Assembly (NCBI GenBank): GCA_964631155.1 | Contig: CAZVYO010000011.1 | Span: 7,591 to 71,590 of the forward strand | Reading direction: 5' to 3' | Source: an uncultured Flavobacteriaceae bacterium | GTDB lineage: Bacteria > Bacteroidota > Bacteroidia > Flavobacteriales > Flavobacteriaceae | DNA: 64,000 nucleotides | In this document: piece after piece, positions 1 to 64,000 of the stretch | How positions within the stretch are numbered: position 1 is the stretch's first letter | Layout: each line of letters begins with the position of its first letter | Program-made: the position numbers and the translations under genes | The notes under the pieces: generated by a model | The model's input: only the letters and a program-made list of their open reading frames with translations | Database searches by the model: none | What the model was told of the DNA's origin: nothing

Positions 1-1
1 T

Positions 2-781
2 TATCTTTTCAAAAATCAAGCGCACAAAGTTATTTATGTAGGCAAAGCGATAAATCTGCGCAAAAGAGTACTTTCTCATTTTTACACTAAAAAGAGTAAA
101 TCCTATCTCATGTGTCAAGAAATTCATCACATCGAACACATTCCTACTGGCAATGAACTCGTGGCGCTTTTACAAGAAGCTGATTTGATCAGACATTATT
201 ATCCTAAATTCAATAACGCACAGAAAAAACCTCGTCGCGCCTATCAGATACTCCATTATAAAAATCAGCTGGGAATCATTCAGTTTGCCGTTGGGCTGGT
301 AAAATCTTACGACAGTAGCATTGTCACTCATTACAACAGGGCGCACGCCATCGAACAACTTGAGGAATTGTGTGCAGATTACAAGCTTTGTCCTAAATAT
401 TGCAGCCTGCAAGTTCAGGGAGACTGTTCCTCGCACTATAAAATCAAAAATTGTAAAGGGATCTGCAGAAAGGAGGAGATGATCAGCCTCTATAATATTA
501 GGGCAAATCAGGCGATAGAGGCTCTAAGAGCGACTAATCCGAATTACGTGATCAAACAACCTGGCCGGACTGAAGATGAAAATTGTTTCATCTTGGTTAA
601 AGATGGCGAGTATCAAGGATATGGATTTGTAGACCAAAATGTGGGAATTAGCAGTCTGGATGAATGTGAAGATTACATCGATCGCAAGACGGCCAATTAC
701 TACACTAATCAAATATTGAGATCTTATCTGGATAAACACGACAGGCAAGGACTGATTTGTGAAACTCTACAAGCTTCATAA
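2..781 (+). CDS. GIY-YIG (UvrC-like) domain protein, probably C-terminal part of an exonuclease/GIY-YIG fusion; 5' end lies before the window
   Basis: The frame is open from base 2 and reads YLFKNQAHKVIYVGKAINLRKRVLSHF (GIY-YIG motif), continuing into the tracked ORF 110..781 (ELVALLQEADLIRHYYPKFN, KLCPKYC). Confidence 0.75.
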   Translation, partial: YLFKNQAHKVIYVGKAINLRKRVLSHFYTKKSKSYLMCQEIHHIEHIPTGNELVALLQEADLIRHYYPKFNNAQKKPRRAYQILHYKNQLGIIQFAVGLVKSYDSSIVTHYNRAHAIEQLEELCADYKLCPKYCSLQVQGDCSSHYKIKNCKGICRKEEMISLYNIRANQAIEALRATNPNYVIKQPGRTEDENCFILVKDGEYQGYGFVDQNVGISSLDECEDYIDRKTANYYTNQILRSYLDKHDRQGLICETLQAS

Positions 782-1103
782 CAAAAAAGAAACAAGTGTA
801 GATTCAACCTTGATAATTGGTCTATAATTAACGATTTAGATGCAATTCAATAATACTTTATTAAGAAAAATTACTGTGCTAGCATATTAAATTTGTAGGA
901 AAAAGAGCGATGGACTTAATTATTTCCCCAAACGGTTATAGTGATTGGAAAAGAAAGGTTCTTGAAGATCATGATGATCATGAGGAAGAGGCGGTGACCA
1001 GCCCGCTTTCTCAATCTTGAATGCAGTTAAACCAACTGTAAGAAACAAAAATGTCAAGCAGATCGCTTGACATTTTTTTTTGCTGAGTTTCAACTAAAAC
1101 CTT

Positions 1104-1772
1104 TTAGTTCCTACCGCGTCTTCTGTTATTATTATTCCTATTATTTTTCTTACCGCTATTGCGACGAGTGTTATTGTTTCTTGATCTGTGAGTATTTGTA
1201 TTACGGTAAATCAAATCTTTTGATTCTAATAAATCCTCATCTTTGACCGCGAGATTGATCTTACCATCGCTCATTTCAAAAAGATGTTTGAAAATCACCG
1301 CATCGTCCACGGAATCCTTATTCCAGTTAAGGTAGGACTTCTTCATATGGTTTGCGATGATAAACGTAAGCGCCTCACGCTTCTCTCCTTTTTCCCAGCC
1401 GGTTGCCACATCAATCATCCCCTGAATATTGTTACCATAAAAGCGGTACCTAGGTCTCTTTTGTGGATAGGACATTCTATCTGGACGTGCGTTAATTACT
1501 TCAGGATCTGGCATGGGAAATGGTGAATCCACATCAAGATCAAAATCTGCAATGACAAATAATTGATCCCAGAGTTTGTGCTGAAAATCATCAATATCAC
1601 GTAAATGCGGATTTAAATTGCCCATAACACCCACAATCGCATGGGCCATGCGGTTGCGTTCTTCCTTTGTGGGAAGTTGCTTGCAATGCTCTACCAGTTT
1701 TTGAATATGCCTTCCATACTCAGGAATATTGAGGTGGTTGCGTTCTGTATTATATTCTAATGATGAAATCAA
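1104..1772 (-). CDS. DUF4290 domain protein
   Basis: LEYNTER...IPEYGRHIQKLV and DFQHKLWDQL are typical of this conserved Bacteroidota family; basic Asn/Arg-rich tail. Confidence 0.75.
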   Translation of the reverse strand: MISSLEYNTERNHLNIPEYGRHIQKLVEHCKQLPTKEERNRMAHAIVGVMGNLNPHLRDIDDFQHKLWDQLFVIADFDLDVDSPFPMPDPEVINARPDRMSYPQKRPRYRFYGNNIQGMIDVATGWEKGEKREALTFIIANHMKKSYLNWNKDSVDDAVIFKHLFEMSDGKINLAVKDEDLLESKDLIYRNTNTHRSRNNNTRRNSGKKNNRNNNNRRRGRN

Positions 1773-1818
1773 AACTTAAATGAGATTTTGTGGCAATGTA
1801 ATATTTAAAAGCGAGAAC

Positions 1819-2106
1819 TTACAGGGAAATGACACCTTCAATTCTACCTACTTCCTTATATTTTTCAATAACGGCGTTAGGATTCTTCATCTTTACCATA
1901 ATGGAAACGCTGGTGTAGGTTCCTTTACTACTTTCCTTAGTATTAATGACCGCCCCTAGATTATCAAATTTATCCTCAATCTGTTGGATCTTGCTTCTAG
2001 TAGAAGGAACTATGAACTTGAATAAATATTTAGTGGGCCACAAACTGGTATCTGCCAGTTGTTTTTTCAGCTTTTTGTAAAACTCGTCGGGATTAGGTAC
2101 TGCCAT
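1819..2106 (-). CDS. DUF493 (YbeD-like) family protein
   Basis: WPTKYLFKFIVP and SSKGTYTSVSI motifs; ATG at 2106 preferred to the longer ORF start at 2121. Confidence 0.8.
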   Translation of the reverse strand: MAVPNPDEFYKKLKKQLADTSLWPTKYLFKFIVPSTRSKIQQIEDKFDNLGAVINTKESSKGTYTSVSIMVKMKNPNAVIEKYKEVGRIEGVISL

Positions 2107-2174
2107 AATATTAGTTTGCAAATATAATTGAACAAAGTGGAGGATGCATTCACTATATTCTTTTAATTTGTGGT

Positions 2175-2708
2175 ATGAACAGTATTACCCGTGCAGTCTT
2201 AATAGGCGGACCTGGAACAGGAAAAACCAGTATTCTAAACGCATTAAAAGAAAGAGGTTACAATGTATTACCAGAAATAAGCAGGCAAGTCACCATAGAA
2301 GCTCAGAAGAAAGGAATAGGTCAGCTTTTTTTAACGGATCCTCACGCCTTCAGCGATAGATTGATGGAGGGGCGCATTAAACAATTTGAAGCACCTACAA
2401 ACGGGCTATACTTCTATGATCGCGGCATACCTGATATTCCAGCCTATCATCGCTTTACAGGAGACCCAATACCAGAAAGCTATATTCAAAAGAGCCAAAA
2501 TCTACGCTATGACTACTGTTTTTACTTTCCGGTTTGGGATGAGATTTATAAGCAAGACTCAGAACGTTATGAGAATCTGGATCAAGCCAAAAAAATCAGC
2601 AGTATCATCAAAAAGGAATATCAGACAGTAGACTATAATATTATAGATGTTCCCAAAACCAGCATCGAAGATCGCGTTGCTTTCATACTAAATCACCTCA
2701 ACCCATAG
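2175..2708 (+). CDS. AAA_28 / NadR-like P-loop ATPase
   Basis: Walker A GGPGTGKT, plus FYDRGIPD and Y..DSERYE motifs. Confidence 0.8.
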   Translation: MNSITRAVLIGGPGTGKTSILNALKERGYNVLPEISRQVTIEAQKKGIGQLFLTDPHAFSDRLMEGRIKQFEAPTNGLYFYDRGIPDIPAYHRFTGDPIPESYIQKSQNLRYDYCFYFPVWDEIYKQDSERYENLDQAKKISSIIKKEYQTVDYNIIDVPKTSIEDRVAFILNHLNP

Positions 2709-4585
2709 GTCAAGCTTTAAACATACTGAGAAAAGTATTTGGGCATAGTCAATTCAGGCCCCAGCAGGAAGAGATCATCACAACAGTTATGGAAGATCGT
2801 GATGTTCTCGCCATTCTACCCACGGGTGGCGGAAAATCGCTCTGCTACCAGATTCCAGCATTGTGTAAAGAGGGAATCTGCATTGTGGTTTCTCCTCTCA
2901 TCGCTTTGATCAACGATCAAGTAACCCAATTGCAAAAGCGCAACGTACGAGCTGTTGGGATCACTTCTGGAATTTCAAGACAAGACCTTGATACCGTACT
3001 GGATAACTGTATCTATGGCAACTATAAATTTTTATATCTAAGTCCGGAACGTCTGGAGCAGCCGCTAGTCCAAGAGCGCATTGCGCGCATGAAAGTGAAT
3101 CTGCTCGCGGTGGATGAAGCGCATTGTATAAGTGAGTGGGGACACGATTTTAGGCCGGCCTACCTCAAAATCAATGAGATTTTCAGCTTTATAAAGAAAG
3201 CGCCGGTTATCGCAGTTACAGCAACAGCAACTTCTAAGGTGCAGGTAGATATAACGGGAAATCTCAATTTCAAAAATCCTGTGGTCTTCACCACGTCTTT
3301 TGAGCGACCTCAACTAGAATATGATCTGCAAGATACTACCGACAAGAGAAGCGCCTTGATTGATTTTTATAATAAATCGCAAGGATCTTCCATTGCTTAT
3401 GTGCGCAGTCGGAAGAATACGGCAGAGTTCAGCCAGCTTTTATCTCATAACAACATCTCATCTGGTGCGTATCACGGTGGGTTAGATCCCAAGAAAAGAA
3501 AGGATCAAGTCACAAGGTGGTTAGAAAACCGTACCCGGGTAATGGTTGCTACAAATGCCTTCGGTATGGGAATCGATAAGGCCGATGTACGCAGCGTAGT
3601 TCACCTACAGCTACCAGACAGCATTGAAAGTTACTACCAGGAAACGGGCCGTGCCGGTCGGGATGGTAAAACAGGCATTGCGAAGTTTATCTATAACGAG
3701 AACGATGTGACCCATGCGCGCAATCAGTTCATCAGAGCACTACCTACGGTAGATATTCTCAAAAAAACATATCGGCACCTGAGCAATTATCTACGCATCG
3801 CTTACGGAGAGGGTCAGGAGCATCCTTATCAACTTCCATTTGCAGACTTTTGTCGCACCTATGACTTAAATGGGATCATTACCTACAATGCATTGACAGC
3901 GCTGGATCGTTTTAATGTGATATCGCTGGATCAGAGTTACGGTAATCGATCTGTGGTACGCTTTCGCGAAAGCGGAACAAAAATCATGGACTTTACCAGT
4001 CACGATCAGGTGGCACATGCTGTAGTGCAAGCGATTTTGAGAAGCTACGGAAGCAGCCGTGAACAGAATCTTCAAATCAATTCAAAACTGATTGCCGTAA
4101 GAAGTAACACGACAGAAAAACAGGTGACAGAGGTACTGAAGCAACTGCACCAGCGGGAGCTGATCTACGCTCGTATCACGGGAACCGATCTGACGCTTCA
4201 TTACCTACAGCCGCGGGAAGATGACCGTACGGTCAACCGTTTTGCCAGGGAATTAGAGCGGTACAATGATATTAAAATTCAAAAGCTCGAGGCGATGATC
4301 GCCCTATTGGATTATCATCAATGTGTGGAGCGAGGAATTTTATCCTATTTTGGTGAACAGCTTAAAAATGACTGTGGCAGGTGCACATTTTGCAGGAACA
4401 AAAAGCCTTCTGATATCAAAAAAGCGATCAAACTTTTGATTAGTCAAGGAGAAATCAGTCTGGATGAAGTCATTATCAGAATCCCTGCGCCAAAAACTGA
4501 AATACTTACAGCTCTGCGAAAACTTACTGACGATGGTATAATCCTTAATATTGCAGGCAAAGCTTTTAGAATCAATGAAGGATAA
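2705..4585 (+). CDS. recQ: RecQ-family ATP-dependent DNA helicase
   Basis: Motifs PTGGGKSLCYQ, VDEAHCISEWGHDFRPAY, ATNAFGMGIDK, YYQETGRAGRDG and Zn-binding C..C..C. Conserved N-terminal residues (FGHSQFRPQQEEII) lie upstream of the first ATG at 2789, so the start is placed tentatively at ATA 2705. Confidence 0.9.
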   Translation: MGQALNILRKVFGHSQFRPQQEEIITTVMEDRDVLAILPTGGGKSLCYQIPALCKEGICIVVSPLIALINDQVTQLQKRNVRAVGITSGISRQDLDTVLDNCIYGNYKFLYLSPERLEQPLVQERIARMKVNLLAVDEAHCISEWGHDFRPAYLKINEIFSFIKKAPVIAVTATATSKVQVDITGNLNFKNPVVFTTSFERPQLEYDLQDTTDKRSALIDFYNKSQGSSIAYVRSRKNTAEFSQLLSHNNISSGAYHGGLDPKKRKDQVTRWLENRTRVMVATNAFGMGIDKADVRSVVHLQLPDSIESYYQETGRAGRDGKTGIAKFIYNENDVTHARNQFIRALPTVDILKKTYRHLSNYLRIAYGEGQEHPYQLPFADFCRTYDLNGIITYNALTALDRFNVISLDQSYGNRSVVRFRESGTKIMDFTSHDQVAHAVVQAILRSYGSSREQNLQINSKLIAVRSNTTEKQVTEVLKQLHQRELIYARITGTDLTLHYLQPREDDRTVNRFARELERYNDIKIQKLEAMIALLDYHQCVERGILSYFGEQLKNDCGRCTFCRNKKPSDIKKAIKLLISQGEISLDEVIIRIPAPKTEILTALRKLTDDGIILNIAGKAFRINEG

Positions 4586-5531
4586 ATTGAAGATTGTATT
4601 TTTTGGCACACCAGAATTTGCCACTCATATATTAGACGGCATCGTGCAATCACATCACGAGGTTGTGGGAGTAGTTACCGTAGCAGATAAACCTGCTGGT
4701 CGTGGTAGAAAGCTACAGGAAAGTCACGTAAAGCAGTATGCCGTTGATGCTGGATTGAAAGTTTTACAGCCTAAAAATCTCAAAAAGGAGGATTTTACTG
4801 ATGAATTGAGAAGCCTAGGGGCCGATTTGTTTGTAATCGTAGCCTTTAGAATGTTGCCAAAAGCTGTATGGAACATGCCTGTACTGGGAACCTTCAACCT
4901 TCATGCGAGTCTATTACCACAGTATCGAGGGGCTGCACCCATCAACTGGGCAGTAATCAATCAAGAACTAAAGTCTGGTGTCACGACATTTTTTATAGAC
5001 GATAAGATCGACACGGGCGCCATGATCTTGCAAAATGAGTGTCCCCTAGAGCCAAAAGAAACAGCAGGCTCTCTTTATGAAAAACTCATGCAGTTGGGAC
5101 GTAAGCTCACTCTGGAAACCATTGATATTATCGCTGATGGAAATGTGGAGACCCAAATACAAACGGACCACGGTAATTTAAAAGATGCGCCTAAGTTGAC
5201 AGCCGAAAATATCAGAATCGATTTTGACAAATCTGCCCATGAAGTAGATGCTATGGTAAGAGGTCTTTTCCCTTTTCCTATTGCAAAAGCAATACTGTCA
5301 AATGAAGGCGAGAAGCTACAGATCAAAATCTTTGAGACTTCCATTGTTGATAAACCTCATAAAATGCAACCTGGAAGTATCGTTTTGAAAAATAAGGAAA
5401 TTATGGTGGCTTGCTCCCAAGGCTTTGTGGTACTAGAAAAGTTGCAGCTACCTAATAAAAAGGCCATGGATGCCAAAAGTTTATTGAACGGCTTCAGCTT
5501 TTCCGCTGATGCTAGATTTGATCAAGGATAG
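4575..5531 (+). CDS. fmt: Methionyl-tRNA formyltransferase
   Basis: IVFFGTPEFA, DKPAGRG, FNLHASLLPQYRGAAPINWA, DTG motifs. Confidence 0.95.
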   Translation: MKDKLKIVFFGTPEFATHILDGIVQSHHEVVGVVTVADKPAGRGRKLQESHVKQYAVDAGLKVLQPKNLKKEDFTDELRSLGADLFVIVAFRMLPKAVWNMPVLGTFNLHASLLPQYRGAAPINWAVINQELKSGVTTFFIDDKIDTGAMILQNECPLEPKETAGSLYEKLMQLGRKLTLETIDIIADGNVETQIQTDHGNLKDAPKLTAENIRIDFDKSAHEVDAMVRGLFPFPIAKAILSNEGEKLQIKIFETSIVDKPHKMQPGSIVLKNKEIMVACSQGFVVLEKLQLPNKKAMDAKSLLNGFSFSADARFDQG

Positions 5532-5684
5532 GCAGAAACTCCTAGTTTTTACGGTGAGTTATTAACAAAATGTTATATTTGTTAACATTAGTGGGAGAAA
5601 AGCTGTTGATTTCTTGTGCAGTATAAGAATCCGCATAAATTTGTTACCACGTTTTAGTTGAACTAATTAATTAACAATCTTATT

Positions 5685-5957
5685 ATGAACAAAACTGATT
5701 TAATTGAAGGAATGGCAGAGCATGCTGGCATTTCTAAATCTGCTGCCAAGAAAGCTCTAGAGTCATTTCTAGGTAATGTAGAAAAAAGCCTTAAAAATGG
5801 AGATCGTGTGTCTTTAGTAGGTTTTGGTTCTTTCTCAGTTTCTAAAAGAGCTGCTAGAGAAGGAAGAAACCCACAAACAGGTAAAACTATCAAGATCGCT
5901 GCTAAGAAAGTAGTAAAATTCAAAGCTGGTAGCGACCTTCAAAAAGCTGTCAACTAA
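5685..5957 (+). CDS. hup: HU family DNA-binding protein
   Basis: MNKTDLI...LVGFGSF...R.GRNPQTG signature. Confidence 0.97.
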   Translation: MNKTDLIEGMAEHAGISKSAAKKALESFLGNVEKSLKNGDRVSLVGFGSFSVSKRAAREGRNPQTGKTIKIAAKKVVKFKAGSDLQKAVN

Positions 5958-5979
5958 GCAATCAAAACAACTTTTGTTT

Positions 5980-6009
5980 AATCCTGCTCTTGCGAGCAGG
6001 ATTTTTTTT
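5980..6009 (+). terminator. Intrinsic terminator after hup
   Basis: AATCCTGCTC-TTGC-GAGCAGGATT hairpin followed by a T run. Confidence 0.85.
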
Positions 6010-6089
6010 GCTCAAGTCTTAAATATTCGTTAACGAAATTTGCGAGATTAGCCATTGTTTTCATTACATTTAGGTATAAAAGAGATCTT

Positions 6090-6650
6090 ATGGAAAAAAT
6101 TGCACCACATAAAGGAAAGCTACTGGTTTCTGAACCTAACATTATTGGAGACGATTCCTTTTCAAGATCTGTAGTCTTAGTAACTGAGTACAATCAGGAA
6201 GGTGTAGTGGGCTTCATTCTAAATAAAAGATTAGAGTACACCCTTGACCAATTGATTCCCGAAATTGATGCGCAATTAGATATCTATGCAGGAGGACCTG
6301 TAGATCGTGATAATCTCTATTTTTTACATAACATTCCTGAACTGATTCCAGGATCGCATCTCATAGAAGATAATATATATTGGGGTGGTGATTTTAAAAT
6401 TGTAAGTGATCTTATAAAGAACGACCAGATCACAGGTTCTGAAATACGATTCTTTCTAGGTTACTCGGGCTGGGAGATCCATCAATTGGAACATGAACTA
6501 GAGGGTAACTCATGGGTAGTATGTGAAAATACCTCCGCCAGTAAACTTTTGGCGCTAGACACTTATGATATCTGGAAAAATCACATGCGTGAATTGGGAG
6601 GTGAATACGAGTTATGGTCTAACGCTCCGGACAATCCTCAATACAACTGA
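6090..6650 (+). CDS. YqgE/AlgH family protein
   Basis: FSRSVVLV, GFILNK, GGPV, RFFLGYSGW...QLE.EL motifs. Confidence 0.9.
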   Translation: MEKIAPHKGKLLVSEPNIIGDDSFSRSVVLVTEYNQEGVVGFILNKRLEYTLDQLIPEIDAQLDIYAGGPVDRDNLYFLHNIPELIPGSHLIEDNIYWGGDFKIVSDLIKNDQITGSEIRFFLGYSGWEIHQLEHELEGNSWVVCENTSASKLLALDTYDIWKNHMRELGGEYELWSNAPDNPQYN

Positions 6651-6668
6651 GAAATTTAACTGAATTGC

Positions 6669-6708
6669 ATAAAAAAAGGTTTTTGAAAATTCAAAAACCT
6701 TTTTTTAT
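6669..6708. terminator. Bidirectional intrinsic terminator
   Basis: ATAAAAAAAGGTTTTTGAA-AA-TTCAAAAACCTTTTTTTAT perfect inverted repeat between convergent genes. Confidence 0.85.
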
Positions 6709-6743
6709 AACCAAGATCAATGTGATCTCAACGTCAATATTTC

Positions 6744-8123
6744 TTAGTTGAGAATATTAACTGCTTTTATATTTACAAATTCCTTGATTCCAAATCCTCC
6801 GTGTTCACGACCGTATCCGGAATCTTTGACTCCTCCAAAGGGCATATTAACTTGAGCTAATCCGAATGAGTTGATAAACACCATGCCCGTATCAAAATGA
6901 TCTTGAGCAAGCTTAATGGCTTTATCTTGATCCCTGGAAAAGATTCCTCCGCCTAATCCGAACTTACTGTCATTTGCAATACGCATTGCATCTTCCTCGT
7001 CTTTCGCATGAATCAAAGATGCCACAGGTCCAAACAACTCGTCGTCATAAGCTGGCTGACCCGGTTTGACATTGCTTAGAACGGTAGAGGGATAAAAGAA
7101 TCCATCACGGTTTTCAGGTTCACCACCGCAGAGTACTTCTGCTCCTTTGTTGACACTTTCTTTGACTTGGTCATGAAGTTTTTCCATGAGATCCTTACGA
7201 GCCATAGGACCCAATTTAGAATTTTCATCCTTTGGATCTCCTAGAGTGATGTTGCTCATACGTTCAACAAAAGCCTTCTTGAATTTTTCAAATACCTTAT
7301 CTACCACAATAAAGCGTTTAGCCGCTACACAAGTCTCTCCGTTATTGTAAATCCTACCATAGGCGCAAGTTTTTGCCGCCATTTCAATATCTGCATCTTC
7401 TAGGACAATATATGCGTCATTACTACCTAATTCAAGAACTGTTTTCTTGAGAGCCTTACCAGCTTGCTCGCCTATTTTTCTTCCTACATCTGCACTACCG
7501 GTAAAAGTTACACCTCGTACCAGATCGTGTTCTATAATTTTCTCGGAAATTTCATGACTTATTACCAGAGATTGGAATAAACCTTTAGGCAAACCTGCCT
7601 CCTCATAGATTTTTTGAAGCAACAAGGAGCATCCAGTAACATTTTCAGCATGTTTCAAAAGAACTGCGTTACCTGCCATCAAGTTTACGATAGAATATCT
7701 TACTACCTGATACGCTGGGAAATTCCAGGGTTGGATTCCATATATAATTCCAAGAGGTGAATAGGTTATGATACCTTTTCCTTCTCCATCTAGATCTCGT
7801 TCTTCATCTGATAAAGCGTCCACACCACTTTTTGCGGTATAATCGCAAATTCCTTTACAAAGATCAATCTCTTGTTTACCGTGCTTGAACAATTTACCCA
7901 TCTCATCAGTCATGAGTTGAGAAAATTCATCTTTGTATTCGTTCAGCTTTTCACCTATGTTCTTGATCACCTCTGCTCTTTCCTCAAGCGATTTTAATTT
8001 CCAAGATTCAAAGGCATTTTGAGATTGCTGGATTCTATCCATTGCTTGCTCCTCAGTCAAAAAATCATAAGATTTGAGCACTTTCCCATTCGCAGGGTTG
8101 ATAGTTGTGATTTTGTCTGCCAT
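6744..8123 (-). CDS. NAD(P)-dependent succinate-semialdehyde dehydrogenase / aldehyde dehydrogenase
   Basis: PWNFP, LLKHA, FTGS..VG, LELGSND, NNGETCVAAKR, ELFGPV, PFGGVKDSGYGRE motifs. Confidence 0.9.
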   Translation of the reverse strand: MADKITTINPANGKVLKSYDFLTEEQAMDRIQQSQNAFESWKLKSLEERAEVIKNIGEKLNEYKDEFSQLMTDEMGKLFKHGKQEIDLCKGICDYTAKSGVDALSDEERDLDGEGKGIITYSPLGIIYGIQPWNFPAYQVVRYSIVNLMAGNAVLLKHAENVTGCSLLLQKIYEEAGLPKGLFQSLVISHEISEKIIEHDLVRGVTFTGSADVGRKIGEQAGKALKKTVLELGSNDAYIVLEDADIEMAAKTCAYGRIYNNGETCVAAKRFIVVDKVFEKFKKAFVERMSNITLGDPKDENSKLGPMARKDLMEKLHDQVKESVNKGAEVLCGGEPENRDGFFYPSTVLSNVKPGQPAYDDELFGPVASLIHAKDEEDAMRIANDSKFGLGGGIFSRDQDKAIKLAQDHFDTGMVFINSFGLAQVNMPFGGVKDSGYGREHGGFGIKEFVNIKAVNILN

Positions 8124-8259
8124 GTTCTTTTTATTTAAAGATAACAAGATCGTTCTGAGCTTCTCCTTAATATTAGAACAACTGTGTCACATAGGTTTCT
8201 TAATAGTCTAGTATCGATCCAGTATCAATCTAGGAGCTCCCTAGTTTTAATCATTGAAC

Positions 8260-8286
8260 AAAAAAAGCCACCTAAGGGTGACTTTT
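8260..8286 (-). terminator. Intrinsic terminator after DPP III gene
   Basis: AAAAGCCACC-TAAG-GGTGACTTTT with an A run on +; the single mismatch is a G-U pair on the - strand. Confidence 0.65.
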
Positions 8287-8310
8287 AAATATCATAAACT
8301 GACTTAATAG

Positions 8311-10374
8311 CTAGTTTGTAGAACTGTTTTGTTTTACTGACATATTTGTGTCCATGGGATTCAAAAATCCAAAAGTTTCAGAATACATCAACATTTGTTC
8401 AGCAAAACTACCGGGTTGTTTAATTTCAAAACCGGTGATCTCACCATTTTCTTCAACTGGTACGATCAAAGGATTTACAAAACCACTATAAGCTGGAGCT
8501 TCAAATTTGCTCGCACGATCCTTCACTTCTTGATGAATATCTTGATCTACCTTAACTCCGTAGTCTTCTACAAGTGCTTTTGCGGCTTCAAAGTCACCCT
8601 CGCTAGTCATGCGTTGAGTCTCACGAAGCAGTTCACCAAATATTTCGCGCAAAGCCTCGTAATCTTTGATATCAAAATAAGTCTTGCCATCTTTAGTAAC
8701 CTTCTCAATGACTCCATTTTCCATTCCTCGCTCATAGGCCCAAGCGCTTACCCATTGGCGGTTTCTCATGTGAGCCTCTTCAACATTCTGACCTACCTCT
8801 AAACGAGTCAACTGTGTCATAAGACCATTTCTGATATAGCCATCGTACGCAGCCATACCGGTTTTTTGCCAATCTTCAACCAGACCCAGCTCCTCTAGTT
8901 TTGGATCCATCAGATAATAGAGACCGAAAAGGTCTGCTCTCCCCTCTTCTATGGTGCTTTTATAACTTCCCAATGTTTCTTTGGGAGTTCCTACGCCTGG
9001 ATTGATCTGCCCGCTGGCATGCCCTACCACTTCGTGAAGTGCCGTGTGCAACTTGTCTGCGAGCGCACCGTATTTCTTCTCCAGCTCGATTTCCTCCTCG
9101 TCATGAGCAAACTCTTCTAGTTTACCTGTACTCCCGGCACCATCATAAGCAGCAATTATATTTCCGAGAGAAACGGACTTACTACCATGCACGTTTCTGA
9201 TCCATACATTATTGGGAAGGTTCACACCTATGGGAGTTGCTGGACTGGCATCACCGGCCTCACCGGCAACATTTACCGTTTTATAGCTTACTCCTTTTAC
9301 AGAGTCTTTCTTATGCTCTTCCATAAGTGGAGAATGATCTTCAAACCATTGTGCATTCTTGCTTAAAACCTCCATTTTGCGGCTCATGTCAAAATCCTTG
9401 ATCTGAACGATGGATTCGTAGCTTCCTTTATAAGCAATGGGATCGTTGTACACCTCAATAAAACCGTTGATCCAGTCAACGGCACCGTCAGTACTATTAG
9501 TCCAGGCAATTGCATAATCATCCCAAGTATCTAGGTTTCCCGTTTTGTAATATTCTATCAGCAGTCCAAGAGCTTTTTCTTGTTGTTTGGTTTCAGCAAC
9601 TCCTTGTGCTTTCTCTAACCAATAGATGATGCGATCAATCGCAGCTCCATATTTACCGCCACTTTTATAAACTTCTTCAACCAGCTTACCATCTTTTTTC
9701 ACAAGACGCGAATTCAACCCTACTTCAATCGGTTCATTTTCATCTACTGAAATGCTGCCGTAAAATTCTTTAGCCTCTTTTGTAGTGACATCAGGACCGT
9801 ACAGGTTAACCGCACTTGCAAGAACTAAGTCCTTATCCTCATCTAGAACCACTTTTTTACTGTCCTGATCGTCATAAAGCAGGTCCAAAATCTTAGAATC
9901 CAGCTCCACACCAGCTTCTTCCATCATATTGGATAATTGCTCTTTAGGCACTTCTGGAATCATCTTATCCATACTGTAGTGGTGGTGGATCCCACTAGCA
10001 AACCATACCCTATTGAGGTAGGTTTCGAATTGTTGCCACGCTTCACTCTCTTTATCGCCCCTATAATTGGTATACAAATTTTCAAGTGCCTGACGGATCG
10101 CTAGATTATGTCTGTAATTCTGGTCCCAAGTGATGTCTCTACCGCTCAAGCCAGCCTGCGTCATGTAGTAAACCAGCTTTTGCTGTTTGAGGTTCAGTTC
10201 ATTCCAGCCTGGGATTTCATAACGTAGTACAGCAATGTCTGCAAACTCCGTAACTTTACCGCTGTTATTTTCTGTTTTGGCTTTGACTTCTGTGATGGGC
10301 TCATCCGTACTGTTGTTGCACGAGACCATTAAAGTAGCAGCTAGAATATAAGCTGCAATTTTCATGTTTTTCAT
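8311..10374 (-). CDS. Dipeptidyl-peptidase III (peptidase M49), lipoprotein
   Basis: Hexapeptide Zn motif HEVVGH, IEEGRAD, EEAHMRNRQ, lipoprotein signal LMVSC. Confidence 0.9.
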   Translation of the reverse strand: MKNMKIAAYILAATLMVSCNNSTDEPITEVKAKTENNSGKVTEFADIAVLRYEIPGWNELNLKQQKLVYYMTQAGLSGRDITWDQNYRHNLAIRQALENLYTNYRGDKESEAWQQFETYLNRVWFASGIHHHYSMDKMIPEVPKEQLSNMMEEAGVELDSKILDLLYDDQDSKKVVLDEDKDLVLASAVNLYGPDVTTKEAKEFYGSISVDENEPIEVGLNSRLVKKDGKLVEEVYKSGGKYGAAIDRIIYWLEKAQGVAETKQQEKALGLLIEYYKTGNLDTWDDYAIAWTNSTDGAVDWINGFIEVYNDPIAYKGSYESIVQIKDFDMSRKMEVLSKNAQWFEDHSPLMEEHKKDSVKGVSYKTVNVAGEAGDASPATPIGVNLPNNVWIRNVHGSKSVSLGNIIAAYDGAGSTGKLEEFAHDEEEIELEKKYGALADKLHTALHEVVGHASGQINPGVGTPKETLGSYKSTIEEGRADLFGLYYLMDPKLEELGLVEDWQKTGMAAYDGYIRNGLMTQLTRLEVGQNVEEAHMRNRQWVSAWAYERGMENGVIEKVTKDGKTYFDIKDYEALREIFGELLRETQRMTSEGDFEAAKALVEDYGVKVDQDIHQEVKDRASKFEAPAYSGFVNPLIVPVEENGEITGFEIKQPGSFAEQMLMYSETFGFLNPMDTNMSVKQNSSTN

Positions 10375-10631
10375 TGAGGTAGTTTTGTTTGTTTTTCCGG
10401 CGACACTTATCTATTTCTCCTCTCCACATTTGAGAGAGTAATGATTTTTGATGTTCCGCTTTCGCGAAAGCGTGCCAGAAAAATTTCTCTTAACAAAATC
10501 AAAAATAGGGAAACAATTCTTGAATCTATACACGACCATGCATGGGTTGACAAATGAAATTCGATAAATAGAATCATTCTGAATTCTCCATTTCATAGCC
10601 AGTTGCTAAAGAAATCTTTTATAATTGCAGC

Positions 10632-17135: not shown

Positions 17136-18614
17136 TTAAAGCATCGGTGCCCACAATCTACAAAAGGATTCTTTAAATTTATAAAAATGGGAACGTCTTT
17201 CCCATTCCTGAGGATCTAATTGCACGCAATCTTCTTTATCCCTCTCAAATTTCGCATTCAAATTTTGAGCAACCGCTTCATCGTAAATCAAAGCATTGAT
17301 TTCAAAATTGATATCAAAGCTGCGATAATCCATATTTGAAGTGCCTATAGTCGCAAACTGCCCATCTACGACCATAGTTTTTGCATGTAACATTCCTCTA
17401 CAATACCAAAACACCTTGATACCACAATTCATTATTTCTTCAAAATACGATCGGGACGCATATCGAGCCGCCCAGCTGTCCCCTATTCTCGGAACCATGA
17501 TTTCTATATCTATACCTGATCGAGCGGCGCTTTCAAGAGCGGTTAATATCGCCTGATTAGGAATAAAATAGGGGGTCGTGATGCGTACGCTCTCTTCTGC
17601 GGTATTTATCGCAATGAATATAGCCTCCATAATATTAGCCCAGTCAGAGTCGGGACCGCTCGCAGCAATTTGTACGGGTTTGTTTTCCCATTCATCCACA
17701 TCAGGGAAATAATTCTTGTTGATCATGTCGTCTTCCTCCTCCTCCGTGTGGTCGTGCACAAAGAACCAGTTAAGCATCCACTGCGCTTGAATGCTTTTTA
17801 CCGCATGACCCTCGATACGTAAATGCGTGTCACGCCAGTAGCCATGTTTGTTTTTGCCCAGATCATTGCGGTAGTCATCGCTCACATTGATACCGCCCAG
17901 ATAACCTATATGTCCATCAATGATTATGATCTTGCGGTGATTTCTGTAGTTTGCCTTACGCGTGAAATTTGAAAAAATCACGGGCATAAATGCCTCTACA
18001 TCGATTCCCGCATTTCGCATTTTATTAATGGCTTTCCCAGAAAGGTCACTTCCCACGCTGTCATAAATAAGCTTAACCAGCACATCTCTCTCCCTAGCTG
18101 CGATAAGTTTGTCTATAAATTGGTTTCCAGTAGTATCATCATTAAAAATGAAATACTCTATATGAATATGATGTTTAGCTTGATCAAGGTCATTAAAAAT
18201 TTTCTCAAACGCATTTTCACCATTGTAAATTACCTTGAGATCATTTTTAAGAGTAAGTGGCGAGTCGTCATTGTGCCTAAGCAATTTCACCAGCTTTAAT
18301 CGATCTTTTAAGAAGTCCTCCTCAAATTTCTCCAGCTCTTCATCAGAAAGAAAAAGTTCATCATTCCATTTTGCAATGATCTTATGTGACTCGAGATTCT
18401 TACGTTTAAAAATCTTAGACTTTCTATACTCAAGCCCAAAGAAATAATAAATCAAAAGCCCCACAAATGGAAAGGCAATGAGAAATAGTAGTGATGACAG
18501 GGTCTTGCGCGGGTTCTGGTTGTTACGCAATAAAAAGAAGGCTGCACTTAGAGCAACAATATAATTGACGATAAGCGCCGTAATGAACCAGTGTGTCCAG
18601 ACCCAGTCGATCAT
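17136..18614 (-). CDS. cls: Cardiolipin synthase
   Basis: Two PLD HKD motifs (NHRKIIIIDG, LHAKTMVVDG), N-terminal TM segments. Confidence 0.93.
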   Translation of the reverse strand: MIDWVWTHWFITALIVNYIVALSAAFFLLRNNQNPRKTLSSLLFLIAFPFVGLLIYYFFGLEYRKSKIFKRKNLESHKIIAKWNDELFLSDEELEKFEEDFLKDRLKLVKLLRHNDDSPLTLKNDLKVIYNGENAFEKIFNDLDQAKHHIHIEYFIFNDDTTGNQFIDKLIAARERDVLVKLIYDSVGSDLSGKAINKMRNAGIDVEAFMPVIFSNFTRKANYRNHRKIIIIDGHIGYLGGINVSDDYRNDLGKNKHGYWRDTHLRIEGHAVKSIQAQWMLNWFFVHDHTEEEEDDMINKNYFPDVDEWENKPVQIAASGPDSDWANIMEAIFIAINTAEESVRITTPYFIPNQAILTALESAARSGIDIEIMVPRIGDSWAARYASRSYFEEIMNCGIKVFWYCRGMLHAKTMVVDGQFATIGTSNMDYRSFDINFEINALIYDEAVAQNLNAKFERDKEDCVQLDPQEWERRSHFYKFKESFCRLWAPML

Positions 18615-18615
18615 T

Positions 18616-19557
18616 TTATTTGTAGAATCCCTCTAGCGGGATTTCGATCTCGTAACGTTTTCGTGATTTGTTATTCAAATGAGCCTCCCTCAACCACGGG
18701 TTGTGTATTTTGAGTATTTTGTAGTTGATGTTTCTCGCTTTCGCGAAAGCGGCCAAATCATCGACTTCATAATCCACCACCTCAGTTTTTGTAGGAATAT
18801 TCTGGTACATATGTTCTTCTTCAACATTGAACCCAAAGCTTTCTGGATTACTCAAGATTTCCTTCAACGCAAGAATACGGAACATATAGCGACCTGTTTC
18901 CTGACCTAGTAAAAGATCATAGTAATCACTAACCTGCTGGCGTTCCAGCTGGCGGTCTATTCCAGCATTACCCGCATTATAGGCCGCTGCTGCCAGAGTC
19001 CAGGAACCAAATTTCTCCTTACTCTCCTTCAAATATTTACAAGCCGCTCTAGTCGCCATCTCAAGGTGATAGCGCTCATCTACATTGTCATTGACCTCAA
19101 GTCCCAGCTCTTTACCCGTATCCTTCATAATTTGCCAGAAACCTCTTGCTCCCGCTGGAGATACTACGTTTTGCAACCCGCTCTCTATAACGGCGAGGTA
19201 TTTGAAATCATTTGGAACGCCCTCTTCTTTGAGAATGGGCTCGATTATCGGAAAATATTTCTTACTGCGTTTTATAAGCAGAATCCCATTGGACTGCCAG
19301 TAAGTATTGACCAAAAATTCACGATCTGCTCGCTCCAGTATATCCGGATCTTCCAGCGGTACTTTTTCACCTGCAAAATCAAGATCCTGCGGTATTTTGT
19401 AACTATAGACATTATAATCTTTTACCCGTCCTTTTTCAGGATCCGGGTTTATCGTGGTTGCTGCTTCTGTTATAGTCGCGCTGTTACTCATCTGTAAGGC
19501 ACCAGCACTCACGATTGCCACTACGGCAACCCCCATTCCTATCAGTATTTTTCTCAT
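18616..19557 (-). CDS. Lytic transglycosylase (SLT domain)
   Basis: YLAVIESG, SPAGARGFWQIM, LAAAAYNAG, ETGRY. Confidence 0.9.
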   Translation of the reverse strand: MRKILIGMGVAVVAIVSAGALQMSNSATITEAATTINPDPEKGRVKDYNVYSYKIPQDLDFAGEKVPLEDPDILERADREFLVNTYWQSNGILLIKRSKKYFPIIEPILKEEGVPNDFKYLAVIESGLQNVVSPAGARGFWQIMKDTGKELGLEVNDNVDERYHLEMATRAACKYLKESKEKFGSWTLAAAAYNAGNAGIDRQLERQQVSDYYDLLLGQETGRYMFRILALKEILSNPESFGFNVEEEHMYQNIPTKTEVVDYEVDDLAAFAKARNINYKILKIHNPWLREAHLNNKSRKRYEIEIPLEGFYK

Positions 19558-19695
19558 GTGCTTTATTTTGTATAAAAATAGTGAAGGTAAGAGAAGTGGA
19601 TACTTGTTTAACGTTTAGTTGTCAACGTTTACCAAACTTAAATTGTTGATACGTCAAACAGAGCATATCCTACATCAGATAAGTAGCGGAATCAA

Positions 19696-19721
19696 AAAAG
19701 GCTCCCGATTAGGAGCCTTTT
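19696..19721 (-). terminator. Intrinsic terminator
   Basis: AAAAGGCTCC-CGATTA-GGAGCCTTTT. Confidence 0.75.
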
Positions 19722-19743
19722 AAATATCTAGTGGATGTTCACT

Positions 19744-20079
19744 CTAGTTATAAACATCTTCTTTGCCGTGGTGCTTGCAAAGCATGTAATAAACAATCGC
19801 ACGGTACTTTGCACGCTCACTCTTACCATACTTTTCAATTACTGCCTCAACTGAAGAGAGAAGATCGTCCCCTTCCAGTCCTAATTTTTTCTTGAGATAG
19901 TTTTGCACTACGCGCTCCATTTCAGACTTTTCAGCGCTAACGGTTTCTGCGTCCCTATTATATATCGATGGACCCAGTCCTTTAGTCACTTTTCTCAATA
20001 GGCCTACGTCTAGATCGTCCCCTATCTTGGTTTTGTAGGCATCGATATACTTACCTACTTTCTCTTCAAATTTACTCAT
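19744..20079 (-). CDS. DUF2853 family protein
   Basis: LLRKVTKGLGPSIYNRDAETVS...NYLKKKLGL...KYRAIVYYML. Confidence 0.8.
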   Translation of the reverse strand: MSKFEEKVGKYIDAYKTKIGDDLDVGLLRKVTKGLGPSIYNRDAETVSAEKSEMERVVQNYLKKKLGLEGDDLLSSVEAVIEKYGKSERAKYRAIVYYMLCKHHGKEDVYN

Positions 20080-20139
20080 AGTGCGATTATTTTTATGATT
20101 AGATCGCCCAAGTTAATACAATAATCTCCGTTCTTAAAA

Positions 20140-21810
20140 TTATTTTAAAAATTTAAAATAATCCAATAAAATTCTATCGTTCAAAGGCCCTGGGGTGAAT
20201 ATTTCCAAAATTTGTGGTGCCGTATTATCCTGCAGGAATTCTTGTAACGCTTTCGCGAAAGCGGACTCCTCACGTACCTCTCGATAGCCAAAACCAAACA
20301 TCTTGCTCAAGTGCACCGCCGTAAGCTGGTGTTGCGTCTCAAAATAGGTGTCAAAAACATCGGTATCCTGATGCCCAGGTAAAATCCTAAAAATTCCACC
20401 ACCAGAGTTATTAATCAAGATGATTTTAAAGTCATCAGGCAAATAATTATTCCACAGCCCATTAGAATCGTAAAAAAAGCTTATGTCTCCCGTCACAAAA
20501 ACCACCTGCCGGCCAGCAACCATGGCACAACCTGCTGCCGTACTTGTAGAACCGTCTATACCGCTCGTCCCTCTATTACTGTAAATATCGTGAGACTCGT
20601 TCATCTTGAATAATTGTGCGTAACGTATGGTACTGCTGTTACCCAATTGCAAAACAATGTTATCAGGCAGCGCCTTGAATAATTGCGAGAAAACTTTAAA
20701 ATCAGACCACGGAATTTGCTCTAGGTATTCCATTTTCTTTTGCATGCAACTCTGGAAATGCTGCAGCCATGATTCCTGATAATCGCTTGTGTTGTTAGGT
20801 TCTGGAAGCTGATCAATCCAAATCGACGGATGCACTTTGTAAGAGTTCTTCAAGCAGAAAAAAGTATCGGTTGCTCGCCAAGGACCGAGATGATAATGTT
20901 TCAGACCTTCTATTGCTCTGAGCTGCTGCTTGATCTTTTTTGAGACAATCATACCACCTATGCTCAAAACGAGCTCAGGACGCCACCTTTCAAGCATGTT
21001 CTCATTTTTCTCTATGGGCGCAATAAGAGAATCTATTCCCCAGATTACCCGGTCGTGAACGAGGTTACCGCTCACCTCCGTCATGATGAGTACGGTGGGG
21101 TCCTTTATAAGAGCCTCTACTTGCTCCTTTGTAATATCATCAGGATCTGCGGTAGAAATCAATACCAGCTTGCGGTTTGCTTTAGACCAGGCTTCATTCA
21201 AATCTGAAAAATCCGGACTAGATTGCTCAAGTTCATGTTCTGGAGTCAGATAACTCACTTGAGCTCGATCAACCATGTTATACAGCGGTTCCTCAAATGG
21301 AACGTTTAAGTGAACAGGCCCTTGTTCTTGCTTACATTTTCTTACGGATTCAGAAATGATCTGCTGGTTGTTCCTTAAGGCTTTCACATCGGTTATGTCA
21401 ACAACCATATTGAGGGTCGCTTCATAGAGTATATGGTCTCTGTAGACATTTCGCTGTCTAATGGTTTGCCCGTCTCCTATATCTACTTTGTGTGGCGGTC
21501 GATCTGCACTTAGTATAATAAGAGGTATCTCGCTATAATATGCCTCTGCAACCGCTGGATAGTAATTGAGCAAAGCACTACCACTAGTACATAATACCGC
21601 CACAGGCTCTCTGAGTCTCTGGGCCATTCCCAGCGCAACATGGGCGGCACAACGCTCATCTACTATGCTGTAACACTTGAAAAATGGATTATGATTAAAA
21701 CCTAGTGTAAGTGGTGCATTTCTAGAACCAGGAGAGATCACAACATGTCTGACAGAAAGCTTTTCTAGACCTAGGACTATTTGTTGTGCGTGAAGTATAC
21801 TGCTATGCAT
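20140..21810 (-). CDS. menD: SEPHCHC synthase
   Basis: VVISPGSRNAPL, DERCAAHVALG, CTSGSALLNYYPAVAEA, SNRGTSGIDGS, GDISFFYDSN. Confidence 0.95.
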   Translation of the reverse strand: MHSSILHAQQIVLGLEKLSVRHVVISPGSRNAPLTLGFNHNPFFKCYSIVDERCAAHVALGMAQRLREPVAVLCTSGSALLNYYPAVAEAYYSEIPLIILSADRPPHKVDIGDGQTIRQRNVYRDHILYEATLNMVVDITDVKALRNNQQIISESVRKCKQEQGPVHLNVPFEEPLYNMVDRAQVSYLTPEHELEQSSPDFSDLNEAWSKANRKLVLISTADPDDITKEQVEALIKDPTVLIMTEVSGNLVHDRVIWGIDSLIAPIEKNENMLERWRPELVLSIGGMIVSKKIKQQLRAIEGLKHYHLGPWRATDTFFCLKNSYKVHPSIWIDQLPEPNNTSDYQESWLQHFQSCMQKKMEYLEQIPWSDFKVFSQLFKALPDNIVLQLGNSSTIRYAQLFKMNESHDIYSNRGTSGIDGSTSTAAGCAMVAGRQVVFVTGDISFFYDSNGLWNNYLPDDFKIILINNSGGGIFRILPGHQDTDVFDTYFETQHQLTAVHLSKMFGFGYREVREESAFAKALQEFLQDNTAPQILEIFTPGPLNDRILLDYFKFLK

Positions 21811-22230
21811 ATTTGACAAAAATAATGAGCAACACTATTATGGTCGGCTAATTAACAGCAACTTATCAGCATCGATTAAGAAATGATAAATCCGACTAAC
21901 CACATGATTTCTATTAAAAATGAGCTGTTCAGGAATTAATTGACAAAAATTTGAAGGAATTGTTTTGTTTTAAATATTTCTTACGATATTTAGACAACCA
22001 ATTAATAAAAGCACATGATTCTAATAAAATACCTTGTTTACTACTTGTTTATAGGTCTATATGAATCAGGTATTTTCATAACTAAATTATTATCAGCCTC
22101 TTACGCGTTTTTATTACGGCTCAACACCATTAAGCCTGCCACTAACAATCAGAAACTCGTTCTGCGCACTACCCTACTCAGAACTGCATTTAGGAGTATA
22201 TTGTAACTCGCTAAGCTTTTTGTTTTGAAA

Positions 22231-23277
22231 TTAGAAAAGGCGCATCATCGCTTCCATTTTGTTTTCTGTCTCCTGAAATTCAAGTTCTGCATCGCTTTGT
22301 AGAGTAATGCCTCCACCTGCATAGACCGTCGCATATCCTTCATGGAGCTCCATACATCTCAAGTTCACATAATAATCGCTTTGCTCAGGAGAGACAATCC
22401 CAAAGTAACCAGTATAAAAAGATCTTGAGTAATTCTCGTGTTGCAAAATGAAATCTCGTGCAGCATTTTTAGGCAATCCGCATACTGCTGGTGTAGGATG
22501 CAAATCACCTAAAATTCGACTGATTTGCTCCTGTTTTGCTGCCGCATAGATCTCAGTTTTTAAGTGTATCAAATCTCCAGATCGTACCGTTTTGGGACCA
22601 TCGATTTGAATGTTTTCAATTGCGTGAGATTTCAAAATCGAGACTATGGAATCTGTCACAATTTGTTGTTCATGACGTTCTTTCTCTCCCCAAACGTGAT
22701 TGTTTTTTGCATTAAAAAGAGCCGTACCTGCAAGCGCCACCGTCTGTAACATTTTTCCCGAGTAGGTTAACAAAACTTCAGGAGTTGACCCGCACCACGT
22801 CCCCAGTTTAGGATGATGGAAAAAGTAGGTATGATTGTCAGGATATGCTCTGAAAAGTCGGTCAGCAATTTGTGGATATGATAATGTCGTTTGAATATCT
22901 CGCTTTCGCGAAAGCACCACCTTTTCCATGTCACCAGAGGCTATCGCCGCGATACCTTTTTTGACTAGATTCATGTGATTTAACCGATCAGTTGGACTAA
23001 CTTCATCATAGGAATGTTGCGTAAATTCTTCAAGATCACCGTCGAATTCATAAGTAAACTCATCATAAACTTCACCGTATATAAAATACTGGACTTCAGT
23101 ATTATTAAATTTTGAAAAACAGCAACAAGTCAAAGTGTCATGTTGTTTTTTATGAAGATTTATGTCTTTCTGCTGAAGTATTTGAACAGTTGTGGAGCCT
23201 CCTTTTCTAATTATAAAAAACGGCAGGTTAGTGTCCATCAATTTATGAATGCGCTCTTGAAAATTTCTAGTCTGCAT
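22231..23277 (-). CDS. menF: Isochorismate synthase
   Basis: KVVLSR, GSTPEVL, KERHEQ, LHPTPAVCGLP, RSFYTGYFG, YAGGGIT..SD..E..ETENK; next to menD. Confidence 0.88.
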   Translation of the reverse strand: MQTRNFQERIHKLMDTNLPFFIIRKGGSTTVQILQQKDINLHKKQHDTLTCCCFSKFNNTEVQYFIYGEVYDEFTYEFDGDLEEFTQHSYDEVSPTDRLNHMNLVKKGIAAIASGDMEKVVLSRKRDIQTTLSYPQIADRLFRAYPDNHTYFFHHPKLGTWCGSTPEVLLTYSGKMLQTVALAGTALFNAKNNHVWGEKERHEQQIVTDSIVSILKSHAIENIQIDGPKTVRSGDLIHLKTEIYAAAKQEQISRILGDLHPTPAVCGLPKNAARDFILQHENYSRSFYTGYFGIVSPEQSDYYVNLRCMELHEGYATVYAGGGITLQSDAELEFQETENKMEAMMRLF

Positions 23278-23334
23278 AGCGAGAACTAAGTGATAAATCT
23301 ATAGTAAATTATGTTGAGGGGAAACCTCCACCCT

Positions 23335-23766
23335 TTAGGCTGTTTTGGTTGAATCCTTCTCCAGGCAGATTGTTGTAAGCTTACAGATAGAAATTAGTCG
23401 ATCTTTCCCGTCTTTGATCTTGATTTCCCAGAGCTGAGTCGTCCTCCCTTTGTGTAAAAATCGAGCGGTAGCGTACACAAAACCATCCTGAACAGAACGT
23501 GTGTGATTGGCACTAATCTCAAGTCCACGGACAATAAACTTTTCCGTGTCGAGAAAAAGATAGCTAGCTGCGCTCCCTACAGATTCTGCAAGCGCAACGC
23601 TTGCTCCACCGTGTAAAACACCATCGGGTTGATGTACTTTGGAGGTGACGGGCATCCTGGCAGTAAGATAGTCCTCCCCTACATCGACATACTCAATATC
23701 GAGGGTTTCCATAAGGGTATTCTTACTTATTTGGTTACAGGTATCGAGAATGGTTTTAGAGTCCAT
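23335..23766 (-). CDS. menI: PaaI/hotdog thioesterase (DHNA-CoA thioesterase-like)
   Basis: VHQPDGVLHGGASVALAES, GLEISANH, GRTTQLWEI; men gene context. Confidence 0.8.
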   Translation of the reverse strand: MDSKTILDTCNQISKNTLMETLDIEYVDVGEDYLTARMPVTSKVHQPDGVLHGGASVALAESVGSAASYLFLDTEKFIVRGLEISANHTRSVQDGFVYATARFLHKGRTTQLWEIKIKDGKDRLISICKLTTICLEKDSTKTA

Positions 23767-23801
23767 ATCTTTACTTCTTTTAAATGTAAAGGTCGGCAAG
23801 A

Positions 23802-24452
23802 ATGGTTAGAACCGTCAGTTATTCCCACACAAATTCATATGAAACGGTCAATGAATTAACGGATAACACAAAAAACATCTGGCTATGTTTTCATGGTTTG
23901 GGTTATCTCGCGACTTATTTCAAGAGGTATTTCCAGACTTTAAATAGAGGCGAGAATTACATAATCGTTCCTCAAGCACCTTCTAAATACTATCTAGGAA
24001 AGGACTTCAAACACGTAGGTGCCAGCTGGCTGACTCGCGTGGATACTCAGCAAGAAATGGAAAACAACCTTAACTATATAAAAGCCGTACTTGAAGCTGA
24101 GAATATTATGGGCGATGAACGTCTTGTTTTATTTGGGTATTCACAAGGCGTTTCTATTGCTACCCGTTTCCTAAAAAACTATGATAATCGTATTAAGGCG
24201 TTAATCCTACACAGCGGTGGGGTTCCTAAAGAACTGACTGCGCAAGATGGAGATGATTTTCAATCGCTATGCAACAACTTCTACCACATCATGGGTACGA
24301 AGGATGAATATGCGACTCCGGAACGTAGAAAAGAGGAACTACCTCGATTAGAAATGCTTTTTGGTACAGATTGTGAAATGCTGGAACCTGAAATCAAGCA
24401 TGAGGTTCACATTCCCTCACTAGAAAAAATTGCTATTCAACTAAGCTCATGA
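23802..24452 (+). CDS. Alpha/beta hydrolase (esterase)
   Basis: FHGLG, nucleophile elbow GYSQG, D...H catalytic positions. Confidence 0.8.
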   Translation: MVRTVSYSHTNSYETVNELTDNTKNIWLCFHGLGYLATYFKRYFQTLNRGENYIIVPQAPSKYYLGKDFKHVGASWLTRVDTQQEMENNLNYIKAVLEAENIMGDERLVLFGYSQGVSIATRFLKNYDNRIKALILHSGGVPKELTAQDGDDFQSLCNNFYHIMGTKDEYATPERRKEELPRLEMLFGTDCEMLEPEIKHEVHIPSLEKIAIQLSS

Positions 24453-25036
24453 AAATAGTATTTGCCACCCACAACCGTAACAAGCTGGAAGAAATCCAGC
24501 AAATGGTTCCAGAAAATATAGAACTTGTCAGTCTAGATGATTTAGGCCTAGACGAGGAAATTCCAGAAACAGCCGATACCATCGCTGGAAATGCCATCCA
24601 GAAAGTGGAGTTCTTAAAATTACGAACCGATCTGCCCATTTTTGCAGATGATACAGGTTTGCTGGTAAACGCTCTGGATGGTGAACCAGGTGTTCACACC
24701 GCTAGATATGCTGGTGAGAAGAAAGACAGCAATGACAATATGAGGTTGCTCTTGAACAATCTAGAACCCTTTAATGATCGCAGCGCGAGATTTGTTACCG
24801 CCATAGCTCTAGAAATAGACGGCTGTCAAAACCTTTTTGAGGGAGTTTGCGAGGGTACTATCGTAAACAAACAACAAGGAACTCAGGGATTTGGCTATGA
24901 CCCTATTTTTCAGCCTGAGGGCTATGATATCACCTTTGCAGAAATGAGTATGCTGGAGAAAAGTAAAATAAGTCACCGTGCCAAGGCGTTTAAAAAACTC
25001 GTTGCTTATTTGAGCGAAGAAGTTAATAAGTCTTAA
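24449..25036 (+). CDS. rdgB: Non-canonical purine NTP pyrophosphatase (Ham1/RdgB)
   Basis: ATHNRNKLEE, ADDTGL, GEPGVHTARYA, FGYDPIF, KISHRAKA. Confidence 0.93.
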   Translation: MKIVFATHNRNKLEEIQQMVPENIELVSLDDLGLDEEIPETADTIAGNAIQKVEFLKLRTDLPIFADDTGLLVNALDGEPGVHTARYAGEKKDSNDNMRLLLNNLEPFNDRSARFVTAIALEIDGCQNLFEGVCEGTIVNKQQGTQGFGYDPIFQPEGYDITFAEMSMLEKSKISHRAKAFKKLVAYLSEEVNKS

Positions 25037-25081
25037 CAGAATTATTAATACCCGTTCCCGCGACGTATTTTAGCAGCATCA

Positions 25082-25864
25082 ATGAAATACTACTTTATTC
25101 TTTTATTGACTTGTCTTGTTTCAAGTCAGCTTGCTTTATCTCAAGAACCTGAAAATAACGGTACACAAAAGTCCATGGTTAGAGGCCAAGTCCTTAACGC
25201 CAAAAACAATCAAGAGCTTGATAATGTAAACATCGTCAATCTTAATCAGGTGAAAGGTACGATCACGACACCAGAAGGAAAATTTGAAATTCCCGCCAAG
25301 GTAAATGACACCTTGTTCTTCTCTTATTTGGGATTTGAAACGATTAACGTACGTGTAACCGAAGACTGGCTTAAATATGGCGACGTTACGATCTCCATGA
25401 CAGAGAAGGGCATCGCGCTCGAGGAAGTCGTGGTCAAGGAAACCACACTCACGGGCTATCTGGAAATAGACGCAAAAAGAGCACCTATTTACAATACCAG
25501 ACGCTATAGCATTAATGGTTTGAACACAGCTTATGAAGCCGGTGATCAGGAGCCGGGAGCGGTGACCAAGGTTTTTAATTCCATCTTCAATCCAGCCGAT
25601 TTCCTTTATGGAGTTTTTAGTCGCAAAGGAAGTGAAATGCGTAAACTGCGGCAGATTAAAAAGGAAGACGAAATACGCAACTTGCTACAAAGTAAATTTG
25701 ACCGGGAGACGCTCGTAAGTTTATTGGGAATGGAAAAGGCGAGCATTGATCGTATTTTGACCAACTGTCAGTATTCTAAAAAATTCATAGAAGAAGCAAA
25801 CGATCTTCAGATTCTTGATGCTATGAGTGAATGTTACGAGGAGTATAAAGTTCTAAAAAAGTAA
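25082..25864 (+). CDS. Exported protein with carboxypeptidase-regulatory-like domain
   Basis: Signal peptide; GTIT..EGKFEI.AKVNDTLFFSYLGFET; LEEVVV. Confidence 0.75.
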   Translation: MKYYFILLLTCLVSSQLALSQEPENNGTQKSMVRGQVLNAKNNQELDNVNIVNLNQVKGTITTPEGKFEIPAKVNDTLFFSYLGFETINVRVTEDWLKYGDVTISMTEKGIALEEVVVKETTLTGYLEIDAKRAPIYNTRRYSINGLNTAYEAGDQEPGAVTKVFNSIFNPADFLYGVFSRKGSEMRKLRQIKKEDEIRNLLQSKFDRETLVSLLGMEKASIDRILTNCQYSKKFIEEANDLQILDAMSECYEEYKVLKK

Positions 25865-25868
25865 ATCC

Positions 25869-26888
25869 ATGAAATATCTAGTTCTAGCCAGCTTGGCTTT
25901 GAGCCTTGCCACTTCTTGTGGTTCCAAAAAAGAAAATGCCAAGAAAAATATAGCAGACGCTCCAGTTACCAGCTATGCAGAATCCATTACGGTAGATGAG
26001 TTGAAAGAACAACTCTATTACTACGCTAGTGATGAAATGGAAGGTCGTTATACCGGTGAGCCGGGTCAAAAGAGAGCGGTTGAGTATTTGAAATCCCAAT
26101 ACGAGAAAATGGGAGTTTCTGGCGGGATGACTGATGGAAGCTATTTCCAGACCATTCCAGAATCTTATTTTAAGCGTATTGAAAACGATTCAGAGAATGT
26201 GCTTGCTTTTATCAAAGGTTCTGAAATGCCAGAGGAGGTACTCGTACTCTCTGCGCACCTTGATCACGTAGGTATGGAAGATGGCCAAGTATTCAACGGC
26301 GCAGATGATGATGGTAGTGGCACCATCGCTCTTCTAGAAATCGCTGAGGCCTTTAAGAAAGCAAAAGAAGAAGGCTATGGACCTAAAAGAAGTTTACTCT
26401 TTCTTCATGTAACTGCTGAAGAGATAGGATTGCACGGCAGTCGCTATTATTCAGAAAATCCGGTTTATCCGCTAGAAAACACCATCGCTAACCTGAACAT
26501 CGATATGATCGGTCGTGTGGATCCTAGGTTGAAAGACGATCCTAACTATGTGTATTTGATCGGTAGTGATATGCTCTCTCAAGATCTTCACGACATGTCC
26601 GAGATGGCACATAAGAAGTATAACAGTCCCTTGAAGTTGGATTACAAATACAACGGTAAAGAAGATCCCAACCGTTTTTACTACCGTAGCGATCACTTCA
26701 ATTTTGCTAAAAATAATGTACCTGTAATCTTCTATTTCAATGGGACTCATGAAGATTACCACAGACCGACAGATACTCCTGATAAAATTGAATACGAACT
26801 CTACCAAGATCGCATTCAATTGATCTTTTATACCGCTTGGGAATTAGCAAACGCTGAGAAAAGACCAGCACTGACGGTTACGGATTAA
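25869..26888 (+). CDS. M28 family metallopeptidase lipoprotein
   Basis: SAHLDH, NGADDDGSG, AEEIGLHGS, NIDMIGR, YRSDH, YHRPTD. Confidence 0.9.
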   Translation: MKYLVLASLALSLATSCGSKKENAKKNIADAPVTSYAESITVDELKEQLYYYASDEMEGRYTGEPGQKRAVEYLKSQYEKMGVSGGMTDGSYFQTIPESYFKRIENDSENVLAFIKGSEMPEEVLVLSAHLDHVGMEDGQVFNGADDDGSGTIALLEIAEAFKKAKEEGYGPKRSLLFLHVTAEEIGLHGSRYYSENPVYPLENTIANLNIDMIGRVDPRLKDDPNYVYLIGSDMLSQDLHDMSEMAHKKYNSPLKLDYKYNGKEDPNRFYYRSDHFNFAKNNVPVIFYFNGTHEDYHRPTDTPDKIEYELYQDRIQLIFYTAWELANAEKRPALTVTD

Positions 26889-26910
26889 AAATCTAGCAAT
26901 TTTAGAATTG

Positions 26911-26937
26911 AGGCAGTCTTTGGGCTGCCTTTTTTTT
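26911..26937 (+). terminator. Intrinsic terminator
   Basis: AGGCAGTC-TTTG-GGCTGCCT followed by a T run. Confidence 0.8.
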
Positions 26938-27115
26938 CAAAATCTGAGCGGATTTTTTCTTCTTAACCATGGAGATATTTGCTCTAAACTTTTGAGGTTA
27001 TATTTACTTCATTGGTCCTGGAGTGCAACTCCGCGCCACGGGTGAGAGCAAATATGTACTATATCAAGCTAGTAATTTGAATGGATTTTTATTTGATTTG
27101 ATTAGGATTTTAGAA

Positions 27116-27889
27116 ATGAGAAATAGAGTTTGTTCGTCGTTATGCTATTTGTTAATTCTAAGTTGTGGAAATGGTGATTCAGAACCTGTCAAAACTCAAT
27201 ATTACGAAAGCGGAAACATTAAGACGAAAACCTTTCTTTTTTCCGATAAGAATACTAGGGTTCAAAAGTTTTATGATGATGATAATAACAAAACTGAGAT
27301 TGAGATTGAGATTCTTAACGACTCAGTCAATTATTTGAAATTTTATGATGAGGAAGAAAAACTGGTTCGTGAAGGAAAAGCTGTGAATGAGTTGCCATTT
27401 GGTATATGGAAAGACTATGAAAATTCCAGACTGAATAAAATTACGGAATATATATCCTTGAATAAAAAACTATATGATAACCAACGATGGGTTTTAAACA
27501 ATACTGGAGATACTATAGGTGGATATCATTTTGAAGTTCAATATGATAGCATTTCAAAGGTTGAACAGCCTGCTAGATTTCATTTCTTCTTGAAAAGGCC
27601 CTTCTTTAAAGATAGCAATCGTGTTTATCTTATACATCCTAAAAAAACCTTTCACCTTAAACGAGATTTTTCCAATAGGAAGGTTGCTGATATGGATACC
27701 ATTTTTAGTATAGGTACAAAACATCAGTATCACGAAGAATTGAGGAATCTCACTCATGATGTAGTGATAGATGTTTTTACTCAAGACAAAGTTCCAGGTA
27801 CGTTTAGGTTTCGTGGAGTGCTAGTTGAAGAAGATAGCAAAAGAAAGACTAGAGATTATTATTTTGATCTAGGATACACAAAAGAGTAA
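27116..27889 (+). CDS. Hypothetical lipoprotein (MORN-variant-like YYESGNIK segment)
   Basis: Long AT-rich ORF with lipobox-like LILSC. Confidence 0.55.
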   Translation: MRNRVCSSLCYLLILSCGNGDSEPVKTQYYESGNIKTKTFLFSDKNTRVQKFYDDDNNKTEIEIEILNDSVNYLKFYDEEEKLVREGKAVNELPFGIWKDYENSRLNKITEYISLNKKLYDNQRWVLNNTGDTIGGYHFEVQYDSISKVEQPARFHFFLKRPFFKDSNRVYLIHPKKTFHLKRDFSNRKVADMDTIFSIGTKHQYHEELRNLTHDVVIDVFTQDKVPGTFRFRGVLVEEDSKRKTRDYYFDLGYTKE

Positions 27890-27933
27890 GACCTTTGATC
27901 CATGTGCCTTTCAGCCTAACTATAAAGCTTAAA

Positions 27934-28452
27934 ATGTCTAGAAGACCAGAGTCAAATTCTTATCCCATCCAATATTGGATATTCTTACTATTAATCATTA
28001 GTTGCAAAAACAAAACTACAGAAGTGAAATCTGACAGTTCGCAAACTTCCAAGTATTTATTTAAACTATCGAAATCTCATCCTGACACTGTGAAACTTGA
28101 CACAGTACAGAGAAATAGTATTCATTTCTATTCTCGTTTAGATAGTATAGTAAAAAAAGAACGATACAAGCCTGAAAACTCAACTCACAACACATATCTT
28201 TTTGTTTATCACTTTGATAATAAAAAAGATATACCTACAAAAATTGATAACTATGATGAAAGCAAAAGCAAGATATTCTTGCCATCAAATGAACAGAGCA
28301 TCATTTACGAATACTCTTTTGATAAATTAGGAATGAATTACATTTCACTAATTTACCTCGAGAGCTTCTATTTTAGAAGAGATTCAAATGATTCGATTCA
28401 AGAAATAGAATTTTCAGGAATTTTTCAAGATAGCGTGTATGTAACTCAATAA
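27934..28452 (+). CDS. Hypothetical lipoprotein
   Basis: AT-rich ORF with lipobox-like LIISC; start uncertain. Confidence 0.45.
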   Translation: MSRRPESNSYPIQYWIFLLLIISCKNKTTEVKSDSSQTSKYLFKLSKSHPDTVKLDTVQRNSIHFYSRLDSIVKKERYKPENSTHNTYLFVYHFDNKKDIPTKIDNYDESKSKIFLPSNEQSIIYEYSFDKLGMNYISLIYLESFYFRRDSNDSIQEIEFSGIFQDSVYVTQ

Positions 28453-28607
28453 ACTTTTTGATGGTGCCTAGCTGCATTCGGTGTACACACATAAGTAAAA
28501 TGCGAATCTAATTAAGAAACTCTACTAGCCACCACCCACTTCTTTTAACAACACCTTTTAAACTTCATTTTGTTTAGGTTATATCTTTATACCTTAAACA
28601 AATTAAG

Positions 28608-29129
28608 GTGTATCTACAATCCATAAAAACCGTTCAGAAGTTGCCTATCCCGCTCACAGAAGCTTGGGATTTTCTCACCAGTCCAGATAACCTCAAGTTA
28701 TTGACGCCTGAGGAGCTGGAAATGAACATCCACTACGGCAACGAGCGCAAGATCTATCCCGGTCAGCTCATTGAGTACACCCTCAAGCCCCTGCCCTTTT
28801 TCAAAACCAACTGGGTCACGCACATTACGCAGGTCAAGGAACTGGAATTTTTTGTGGACGAGCAAATGTATGGCCCTTACGCCACCTGGCACCACAAGCA
28901 TTTTATCAGGGAGATTCCCGGCGGCACGCTCATGGAAGATGTGGTGCACTATCGCTTGCCTCTGGGTTTCATCGGCAAGTTGGGGTTGCCGCTGGTTCGT
29001 AAAAAGCTGGAAGAGATATTCCGCTTTCGCGAAAGCGCACTTATCAAACATTTTGGTGCATTTCAAGAACCTACAGATCATCAAACCACACCAGAAGAAT
29101 CTACTTTGAAACACGAAATACTTAATTAA
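28608..29129 (+). CDS. SRPBCC family protein
   Basis: EAWDFLTSPDNL, WVTHIT, FVDEQ..GPY..WHH.H, MED.V.Y.LP.G. Confidence 0.85.
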   Translation: MYLQSIKTVQKLPIPLTEAWDFLTSPDNLKLLTPEELEMNIHYGNERKIYPGQLIEYTLKPLPFFKTNWVTHITQVKELEFFVDEQMYGPYATWHHKHFIREIPGGTLMEDVVHYRLPLGFIGKLGLPLVRKKLEEIFRFRESALIKHFGAFQEPTDHQTTPEESTLKHEILN

Positions 29130-29130
29130 A

Positions 29131-29826
29131 ATGTCCAAAAATATATTACTCATAGGCGGAAGCCACGGAATAGGAAACGCGATCGTAAAACAAATTCATA
29201 ATGATCACAATGTTTTTGTCGCTTCACGCGAAAACGAGAATTTACCTGACGGTGTAACGCACATCAAATTTGACGTACTCAGCGATGAACTGGACACGAG
29301 TCAGCTCCCTGAATCGCTGGACGGATTTGTATACTGCCCTGGAAGTATCAATCTGAAACCTTTTAAGATGTTGAAACAACAGCATTTTGAGGACGACCTG
29401 CAAATCAACTTTCTATCATTAATCAAAGTGACGAGAGATGTGCTGCCATTGCTAACCAAATCAGGTAACGGGAGTGTAGTGTTCTTTTCCACCGTGGCCG
29501 TAGGCAGAGGGATGCATTTTCATACCAGCGTCGCTGCCGCAAAGGGGGCTATTGAGGGCTTTGCAAAAGCTCTTGCCGCAGAATATGCACCTACCGTACG
29601 TATCAACGTCATTGCGCCATCACTCGTGGACACACCGCTGGCTGGTCGATTGTTGAGCAGCGAGGACAAAAAAGAAAAAATGGCCGACCTGCACCCGCTC
29701 AAACGTGTGGGGACACCAGAAGACATTGCTGCACTTTCCGTATTTTTATTGGAAGACAAATCCAGCTGGATCACCGGGCAAGTTCTGGGAGTCGACGGTG
29801 GTAAGTCTACCTTAAATATGGGTTAA
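29131..29826 (+). CDS. Short-chain dehydrogenase/reductase
   Basis: IGGSHGIG, FSTVA, AAAKGAIEGF, RINVIAPSLVDTP. Confidence 0.9.
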   Translation: MSKNILLIGGSHGIGNAIVKQIHNDHNVFVASRENENLPDGVTHIKFDVLSDELDTSQLPESLDGFVYCPGSINLKPFKMLKQQHFEDDLQINFLSLIKVTRDVLPLLTKSGNGSVVFFSTVAVGRGMHFHTSVAAAKGAIEGFAKALAAEYAPTVRINVIAPSLVDTPLAGRLLSSEDKKEKMADLHPLKRVGTPEDIAALSVFLLEDKSSWITGQVLGVDGGKSTLNMG

Positions 29827-31151
29827 TGGCAGATAAAGTAAATGTATTTTGGTTTAGGCGTGATTTGCGTTTAGATGATAATGTGGGTTTTCTACAAGCC
29901 TTGAAATCAGACCATCCCGTCCTTCCCATTTTTATATTTGATAAAGAAATTCTTGATAAGCTTCCTGAAGATGATGCTAGGGTTACCTTTATCTATGAAG
30001 AACTGCAACGCATGCGGGATCAGCTTCAAGATGAAGTGAACAGTTCTTTAGCGATGTACTACGGCAAACCAGAAGACATCTGGAAGGATCTGATCAGCGA
30101 TCACGACATCCAAGCTGTTTTCACTAACAGGGATTATGAGCCTTACGCCAAGGAGCGAGACGAGAAGATCAAAAATCTACTGGAAGAAAACAAAATTGAA
30201 TTCCACACTTTTAAAGACCAAGTTATTTATGAAAAGGAAGAAGTGGTCAAAAATGACGGCGATCCTTACGTAGTTTACACGCCATATAAGAATAAGTGGC
30301 TGGAAAATTTCCGTGAGGAGCATGGATCTGGGGAGGATCTAAAGATTTACTACACCAGCGGTCACCTAGATAATTGCGTCAAGAATAGCCGGCTTCCCAA
30401 TCTCTCATTAAGCGACATGGGGTTCAAGAAAAGTAGCATCGAGATCCCAGAATACACGGTGACACCTACCCTCATAGAGAATTACGATAAAACTCGTGAT
30501 TATCCAGCCAAGGAGAATGGAACTTCTCGATTAGGCGTCTATCTCAGATTTGGCGTGGTGAGCGTGCGCAAAATGGTCAAAAAAGCAGATCAAGCCAAGG
30601 ATAAAACCTTCCTGAGCGAACTCATCTGGAGGGAGTTTTTTATGCAGATTCTCTACCATTATCCCGAGACTAGGGACAACGCCTTTAAGTCAAAATACGA
30701 TCGCATCGACTGGCGCAACAATGAAGATGAGTTTGAAAAATGGAAAAAAGGTGAGACCGGCTACAAACTAGTCGATGCCGGAATGCGAGAACTCAATCAA
30801 ACGGGTTACATGCATAATCGCGTGCGTATGCTAGTAGCAAGTTTTTTATGCAAGCACCTTTTGATCGACTGGCGCTGGGGTGAGGCTTATTTTGCCGAGA
30901 AGTTGTTGGATTATGAAATGTCCAGCAATGTAGGGAACTGGCAATGGGCCGCAGGGAGTGGTGTAGATGCCGCACCCTATTTCAGAATCTTTAATCCCAT
31001 TACTCAAAAGGACAAATTTGACAAGCAAAGGGATTATATTAGTACCTACGTACCCGAGCATGACACAGATGACTATCCAGACATGATGGTGGATCATAAA
31101 GAGGCGCGGGAACGCTGTTTAAAAACTTACAAATCGGCACTAAATGATTAA
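29826..31151 (+). CDS. phrB: Deoxyribodipyrimidine (CPD) photolyase
   Basis: WFRRDLRLDDN, TSRLGVYLRFG, ELIWREFF, G.TGY.LVDAGMREL.QTGYMHNRVRM, NVGNWQWAAG, YFRIFNP. Confidence 0.92.
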   Translation: MADKVNVFWFRRDLRLDDNVGFLQALKSDHPVLPIFIFDKEILDKLPEDDARVTFIYEELQRMRDQLQDEVNSSLAMYYGKPEDIWKDLISDHDIQAVFTNRDYEPYAKERDEKIKNLLEENKIEFHTFKDQVIYEKEEVVKNDGDPYVVYTPYKNKWLENFREEHGSGEDLKIYYTSGHLDNCVKNSRLPNLSLSDMGFKKSSIEIPEYTVTPTLIENYDKTRDYPAKENGTSRLGVYLRFGVVSVRKMVKKADQAKDKTFLSELIWREFFMQILYHYPETRDNAFKSKYDRIDWRNNEDEFEKWKKGETGYKLVDAGMRELNQTGYMHNRVRMLVASFLCKHLLIDWRWGEAYFAEKLLDYEMSSNVGNWQWAAGSGVDAAPYFRIFNPITQKDKFDKQRDYISTYVPEHDTDDYPDMMVDHKEARERCLKTYKSALND

Positions 31152-31833
31152 AAACGCTCAAAAATTTGGATGGATTCTATTGATGATACTTTGCTTATCC
31201 ATTAGTTGTAAAGACAAAGATTCTAACGATTCAGTTAAAAATAGCTCCAACTCTTCGAATACTGATTCTGAAAAAGATCAAAAGCCTGAAAAGATTCAGG
31301 AACTACCCGTAGTAAGTTCAGTAAGCAGTGAGGATACAAAAGACACCAGTTTCAATCCGGAAAAAGCACCAGCAGACTTAAAAGCTTTCAGCCTTGAAGA
31401 AGTATTGACCCACAGCAATATGAAAGGTATCGCACTAGGAATGAGCTCACAAGACTTAAAAGATTATAATCTAAAGGCTAATCAATCCCTTGAAGCAATT
31501 AACACGGTAGATCAGAATGGTAACCAGCGCACACATCGCATCGTTACCGGTGGCGTTCCCATAGTAGAGCTTTCCATGAATGGCGACACAGTAAATGCGA
31601 TTACCTTTCTAAGCCGCAATGCTTTTCCAAAAAACATGATTGGAGTGGATTATTCCTATAAAATTTTATCCACCAAATATCCCAATTTGAGTGTGGGTGG
31701 TAATCAAGTCACGACTACTAATGACGGCAAAAAGCTGATCTTTTTAATGGAAGCGATGAGTTCTGATGGACAAACCATGCCTGACAGCGCCCAAATCGTC
31801 GAGATGACTGTAATGAATCAAATTGAATCGTGA
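31144..31833 (+). CDS. Hypothetical lipoprotein
   Basis: Signal with LSISC lipobox; overlaps both neighbouring genes. Confidence 0.6.
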
Positions 31834-33319
31834 GCCGATCAATATTGTCTGGTTCAAACGTGATCTCAGAATTCTAGATCATGAACCACTTGCCCTAGCG
31901 GCACAATCTAACTTGCCCCTACTCTGCATCTACATTTTAGAACCCATGATAATCAATGACGCTCATTATAGTGAGCGTCATTTTATTTTTATACAGGAAT
32001 CTATCCATGAGTTGCGATCCCAATTAAAACTGAAAGGAGTCCATTTATTGACTGTTCAAGGAGAGGCGTTCGGGACCTTTCAGGTGCTCAACAAAATATT
32101 TGAAGTAAAAACTGTTTTCTCATATCAAGAGACCGGACTTTGGAACACATTTCAGCGTGATTTGAAATTAAAAAAATGGTTCAAAAAGAATTCTATTCAA
32201 TGGAGTGAGTCGGTGTCAAACGGTGTGTTCAGAGGACTTCGCAATCGCAAAACCTGGAAGGATAGCTGGATAGACTTTATGAATGCGCCGCTTCAAAATC
32301 CTGATCTGGATCAGGCACAATTCATATCTGTTAAAACCCTCAAGTTACTTAAGTCTAAATTCGTATCAGTAGATCTTGAGATACCCAAGGATCATCCATT
32401 CCAAAAAGGCGGAACTCAAACCGCTCTCAAATACCTAGACAGTTTTTTCAAGCACCGTATTCTGGAATACAACAGCCAGTACTCAAAACCCTTGACCAGC
32501 CGTAAACACAGTAGCAGACTTTCTCCCTATCTCGCTTGGGGTAATCTAAGCGTACGTGTGGTCATCAAAATGGCAGGACAGCAAAGAATAAGTGCAGGCA
32601 AGAAAAGAATTTACGATTCTTTTCTATCGCGCATGCGATGGCAGGCTCACTTCATCCAAAAATTTGAAATGAAACCAGAAATGCAGTTCAGAAGCGTGCA
32701 CAGCGCTTACCGGGACCTCGGTAAAAAGCATGATGCTGAACTTCAAAAGGCCTGGCGTGAAGGTAAGACGGGTTACCCGCTGGTGGATGCCGCGATGCGC
32801 TGTCTCAATGCTACGGGATTTGTCAATTTTAGGCTTCGGGCTTTATTAGTGAGTTTTTTCACGCATCATTTATGGCAACCGTGGCAGGATTGTAGCGAGC
32901 ATTTGGCCCAGCAGTTTCTCGATTTTGAACCTGGCATCCACTACCCACAGTTGCAAATGCAGGCTGGGGAGACGGGTATCAACACCGTACGCGTGTATAG
33001 TCCGGTAAAAAACAGCTGGGATCATGATCCAGAGGGCAAGTTTCTCAAAAAATGGGTGCCAGAATTGGCTCATCTACCTGTTGCCTATATCCACGAGCCT
33101 TGGAAAATGCCACCTCTCGAGCAGCAATTCCATGACTTTGATCTGAAGCGTGATTACTATGAGAGGATTGTGGAAGTCTCGCTTTCGCGAAAGCGTGCTC
33201 AAGACACACTCTACGGTATTCAAAAATCCATCCAAACGCAAGAAGAATCTCGTCGTATCGTAGCCAAGCATACTAATCCCAAACGGAAGGTATGGGTAGG
33301 CAGCGAGGGTTTGAAATAA
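31823..33319 (+). CDS. Cryptochrome/photolyase family FAD-binding protein
   Basis: [65 protein letters not shown]. Confidence 0.85.
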
Positions 33320-33348
33320 AAATCCCGAGGCAAGACCTCGGGATTTTT
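33318..33348. terminator. Bidirectional intrinsic terminator
   Basis: AAAAATCCCGAGG-CAAGA-CCTCGGGATTTTT between convergent genes. Confidence 0.88.
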
Positions 33349-33364
33349 GCAAGATTGAGAACTT

Positions 33365-35803
33365 TTACTTCTCATCTTTCATTTCTCTGTTTTTTACGTA
33401 TTTCTCCAACCATTGATGTTGTTCCCACAACACGTGCATCAAGCTTTCTTTAGCAGCGTATCCGTGAGATTCTTTGGGCAGCATGACGAGTCTGGCTGTA
33501 GCGCCGAGACCTTTCAACGCATTAAAGTAGCGCTCACTCTGTAGCGGGTAAGTTCCTGAATTATTATCTGCTTCACCATGGATCAACAGTAAAGGTTCAT
33601 CCATTTTCTCTGCGTTCATAAAGGGTGACATGGTGTTGTAAATTTCAGGATCGTCCCAGTAACTGCGCTCCTCGCTCTGGAAACCAAAAGGAGTCAACGT
33701 CCTGTTATAAGCACCAGAACGAGCAATTCCAGCTGCAAAATCATCGCTGTGCGAAAGCAGATTTGCGGTCATAAAGGCACCGTAACTGTGGCCTCCCACT
33801 CCTACTCTATTGCGGTCGATGTAACCTAGATCATCTACTGCATCGATAGCTGCGCGGCCATTTGCAACAAGTTGTGGGATGAAGGTATCGTTAGGCTCCT
33901 CTTCTCCCTCTCCCACAATCGGGAAAGCGGCATCATCAAGCACGGCGTATCCCTGGGTCAACCAGTAAACGAAACTCCCATAGTACGGATAGATGAATTC
34001 GTTTGGGTTTTGGGTATTTTGTCCTGCGCTGTTTTTATCCTTATATTCTCTGGGATATGCCCAGACTAACAAAGGCAGCTTCTCGCCACTATCCTTATCA
34101 TAATCTGCAGGCAGGTACAAAGTTCCAGAAAGGTCCAGACCGTCGTTGCGTTTGTAATTCAAAACTTCCTTATGTACACCGCTCAACGCTTTAAACGGAT
34201 TCTCAAAATCGGTGATTTGCTGCGGTGCCTTTTTGCTGTCCAGATCCCTAATGTAATAATTGGGATAATCAGTAGGTGATTCTATCTGGACCAGCATGGT
34301 TTTGTCATCAAAATCGATCATGTCCACCAGACTCTCCTTCTTACCTTCCATTTTTGAGGTATAGATTCTTTTAGTTTTTTCCGTCTTGAGGTTTTGCTCA
34401 GCCACAAAAGGGAACTGTCCATCTGGCGTGTAGCCATCTCCCACAAGAAATGCCGTGTTTCCATCAAGTGCTAGAATTGATCTACCGTAGTCATTTTGTT
34501 TGGTCGCAAAACTCCCAGGGTCCGCGTAGGCGTCTTGATAATTCAAGTCATAAAGTACTTTAGGCTTTGCTGGTAATTTACTAGGATTGAAATGATAAAC
34601 TTTGCGATTTCTTGTGTTCCACCAGTAATCGTAAGCAATCGCATTATTCTTGTCTCCCCAAACGATACCGCTGTAACGATTTATAGTCCTAAAAATCTCT
34701 TGTGGTTTTCCATCATACGGAGATTTCAACTGATACACCACATCTCTAAATTCCACTTCATTTTCAGGATCTCCCTTGTCTAGCGCTTCTGCATACACGA
34801 GCGTTTTGGGCTGATCTGCGCGCCAAGAGAAACGTCTCTTTCCTTCACGGGTCGCCATGAATCCTTTAGGCATCTCTTCCATTAAAGGAACCTCATTGAC
34901 TTGCTTTACTAATTTAGCATTGGTATCATAGATCTTCACCGTGTAAGGAAAACGGCCGTAGGTTACGATGTAAGAAAAGGGTCTCTGCATTTCTCTCACC
35001 ATGATTTCTGAACCATCTGGAGAGAAACTAAGGCTGCGGTACATTCCCGCTGGCAGGAAATCAGTTATCGCACCATTCATGTTTACTTTTTTGATTTCAC
35101 TTCGGGCAAGCTGTTCAAAATTCTGCTCATCGTTTGGGTTTTTGAGTAGATCCTGATAGGTACGGTTCTGCGCCTTGCTTCCATCACTTACGGAGATGGT
35201 AGGTCCAGATGGTGTCACCTCTCCTGTTTCAATAAGCGGTTTGCGATCTGATGGTAGCATTTTGACCAGTATCGCGCTGTTGTCTTTCATCCAGCTTATA
35301 GGATTTCCCATGTTTGCATTAACCGCAGCTGGAGTCATTTTTTTTACACTAGCCTTATCTACGTCCAATACCCAGACTTCGGTACCGTCAGTTACCGTAT
35401 TTGTAAATGCAACCATTTTATAGTCTGGTGACCAGTTGAGATTGGAAATTTTTGCTTTTGCGGGCAATCCTGATATCTTGCGTGGCTCACCACCATCGAC
35501 ATCAGCCACTTCCAGTCGTGTGATGAAGGTCGTTCTACTCCCTATGTTAGTTTTAGGGTTGATACGCAACCCACCCAATCGCAATTCTTTTTCAGACAGC
35601 TGATCGATGCTTTTATAGGTATCACGGTAGGCTAAAATCATTTTCTCAGCATCTTTGTCCATAAGCACGCTGGGTGGACGCTCAAAGTCAAAGAGTTCCA
35701 TGATTTCTTCGGGTGGTTTTTGATACTCAAGGTTTATTTGAGAGTACGCTTTCGCGAAAGCGAGAACCCCCAAAACTGCAGTTAGAATCCAGTTTTTGTT
35801 CAT
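33365..35803 (-). CDS. S9 family (prolyl oligopeptidase-like) peptidase
   Basis: Signal peptide; GGHSYG nucleophile; LLIHGEADNN; ESHGY. Confidence 0.9.
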   Translation of the reverse strand: MNKNWILTAVLGVLAFAKAYSQINLEYQKPPEEIMELFDFERPPSVLMDKDAEKMILAYRDTYKSIDQLSEKELRLGGLRINPKTNIGSRTTFITRLEVADVDGGEPRKISGLPAKAKISNLNWSPDYKMVAFTNTVTDGTEVWVLDVDKASVKKMTPAAVNANMGNPISWMKDNSAILVKMLPSDRKPLIETGEVTPSGPTISVSDGSKAQNRTYQDLLKNPNDEQNFEQLARSEIKKVNMNGAITDFLPAGMYRSLSFSPDGSEIMVREMQRPFSYIVTYGRFPYTVKIYDTNAKLVKQVNEVPLMEEMPKGFMATREGKRRFSWRADQPKTLVYAEALDKGDPENEVEFRDVVYQLKSPYDGKPQEIFRTINRYSGIVWGDKNNAIAYDYWWNTRNRKVYHFNPSKLPAKPKVLYDLNYQDAYADPGSFATKQNDYGRSILALDGNTAFLVGDGYTPDGQFPFVAEQNLKTEKTKRIYTSKMEGKKESLVDMIDFDDKTMLVQIESPTDYPNYYIRDLDSKKAPQQITDFENPFKALSGVHKEVLNYKRNDGLDLSGTLYLPADYDKDSGEKLPLLVWAYPREYKDKNSAGQNTQNPNEFIYPYYGSFVYWLTQGYAVLDDAAFPIVGEGEEEPNDTFIPQLVANGRAAIDAVDDLGYIDRNRVGVGGHSYGAFMTANLLSHSDDFAAGIARSGAYNRTLTPFGFQSEERSYWDDPEIYNTMSPFMNAEKMDEPLLLIHGEADNNSGTYPLQSERYFNALKGLGATARLVMLPKESHGYAAKESLMHVLWEQHQWLEKYVKNREMKDEK

Positions 35804-35913
35804 GATTAGAAAATTTGTTAAAAATTAAGGCTAGAAATCGGTTGCGAGAAAAATCAAGGCGTTAAAATAATCTTAACCCGAAATCAACCTACGCCCCTTT
35901 ATCTTTGTAAGCT

Positions 35914-37335
35914 ATGAAAATGGATACCATTACTGCGCTTGCAACTCCGCCGGGAGCTGGAGCAATTGCCATCATAAGAATCTCGGGACCAGAGGCTCAT
36001 CAAATTGCTGATGCACTATTTATCTCGATGGGGAAAAAATCGACTGGAAAACATGTAAGTTCGATGAAGGGACATACGGTTCAATTAGGGCATATTGTTC
36101 ACTATGGACGTACGATAGATGAGGTTTTACTGACAAAATTTGCGGCACCTCGCTCCTATACCGGTGAGCATGTGGTGGAAATCTCGTGCCACGGTTCCAT
36201 TTATATTCAGCAGGAAATCATTGCGGCCTGTCTTGCACACGGTGCTCGTACGGCTCAGGCTGGTGAGTTTACCTTACAGGCTTTTCTCAATGGAAAAATG
36301 GATCTCTCACAAGCCGAGGCTGTCGCTGACCTCATCGCGAGTGAAAGTGAAACAGCCCACCAGATCGCCTTGCAACAAATGCGCGGTGGTTTCTCTAGCG
36401 AACTCCAAGGGTTGCGAGCGCAATTACTCAACTTTGCCAGTCTCATCGAGCTGGAACTTGATTTTAGCGAAGAAGACGTAGCCTTTGCAAATCGGGATGA
36501 TTTAAAAAAATTACTGGCCGAATGCCAAGCGACTTTAAAAAAACTCATCGACAGTTTTGCTCTGGGTAATGTGCTCAAATCTGGGATTCCCGTCGCCATT
36601 GTAGGGGAGCCAAATGTAGGGAAATCGACCTTGCTTAACGCATTGCTCAACGAGGAGAAAGCCATTGTAAGCGATATTGCAGGAACCACTAGAGACGCTA
36701 TTGAAGATGAGATCAACATTGAGGGTGTACGTTTCCGTCTAATTGACACGGCTGGAATCAGAGAAACCAAAGATACTATAGAAGGAATGGGGATCCAGCG
36801 TTCCTACGCAAAGGCAGAGCAATCTAAACTAGTCTTGTATCTGCTGGATGCCACCCAACTCAACACGCAGCCTCGCATCGTTCATTGTCTCATGCGCATA
36901 CAAATCATGCGTGAAAAGTTTCCAGACAAACCTCTGGTAGTGATTCTCAACAAGATTGACCAAATCACAGGTCTCGAACACGCTGAGCTGACCAAGAAGA
37001 TTCACGATAAATCGCCATCAATCATTTTGATATCTCTTAGTGCAAAAGCAGGCAATGGTGTTGAAGAACTTAAAAAGGCTCTGGTAGAAAGCTTCAAAAG
37101 TGGTGCGCTTTCCAGCGATCAGAGTATTGTAAGCAATGCTCGTCACTATGATGCTTTACAGAGTGCCTACTCCAGCCTTCTCGAGGTACAACAAGGCATT
37201 GCAGATGAGGTCTCCAGCGAGTTCCTCGCCATAGATATACGCGCAACGGCAGAATCGCTCGGTTTGATTACAGGCGAAATCACAAATGATGAGCTGCTAG
37301 GTAATATCTTTAGTCAGTTTTGTATCGGGAAGTAA
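35914..37335 (+). CDS. mnmE: tRNA modification GTPase MnmE/TrmE
   Basis: DTITALATPPG.GAIAIIRISG, GEPNVGKSTLLN, AGTTRD, DTAGIR, NKID, C-terminal FSQFCIGK. Confidence 0.97.
   Translation: MKMDTITALATPPGAGAIAIIRISGPEAHQIADALFISMGKKSTGKHVSSMKGHTVQLGHIVHYGRTIDEVLLTKFAAPRSYTGEHVVEISCHGSIYIQQEIIAACLAHGARTAQAGEFTLQAFLNGKMDLSQAEAVADLIASESETAHQIALQQMRGGFSSELQGLRAQLLNFASLIELELDFSEEDVAFANRDDLKKLLAECQATLKKLIDSFALGNVLKSGIPVAIVGEPNVGKSTLLNALLNEEKAIVSDIAGTTRDAIEDEINIEGVRFRLIDTAGIRETKDTIEGMGIQRSYAKAEQSKLVLYLLDATQLNTQPRIVHCLMRIQIMREKFPDKPLVVILNKIDQITGLEHAELTKKIHDKSPSIILISLSAKAGNGVEELKKALVESFKSGALSSDQSIVSNARHYDALQSAYSSLLEVQQGIADEVSSEFLAIDIRATAESLGLITGEITNDELLGNIFSQFCIGK
37318..37335 (+). repeat. attL core (last 18 bp of mnmE)
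   Basis: 17 of 18 identical to 60382-60399. Confidence 0.88.
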
Positions 37336-37460
37336 TTACTTTTCTTTTAATTAGCTTTTCCTTGTTGTACAAGGGTTTACAGCCTATTTAATACTTCTTT
37401 TTTGTTGCCTTTTTGCTCTTTTTAAGCTATATTTGTTGTATATCTGTTGCCTGATATAGG

Positions 37461-37550
37461 TATTTGTTGCCCAATTCTCAGGTTTAGGAAACAAGGCGAG
37501 ATGATGCACCATATTGCCCCACGTTGCACCATAACGCTACATAATGCACC
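37461..37550 (+). repeat. Putative integrase arm-type / Xis sites
   Basis: TATTTGTTGCCCAATTCTC (37461-79) is repeated as TATTTGTTGCCTAAATTCTC near attR (60333-52). Five 10-bp phased units follow: ATGATGCACC/ATATTGCCCC/ACGTTGCACC/ATAACGCTAC/ATAATGCACC (37501-50). Confidence 0.5.
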
Positions 37551-37554
37551 ATTT

Positions 37555-37923
37555 ATGAGCAGTAATCTTTATATCCCAAAAACCTGTCAGCATTGCGGTA
37601 ATCTCTTTACAGCTCGCACAACAGTAACCAAGTATTGTGGCGACAGCTGTGCTAAGAAAGCCTACAAAGCACGAAAGCGACAAGAGAAAGTTGAAGCTGC
37701 ACTTCAAGAGACTAAAGCAAGCCAAGAAGTTCAACACCCTGCAACAGCTTCAATAGACAGTTTATCCAGCAAAGACTTTTTAAGCATCACGGATGCATCA
37801 AAACTTATTGGTGTAAGCAGATGGACCATTCAAAGAATGATTAAGCGTGGCCAGCTTAAAGCTGTGCCCTTTGGCAGAAAACATATTGTTGCACGCCACC
37901 AAATAGAGAACCTTTTTAATTAG
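37555..37923 (+). CDS. Excisionase-like HTH protein with N-terminal Cys4 Zn ribbon
   Basis: CQHCG...YCGDSC followed by MerR/HTH_17-like FLSITDASKLIGVSRWTIQRMIKRG; directly upstream of the integrase. Confidence 0.75.
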   Translation: MSSNLYIPKTCQHCGNLFTARTTVTKYCGDSCAKKAYKARKRQEKVEAALQETKASQEVQHPATASIDSLSSKDFLSITDASKLIGVSRWTIQRMIKRGQLKAVPFGRKHIVARHQIENLFN

Positions 37924-37930
37924 TAGCCTT

Positions 37931-39025
37931 ATGAAAGTCACACTCAGAGAACGAAAGAAAAACGGAAAAATAGCCCTATACCTTGACTACTATAATAAAG
38001 GCAAACGCAAGACTGAGTACCTCAGCTTGTATCTTATTCAGAATCCTAAAACGAAGAACGAGCGCAACGTCAATAAGAAAACACGCGAGTTAGCAGAAAC
38101 TATCTGGGCGCAACGACAAGTTGAAATCCAACAAGGTCAATACGGTTTTAATGATATTGAGAAACTTAAAGGTAGTTTCACAACTTATATAACCGCTCTT
38201 GCAGAAAAGAAAAATACCAGCTCTGGCAACTATGGTAATTGGTATAGTATGCTTAAACACTTTAAGGCGTATCGACCAACAGACATTACTTTTCAAGACC
38301 TTGATAAAGAGTTTGTAGAAGGCTTTAAAGATTATTTGGACAAAAAGGCAATTGGTAGAGCAAACAAACCGCTATCCCAAAACTCTAAGTATTCCTATTA
38401 CGGCAAGTTTACCGCAGCTTTAAAACAAGCAGTTGCAGATGGTATTTTAAAATCCAATCCTGCAAACGGTGTTTCACATTTCAAACAAGGCGAACCACAG
38501 CGCGAGTTCCTCACGCTGGAAGAACTTCAAAAAGCAGTAAATACAGATTGTGAATTGCCACAGCTCAAAAAGGCTTTCATATTCTCTGCGCTTACTGGTT
38601 TACGCTGGTCAGATATTGAAAAAATGAAATGGTCAGAAATACAGCATTCCAATGAAAGAGGTTACTACGTGCGTTTTAGGCAAAAGAAAACCAAAGGTGC
38701 AGAAACTCTTCCTATCTCAGACCAAGCCGTTGAATTGTTGGGCGAACGCGGTAAGGAAGATGATTTAGTTTTACCTGGCTTGCATTATAGTGCGTGGACT
38801 AATCTAAAATTACAACAATGGATGATGAATGCAGGAATAAGCAAAACAATAACGTTCCATTGCGCACGTCATACTTACGCCACTTTACAACTAACTTTAG
38901 GTACTGATATTTATACGGTTTCAAAGCTTTTAGGACATAAGGAATTGCGTACCACTCAGATTTATGCCAAGGTTATCGATGATAAAAAACGTGAAGCGTC
39001 TAACCGTATTAAACTTGATTTATAA
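37931..39025 (+). CDS. int: Tyrosine recombinase/integrase
   Basis: Arm-binding N-terminus (LYLDYY..GKRK.EYL); catalytic R (TGLRWSD), HCARH, LLGH, TQIYAK. Confidence 0.95.
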   Translation: MKVTLRERKKNGKIALYLDYYNKGKRKTEYLSLYLIQNPKTKNERNVNKKTRELAETIWAQRQVEIQQGQYGFNDIEKLKGSFTTYITALAEKKNTSSGNYGNWYSMLKHFKAYRPTDITFQDLDKEFVEGFKDYLDKKAIGRANKPLSQNSKYSYYGKFTAALKQAVADGILKSNPANGVSHFKQGEPQREFLTLEELQKAVNTDCELPQLKKAFIFSALTGLRWSDIEKMKWSEIQHSNERGYYVRFRQKKTKGAETLPISDQAVELLGERGKEDDLVLPGLHYSAWTNLKLQQWMMNAGISKTITFHCARHTYATLQLTLGTDIYTVSKLLGHKELRTTQIYAKVIDDKKREASNRIKLDL

Positions 39026-40008
39026 TGATAACAGACGTTTTCGCATCGCTTATATCAATTACCAAAGGACTGCATAGGGATAAACGAACTGACAGAGATT
39101 TCAAAGAGTTAGTCCGTAACCAAAACGTAAAACTTCAATATAAAGAAGCACCACTTTTTACAATTGAATTTGCTGAAAGGGCTTTAGGCGACAAACGCAA
39201 ATACTACAAAAACTTAATCGACCAGGAAGCCAACAAAAAATTCAATGAGATTATTTCCAGCTTTCCTACGGATGCCACCGAACCGGAACACATATTTAAC
39301 TACAAAAGGTTGTTCAGTCAGCATCACTCTAACTTTGAGCGAGTAAAAGGCTACATTGACAAGTACGAACATTCTCGAGAGTCCATCCGCAACGAGGACA
39401 CCTATATAATTCAGTATCTAAAAGCCAATATGATATGGCTGTATTTAGAGCTTCAAGAACGTTTCGGAAAATATGGCAATGAAGATATTCTCACTACAGA
39501 GGAAATCTACCAATACCACTTTGACGAAGTCTTGGACGAACTTGAAATCAAACCATCTGAAATAGGTAAATCTACAGTCAAGGAAATTACGATTGAAGCT
39601 CTATTCAACCCCATTGAAAATGACTTGTCCCACAGGCAGCCGAAGGATAAAGTAATGCCTTACAAATACATTGTTCAATATCCTAAAAGTTTAGCCAGAG
39701 CAGAACAAATGATGTTTGAAGCTGATATTATCGACAAGGATTATAATTTCATATCCAATACTAAGCGTAAAAACAAATCTGTACTTGGCATCCTCTATTT
39801 CCTGTTTATAGAGAAAGACTACTTCAACAAGGTAAAAACTGAACCTTTCAAACGGATTAAGTCAACCGACGTAGTTAGATTTCTAAATCATCGCTACAAT
39901 ACCGATGCGCGAAAGCAATTCAAAACAGCTCAGAATAAGCAAGAAGAACGGAATGACCTAATTAACTCAGAATTTATCCTCAAAAACCTACCAAATAAAA
40001 TTCGGTAA
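39025..40008 (+). CDS. Hypothetical protein coupled to the integrase
   Basis: 327-aa ORF; ATG overlaps the integrase stop (TAATG). Confidence 0.7.
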   Translation: MITDVFASLISITKGLHRDKRTDRDFKELVRNQNVKLQYKEAPLFTIEFAERALGDKRKYYKNLIDQEANKKFNEIISSFPTDATEPEHIFNYKRLFSQHHSNFERVKGYIDKYEHSRESIRNEDTYIIQYLKANMIWLYLELQERFGKYGNEDILTTEEIYQYHFDEVLDELEIKPSEIGKSTVKEITIEALFNPIENDLSHRQPKDKVMPYKYIVQYPKSLARAEQMMFEADIIDKDYNFISNTKRKNKSVLGILYFLFIEKDYFNKVKTEPFKRIKSTDVVRFLNHRYNTDARKQFKTAQNKQEERNDLINSEFILKNLPNKIR

Positions 40009-40049
40009 TACATTGGTTTAGTTCCAATTTCCATTTCCATTTATAATTG

Positions 40050-40077
40050 TAAGCCGTTGTTTTTCAACGGCTTATTT
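40050..40077 (+). terminator. Hairpin terminator flanked by TTTCCA tandem hexamers
   Basis: TAAGCCGTTG-TTTTT-CAACGGCTTA; TTTCCA repeats at ~40028-40040 and ~40081-40092. Confidence 0.6.
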
Positions 40078-40193
40078 GTGTTTCCATTTCCACAATTCGT
40101 ATCCACCCCTATTTGAAATACCTATGTACCGTCCTTGACAATCAAGGGCGACATTAGCGCTGATGTCCTTTTTCAATTTAATCCATAAAGAAA

Positions 40194-40496
40194 ATGGACT
40201 CGAATATTAAAGAACAATTAAACCGCATTGAAAAACTGCTTACAGAACAGCAGACAATGCAAAAAACGGTTCTCAATTTTAATGAAGCTTGCGCTTACTT
40301 AGAATTGTCGCAATCGCACTTGTATAAACTCACAAGTACGAGCGCAGTACCACATTACAAGCCTAACGGCAAGAAGATTTATTTCCAACGAGAGGAGCTT
40401 GACAACTGGTTGCTGCGCAACCGTATGGACTCAAGAGACGAAATCGAGCAGCAAGCTGCCGATTATCTAATCAAGAAAGGAAAGGTGCAGTTATGA
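40194..40496 (+). CDS. Excisionase-family HTH protein (HTH_17)
   Basis: VLNFNEACAYLELSQSHLYKLTS...PHYKPNGKKIYF.REEL..WL. Confidence 0.85.
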   Translation: MDSNIKEQLNRIEKLLTEQQTMQKTVLNFNEACAYLELSQSHLYKLTSTSAVPHYKPNGKKIYFQREELDNWLLRNRMDSRDEIEQQAADYLIKKGKVQL

Positions 40497-40789
40497 AAGA
40501 GATAATTGACCTTATCCTGTCGCTCTCACAGGAAATAAAAGACCTGAAAGCACGTATCGAACTCATTAGACAGTCGAGAGCTGAACTACTAAAGGATACG
40601 TGGCTTGACAATCAAGATGTGCTGCAAACCTTGCACATAAGCAAGAGAACATTACAAACCTTTCGCAAGAATGGCACTCTGCCTTACAGCAAGGTACATG
40701 GCAAATTCTACTATAAAGTTTCCGATATAGAGGAACTACTTCAGAGCAATTACTACAACCCAAATTTTAAGTGCGATGGAGTTAAGTAG
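40493..40789 (+). CDS. HTH_17 DNA-binding protein
   Basis: WLDNQDVLQTLHISKRTLQTFR.NG.LPYSK..GKFYYK. Confidence 0.85.
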   Translation: MKEIIDLILSLSQEIKDLKARIELIRQSRAELLKDTWLDNQDVLQTLHISKRTLQTFRKNGTLPYSKVHGKFYYKVSDIEELLQSNYYNPNFKCDGVK

Positions 40790-41684
40790 ACAAAACATTT
40801 TGGATAAAACACACTACGGCATAAACATTTATGCCTATGTGTTGAGACAATTCTATCCCGATACAACCGTCCTTTCCCTTTCGGGAAGGACGTGCGGGAT
40901 AACGCGCAATCCTTTTAATGCAGATAAGGAAACCTTATCGATTCGTATTGAAAAAAGTATAGCCATTCATAGCGATACTGAATACAAAAGTTTCTCAGGC
41001 GATGCCTTCGACTTTGCACAATTCTATTTTGAAACCAAAACAGAAGATGAATTACTGAGCAAGATTAACGATGCCTTGCATCTCAATCTTGCAGTTGAAG
41101 AGGAAGATGAACTTAGCTGGTTGGATGAACCGGATAACACTTGGTACACAGACTGTAGCTTTTTCAAAGCACCAGTACGTAATGTGTTTCCTTCGGAAAC
41201 CTTGCGTTTAGGCAAAATCCACCAACTGATTGTTGGTGATAAGTACAAAGCCATAACCGAGGAACTTAGGGCAATTGAGGATATTAAGGAAAAACGCAAA
41301 TTCAAAGCTAATCGCTTTGATTACGTCACTTTTTCAGGAGTGTTTGAGCGCAGAAACGATAAGTTTTTACAAAAGCATTCAAACCTTATAACGATTGATT
41401 TTGACCACTTGCAAGACTTAGAAAAAGTCAGACAGCAGCTGCTTGATGATGAATATTTCGAGACTGAAATGCTATTCATTTCGCCATCTGGCGATGGCCT
41501 AAAATGGATTGTCCGCATTGAGCTGGACGAGTTCACACATCAAGAGAACTTCTCGGCAATCACTAATTACATCAAACATACCTATAAAATTGAGGTTGAC
41601 GCATCAGGAAAAGACATTTCCAGAGCCTGTTTTTTACCGCACGATGCCAATGCCTACTTACATAAAAGACATCAATTATTATGA
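40776..41684 (+). CDS. BT4734/BF3469 family (VirE N-terminal, primase-like) protein
   Basis: FDYVTFSG.F..R, ITIDFDHL, LFISPSGDGLKWIV, DASGKDISRACFL.HD. Confidence 0.8.
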   Translation: MELSRQNILDKTHYGINIYAYVLRQFYPDTTVLSLSGRTCGITRNPFNADKETLSIRIEKSIAIHSDTEYKSFSGDAFDFAQFYFETKTEDELLSKINDALHLNLAVEEEDELSWLDEPDNTWYTDCSFFKAPVRNVFPSETLRLGKIHQLIVGDKYKAITEELRAIEDIKEKRKFKANRFDYVTFSGVFERRNDKFLQKHSNLITIDFDHLQDLEKVRQQLLDDEYFETEMLFISPSGDGLKWIVRIELDEFTHQENFSAITNYIKHTYKIEVDASGKDISRACFLPHDANAYLHKRHQLL

Positions 41685-43417
41685 AGAAGAACTTCAATCC
41701 TAAAGACTGGTTGCAACAATCCAAGGTTGTAACGCAAGCTAAAGCAACCCAAAAAACAATCGCCACGGCTGCTATCGATAACAATGATATGGAGACATAT
41801 ATCGCCGCCATTGAGCAATCTGGTACAGATATAACTGGCGATTACGCACGTTGGCGTGATATTGGTTTCGCTTTCGCGGAAGCTTACAATGAACAAGGCA
41901 GGGATTATTACCATAGGATAAGTCGCAACTATCCCGGTTATGACCAAAAGGAATGTGACGAGCAATACACTAAATGCCTAAATGCCAAAGGTCACGGTAT
42001 TACGGTGGCAACATTCTATCATTATGCACATCAAGCAGGGATAAAACCGCAACGGCCACAACCAGAGGTTGCAACCTTGCCAGTTGTAGAAGCAACCAAA
42101 GAGCAACTTCCTACGTTTCCTGATAATCTTTACGACACGATACCTGATTTTCTCAAACTGGTCATTATGCCAGCAAATGGTAATGAGGAAAGAGATATAA
42201 TGTTATTGGGAGCGCTAACTGCTTTTAGTGCCTGTTTCCCTAATCTCTTTGGCATTTATGATGAGCGTAGAATGTATAGCAATTTATACCTATTCGTTAC
42301 TGCACCTGCAAGCGCAGGAAAAGGAAAGCTCAACCAAATCAAAAAGTTGGTCGCACCTATTCACAAACTACACCGTGAACAAGCCAAAACACTTAAACAG
42401 CAATACGAGAGTGAACTTGCCACTTACAATATGAACAAGGGCAAGAATGAAAACCTTGAAAAGCCTGGTAAACCGCCAGAACGTATGCTGTTTATTCCTG
42501 CCAACAATAGTACAACTGGAGTGTATCAATTGGTTGCAGATAATGAAGGACGCGGATTGATGTTTGAAACCGAAGGCGATACGCTCGCACAAGCCTTTAA
42601 AAGTGATTACGGTAATTATAGCGATGGGTTCCGCAAAGCATTCCATCACGAGACCATAAGCTATTACCGCAGGACAGACCGTGAATATGTAGATATTGAA
42701 ATGCCTTGTTTGAGCACCGTACTTTCTGGCACGCCTAAACAAATTTCAACCCTTGTTCCCAATGCAGAAAACGGCTTGTTCAGCCGTTTCATATTCTACT
42801 ATATGAACATCAAACCAGTTTGGAAAGATGTGTTTGCCAAACGTGCTAAAGTTGGTTTAGAAGAACATTATGAGCAACTCGGTAAAGATTTTTTAGGACT
42901 ATACAGAACGCTCAAAAATAATCCACCTATTGAAGTGACGCTTTCGCGAAAGCAACAACAGCAATTCAATGAGTTCTTTGCAGCCTTGCAAACCAAATAC
43001 ATCAACCTACAACCTGAAGAATACATTGCGACGGTTAGACGCTTAGGCTTAATTGCATTTCGCTTCGCGATGCTCTTTACAGCCTTACGCATTATGGAAG
43101 ATGGCGATGTCAACGCTACCAAGCAATGTGAGGACGTAGATTTTGACAATGCGCTGGCAATGATTCAGGTATTGGTAAAACACAGCAGTAAGGTGTTCAA
43201 CGATTTACCTATGGAGCCAAAGGCTCAAAAACGGCTTAATAAAAAGGAACGATTTTTAGAAAAGCTACCTGACAAATTCGACCGACAGCAATATCTAAAA
43301 ACCGCTGATGAACTTGCTATCCCACATAAGACTGCTGAAGGTTATGTTACTGGTTTTGTCAAGTCTGGTTTGATTCACAGGGACAAGCATAATGAGTATA
43401 TAAAGCCCAGTCAGTAG
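41681..43417 (+). CDS. PriCT-2 + DUF3987 domain protein (replication/primase-associated P-loop)
   Basis: YARWRDIGFAFA...YYHRIS...Y...ECDEQY (PriCT-2-like); APASAGKG; ETEGDTL; LSGTPKQ; ENGLFSRF. Confidence 0.75.
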   Translation: MKKNFNPKDWLQQSKVVTQAKATQKTIATAAIDNNDMETYIAAIEQSGTDITGDYARWRDIGFAFAEAYNEQGRDYYHRISRNYPGYDQKECDEQYTKCLNAKGHGITVATFYHYAHQAGIKPQRPQPEVATLPVVEATKEQLPTFPDNLYDTIPDFLKLVIMPANGNEERDIMLLGALTAFSACFPNLFGIYDERRMYSNLYLFVTAPASAGKGKLNQIKKLVAPIHKLHREQAKTLKQQYESELATYNMNKGKNENLEKPGKPPERMLFIPANNSTTGVYQLVADNEGRGLMFETEGDTLAQAFKSDYGNYSDGFRKAFHHETISYYRRTDREYVDIEMPCLSTVLSGTPKQISTLVPNAENGLFSRFIFYYMNIKPVWKDVFAKRAKVGLEEHYEQLGKDFLGLYRTLKNNPPIEVTLSRKQQQQFNEFFAALQTKYINLQPEEYIATVRRLGLIAFRFAMLFTALRIMEDGDVNATKQCEDVDFDNALAMIQVLVKHSSKVFNDLPMEPKAQKRLNKKERFLEKLPDKFDRQQYLKTADELAIPHKTAEGYVTGFVKSGLIHRDKHNEYIKPSQ

Positions 43418-43422
43418 CTAAG

Positions 43423-45060
43423 TTACTTTCTGGGTTTCCTTTCCTTCAACTTAGTCTTAGGATGTTTAATTGCCCGATGAAAATTAAGCTCAAAGCGTCG
43501 TGTTTGTTTCCTAATGGTACTTCGCCCGCCGTTTAAGGGTTTCATTACCTCATTCGCTTTCATCAAGTAACTAAAGTAATTACCCCAATCATAACGTTTT
43601 TCAGGATCCTTTTTAAACTTGTTCAGATTATCAGGATCAGGTATTCGTTTTAGACGTCGTTTTCCACCTAAAAAGGTAAAACGCTTTATAAGTCTATTTT
43701 TAAACAAGCCCTTTTCACGGTGATGCGCCTTGCTTGCATAATACTTACCGCGTTTGATACTTCGTATCATACTGCGGTAATATTTTGATATACCTTGAGT
43801 CTTTACATAAACCTGGGAACCGGTATATTCAAAACCCAGGTATTCCAACTGATTATTTTTAGAATAACCATCAGTGCCTTCGGCGATACCACCTTCAAGG
43901 CCGTTACCTTGACGGTGATACCTATAAACTTGTGTTTTCTCAGGATGTATTACCAGCTTGCACTTAGTAGGATGAGCAATCTCAGCTCTAAGAAACTTAA
44001 TTGTTTCCGTTTCTTTATCTCGAGGGCATACGATAATGAGATCATCACTATAGCGCTGATAAAATCCATCATAAGCCTTCGTATATTCATACAAGGCTTC
44101 ATCAAAATCGAGCATATAAATATTGGCCAGTACGGCACTCATTGGACTGCCTTGCGGTATGCCCTTTGGTGAAAAACTACTCTTGTAAGTTCCATCGCTA
44201 CGCTCACCACGACGTTTGGACTTTACGAGATGTAGATGGTTTCTAAAAAAGTCTTTTTTGGTGCAAAAAGCAATAACCCTTTCTCGTCTAAAATTACGTC
44301 GCTTAGCGACTCGTTTTTGTTTCCACTCTATTTCATCGGGACGATTAGGCTTGTTACGCTCTACCCAGATGCTATCATAGCAAGCATTATGCAACTCATT
44401 AAGCTTTACGTACCGCTTTTTAGTCAATGATCTATACACATTATAATGATCATCAGGCATACGTAGCTGTCCTTGCTCATCGCGACAATTTAAAACGCGT
44501 TTCCATTGCCTATGTAATATTTTGTGATCCAGCTCATCAAAAAAGCTCGATACATCAGCAACAATGACACTCACTTCATTTTCATCTATTCGATTTAAGG
44601 CTTGAAAGGCATCAAACGCAAACTCAATATTTGATTTGTTCCCCTTCTGTCCTTTGTCTTTCCTTATCTTACGATAGGCAACCGCACAATGGTTAAAGGG
44701 CTTATGCCTCAAATACCACTCATAATGAACGCTCAATACATAGCTGTAGTAACTATAGATCAAGGAATCAAAATGACTGGCGTAGTATAAGGGACGGTCT
44801 TTAGGTGGCTTTTTTTCTACCCTAACCCTTTTACCGTACTCATTTTTCTCATACTTAAGTGAACCATCTTCCTGTGGCTTTTTCTCAGCAGCGCGATACT
44901 TGCGTTGTATGATAGAACGCTTAATAAGAGGTGTGAAACGGTGCTTGACGATTTTCTTTGGATTGGTCACATAAGGTACAACCCAACTCTTATCCTTTGG
45001 TTGGAGAGGTAGCCCGATATGAGCATATCGTTTAAGTTTAAACCATCTTTTAACTGCCAT
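43423..45060 (-). CDS. Defence-associated reverse transcriptase, DRT2 (UG2)-like
   Basis: RT motifs DVSSFFDELDH, GIPQGSPMSAVLANIYM, YQRYSDD, LEYLGF. The N-terminal WFK.K.Y.H, YV..P.KI.KH.F.P, RP..YASH.DS.IY and KSNIEFA blocks match my recollection of Klebsiella DRT2. No maturase X/En domain or intron flanks. Confidence 0.8.
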   Translation of the reverse strand: MAVKRWFKLKRYAHIGLPLQPKDKSWVVPYVTNPKKIVKHRFTPLIKRSIIQRKYRAAEKKPQEDGSLKYEKNEYGKRVRVEKKPPKDRPLYYASHFDSLIYSYYSYVLSVHYEWYLRHKPFNHCAVAYRKIRKDKGQKGNKSNIEFAFDAFQALNRIDENEVSVIVADVSSFFDELDHKILHRQWKRVLNCRDEQGQLRMPDDHYNVYRSLTKKRYVKLNELHNACYDSIWVERNKPNRPDEIEWKQKRVAKRRNFRRERVIAFCTKKDFFRNHLHLVKSKRRGERSDGTYKSSFSPKGIPQGSPMSAVLANIYMLDFDEALYEYTKAYDGFYQRYSDDLIIVCPRDKETETIKFLRAEIAHPTKCKLVIHPEKTQVYRYHRQGNGLEGGIAEGTDGYSKNNQLEYLGFEYTGSQVYVKTQGISKYYRSMIRSIKRGKYYASKAHHREKGLFKNRLIKRFTFLGGKRRLKRIPDPDNLNKFKKDPEKRYDWGNYFSYLMKANEVMKPLNGGRSTIRKQTRRFELNFHRAIKHPKTKLKERKPRK

Positions 45061-45075
45061 TCATAAATTAAAAAA

Positions 45076-45422
45076 AGAGCCGGCCGAGACTAAAATTGTC
45101 GCTTTTCATTTAAGTAAGGCAGTACATCGGCTTGCTGTTTTCGTTAGATAACTACTTACAGCGTCCCTCTATATTTAGAATACTTATTGCTATAGGTATA
45201 TTAGATATACTAATAAATAAAGCATCAACAGATATGACACATTTACTCATCAACAGCATTGTAAAGACCTTAATGGAATACCTCATATCTTCTTTAACGG
45301 GAAGATATGGCAGGTTCCACTTTGGAATGTACAATCAAACCACGGACCGCCCGTGGCTGGATGTAGACCTGTACTTCTACAGACCTACCAGAAATAAACG
45401 TACTTACCAGCTAACCGGCTCT
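45076..45422 (-). ncRNA. Putative DRT-associated ncRNA (~347 nt)
   Basis: Ends pair (AGAGCCGG 45076-83 / CCGGCTCT 45415-22). Hairpins at 45083-131, 45134-162, 45284-309, 45315-327, 45340-356 and 45362-381 surround an AT-rich, hairpin-poor 121-nt core (45163-283). A U7 tract follows the terminal stem, then the RT ATG. Confidence 0.75.
45165..45284 (+). other. Candidate cDNA repeat unit encoding a 40-aa Neo-like peptide
   Basis: Only one + frame is open across the core: PSIFRILIAIGILDILINKASTDMTHLLINSIVKTLMEYL (120 nt, in-frame ATGs at 45234 and 45273). Exact junction is inferred. Confidence 0.5.
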
Positions 45423-45425
45423 CAG

Positions 45426-45433
45426 CAAAGCTA
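45426..45433 (-). promoter_or_regulatory. -7 promoter element for the ncRNA-RT transcript
   Basis: TAGCTTTG on the - strand is a perfect TAnnTTTG, a few nt upstream of the predicted ncRNA 5' end. No clear -33 box. Confidence 0.6.
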
Positions 45434-45616
45434 CTCGATTTAAAATCAAATCGTTTTAGTTTTATTAACATTCTCACAGCTTATCATTTCCCTTACTTCC
45501 CCAATTCCTGATGTCATCGCATCGAGGTAACTTGTTTTCTGTTAATATCTTTTTCTTAGCCCTTTCTTGCTTTTGATTATTTTAGACAAAAATTGACAAG
45601 TCTAAATATCCCTAAT

Positions 45617-45907
45617 ATGCGGTTTGGTGAATACCTCAGGCAGTTACGTGAAGAACAAAATCTCTTACTCAGGGAAGTTTCTGCACAACTTAAAATGGAT
45701 ATGGCCTACATCAGTAAGATAGAACGTGGTACTCGCAAGGCCAGAAAGGAACAGGTTACCGCTTTTGCGAAAGCTTATAACGTAAAAAGCACCGAATTAC
45801 AAAAACGCTGGCTTGTAGACCAGATTAAGGAATTACTTAAAAACGAAAAAGACCCTATTGCCATATTAAAGGCTACAGAATCAACAATTGACAACGATAC
45901 GATTTAA
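45617..45907 (+). CDS. XRE-family HTH regulator (possible R-M controller)
   Basis: FGEYLRQLREEQNLLLREVSAQLKMDMAYISKIERG.R; immediately upstream of the R-M genes. Confidence 0.85.
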   Translation: MRFGEYLRQLREEQNLLLREVSAQLKMDMAYISKIERGTRKARKEQVTAFAKAYNVKSTELQKRWLVDQIKELLKNEKDPIAILKATESTIDNDTI

Positions 45908-45911
45908 AAAT

Positions 45912-47990
45912 ATGACCTTAACAGAACTATTAAAAGACTCAAATTACAAACTCACCCAATTTCAGGATGGTGACTATATTGAGAGATTTGAGCCTACTAT
46001 CTTTGTGAAAGAAGTCCGCGGTAAAGCAACACCTTATGTAAAATGTTTGGTGAGAAAGAAAGACATTAAGCTTACACCTGAAGAAGCGGTAAGACAACTG
46101 TACCTGATGGTTCTCTCTGAAAAATACAATTACCCACTTGATAGAATGCAGGTGGAGTATCCTGTCAATTTTGGACGACAGGTTAAGCGAGCTGACATTG
46201 TGGTATTTGATAAAATAGACCCACGCGCTATCTACCTAATGGTAGAAATGAAAAAACCTAAACTTAAAGATGGTAAAGAGCAATTAAAAAGTTATTGTAA
46301 TGCAACCGGAGCACCCATAGGTATCTGGAGTAATGGTGATTCCATATCCTATTATCACAGAAAAGACCCCAATTACTTTGAGGATATATCAGCGATTCCA
46401 ACGGCAAATGAAAAGCTGTCGGACATACTATCCGAACGATGGACTATTGATGATCTCATCAAAAAAGACAAGCTTGTAACCGAGAAAAAGTCGCTTAAGG
46501 ATCTAATCCTTGAAATGGAAGATGAAGTGCTTGCTAATGCTGGTGTTGATGTTTTTGAAGAACTTTTTAAACTCATTTTCACCAAACTCTATGACGAGAT
46601 GGAAAGCGGGCGTAACAGAACACGACATCTTGTTTTTAGAAATTACGGTGACACAGAAAGCGAACTCAAGCTTAAAATCCAAAATCTTTTTGACTGGGCA
46701 AATCGCAAATGGGATGGTGTTTTTACTAAGGATGCCAAGATTATGCTCACCCCATCTCACTTGTCAGTATGTGTTTCATCGCTGCAAGATGTAAAACTCT
46801 TCAATTCAAACCTTGATGTGGTAGATGAAGCTTTTGAGTATCTTATAAACAAGAGCAGCAAAGGTGAAAAGGGACAATATTTTACACCACGCTATGTAAT
46901 TGATATGTGTGTAAAAATGCTCAACCCTCAAGCCTCAGAAACGGTAATGGATACTGCGGCAGGTAGTTGTGGATTTCCTGTTCACGCTATTTTTCACGTT
47001 TGGGAACAGATACTTAAAGAAAAAGGTATCCCAAAAAGCCATCTTTTTACTACGGAAGAAAAGCCAATTGAGTGCATCGACTACGTTCAAAACAATGTGT
47101 TCGCCATTGACTTTGATGAAAAGGCAGTAAGAGTTGCACGTACCCTAAACCTTATCGCAGGTGATGGACAAACTAACGTTCTACACCTTAATACGCTCGA
47201 TTACGAGCGCTGGGATGAAAAGACAGAAGACACAAATTGGCAAGACACCTATTTTACAGGTTGGAAGAATCTGAGGAAACACAGAAAAAACAACGACTCT
47301 AACCGTGATTTCAAATTTGATGTGTTGATGGCAAATCCACCATTTGCGGGTGACATCAAAGAAAGTAGAATATTGGCTAAGTATGAGCTGGGTAAAAAGC
47401 CTAATGGAAAGTACCAGACTAAAGTAGGTCGTGATATTCTATTTATAGAACGCAACCTGGACTTTCTCGCACCTGGCGGGCGTATGGCAGTAGTACTACC
47501 GCAAGGTCGCTTTAACAACAGCAGCGATAAAAATATACGGGATTACATCGCAGAGCATTGCAGGATATTGGCAGTAGTAGGCTTGCACGGTAACGTATTT
47601 AAACCACATACAGGCACAAAAACCAGCGTACTGTTTGTTCAAAAATGGGATGATGAGCTTTGCCCACGTCAAGATGACTACCCCATTTTCTTCGCCACGA
47701 TGCAAGAACCCAGCAAGGATAATAGCGGTGAAAAGATTTTTGTTAAGAAAAGCGAATTTCCAAGAGCCAAAACAGTCCATAAAGATGCTGATGATGACCG
47801 CGTGGCAGAACCTGTGGATCATTATGATGAAGGACCTAAAAATCTGGATGAATACCTACTGGATACGCACGGGCATTTGATTGTAAAACACGACTTGTTT
47901 AATCACGATGGCTTGACTAAGGATGGGATTGCAGAAGCCTTCATCGAGTTTGCCAAAAAAGAAGAACTCTCATTTGTGGGAAAGGCCTAA
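45912..47990 (+). CDS. Fused restriction endonuclease-N6-adenine methyltransferase (HsdR_N-like nuclease + HsdM-like MTase)
   Basis: N-terminal PEE.VRQ...RADIVVF...VEMKK (PD-(D/E)xK); GQYFTPR; DTAAGSCGF (motif I); ANPPF (motif IV). Confidence 0.85.
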   Translation: MTLTELLKDSNYKLTQFQDGDYIERFEPTIFVKEVRGKATPYVKCLVRKKDIKLTPEEAVRQLYLMVLSEKYNYPLDRMQVEYPVNFGRQVKRADIVVFDKIDPRAIYLMVEMKKPKLKDGKEQLKSYCNATGAPIGIWSNGDSISYYHRKDPNYFEDISAIPTANEKLSDILSERWTIDDLIKKDKLVTEKKSLKDLILEMEDEVLANAGVDVFEELFKLIFTKLYDEMESGRNRTRHLVFRNYGDTESELKLKIQNLFDWANRKWDGVFTKDAKIMLTPSHLSVCVSSLQDVKLFNSNLDVVDEAFEYLINKSSKGEKGQYFTPRYVIDMCVKMLNPQASETVMDTAAGSCGFPVHAIFHVWEQILKEKGIPKSHLFTTEEKPIECIDYVQNNVFAIDFDEKAVRVARTLNLIAGDGQTNVLHLNTLDYERWDEKTEDTNWQDTYFTGWKNLRKHRKNNDSNRDFKFDVLMANPPFAGDIKESRILAKYELGKKPNGKYQTKVGRDILFIERNLDFLAPGGRMAVVLPQGRFNNSSDKNIRDYIAEHCRILAVVGLHGNVFKPHTGTKTSVLFVQKWDDELCPRQDDYPIFFATMQEPSKDNSGEKIFVKKSEFPRAKTVHKDADDDRVAEPVDHYDEGPKNLDEYLLDTHGHLIVKHDLFNHDGLTKDGIAEAFIEFAKKEELSFVGKA

Positions 47991-48019
47991 GCCCTTTTAA
48001 TGAATCCCATTATAGGGAA

Positions 48020-49438
48020 TTGTTAGAAGGGCTGGAAATTAGTGAAGTCAGTTTATCAGCTTTAGAATTTAGTTCAAGATTAGATAGTGAGTATTATCGA
48101 CCATCTTTATTAGAATATGAAAGAATAATTAGTTCTCAATCAAATTCTAACCTGTCAGAATTATCAGATTTCCTGATTGGACCTTTTGGTTCTGCATTTA
48201 CCGTAGATAAGTATACAAATGTAGAAGATTATAGATATATCAGAGGTAAAGATGTCAAACCATTGAAACTTAAGGATGATGACAACGTATTTATGCCAGA
48301 AGAGGACTACTACAGATTAGAAAAATATGCTTTACGCGAAAATGATATTTTGGTTACCGTAGTAGGAACATTAGGGAATGCAGCTTTAGTTACAAAAAAA
48401 GACTTACCTGCGATATTCAGTTGCAAAAGTACAGTACTACGGCCTTTCAATATTAATCCAGTCTATCTACTCACCTATATTAATTCAAAATATGGTCGCG
48501 AATTGTTACTCAGGAAAGAACGAGGCGCGATTCAAAAAGGTTTTAATCTTGGTGATCTTGAAAATTTAGAAATATTCTTACCATCAGAAGATTTTCAATT
48601 AAAAATTGAAAATTTATTTAAAAAATCCTTTTCTAATACAGAACGATCAAAAGCACTTTATTCCGAAGCCGAAACCCTTCTACTCAAAGAAATAGGTTTA
48701 AACGAATTTACACCCAACACAGATGGTATCAATATAAAAAGCCTATCCAGCAGCTTTGCCACTTCAGGCAGGCTCGATGCAGAGTATTACCAGCCGAAAT
48801 ATGATGATGTGATGGAAAAGGTCATCTCTCAGCCCTATGACTTGCTGTCCAACATCGTGAGTATAAAAAAATCCATAGAGCCAGGATCTAAAAATTACGT
48901 TGATGAAGATGGGTTACCGTTTATGAGAGTAGCCGATTATTCAAAATTTGGAATGACGGTCCCACAAAAGAGCCTTTCTCAAGAATATGTAAAAGAGAAT
49001 CAAAAAAAGATTAATAAACTAAAGCCTAAAGCTGGAACAATTTTGTTTTCGAAAGATGGTAGCGTGGGTACAGCTTATCATCTACGTAAAGATTTCGAAG
49101 GCATAACGTCAGGAGCCATATTACATCTTAACGTTAAGGATAAAAATAAAATCATACCAGAGTATCTCACTCTGGCTCTTAATTCTCAAGTAGTACAAAT
49201 GCAGGCTGAAAGAGACGCAGGTGGGTCGATCATTTTACATTGGCGCTTATCAGAGATTGAAAACGTAGTTGTTCCAATTATTGACTTGGATATACAAAAG
49301 CAGATTGCTGCATTAATAGAAGAGAGCTTTGCTCTAAAAAAGCAAAGCGAGCAGTTATTAGAAACCGCAAAGCGAGCTGTGGAAACAGCTATTGAGCAGG
49401 ACGAAGCGTCTGCCTTAAAACTTATAGATAATGAGTAA
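48020..49438 (+). CDS. Restriction-modification specificity (HsdS-like) subunit, two TRDs
   Basis: RLDSEYY/RLDAEYY repeats, DILVTVVGTLG, TILFSKDGSVG, conserved P...Q..I helical spacers. Confidence 0.85.
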   Translation: MLEGLEISEVSLSALEFSSRLDSEYYRPSLLEYERIISSQSNSNLSELSDFLIGPFGSAFTVDKYTNVEDYRYIRGKDVKPLKLKDDDNVFMPEEDYYRLEKYALRENDILVTVVGTLGNAALVTKKDLPAIFSCKSTVLRPFNINPVYLLTYINSKYGRELLLRKERGAIQKGFNLGDLENLEIFLPSEDFQLKIENLFKKSFSNTERSKALYSEAETLLLKEIGLNEFTPNTDGINIKSLSSSFATSGRLDAEYYQPKYDDVMEKVISQPYDLLSNIVSIKKSIEPGSKNYVDEDGLPFMRVADYSKFGMTVPQKSLSQEYVKENQKKINKLKPKAGTILFSKDGSVGTAYHLRKDFEGITSGAILHLNVKDKNKIIPEYLTLALNSQVVQMQAERDAGGSIILHWRLSEIENVVVPIIDLDIQKQIAALIEESFALKKQSEQLLETAKRAVETAIEQDEASALKLIDNE

Positions 49439-50438
49439 AGATAACCTACCCCAAGAAAGCGAGTTCTTAATGTATACTACACCGCAAGGTGAGGTAAAAC
49501 TCAATGTGCTCATTCTTGATGAAACTGTATGGCTCACTCAAGAAGGTATGCAAGAACTCTTCGGTCGGGCAAAATCGACGATCAGTGAGCATATCAGCAA
49601 TGTATTTGATGAAGGTGAATTAGATCGTGATTCAGTTGTTCGGGATTTCCGAACAACTGCCAGCGACGGTAAAATCTACAACACGTCTTTCTATAACCTC
49701 GATGTCATCATATCCGTTGGCTACCGTGTGAAATCCTTACGTGGTACACAATTCCGTATTTGGGCTACAAAAACCTTACGTGAATATATCATTAAAGGTT
49801 TTGCGATAGACGATGACCGGTTAAAACAAGCGCAAGGTACTTTTGGTAAAGACTATTTCCGTGAGTTGCTCGAGCGAGTTCAATCCATTCGTGCAAGTGA
49901 GCAACGCATCTACCATCAGGTTACGCAAATCTTTGCAGAGTGCAGCATCGATTACGACCCAAAAAGCCAGATTACCAAAAACTTTTATGCGATGGTGCAA
50001 AACAAATTTCATTACGCGATCACAGGTCAGACCGCGGCAGAAATAATACATAAACGTGCGGACCGCAAAAAGCCGCAAATGGGGCTTACCACTTTTAATA
50101 ACGCCCCAGAAGGTCGCATTTTAAAAACAGATGCCAAAATCGCGAAAAATTACCTTCAGGCTGATGAAATTAGAGAGCTGGAGCGCAACGTATCGGGCTA
50201 TTTTGATTACATAGAAAATCTCATTAAGCGCCGCAACACATTTACTATGCAGGGTCTGGCAACCAGCGTAGATAAATTTCTAAATTTCAATGAATATCAA
50301 ATTTTAGAAGGAAAAGGTCGTATTTCAAACAAACAAGCTATTGCCAAAGCAAACAAGGAATATGACGCCTTCAACAAAACACAAAAAATCTTGTCAGATT
50401 TTGACAAGCATTTAAAAAACAAAAAAAATCTTTCATAG
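49431..50438 (+). CDS. RhuM family protein
   Basis: ETVWLTQ..M.ELFG, YNLDVIISVGYRVKS.RGTQFRIWAT..LREYIIKGF..DD.RLK, RIRASE. Confidence 0.9.
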   Translation: MSKDNLPQESEFLMYTTPQGEVKLNVLILDETVWLTQEGMQELFGRAKSTISEHISNVFDEGELDRDSVVRDFRTTASDGKIYNTSFYNLDVIISVGYRVKSLRGTQFRIWATKTLREYIIKGFAIDDDRLKQAQGTFGKDYFRELLERVQSIRASEQRIYHQVTQIFAECSIDYDPKSQITKNFYAMVQNKFHYAITGQTAAEIIHKRADRKKPQMGLTTFNNAPEGRILKTDAKIAKNYLQADEIRELERNVSGYFDYIENLIKRRNTFTMQGLATSVDKFLNFNEYQILEGKGRISNKQAIAKANKEYDAFNKTQKILSDFDKHLKNKKNLS

Positions 50439-50466
50439 AAAGATCGTACGAATTAATTAACGGCAT

Positions 50467-52545
50467 ATGAAATTAGACCATTTATATTCATTAAGACGAA
50501 GCTTTACAGTTATTGGACTCACAGGAAGAACAGGTTCAGGATGTACAACAATGGCAACATTGTTATCAGGTTCTTATTCAACTCTTCAAAAAAAAGGTCT
50601 TCGAAATTTTACCAAAGAGAAAAACAAAGATGATCTTTTCTTAAGAAAATACCACATTGTCAAACAATTTGTGTCTACAGGTGATAATTGGATACCATTT
50701 GATGTAATCAGTTACAAAAACGTAATCTTACTTTATCTATTTAATAAGTATGGTGGTAATTATTATAAATTTCGTCGTTTGTTGAATGATTTTTATAGGG
50801 AATCTAAAAAAGAAAATAACACAGCTATCGCTAAAAGAGTTTCTGAAAAAATCATTGAAATTCACGTAAAGTACTCAGGCCTAATCGACAAAATAAAATC
50901 TTTAGAAAATATTGGATCTATTAAGAATCCAGACGATTTACTACTTCTAAATGAGATTTTTTTCGGGAAGCCATTCAAAAAGTTCAGTAAAGAAATATTC
51001 TCTGCTTTACAGTCCGAAGGCTATTATCGAAGAACCAATTTTTTACATCATATCGCTTGTAATATCAGGCAATCTGGGGATCCTCGTGTACCAACTGGAA
51101 AAACAGTTGAGAATATATACCAGATTGCTAATACCATCAATCGCATCATAAAGGCGAGAAAGCTGGCAAACGCCTCAAAGCCTACTAAGATTGTGATTGA
51201 TTCTTTAAGAAACTCTTTGGAAATTATGTTTTTTAGGGAACGTTATTCAGCATTTTATATGCTTGCCACAAAGGACGTAATGGAAAACTCAAAAGAGCGT
51301 ATCTTGATGAGACTGCCCAAAAATATTAAGGATGAATCAAAACGCAATGAGTTAGCAGATAGACTACTTGAATTGGACGAAACCGAGTACAAAACAAAAG
51401 ACTTCTCAAAAGGAATTTTTTCATCGCCTGACGTTGAAAATTGCATTCAAAAAAGCGATTATCATATTCTTAATTTAAAAAAAGAAGCAGTTGACGAATT
51501 TGTCAAAAAGTATGATCCACCATATCTCAAATTAAATTTTCTAACACGGGAAGAACAGCTACTTAAATTGGTTGCTTTAATCTCACAACCGGGATTAATA
51601 ACACCAAGTTCAGTTGAGCGATCTATGCAGGTTGCAAACTCGGCTAAACTAAATTCAGGTTGTATCTCAAGAAACGTAGGAGCCGCAATTACAGACGGAT
51701 CATTTCACGTTAAATCCATAGGTTGGAATGATGTAGCTAAAGGACATACACCTTGCAATCTTCGAGAAGTCCAAGACTTGATAAGTCCATCCTCAAAAAA
51801 ATGGCTTGATGAAACAAAACATTATAGTCCCTTCGAAAAAGGAAATGTATCCCAGAAATCGTCCTTTAAGTATAAGAACGAGAAGCCAGGCAATTTCAAG
51901 GAAGCCTTAACTGATTATTTTAGTGAACCATTAAATGAAAAGAAAGAAGATTTAAATGGTAAAAATTGTGCTTTTTGTTTTAAAACTGTTCATAATCATT
52001 ATGAAGGTGAAGCCAATCAAGTGCATACAAGATCTCTTCACGCAGAAGAAAATGCAATGCTTCAAATAACAAAACTCGGTGGACAAGGTGTAAATGGTGG
52101 TATCTTATTTACAACGGCCAGTCCCTGTGAATTATGCTCAAAAAAGGCATATCAATTAGGTATTGAGACAATATACTTTATAGATCCATATCCAGGAATT
52201 TCGAATGATCAAATACTAAAAGGAGGCCAAGAACGCACACAACCTAAAATGATTCCATTTTCTGGGGCAATCGGTATAGCCTATCACAAGTGCTACGATT
52301 CGTTTATGTCATATAAAGATGAAATTTCTATGACCCTTGAAATCAAAACCGATAATAAAGTTGGTATTCAGTTTAAGGAACTTCTTAAAACTTTGAAAGG
52401 AAAGGATCAAAGAATTGCAGATCTACTATCAAAGCAAGAGAAGTTCTCAGATGAAGATGTAATCAAACTTTTGACTGATGCTTTAAAGTCTAAGGAAGAA
52501 ATTATCTCAGATACTACCAATAATTTGAAACAACAGAATAAGTAA
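50467..52545 (+). CDS. Anti-phage dCTP deaminase (AvcD/Dcd-like: P-loop kinase-like + deaminase)
   Basis: IGLTGRTGSGCTT, IDSLRN..E, S.C.SR.VGA.I, GWNDV, LHAEENA, ASPCELC. Confidence 0.85.
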   Translation: MKLDHLYSLRRSFTVIGLTGRTGSGCTTMATLLSGSYSTLQKKGLRNFTKEKNKDDLFLRKYHIVKQFVSTGDNWIPFDVISYKNVILLYLFNKYGGNYYKFRRLLNDFYRESKKENNTAIAKRVSEKIIEIHVKYSGLIDKIKSLENIGSIKNPDDLLLLNEIFFGKPFKKFSKEIFSALQSEGYYRRTNFLHHIACNIRQSGDPRVPTGKTVENIYQIANTINRIIKARKLANASKPTKIVIDSLRNSLEIMFFRERYSAFYMLATKDVMENSKERILMRLPKNIKDESKRNELADRLLELDETEYKTKDFSKGIFSSPDVENCIQKSDYHILNLKKEAVDEFVKKYDPPYLKLNFLTREEQLLKLVALISQPGLITPSSVERSMQVANSAKLNSGCISRNVGAAITDGSFHVKSIGWNDVAKGHTPCNLREVQDLISPSSKKWLDETKHYSPFEKGNVSQKSSFKYKNEKPGNFKEALTDYFSEPLNEKKEDLNGKNCAFCFKTVHNHYEGEANQVHTRSLHAEENAMLQITKLGGQGVNGGILFTTASPCELCSKKAYQLGIETIYFIDPYPGISNDQILKGGQERTQPKMIPFSGAIGIAYHKCYDSFMSYKDEISMTLEIKTDNKVGIQFKELLKTLKGKDQRIADLLSKQEKFSDEDVIKLLTDALKSKEEIISDTTNNLKQQNK

Positions 52546-52616
52546 AAAAACTGAATAGAACATAGCAATTTATGAAGCACGTTTAAATCAACGTGATTAA
52601 AATCCTAATGTAGCTT

Positions 52617-54737
52617 ATGCAGGAACACCTCAAATCAAACGTACTTAACTTTCATTGGCCTAAAACCCTACCCACCTTTTTTCTAACATTAGAAGAGATT
52701 GAGGGAAGTTTTCCTGTACATAAATCTAAATTTTCTAAGCAAATAAAGGAATGTTTTAATGATGAGGATATTACCTCAAAGGATGAAATATACACAACCT
52801 ACGATAAACCATTACAGGATGCGCCATCTATAAAACTCAACCTAACCAACAGAAAGGAGCTACGTATATATAAGCAGTTCCTCAAGCACCAATTAAGAGA
52901 GCATTTTAGAAACAAAGGCTATATCGTTGGGAAAAACTTCGTAAGAGACGTTCAGGTGTGGTTGCCATCGTCAAATGAGAATACAGAGCATTACAATCTC
53001 TACTACAAGTTTTCATTTAAAATTCAGTTTCAAAAGATTTCAGAACTGCCAGAATTGGTGATTTCTTATGACGGCACGTCAAAAGTATTGACTTCCTCAG
53101 TTAAGGATATTGAAAACACAGAGCACATCGGGCGTTGCGTTTACGGCCAATCCACCTTCAACTACCAAATGCCGCTGGACACAGAGGAAAAGAGGGATTT
53201 CTATGATAGTATAGAATTTGATCAGGCGTTCCCGCTATTCAGGTTAGAATTAGCTCAAGAGTTGGGTATTCCTATAGACCCACCTCAAAAGCCCGACAAT
53301 AAATACAAGAAATACGTCGCATTGATAAACAGCTTTGCAACTAAGTATCTCTTTACAGATGAGTTCCAGTCTATTTTCGCTTTCGCGAAAGCGGAATTTA
53401 TCGACGTTCCGTTACATAGCATTCAGCATATCGACCCTAATAAAGGCTTGCTGGAATTTGGAAAGGACCAATACAATAATCGCAAAACGCATTTAGTACC
53501 TAAAATTGCGATGAACTCGCTTAACCCATACAGGCGACCGCCTATCCAAAACATTAAATTCTTCTTTGTTTACCATACCTCACACAAATCAGGTATAACC
53601 AGTTTTTATAACAATTTGAAATATGGTGTAAATGGATTAGATGCTAAGAAAACATATTTCAAGGGAATTGAAGACTACGTAAATATAAAGGCAGCTACCT
53701 CTAAAGGTCATTTTATTGAGTTCACAAATGAGAATGATCCAATACCAGAAATACAGGATCAGCTGGAAAACCTGAATTTTGACCACGATAACATTCGTTT
53801 TGCAGCATTTTATATCAGTCCTTTTGATCGTTTTACACCAGATCCTGAAGATCGTGAAGTGTATGTTAGAATAAAGGAATTGTTTCTAAATGAAGGTATT
53901 GTTACTCAGGTAGTCGACTACCAAAAGATGATAGAAAATATTGAAAATCAGTACACCTTTCAATTCACATTACAGAATATGACTTTAGCCCTTCACGCTA
54001 AGTTAGGTGGTGCCCCTTGGAAATTAGCCGTGACAGACAAAAAGGAATTGGTTATAGGTGTAGGTGCGTTTACTAATCAAGGTGAAAACAGGCGGTACAT
54101 TGCAAGCGCATTTAGCTTTCAAAACAATGGATTGTTTAGAGGTTTTGAGTACTTCGATCAAAGTGAAACAAAGCTATTAGCAGGAAGCATTTGTAAAGCA
54201 ATTCGTGATTTCACATCCATCGCAAAGGCAGATAAAGTAGTAATCCATTTCTATAAAGAAATGCGACGAGAAGAACTTCAACCTATTGTGAGAGGAATGA
54301 ACGCCTTGAAGCTTAAAGTACCGCTGTACATTTTAAATATCAACAAGACCGAGTCGGAAGATATTATAGCCTATGATTTGAATTGGGGCGATAAGCTGAT
54401 GCCTGTAAGTGGTACAACCATACGTATTGATGAAAACCAATACTTGCTATTCAATAATGCCAGGTATCCAAAATCGCAATGGTATGCAGACTCAGAAGGC
54501 TATCCGTTCCCAATAAAAATCAGGATCAGCAGTCCAGATGAAGATGCTTTAGAAGATATGGATACGGTAAAACAGCTATTAACACAGGTGTATCAATTTA
54601 GTAGATTATATTGGAAATCTTTACGCCAACAAAATGTACCTATCACGATCAAGTATTCTGAAATGGTGGCCAAAATAGCACCTCGCTTTAATGCCCCTAT
54701 CCCTGCACACGCTAAAGACAAGCTATGGTTTCTGTAA
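52617..54737 (+). CDS. Prokaryotic Argonaute, long form, catalytically inactive (long-B-like)
   Basis: MID 5'-phosphate pocket Y..IK, TQ, N...ALHAKLGG.PW; PIWI ELVIGVG (G at the first catalytic D), VVIHFYK (no D), PITIKYSEM; C-terminal LWFL. Confidence 0.88.
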   Translation: MQEHLKSNVLNFHWPKTLPTFFLTLEEIEGSFPVHKSKFSKQIKECFNDEDITSKDEIYTTYDKPLQDAPSIKLNLTNRKELRIYKQFLKHQLREHFRNKGYIVGKNFVRDVQVWLPSSNENTEHYNLYYKFSFKIQFQKISELPELVISYDGTSKVLTSSVKDIENTEHIGRCVYGQSTFNYQMPLDTEEKRDFYDSIEFDQAFPLFRLELAQELGIPIDPPQKPDNKYKKYVALINSFATKYLFTDEFQSIFAFAKAEFIDVPLHSIQHIDPNKGLLEFGKDQYNNRKTHLVPKIAMNSLNPYRRPPIQNIKFFFVYHTSHKSGITSFYNNLKYGVNGLDAKKTYFKGIEDYVNIKAATSKGHFIEFTNENDPIPEIQDQLENLNFDHDNIRFAAFYISPFDRFTPDPEDREVYVRIKELFLNEGIVTQVVDYQKMIENIENQYTFQFTLQNMTLALHAKLGGAPWKLAVTDKKELVIGVGAFTNQGENRRYIASAFSFQNNGLFRGFEYFDQSETKLLAGSICKAIRDFTSIAKADKVVIHFYKEMRREELQPIVRGMNALKLKVPLYILNINKTESEDIIAYDLNWGDKLMPVSGTTIRIDENQYLLFNNARYPKSQWYADSEGYPFPIKIRISSPDEDALEDMDTVKQLLTQVYQFSRLYWKSLRQQNVPITIKYSEMVAKIAPRFNAPIPAHAKDKLWFL

Positions 54738-56467
54738 TGAAGTGGACAAAGGAACAGCAAGCCATCATTGAGGCAAAGGGAAACTTGAGAGTAAATGCTA
54801 TTGCGGGATCAGGTAAAACATCTACGTTGATTGAGTATGCAGCAAACCAACCACCCAATAAGCGTATTTTATATCTTGCATTCAATAGCTCGGTACAATC
54901 AGAGGCTTACCATAAATTCAAAGCGAGAGGACTAAGAAATGTATTTTCAAAAACCGCGCATTCCCTTGCAAAGCGAGAAATAGTAGATCGTGGTAACTAT
55001 CAACTACAAGGTGACGGTTATAAAGCCCATCAAATTGCCGAAATACTGAATCTAAAAGGAAAGGCGCAGGACTACTACGTTTATATTTTGGCAACACACG
55101 TTAGAAATTTCATTGCCTACTTCTGCAACAGCACAGCATCAGACTTTGATGAGTTAGATTATTTGGAGTCTATCAATGAGCCCGCAGCATTAAAATTTGC
55201 CTTGTCCAACGAAAAATATATCGATCGTTATACTAAAAGATTTTATCAGTTGATGGATGAAGCTAAAATTCCTGTAACTCACGATTATTATCTTAAAAAA
55301 TTTCAATTAAGTAACCCTACTTTAAATCTTGACTATATCCTATTTGATGAAGGTCAAGATGCATCACCGGCTATGTTGGATGTTTTCCTAAAGCAAGATT
55401 GTACCAAAGTTATTGTAGGCGATACACATCAGCAGATTTATTCGTGGCGTTATGCGATAAACTCTTTGGAGCAAGTTGATTTTCCAACACTTCACCTGTC
55501 CAATAGTTTTAGATTCAATATGGAAATCGCCACATTGTCAAAGCACGTTCTTAGTTATAAAAAAGCATTGGACATATCAGATGAGTGTAAGATTGTAGGA
55601 AAGGGAACAAATAAATCGACCAATCTTAAAGCCATAATTGCACGTACTAATATCCAGCTATTGTCCGAAGCATTCTATTATCTAATAGAGGCTAAGGTGG
55701 TAAATAAGATATATTTTGAAGGTGGCTTCAACTCATACACTTTTGCGGGTTCTGGAGCATCATTATGGGATGTTTACAATCTCTTTCAAGGAAACCATAA
55801 GTACATAAGAGATAAGATGATTAAAAGTATGCAATCCATCGGAGAGCTACAATCTTACATCAAGCAAACAGGTGATTTAGAACTTCATCTTATCGTTGAA
55901 ATAATACTTCAATACAAAACGCAGTTTCCTGACATATTGAAAAAAATAGGCAACCATTGTGTGCATCAAAATGAAAGAGAAAACGCCGAACTAATCTTCA
56001 CGACAGCACATAGAAGTAAAGGGATGGAGTACGATGTGGTCAAGGTGTGCAATGATTTTATAGATTGGGAAGAGGTTCAAAAAGAACTAAATGGCCCACA
56101 AGCCGCATCCTTAGACAAGAAGGGGTTGAACGAAGAAATTAATTTATTGTATGTAAGTGCTACAAGAACCAAAAATAGGCTCTACATACCATCGCAACAT
56201 ATTCCAAAAAATGATTTTGGTTACAAAACTATTCGCCCTCAGTATAGGTTTGATAAAGATGTTTTCGGTATTGATCGTAATATGTCCACAGTTACAGTAA
56301 CGTATATACAAGAACCTGACTATTCTAATCAATGGACATCAGAAGATGAAGCTAAAGTAAGAACAATGCACAAGGACGGCTTTTCAATCTTAGAGATTGC
56401 CGCTGAACTCGAGCGTTCCAAGAAAGCGGTAGCCTTACGAATGCATAAATTGAACATAGAACCTTAA
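54737..56467 (+). CDS. UvrD/Rep-like SF1 helicase with C-terminal HTH
   Basis: AIAGSGKT, FDEGQD, VGDTHQQIYSWR, SFRF, ARTN, TAHRSKGMEYD, LLYVSATR; tail WTSEDE...GFSILEIAAELERS. ATG overlaps the pAgo stop (TAATG). Confidence 0.88.
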   Translation: MKWTKEQQAIIEAKGNLRVNAIAGSGKTSTLIEYAANQPPNKRILYLAFNSSVQSEAYHKFKARGLRNVFSKTAHSLAKREIVDRGNYQLQGDGYKAHQIAEILNLKGKAQDYYVYILATHVRNFIAYFCNSTASDFDELDYLESINEPAALKFALSNEKYIDRYTKRFYQLMDEAKIPVTHDYYLKKFQLSNPTLNLDYILFDEGQDASPAMLDVFLKQDCTKVIVGDTHQQIYSWRYAINSLEQVDFPTLHLSNSFRFNMEIATLSKHVLSYKKALDISDECKIVGKGTNKSTNLKAIIARTNIQLLSEAFYYLIEAKVVNKIYFEGGFNSYTFAGSGASLWDVYNLFQGNHKYIRDKMIKSMQSIGELQSYIKQTGDLELHLIVEIILQYKTQFPDILKKIGNHCVHQNERENAELIFTTAHRSKGMEYDVVKVCNDFIDWEEVQKELNGPQAASLDKKGLNEEINLLYVSATRTKNRLYIPSQHIPKNDFGYKTIRPQYRFDKDVFGIDRNMSTVTVTYIQEPDYSNQWTSEDEAKVRTMHKDGFSILEIAAELERSKKAVALRMHKLNIEP

Positions 56468-56476
56468 CCAATTGAA

Positions 56477-64000: not shown

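Follow-up and report, generated by a model that had tools for sequence, protein, structure and literature searches.

The cassette described here raises the question of whether a reverse transcriptase (RT) and its upstream RNA, found in a flavobacterial genome, form a DRT2 system that also produces a gene which the genome itself does not contain. No system other than DRT2 is known to write a gene that is missing from the genome, and the experiments so far have all been enterobacterial. The reference case is DRT2 of Klebsiella pneumoniae, composed of a UG2 RT, an ncRNA and neo (Tang et al. 2024, PMC11100668; Wilkinson et al. 2024, PMC12039810; PDB 9c0i). According to the original study, divergent clades of DRT2 made the annotation of neo difficult, and other mechanisms were considered possible (PMC11100668). 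The locus lies in a 64,000-nt stretch of DNA from an uncultured Flavobacteriaceae bacterium, referred to below as the window, and its features are collected in Table 1. Very probably, the cassette belongs to a clade of DRT2 (UG2) anti-phage systems that is specific to Bacteroidota, and most likely it works by the Klebsiella-type neo route.

Table 1. Features of the RT cassette, with positions in the window and the basis of each assignment
Feature	Position	Strand	Basis or remark
RT, DRT2/UG2-type, 545 aa	43423..45060	(-)	ORF; PADLOC Drt2 429 bits, E=5.6e-129; Pfam RVT_1
YSDD, catalytic motif, residues 337-340	44041..44052	(-)	Direct sequence reading
Structured ncRNA, ~350 nt, closing stem to U7 tract (predicted ends)	45070..45423	(-)	Fold z, covariation, conservation
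TAGCTTTG, Bacteroidota -7 box (TAnnTTTG) of ncRNA	45426..45433	(-)	Sequence; RNA start predicted near 45421
P1 closing stem, 5' strand GAGAGCCGGUU	45413..45423	(-)	Pairs with GGCCGGCUCUU
P1 closing stem, 3' strand GGCCGGCUCUU, U-tract directly after	45075..45085	(-)	Pairs with GAGAGCCGGUU
AGUACG, 5' strand of candidate pseudoknot, contains family-invariant ACG	45399..45404	(-)	Pairs with 45121-45126
UGUACU, 3' strand of candidate pseudoknot	45121..45126	(-)	Crosses GGGAC/GUCUC helix
5' hairpin Ha	45363..45388	(-)	All five counted pairs with compensatory changes
5' hairpin Hb (GCCACGG...CCGUGGU)	45339..45357	(-)	Eight pairs, five with compensatory changes
Scaffold helix, 5' strand GGGAC	45163..45167	(-)	Pairs with GUCUC 45086-45090
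Scaffold helix, 3' strand GUCUC, abuts P1 3' strand	45086..45090	(-)	Covariation
3'-domain hairpin, closed by GCUGU/ACAGC	45134..45162	(-)	Five pairs 100% kept; one AU to GC in 5 sequences
U7 tract after P1, 9 nt before RT ATG (45060)	45070..45076	(-)	Sequence
Repeat 1, AUUCC, conserved anchor	45324..45328	(-)	Pairings with repeat 2 across loci
Template unit, 147 nt = 49 codons, repeat 1 to base before repeat 2	45182..45328	(-)	Triplet rule
Repeat 2, AUUCU, just 3' of template, ACA-2 analogue	45177..45181	(-)	9 nt before scaffold helix
Candidate neo repeat unit, codons from 45183, one unit reads LIAIGILDILINKASTDMTHLLINSIVKTLMEYLISSLTGRYGRFHFGI	45182..45328	(+)	Translation; circular frame stop-free
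Candidate neo start ATG, Met of conserved DMTxLLINSI motif	45234..45236	(+)	In-frame ATG; motif conserved in subclade
TTTG, candidate -33 element at unit end, overlaps repeat 1	45321..45324	(+)	Concatemer spacing
TATATTAG, candidate -7 element at unit start, one mismatch to TAnnTTTG	45197..45204	(+)	Concatemer spacing

Profile searches place the RT with DRT2. Beyond the best PADLOC match, Drt2, a second Drt2 model scores 259 bits, and every other class stays at or below the 84 bits of the next-best one, UG17. Retron models reach at most 49 bits against cut-offs of at least 235, and the group II maturase model TIGR04416 reaches 76 bits against 300, both below the UG17 score. Moreover, Rfam 15 returned nothing relevant, and neither an intron nor a retron RNA, when applied to the whole window at the gathering score and to the RNA region at E-values up to 10. 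The cassette is thus assigned neither to the retrons nor to the group II introns, with which it shares an RVT_1 catalytic core beside a structured RNA. The first-pass annotation had described a DRT2-like YSDD enzyme of 545 aa with long basic insertions, larger than its enterobacterial counterpart, and had named retrons, group II introns and other UG classes as competing assignments; the reading frame, the profile scores and the alignment to the Klebsiella RT uphold its description.

The closest PDB chain is the Klebsiella DRT2 RT 9c0i (425 aa; E=2.6e-45), aligned over residues 6-468. Compared with it, the window RT carries about 120 extra residues, mostly basic; it has K/R-rich insertions at approximately residues 53-90, 132-140 and 240-286, and its basic C-terminus is also longer. 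These insertions are kept across 29 relatives, in which Y337, S338, D339 and D340 are invariant; the Klebsiella motif, in contrast, is YCDD. Relatives include Gillisia, Mesonia, Autumnicola and Xanthomarina. The match to the NCBIfam Drt2 equivalog covers model positions 1-415 of 416 with a score of 313 bits, below the cut-off of 390, and this shortfall places the window RT in a divergent Drt2 clade. Apart from RVT_1, no Pfam domain was detected in the protein, and the gene is single, without a fused or adjacent effector. The RT is homologous to that of Klebsiella, and in both systems it is encoded by one gene, immediately preceded by the ncRNA on the same strand. The sequence comparisons therefore support the DRT2 identity of the RT, as a member of a divergent clade.

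The genomic setting offers another possible role for the cassette. A PriCT_2/DUF3987 primase-like gene on the (+) strand ends at 43417 and converges on the RT, while an XRE regulator, a fused N6_Mtase/HSDR_N/Eco57I gene and a Methylase_S gene follow from 45593, also on (+). Since the neighbours on both sides lie on (+) and the cassette on (-), the latter is inverted between the replication and restriction-modification (R-M) genes of the island, and the domains and strands of these neighbours match the arrangement reported earlier. Instead of an anti-phage system, a cassette adjacent to primase-like genes could be one that serves the mobile island, for example in replication or maintenance, or an inactive relic. 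Such a role is very improbable, given that the RT has kept its catalytic residues and the cassette all of its RNA and neo features, that relatives occur in many contexts, beside R-M, UvrD and kinase genes, and that the remaining cargo of the island is defence-like.

The region upstream of the RT encodes a structured RNA. The sequence 45061-45440 (-) folds at -112.6 kcal/mol, compared with -89.6 +/- 5.3 in shuffles (z = -4.4), and none of 100 shuffles folds as well. The RNA is conserved in more than 150 loci. Across the 17 close relatives examined, pairing is kept at 97.3% for 37 base pairs, of which 23 show compensatory changes, a result reached by none of 500 shuffles; slid controls for the same pairs are only 30-47% paired. 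Covariation, which had been set beforehand as a test that could refute the RNA, was thus strongly positive, and it backs six helices and, in addition, one candidate pseudoknot helix. The enterobacterial DRT2 ncRNA measures 280-281 nt (PMC11100668, PMC12039810), whereas that of the window reaches about 350 nt; RNA length is greatest in the window's subclade, and the family median is approximately 311 nt. The earlier proposal of a folded RNA of this size, with paired ends, at least six hairpins, a promoter box of its own and a U7 tract after the 3' stem, and larger than the enterobacterial one, is borne out by these data. At the level of the family, RNAalifold found hardly any structure, whether it was given 81 loci in a single MAFFT alignment or the large clades, since variable hairpins misalign; segment-wise and subclade alignments were used instead.

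Individual elements differ in their depth of conservation. In P1, a long-range 5'-3' closing stem that sets the RNA apart from that of Klebsiella, nine pairs are backed by covariation in the 17 sequences, six of them changed on both sides and none broken. The scaffold helix covaries across the whole family (GUGGC/GCCAC, GUAGC/GCUAC, GGGAC/GUCCC), and every aligned locus carries ACGTTT. In the candidate pseudoknot, 95% of cells are paired versus 11-52% in slid controls, with one pair appearing as AU, GC, UA or GU. It gives the window RNA a putative counterpart of the pseudoknotted scaffold 3' of the Klebsiella template, a likeness at the level of layout. Hairpin Ha is long in the window's subclade and short or missing in other clades. 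The T-run after P1 is present across the family. Inspection by eye for self-priming, in the form of conserved pairing between the end of the template and the 3' end of the RNA, found nothing.

The promoter box TAGCTTTG lies 2 nt upstream of the extended closing stem, and all 13 subclade members (alignment A3) have a perfect TAnnTTTG at the identical position. Family-wide, a perfect box upstream of the RNA is found at 23 of 148 loci, versus 2 of 157 on the reverse complement of those windows; a perfect -7 box is therefore not a general promoter of the family's ncRNA.

The central observation concerns what this RNA may serve to copy. Its layout is an A-B-A' template, in which a 147-nt stretch runs from AUUCC to AUUCU. 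The repeats change together, with ATTC/ATTC at 79 loci, ATAC/ATAC at 58 and TTTC/TTTC at one. The distance from repeat to repeat is a multiple of three at 81 of 81 genome loci, 72 of 76 metagenome loci and 17 of 17 subclade loci, and the units take 13 distinct lengths between 111 and 159 nt. Both flanking spacings, on the other hand, drift freely, with all three residues modulo 3 represented. Only five of the 157 aligned loci (L098, L148, L152, L155, L157) fail the joint test of divisibility by three and a circular frame. Few independent events stand behind the co-variation of the repeats, which weakens the case.

A whole-codon unit is also a property of Klebsiella DRT2, with 40 codons there and 49 in the window, and in both systems short direct repeats flank the template and a stop-free frame runs opposite the RNA. 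The circularised antisense frame contains no stop codon in the window, nor does the homologous frame at 153 loci, whereas 2.8% of shuffles are free of stops. In addition, the in-frame stretch from the unit junction to the ATG is stop-free in 133 of 133 distinct units, versus 50 and 8 for the other two frames and 36% of shuffles, and an in-frame ATG is located at unit codon 9-17 in nearly all of these units. This candidate neo gene, permuted and antisense to the ncRNA, is missing from the first-pass annotation and is the main point of the locus.

The coding character of the frame is uneven. Thymine occupies the second position in 48% of codons, and GRAVY equals 0.94, while the other frames have -0.64 and 0.0 and shuffles 0.09 +/- 0.44; the synonymous fraction is 0.32, versus 0.19 and 0.23. 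Codon-position entropies of 0.73, 0.64 and 0.78 (positions 1, 2 and 3) are only mildly coding-like. The sense-strand frame is open as well in about 40% of loci, which indicates that open frames in this region are partly compositional. The longest antisense ORF per locus was dropped as evidence, because 25% of mononucleotide shuffles reach 63 codons, and the anchor-distance and circular-frame tests were used in its place. In 88% of units, a 19-aa window exceeds the classical membrane threshold. One neo unit is predicted to form a long helix (pLDDT 83), which is weak evidence, as it comes from a single sequence and no alignment. A bias towards hydrophobic codons has been described for Klebsiella Neo (PMC12039810), and the predicted product of the window would likewise be a hydrophobic helical repeat.

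These figures bear on whether a peptide is encoded at all. Repeat-template-repeat logic is common to Class 2 UG RTs, and their outputs differ (PMC12632851); the enzyme might accordingly make repetitive DNA whose effector is DNA or a non-coding RNA, as with the poly-dA of DRT9 or the tandem repeats of DRT10, with the open frame incidental. Weak codon-position signal and the conserved U-tract after P1 would agree with such an outcome. A non-coding product, however, needs neither 13 unit lengths that are all multiples of three, nor strict avoidance of stops in one frame, nor a junction promoter followed by a conserved in-frame ATG, nor enrichment of T at codon position 2, and this reading is accordingly quite improbable.

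Comparison with the two systems themselves leads in the same direction. DRT9 is based on a UG28 RT and produces poly-dA from a U-rich template (PMC12483538). The window cassette resembles it as a Class 2 UG RT with an upstream ncRNA and a U-run, but its constrained template is the 147-nt coding unit and not the U-run, and no UG28 model is among the best 25 PADLOC matches of its RT, so DRT9 membership is rejected. The DRT9-like role of the U-tract, hinted at earlier, found no support either: the U7 lies outside the constrained template, and the conserved triplet-phased template is elsewhere in the RNA. DRT10, consisting of a UG17 RT, an ncRNA and SLATT, shares with the window a Class 2 UG RT, a cis ncRNA, a stem-framed A-B-A' template and, at the level of the predicted product, tandem-repeat cDNA (PMC12632851; bioRxiv 10.64898/2026.06.29.735271). 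It differs in that its repeats are short and non-coding, and the window cassette is not placed in it, considering the low UG17 score beside that of Drt2 and the absence of a SLATT domain among the neighbours of the cassette.

Further evidence for the neo reading is a promoter that takes shape when units are joined. Under a Bacteroidota-type model, TTG-N20-TAnnTTTG scored out of 9, a junction-spanning match of at least 8/9 is found in 103 of 133 distinct units, 58 of them perfect, whereas shuffles give 2% and 0%. In 90 of the 103, the box is at +8/+9 with a 20-nt spacer, and most of the family has TAnCTTTG. For the window unit, the head-to-tail concatemer reads TTTG-N19-TATATTAG, an 8/9 match that 1.75% of shuffles equal or exceed, and the ATG is 30 nt after the TATATTAG box. 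The junction promoter is weaker in the window's subclade, where its position is not fixed, and three loci (L001, L002, L003) score only 7/9. A junction-split promoter with an ATG shortly downstream is shared with Klebsiella, but its form differs: TTG-N19-20-TAnnTTTG in the window's family versus sigma-70 TTGACA-N17-TATAAT. The jump repeats differ as well, AUUC/AUAC here and ACA in Klebsiella. The leader before the candidate neo ATG is A-rich, with no evident Shine-Dalgarno sequence, which is another difference from Klebsiella.

The -7-like box of the window is wholly inside the unit, and some chromosomal transcription may result from it. The chromosome thus already holds both this box and the ATG, and a linear ORF is present at 45132-45443 (+). 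The antisense frame could then be an ordinary chromosomal small gene of about 70 aa (45234-45443, (+)) that overlaps the RT leader RNA and is independent of the RT, and gene callers have indeed annotated such ORFs in L166 and L168. The triplet rule, however, spans the whole repeat-to-repeat unit and ends at the repeats, with no triplet constraint beyond repeat 1, through which a linear ORF must read. Moreover, a linear gene does not require the absence of in-frame stops upstream of the ATG that is seen in 133 of 133 units, and the best promoter forms only across the junction. An ordinary gene is, therefore, a highly improbable explanation.

The triplet rule, the endless frame and the junction promoter point instead to rolling-circle gene synthesis of the neo type, in a module adapted to Bacteroidota. 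In the proposed mechanism, TAGCTTTG, a Bacteroidota-type promoter, would drive the ~350-nt RNA and probably the RT gene along with it. The RNA, closed by a stem of 9-11 bp, would hold the RT by means of its 5' hairpins, 3' domain and pseudoknot, and the RT would copy the 147-nt stretch between the short direct repeats (AUUCC ... AUUCU). After copying of repeat 1, the 3' end of the cDNA (...GGAAT) could re-pair with repeat 2 and allow another round, giving a head-to-tail concatemer of 147-bp units. A phage trigger and second-strand synthesis are presumed by analogy with Klebsiella. In the double-stranded concatemer, the unit-end TTTG would be brought 19-20 nt upstream of the TAnnTTTG-like box of the next unit, and the junction would thus create a promoter arrangement lacking in the chromosome. 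The neo transcript is predicted to begin about 20-25 nt before the ATG, and it would contain no in-frame stop, because the unit is exactly 49 codons. The resulting repetitive, strongly hydrophobic, helical polypeptide would be expected to arrest the infected cell, its toxicity likewise being argued from the Klebsiella system.

The whole system would then be a divergent variant of the known DRT2, and the gene-making strategy of Klebsiella would extend to a distant lineage of Bacteroidota. The A-B-A' template with a whole-codon unit, the endless antisense frame and the Bacteroidota junction promoter are new. Together with about 150 relatives, the window locus shows that this design is under selection in this phylum, through promoter and translation signals very different from the enterobacterial ones. 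A more far-reaching possibility, which is put forward tentatively, is that the Bacteroidota DRT2 lineage rebuilt all neo expression signals for its host, namely the junction-split TTTG/TAnnTTTG promoter, the A-rich leader without a Shine-Dalgarno sequence and the AUUC/AUAC repeats overlapping the -33 element, and that its product, a longer and very hydrophobic single-helix repeat, may insert into membranes, unlike Klebsiella Neo. In that case, host-specific signals, and not a different mechanism, would explain why published work found neo hard to locate in divergent clades of DRT2, while the biology of the effector may differ.

The neo reading yields exact predictions: a 147-bp unit, a defined start codon and peptide, and a concatemer junction that is expected to read ...TTTGGAAT joined to ACTTATTG... 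(also ...CACTTTGGAAT joined to ACTTATTGCT...). Moreover, a repeat-to-repeat distance divisible by three, combined with a circular open frame, provides an alignment-free rule for detecting hidden neo genes. Gene callers sometimes treat the antisense frame as if it encoded a small hypothetical protein, which is a warning for the annotation of such loci.

On profile and structure comparison, the reverse transcriptase (RT) of the cassette stands as a DRT2 enzyme, the class named in the first-pass annotation, with the proviso that its clade is divergent. This assignment rests on the Drt2 scores and the match to a solved DRT2 structure. Of the two PADLOC profiles for Drt2, the better scored 429 bits (E=5.6e-129) and the other 259 bits; the runner-up class UG17 reached 84 bits, and models of CRISPR-associated, retron and group II RTs stayed below that. 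Drt2 was also the first-ranked, full-length match in NCBIfam, yet its 313 bits lie under the equivalog cut-off of 390. Among solved structures, the RT of Klebsiella pneumoniae DRT2 comes closest (9c0i, 425 aa; E=2.6e-45), and residues 6-468 align to it. Relative to 9c0i, K/R-rich insertions occur at about residues 53-90, 132-140 and 240-286, and the C-terminus is longer and basic; these insertions are kept across the same 29 relatives as YSDD. Listed relatives number more than 100, with lengths of 517-575 aa, and almost all come from Bacteroidota. An ATG lies 4 nt ahead of the RT start (window 45061-45064, ATGAATGG), one base off frame, and opens a four-codon mini-ORF.

The 380 nt upstream of the RT fold far better than shuffled sequences (z = -4.4), and this upstream region is conserved in all clades of the gathered loci (80 from genomes, 80 from metagenomes and 9 contigs with the closest proteins). 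RNAalifold, applied to an alignment of the window's own subclade (A3, 17 sequences), gave six helices, with standard pairs in 97.3% of cells and changes on both sides in 23 of 37 pairs. None of 500 shuffles reached this level, and pairing fell to 30-47% when partners were slid by 1-3 columns. The enlarged RNA with paired ends and hairpins that had been proposed from sequence inspection is therefore borne out, and its stems covary. A further pairing, between a family-invariant ACG motif and UGUACU, is a candidate pseudoknot because it crosses the scaffold helix; one of its pairs varies between AU, GC, UA and GU. The box before the RNA, TAGCTTTG, previously read as a perfect -7 element, is indeed perfect and identically placed in 13/13 subclade members; among loci outside the subclade, such a box is not general. 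The RNA measures about 350 nt in the window, with a family median of about 311 nt, and 280-281 nt in Klebsiella DRT2 (PMC11100668, PMC12039810).

Coordinates of features in the cassette and in the distal part of the island
Feature	Position	Strand	Remark
RT ORF, 545 aa	43423-45060	-	ORF call; Pfam: RVT_1 core only
YSDD (residues 337-340)	44041-44052	-	kept in 29 relatives
P1 closing stem	45423-45413 with 45085-45075	-	A3 covariation
Two 5' hairpins	45388-45363 and 45357-45339	-	A3 helices
Helix within template	45257-45253 with 45193-45189	-	A3 helix
Scaffold helix GGGAC/GUCUC	45167-45163 with 45090-45086	-	A3 helix; 3' strand abuts P1
3'-domain hairpin	45162-45134	-	A3 helix
Candidate pseudoknot	45404-45399 with 45126-45121	-	95% kept
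TAGCTTTG box	45433-45426	-	perfect TAnnTTTG
Template unit, 147 nt	45182-45328	-	repeat-to-repeat interval
TTTG, candidate upstream promoter element	45321-45324	+	junction match
TATATTAG, candidate box	45197-45204	+	19 nt after TTTG once units are joined
Candidate neo ATG	45234	+	preceded by A-rich leader
692-aa protein	within 50467-57610		C-terminal cytidine-deaminase domain
Piwi-domain (prokaryotic Argonaute) protein	52617-54737		
UvrD-like helicase	54725-56467		overlaps Piwi-domain gene
377-aa ORF	within 50467-57610		no Pfam match

The decisive result for a hidden frame lies in the distances between conserved anchors. The spacing from ATTCCAA/ATACCAA to the GAGTGGCG-type motif takes many values and is divisible by 3 in 81/81 genome loci; the spacings flanking this interval take all residues mod 3. 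A short direct repeat marks the unit boundaries (AUUCC...AUUCU in the window, AUACC...AUACC in another large clade, UUUC at both sites in one locus), and the repeat-to-repeat units have 13 distinct lengths of 111-159 nt, every one divisible by 3.

In Klebsiella, the mRNA of neo, the gene made from concatemeric cDNA, is antisense to the ncRNA (PMC11100668), and the plus strand of the window was therefore examined. Across the RNA, it holds a stretch of 109 codons without stops, which by itself is unconvincing, because 25% of shuffles reach 63 codons or more. Once the unit is closed into a circle, no stop interrupts the homologous antisense frame in 81/81 genome, 72/76 metagenome and 17/17 subclade loci; among shuffles, 2.8% lack stops in this frame. 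Over all loci, 5 of 157 aligned fail the triplet/open-frame test (L098, L148, L152, L155 and L157), the last four being the most distant (RT identity 34-37%); these five are probably misaligned or, less likely, truly different in design.

A conventional small linear antisense gene would not need an in-frame, stop-free segment ahead of its ATG, yet 133/133 distinct units lack stops in this segment (median length, 13 codons) when it is read in the candidate neo frame, compared with 50 and 8 units in the other two frames and 36% of shuffles. Such a gene would also run on past repeat 1, where the triplet constraint is absent, and it appears highly improbable. Both features fit a candidate neo frame that continues across the junction. 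Coding in this frame is also supported by its composition: T occupies 48% of second codon positions, GRAVY is 0.94 (other frames, -0.64 and 0.0; shuffles, 0.09 +/- 0.44), and a fraction of 0.32 of the codon differences that involve a single base is synonymous, compared with 0.19 and 0.23 in the other frames. Per-position entropy is only mildly coding-like, as expected, since the unit must also fold as RNA.

Several observations accompany this frame. In about 40% of L001-L080, window included, a sense-strand frame of the circular unit likewise lacks stops, probably as a by-product of antisense codon bias. Public gene calls place 52-66-aa hypothetical proteins antisense to the ncRNA (L166:641-799 and L168:529-729, both minus strand; the corresponding ORF in the window is 45132-45443, plus strand), probably a mis-annotated permuted neo unit plus flanking RNA. 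In twelve loci of more distant RT clades, with RT identity of 36-40% (L137-L143, L145, L147, L149, L150, L153), units are 141-144 nt and the circular frame is open; the aligned repeat-2 sequence is different, e.g., ACCC or CTAA, so the jump repeats of these loci may be of another kind or be placed elsewhere. One Mesonia MAG holds both L009 and L003, and one Weeksellaceae MAG both L007 and L027, each pair differing in subclade, unit length and repeats.

The Bacteroidota promoter consensus, described for Bacteroides and Flavobacterium, is TTG, 17-22 nt, TAnnTTTG. Matches of at least 8/9 span the junction in 103 of 133 distinct units (58 perfect), whereas shuffles reach these two levels in 2% and 0% of cases. 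The box begins 8-9 nt past the junction, after a spacer of 20 nt, in 90 units. Further on, at codon 9-17, comes an in-frame ATG. The match in the window, TTTG with TATATTAG, scores 8/9, a level reached by 1.75% of shuffles. The putative junction promoter is less secure for the window's subclade than for the family, because the box is more degenerate in several members.

One candidate unit of the window translates as LIAIGILDILINKASTDMTHLLINSIVKTLMEYLISSLTGRYGRFHFGI. AlphaFold, given this single sequence, modelled residues 2-39 as a single long helix (pLDDT 83) accompanied by a loop, which is weak evidence for a helical fold because one unit rather than a multi-repeat was modelled. Across the family, L, I, V, F and M make up 48% of unit residues, and 88% of units contain a 19-aa window above 1.6 (Kyte-Doolittle); Klebsiella Neo is likewise described as hydrophobic-codon-biased (PMC12039810).

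By analogy, the logic of the cassette is that of Klebsiella DRT2, from which we infer every biochemical step. The differences are a longer RT (545 vs. 425 aa) and a larger ncRNA with a 5'-3' closing stem, in agreement with the earlier view of a system exceeding the enterobacterial model in both parts, as well as AUUC/AUAC instead of ACA repeats, a junction promoter of the Bacteroidota type in place of a sigma-70 one, and a unit of 49 codons. In the original DRT2 preprint, neo annotation centred on the KpnDRT2-like clade (539 of 2,116 homologues), and divergent clades were described as harder to annotate (PMC11100668). No description of this clade's template or neo was found in the literature compared, which excludes a recent DRT2 and Bacteroides preprint. 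The finding is a solid, testable extension of DRT2 and introduces no new principle.

An integrative island (window 35914-57610), inserted immediately behind mnmE/trmE, carries the cassette. Its genes encode, from one end to the other, HTH_17, a tyrosine integrase, DUF6617, two HTH_17, BT4734-like_N and PriCT_2/DUF3987 proteins, then DRT2, an XRE regulator, a methyltransferase fusion (HSDR_N/N6_Mtase/Eco57I), its specificity subunit Methylase_S and RhuM. The HTH proteins are excisionase-like, and the BT4734-like and PriCT_2/DUF3987 genes primase-like. The RT cassette is inverted relative to the island genes and, as first noticed, sits between replication and restriction-modification (R-M) genes. 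Two tRNA genes, tRNA-Phe(GAA) at 12048-12121 and tRNA-Leu(TAA) at 12280-12360, are some 25 kb distant from the island and do not form its attachment site. Downstream of the R-M genes, the deaminase, Piwi, UvrD-like and 377-aa genes may form a further defence module. DRT2 relatives likewise adjoin R-M, UvrD, kinase and primase-like genes.

Follow-up and report, generated by a model that had tools for sequence, protein, structure and literature searches.

A predicted Neo-type gene, made only by concatenation, antisense to the ncRNA of a Bacteroidota DRT2 locus

The window, a 64,000-nt stretch of DNA from an uncultured Flavobacteriaceae bacterium, contains a reverse transcriptase (RT) gene and, directly upstream of it, a conserved and structured non-coding RNA (ncRNA). 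Together they most likely form a defence system of the DRT2 (UG2) type, from a clade specific to Bacteroidota, and operate like the DRT2 system of Klebsiella pneumoniae. The antisense of the ncRNA holds a divergent Neo-type reading frame, which would become a gene only after concatenation of a 147-nt cDNA unit. A gene of this kind had been proposed in the initial annotation of the locus, and the comparison of more than 100 loci strongly supports it. The hairpins, the reading frame, its ATG codons and the stops in the other frames, on which that proposal was built, were all confirmed; the unit boundary, the hairpin-free stretch and the promoter candidate that went with them were not.

In the DRT2 system of K. 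pneumoniae, a 120-nt template within a 280-nt ncRNA is bounded by the repeats ACA-1 and ACA-2; template jumping produces a head-to-tail cDNA, and the resulting gene, neo, is antisense to the ncRNA (PMC12039810; bioRxiv 10.1101/2024.05.08.593200). In the published DRT2 systems the unit lengths are divisible by 3, and the −35 and −10 elements meet only across the junction (PMC12039810; 10.1101/2024.05.08.593200). Since neo is antisense to the ncRNA in these systems, the + strand was the correct strand in which to look for a frame here. The building of a gene from an ncRNA has so far been shown only for DRT2 systems close to the K. pneumoniae one. Tang et al. describe the annotation of Neo outside the K. 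pneumoniae clade as 'more challenging' and consider other mechanisms possible; a few neo predictions for other clades are indicated in their Fig. S6 (10.1101/2024.05.08.593200). None of the Bacteroidota names searched for occurs among the Neo-positive rows listed (at least 295) in the available part of Table S1 of Tang et al., and no description of Neo in Bacteroidota was found in the literature searched. In a further preprint (10.64898/2026.09.22.753630), which mentions DRT2 and Bacteroidota, a term count gave no use of 'neo'.

The RT gene (43423-45060, − strand) encodes a full-length protein of 545 aa with a YSDD catalytic motif. Its ORF matches the PADLOC family Drt2 with E=5.6e-129 and, weakly, a second family, RT_UG17 (3e-24); Pfam RVT_1 is matched as well. 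The closest PDB structure is that of the K. pneumoniae DRT2 RT (9c0i, E=2.6e-45), in which RYCDD is aligned with the RYSDD of the window protein. Homologues align with the RT over its entire length, and the protein belongs to the UG2/DRT2 clade with its YxDD motif intact. The ORF list and the Pfam matches of the window contain no SLATT-like or other effector gene beside the RT, and the surroundings of the locus are a mobile-element and defence region.

The ncRNA lies on the − strand, with predicted ends at about 45422 and 45070 (~353 nt); it is found conserved at this position, upstream of the RT gene, across 160 loci. From 5' to 3' it consists of a 5' scaffold, the template, a 3' scaffold and a U-run. 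Its minimum free energy is −99.5 kcal/mol (z=−3.6), and the consensus structure of the window's subclade (RNAalifold) contains 106 pairs, of which 22 show compensatory changes; among these are pairs of the terminal stem, two 5' hairpins, hairpin 1 and hairpin 2. The terminal stem of 10 bp, predicted by RNAfold, joins a 5' arm AGAGCCGGUU (45413-45422, − strand) to a 3' arm GGCCGGCUCU (45076-45085, − strand); two of its pairs carry compensatory changes in the RNAalifold consensus. The U-run (45070-45076) follows the 3' arm, and the RT start codon is found 10 nt beyond it. A single global MAFFT alignment across all subclades, folded with RNAalifold, yielded no structure because the window's subclade was misaligned in the 3' part, and folds were therefore made per subclade. 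An Rfam scan of 43000-46500 found no family match, only a spurious CrcZ with E=0.53.

The two hairpins that had been pointed out at 45134-162 and 45284-309 are present, and relatives show compensatory changes in both. Hairpin 1 (45134-45162, − strand), in the 3' scaffold, has a 5-bp stem formed by GCTGT (45134-45138) and ACAGC (45158-45162); one pair changes from GC to AU in the relatives L002 and L003, and the counterpart helix of the main clade is GTTGC/GCAAC. Hairpin 2 (45284-45309, − strand) has a 9-bp stem formed by CATATCTTC (45284-45292) and GAAGATATG (45301-45309), with two compensatory pairs in the subclade consensus fold. It sits within the template, contrary to the earlier view that the template is the stretch between the hairpins. 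Nor is that AT-rich stretch free of hairpins, as had been thought, for RNAfold predicts AU-rich helices in it.

The promoter consensus of Bacteroidota consists of a −33 element, TTTG or TTG, and a −7 element, TAnnTTTG. Upstream of the ncRNA, direct reading of the sequence gives a −7 box TAGCTTTG (45426-45433, − strand) that fits TAnnTTTG, and its position is shared by three relatives (TAGATTTG in L001 and L082, TATATTTG in L002); no well-spaced −33 box was seen upstream of TAGCTTTG.

A search with the RT yielded 80 loci from genome assemblies, almost all from Bacteroidota, at 30-79% identity, and 80 more from metagenomes. Antisense to the upstream region, equally far from the RT, nearly all of the 80 genome loci have a frame that stays open for some 200 nt or longer. 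When the upstream regions are aligned, conserved scaffold blocks flank a variable centre, and at the edges of this centre are two short motifs, M1 and M2, which co-vary. They read ATTCC/ATTCT in the clade of the window and also in the largest one, ATACC/ATACC in another clade, and TTTCC/TTTCT in one locus (L017). In the window, M1 (AUUCC, 45324-45328, − strand) takes the position of ACA-1 in a Vibrio locus listed by Tang et al. (Table S1), and M2 (AUUCU, 45177-45181, − strand), the predicted jump acceptor, is found directly 3' of the template as the counterpart of ACA-2. The homology extends beyond the motifs: in the sense of the ncRNA, ATTCCAAAG at M1 and ATTCTAAAT at M2 are identical at 7/9 positions, and the C/U difference between them permits a G-U pair. 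Pairing between the cDNA end CTTTGGAAT and M2 could thus extend to eight positions, one G-U pair included.

The distance from M1 to M2 in the window is 147 nt. The predicted neo repeat unit (45182-45328, + strand, that is, in the sense of the cDNA) is thus 147 nt or 49 codons long, with codons counted from 45183, and reads LIAIGILDILINKASTDMTHLLINSIVKTLMEYLISSLTGRYGRFHFGI. The predicted head-to-tail junction joins ...CTTTGGAAT to ACTTATTGC, a sequence with 0 matches within the window itself. This prediction replaces the 120-nt unit at 45165-45284 that had been suggested initially. It had been remarked that no jump homology of the ACA type could be located at exactly 120 nt; the homology is found at 147 nt instead, and it is of the AUUC type, not ACA. 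A pair of ACA/TGT motifs 102 nt apart (45260 and 45362) was also considered as the window's jump homology, and was rejected because no such pair is conserved among the relatives.

M1-M2 distances were recomputed on the full sequences, since mafft --keeplength had dropped inserted bases. The distance is a multiple of three (3n) in all 62 genome loci in which both motifs are recognisable, over eleven unit lengths (126, 129, 132, 135, 138, 141, 144, 147, 150, 153 and 156 nt). When the reverse-complemented unit is joined to itself it is free of stops in the same frame in 62/62 of these loci; by comparison, any open frame is found in 9% of shuffled units, and 17/62 units are open in the sense of the ncRNA. 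An independent, non-redundant set of metagenome loci, chosen by the presence of the motifs alone and ignoring length, gave the same picture, with 47/47 units 3n and open in the same frame. The combined count of loci with recognisable motifs is therefore 109/109, the lengths being the eleven between 126 and 156 nt and, in one case, a double unit of 258 nt. The alignment of homologous loci, which had been named as a check of the initial proposal, thus shows a conserved open frame and a unit length divisible by 3 in all 109. The predicted concatemer of the window has exactly one stop-free frame, identical to that of all 109 loci.

Given the relatedness of the loci, it is more conservative to count changes of length; for ten or more independent indels, the probability that all are multiples of 3 is ~1e-5 or less. 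In the window's own subclade the units are 147 nt (window), 153 nt (L001), 141 nt (L002/L003) and 150 nt (L082), all 3n and open; every indel in the template is a multiple of 3, and one indel of 1 nt is positioned just outside the template. A third clade of more distant Flavobacterium loci (group C) has AATT[T/C]C and AATTAC motifs and a 162-nt unit, which is open in 9/10 loci; in the exception, L059, a 5-nt insertion breaks the frame. The resolved loci do not include about 20 divergent ones (e.g. L066-L080). An unbiased search for direct repeats (at least 4 nt, 3n spacing, open concatemer) proved far too permissive for divergent loci.

Joining the units would also create a promoter. Across the junction, the pattern TTTG/TTG-N19-20-TAnnTTT[GA] is present in 45/62 loci or more, a number that is an undercount because of tie-breaking in the script, and it is found in 0/62 of the unjoined genomic contexts; in one example, ...TTTGtgaaattggaat is joined to AAGATTCGTAACTTTG. 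In one subclade the junction promoter is equally readable as TTGACA-N17-TATATT. An in-frame ATG follows the −7 box in 62/62 loci.

At the predicted junction of the window, cacTTTGgaat is followed across the join by ACTTATTGCTATAGGTATATTAG. The −33 box TTTG (45321-45324, + strand) is at the 3' end of the unit and comes to lie upstream of the −7 box only after the join; the −7 box TATATTAG (45197-45204, + strand) agrees with 5/6 of the specified positions of TAnnTTTG and is 19 nt downstream of TTTG across the junction. In the unjoined chromosome, TTTA (45174-45177) stands in place of TTTG, a change that corresponds precisely to the C/U difference by which M1 and M2 are told apart. The predicted neo start codon (45234-45236, + strand) is in frame, 29 nt after the −7 box, and is preceded by an A-rich leader; it is the first of the two in-frame ATGs, at 45234 and 45273, that had been reported and are both present. 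The block ATGACACATTTACTCAT is conserved in the window's subclade. The −7 box of the window is identical in L082 and poorly conserved in L001, L002 and L003. The window's own junction promoter is thus a sequence prediction with moderate support, because its −7 box is imperfect (5/6) and weakly conserved in the subclade. The junction promoter candidate put forward earlier, TATATTTA (45170-45177), is located outside the unit, in the flank of M2.

These elements can be arranged into a proposed mechanism. The RT would bind the ncRNA encoded directly upstream and copy the 147-nt template, beginning immediately 5' of M2 (AUUCU) and ending at M1 (AUUCC). The 3' end of the cDNA (...CTTTGGAAT) would then re-pair with M2 (AUUCUAAAU) and copying would restart, giving a rolling-circle reverse transcription with a head-to-tail cDNA as its product. 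Upon second-strand synthesis, each junction would set a −33 TTTG 19 nt upstream of the −7 TATATTAG, forming a Bacteroidota-type promoter that is absent from the chromosome. Transcripts would begin before the ATG at 45234 and, meeting no in-frame stop, would encode an endless hydrophobic repeat of 49 residues, a Neo-like protein that presumably arrests the infected cell. That cDNA is made at this locus, that phage triggers the process, and that the product is transcribed, translated and toxic is what we infer from the sequence.

It is possible that the locus has the Neo design but is inactive here, as the decaying cargo gene of an integrated element, although we consider this improbable. Against decay speak the full-length RT, whose catalytic motif is intact, and the equally intact helices of the ncRNA, M1, M2, frame and ATG; the mobile-element and defence surroundings, the frame-breaking insertion in the relative L059 and the imperfect −7 box of the window are the observations that such a reading would accommodate.

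A coding signal in the predicted frame supports a protein product. The synonymous fraction of single-nucleotide codon differences is highest in that frame in 6/6 length groups (0.28-0.33, vs 0.08-0.28 in the other frames), and codon position 2 is the most conserved in 5/6 of them. The repeat proteins of the clade are strongly hydrophobic, with a mean GRAVY of +0.98; shuffles give +0.06, and the two remaining frames −0.67 and −0.07. T occupies position 2 in 46% of the codons of the clade units. The unit of the window has a GRAVY of +0.76, and its repeat, read from its ATG, is MTHLLINSIVKTLMEYLISSLTGRYGRFHFGILIAIGILDILINKASTD. A Pfam search with Neo proteins of three repeats gave nothing above the curated thresholds.

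This signal bears on the reading that tandem-repeat or other cDNA is made and acts directly as the effector, in the manner of DRT10 or DRT9, the open frame being a by-product. Other class 2 DRTs are reported to make non-coding repeat or homopolymer DNA (PMC12632851, PMC12483538), and the weak secondary match of the RT to PADLOC RT_UG17 (3e-24) points the same way. A DNA effector would, however, not call for the 3n rule across 11 or more unit lengths, for the single stop-free frame in 109/109 loci, or for the conserved ATG, junction promoter, synonymous excess and strong hydrophobicity that are seen in that frame only. No SLATT or other effector gene adjoins the RT either, and we regard this reading as quite unlikely.

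The unit is part of a longer open frame in the chromosome (45114-45443, + strand), which has 109 sense codons (to 45440) and a stop at 45441-45443 and overruns the unit on both sides. It reads ...PSIFRILIAIGILDILINKASTDMTHLLINSIVKTLMEYL... as initially annotated, and the other two frames of the + strand contain stops, as was also noted. The boundary of 40 codons or 120 nt (45165-45284) is arbitrary, given that the frame stays open from 45114 to 45440. The statement that a 120-nt unit joins head-to-tail without a stop is true, but trivially so: any 3n piece of a 109-codon frame joins stop-free, and the 120-nt join is therefore uninformative on the boundaries. Estimated from base composition (37% G+C), the chance of an open frame is ~0.06 per frame for 40 codons, which is unremarkable, and ~4e-4 for 109 codons, which exceeds what chance would give. 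Beyond the unit the frame shows no conservation: relatives have in-frame stops 1-142 nt downstream of the end of the unit and 26-110 nt upstream of its start. That the frame is an ordinary antisense small gene, running from the ATG at 45234 or a TTG at 45132 to the stop at 45441-45443 and expressed by divergent transcription of the chromosome without concatenation, is very improbable: its 109 open codons, listed as a 103-aa ORF, and its overrun of the unit are compatible with a conventional ORF of 70-103 aa, but the parts beyond the unit vary among relatives, the junction promoter occurs in 0/62 unjoined contexts, no Pfam family is matched, and the 3n spacing of the co-varying repeats and the frame open across the join would be left unexplained.

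Returning to the reading of the locus as a DRT2 system with a concatemeric product, the predicted junction is physically present in two relatives. In one, the metagenome contig L085, the 129-nt unit is present as an exact tandem of 2.0 copies that are 100% identical, with boundaries at M1 and M2 and an internal motif ATTCC, while a sister contig (L083) that is otherwise identical has one copy of the unit. The tandem copy could instead be a real genomic duplication or an assembly artefact.

The other case emerged from a scan of the genome collection with a junction-only pattern, which returned 17 matches. Sixteen of these were rejected, as they have no RT nearby and resemble ordinary promoter-like sites, mostly in Bacteroidota genomes. 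The remaining match (L173) is in a CRISPR array with a 47-nt repeat in at least 8 copies and with cas1 and cas2 adjacent. The second spacer of the array, AGATTGGAATAAAGTTCGTATCTTTACTA, agrees at 29/29 positions with the predicted junction of the DRT2 unit at another locus (L022), vs 24/29 for the unjoined chromosome; both loci belong to the same MAG, Weeksellaceae EA14-03. The other spacers of the array reach 12-20 of 30 positions. The two halves of the spacer are 100 nt apart and in reverse order on the chromosome, and the spacer must therefore derive from joined DNA. Both traces are single cases, from the main clade (RT ~46% identical) and outside the window's subclade. Scans of the genome collection with a left-weighted main-clade junction pattern and with an AUACC-clade junction pattern gave nothing further (8 and 9 chance matches, respectively), and the window-type junction had 0 matches in viral contigs. 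The tandem copy and the junction spacer suggest that concatemeric cDNA is detectable in existing public data; if so, the activity of DRT2 in nature becomes directly testable.

A broader reading can be offered tentatively, with slightly more doubt than conviction: that the synthesis of genes by reverse transcription is not confined to the proteobacterial K. pneumoniae clade but is an old, phylum-spanning design whose parts are tuned to the host, and that the double-stranded concatemer is abundant enough in the wild to be sampled by Cas1-Cas2. The second part is proposed because of the junction-spanning spacer in the Weeksellaceae MAG EA14-03. Such tuning would concern the jump motif and the length of the unit, but most of all the junction promoter, with its change from the sigma-70 type to the Bacteroidota −33/−7 type. 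If the reading is true, capture of the concatemer by Cas1-Cas2 links two defence systems, and CRISPR arrays and metagenome assemblies hold a searchable fossil record of DRT2 activity.

For annotation, the loci provide rules by which such hidden genes may be recognised: co-varying motifs of the AUUC, AUAC or AAUU type, 3n spacing between them, a frame that is open across the join, and TTG-N19-20-TAnnTTTG spanning the join. Because the promoter type tracks the sigma factor of the host, the loci also constitute a natural test of the junction-promoter idea.

Among known systems, retrons resemble the present locus in that a defence RT is paired with an ncRNA, encoded in cis, which is scaffold and template at once. 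The msDNA of a retron is, however, produced in a single copy, and its effector is a separate protein; the present locus has no effector gene, and its predicted product is itself a gene. In circular or tandem IS intermediates, the −35/−33 and −10/−7 elements are at opposite ends and form a functional promoter only once joined. The logic of end joining is the same here, with the difference that the join would be made by template jumping of an RT and not by a transposase. The analogy to IS junction promoters is drawn by both DRT2 papers (PMC12039810; 10.1101/2024.05.08.593200).

DRT10 (UG17) is likewise a class 2 UG RT system in which an ncRNA template is repeatedly copied into tandem DNA; its DNA synthesis is reported to be protein-primed and to yield short, telomere-like repeats, and its effector is a SLATT protein (PMC12632851). 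The predicted unit of the window locus is, by contrast, long, coding and promoter-bearing, there is no SLATT gene, and the UG17 score is far below that of Drt2; the defining features of DRT10, namely a UG17 RT, a SLATT effector and short non-coding repeats, were not found.

The closest comparison is with the K. pneumoniae DRT2. Both have a lone UG2 RT gene, preceded on its own strand by a structured ncRNA, as well as a central template between short direct repeats, of which the first copy is inside the template, and a 3n unit with one stop-free frame across the join in the cDNA sense. In both, though by prediction in the case of the window, a promoter is split between the two ends of the unit, its halves come together only at the junction and are followed by a start codon, and the repeat protein is hydrophobic and without a known domain. 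M1 and M2 also correspond to ACA-1 and ACA-2 of the Vibrio locus in Table S1 of Tang et al. in their positions relative to a −35-like box and to the ...UGA..GCGGC scaffold. The parts themselves differ. The RT has 545 aa compared with 425 aa, and the similarity between the two is distant (E=2.6e-45); in place of ACA, the jump motif reads AUUCY (or AUACC, AAUU) and allows 5-8 nt to pair; and the units measure 126-162 nt (147 nt in the window) compared with 111-129 nt. The junction promoter is of the −33 TTTG / −7 TAnnTTTG type with a spacing of N19-20, whereas that of K. pneumoniae is the sigma-70 type, TTGACA-N17-TATAAT. There is no Shine-Dalgarno-like site here, and the Neo sequences are unrelated. 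The sequences of the window locus and its more than 100 relatives show that Bacteroidota, with different parts, appear to follow the same Neo logic.

A predicted junction between DRT2 repeat units, the head-to-tail join expected in the cDNA concatemer, has an exact counterpart in a CRISPR array. The array (L173:3001-3585), with cas1 and cas2 adjacent, belongs to the Weeksellaceae MAG EA14-03, and the spacer concerned lies at L173:3125-3153. This spacer is identical at 29 of 29 positions to the predicted unit junction of the DRT2 locus L022 in the same MAG, whereas only 24 of 29 positions agree with the unjoined chromosome. The difference between the joined and unjoined matches suggests that concatemeric DRT2 cDNA was captured by Cas1-Cas2.

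A joined template is also present in the metagenome contig L085, where the 129-nt template unit of DRT2 occurs twice in exact tandem at positions 831-1092. The edges of the tandem coincide precisely with M1 and M2, the motifs bounding the template; L083, a sister contig otherwise identical to L085, contains one template copy. Either the assembly has absorbed concatemer reads here, or the unit is genuinely duplicated. Among about 120 loci, the sole unit with a broken frame is that of L059 (Flavobacterium), in which a 5-nt insertion, a duplicated TTTAA-like sequence some 280 nt upstream of the RT, breaks the frame and gives a template of 167 nt rather than 162 nt; this reflects either decay of the locus or a sequencing error.

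In the window, the genes at 37931-43417 encode a tyrosine integrase (37931-39025), a DUF6617 protein, two HTH_17 excisionase-like proteins, a BT4734-like protein and a DUF3987/PriCT-2 primase. Together they resemble an integrated mobile-element backbone that carries the DRT2 system as cargo. The region adjoining the DRT2 ncRNA (45593-52545) looks like a defence island: an HTH gene directly after the ncRNA, a type I restriction-modification set comprising N6_Mtase/HSDR_N (45888-47990), a specificity subunit (48020-49438) and RhuM (49431-50438), and a cytidine deaminase-domain protein of 692 aa (50467-52545).

M1 and M2 could not be placed upstream of about 20 more distant homologues (L064-L080 generally), some of them proteobacterial, including L069, L073 and L076 from Psychrobacter and Acinetobacter.

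A search pattern derived solely from predicted cDNA junctions, ATTGGAATNRRDTTYGTAWCTTTR (matches L161-L177), has 16 matching sites with no RT nearby. Most of them lie in genomes of Bacteroidota, and an ATG occurs within about 10-40 nt after several, so the predicted junction appears to resemble ordinary strong promoters of the phylum. In a Flavobacteriaceae subclade (L042, L045, L047, L048, L052, L054 and relatives) the junction can be read as the sigma-70-like TTGACA-N17-TATATT, in which the TTGACA box encodes (L/F)-D in frame. The Vibrio and K. pneumoniae Neo units (…GLDNL) show the same frame relation of this box, which could have been inherited from a common ancestor or have arisen by chance.
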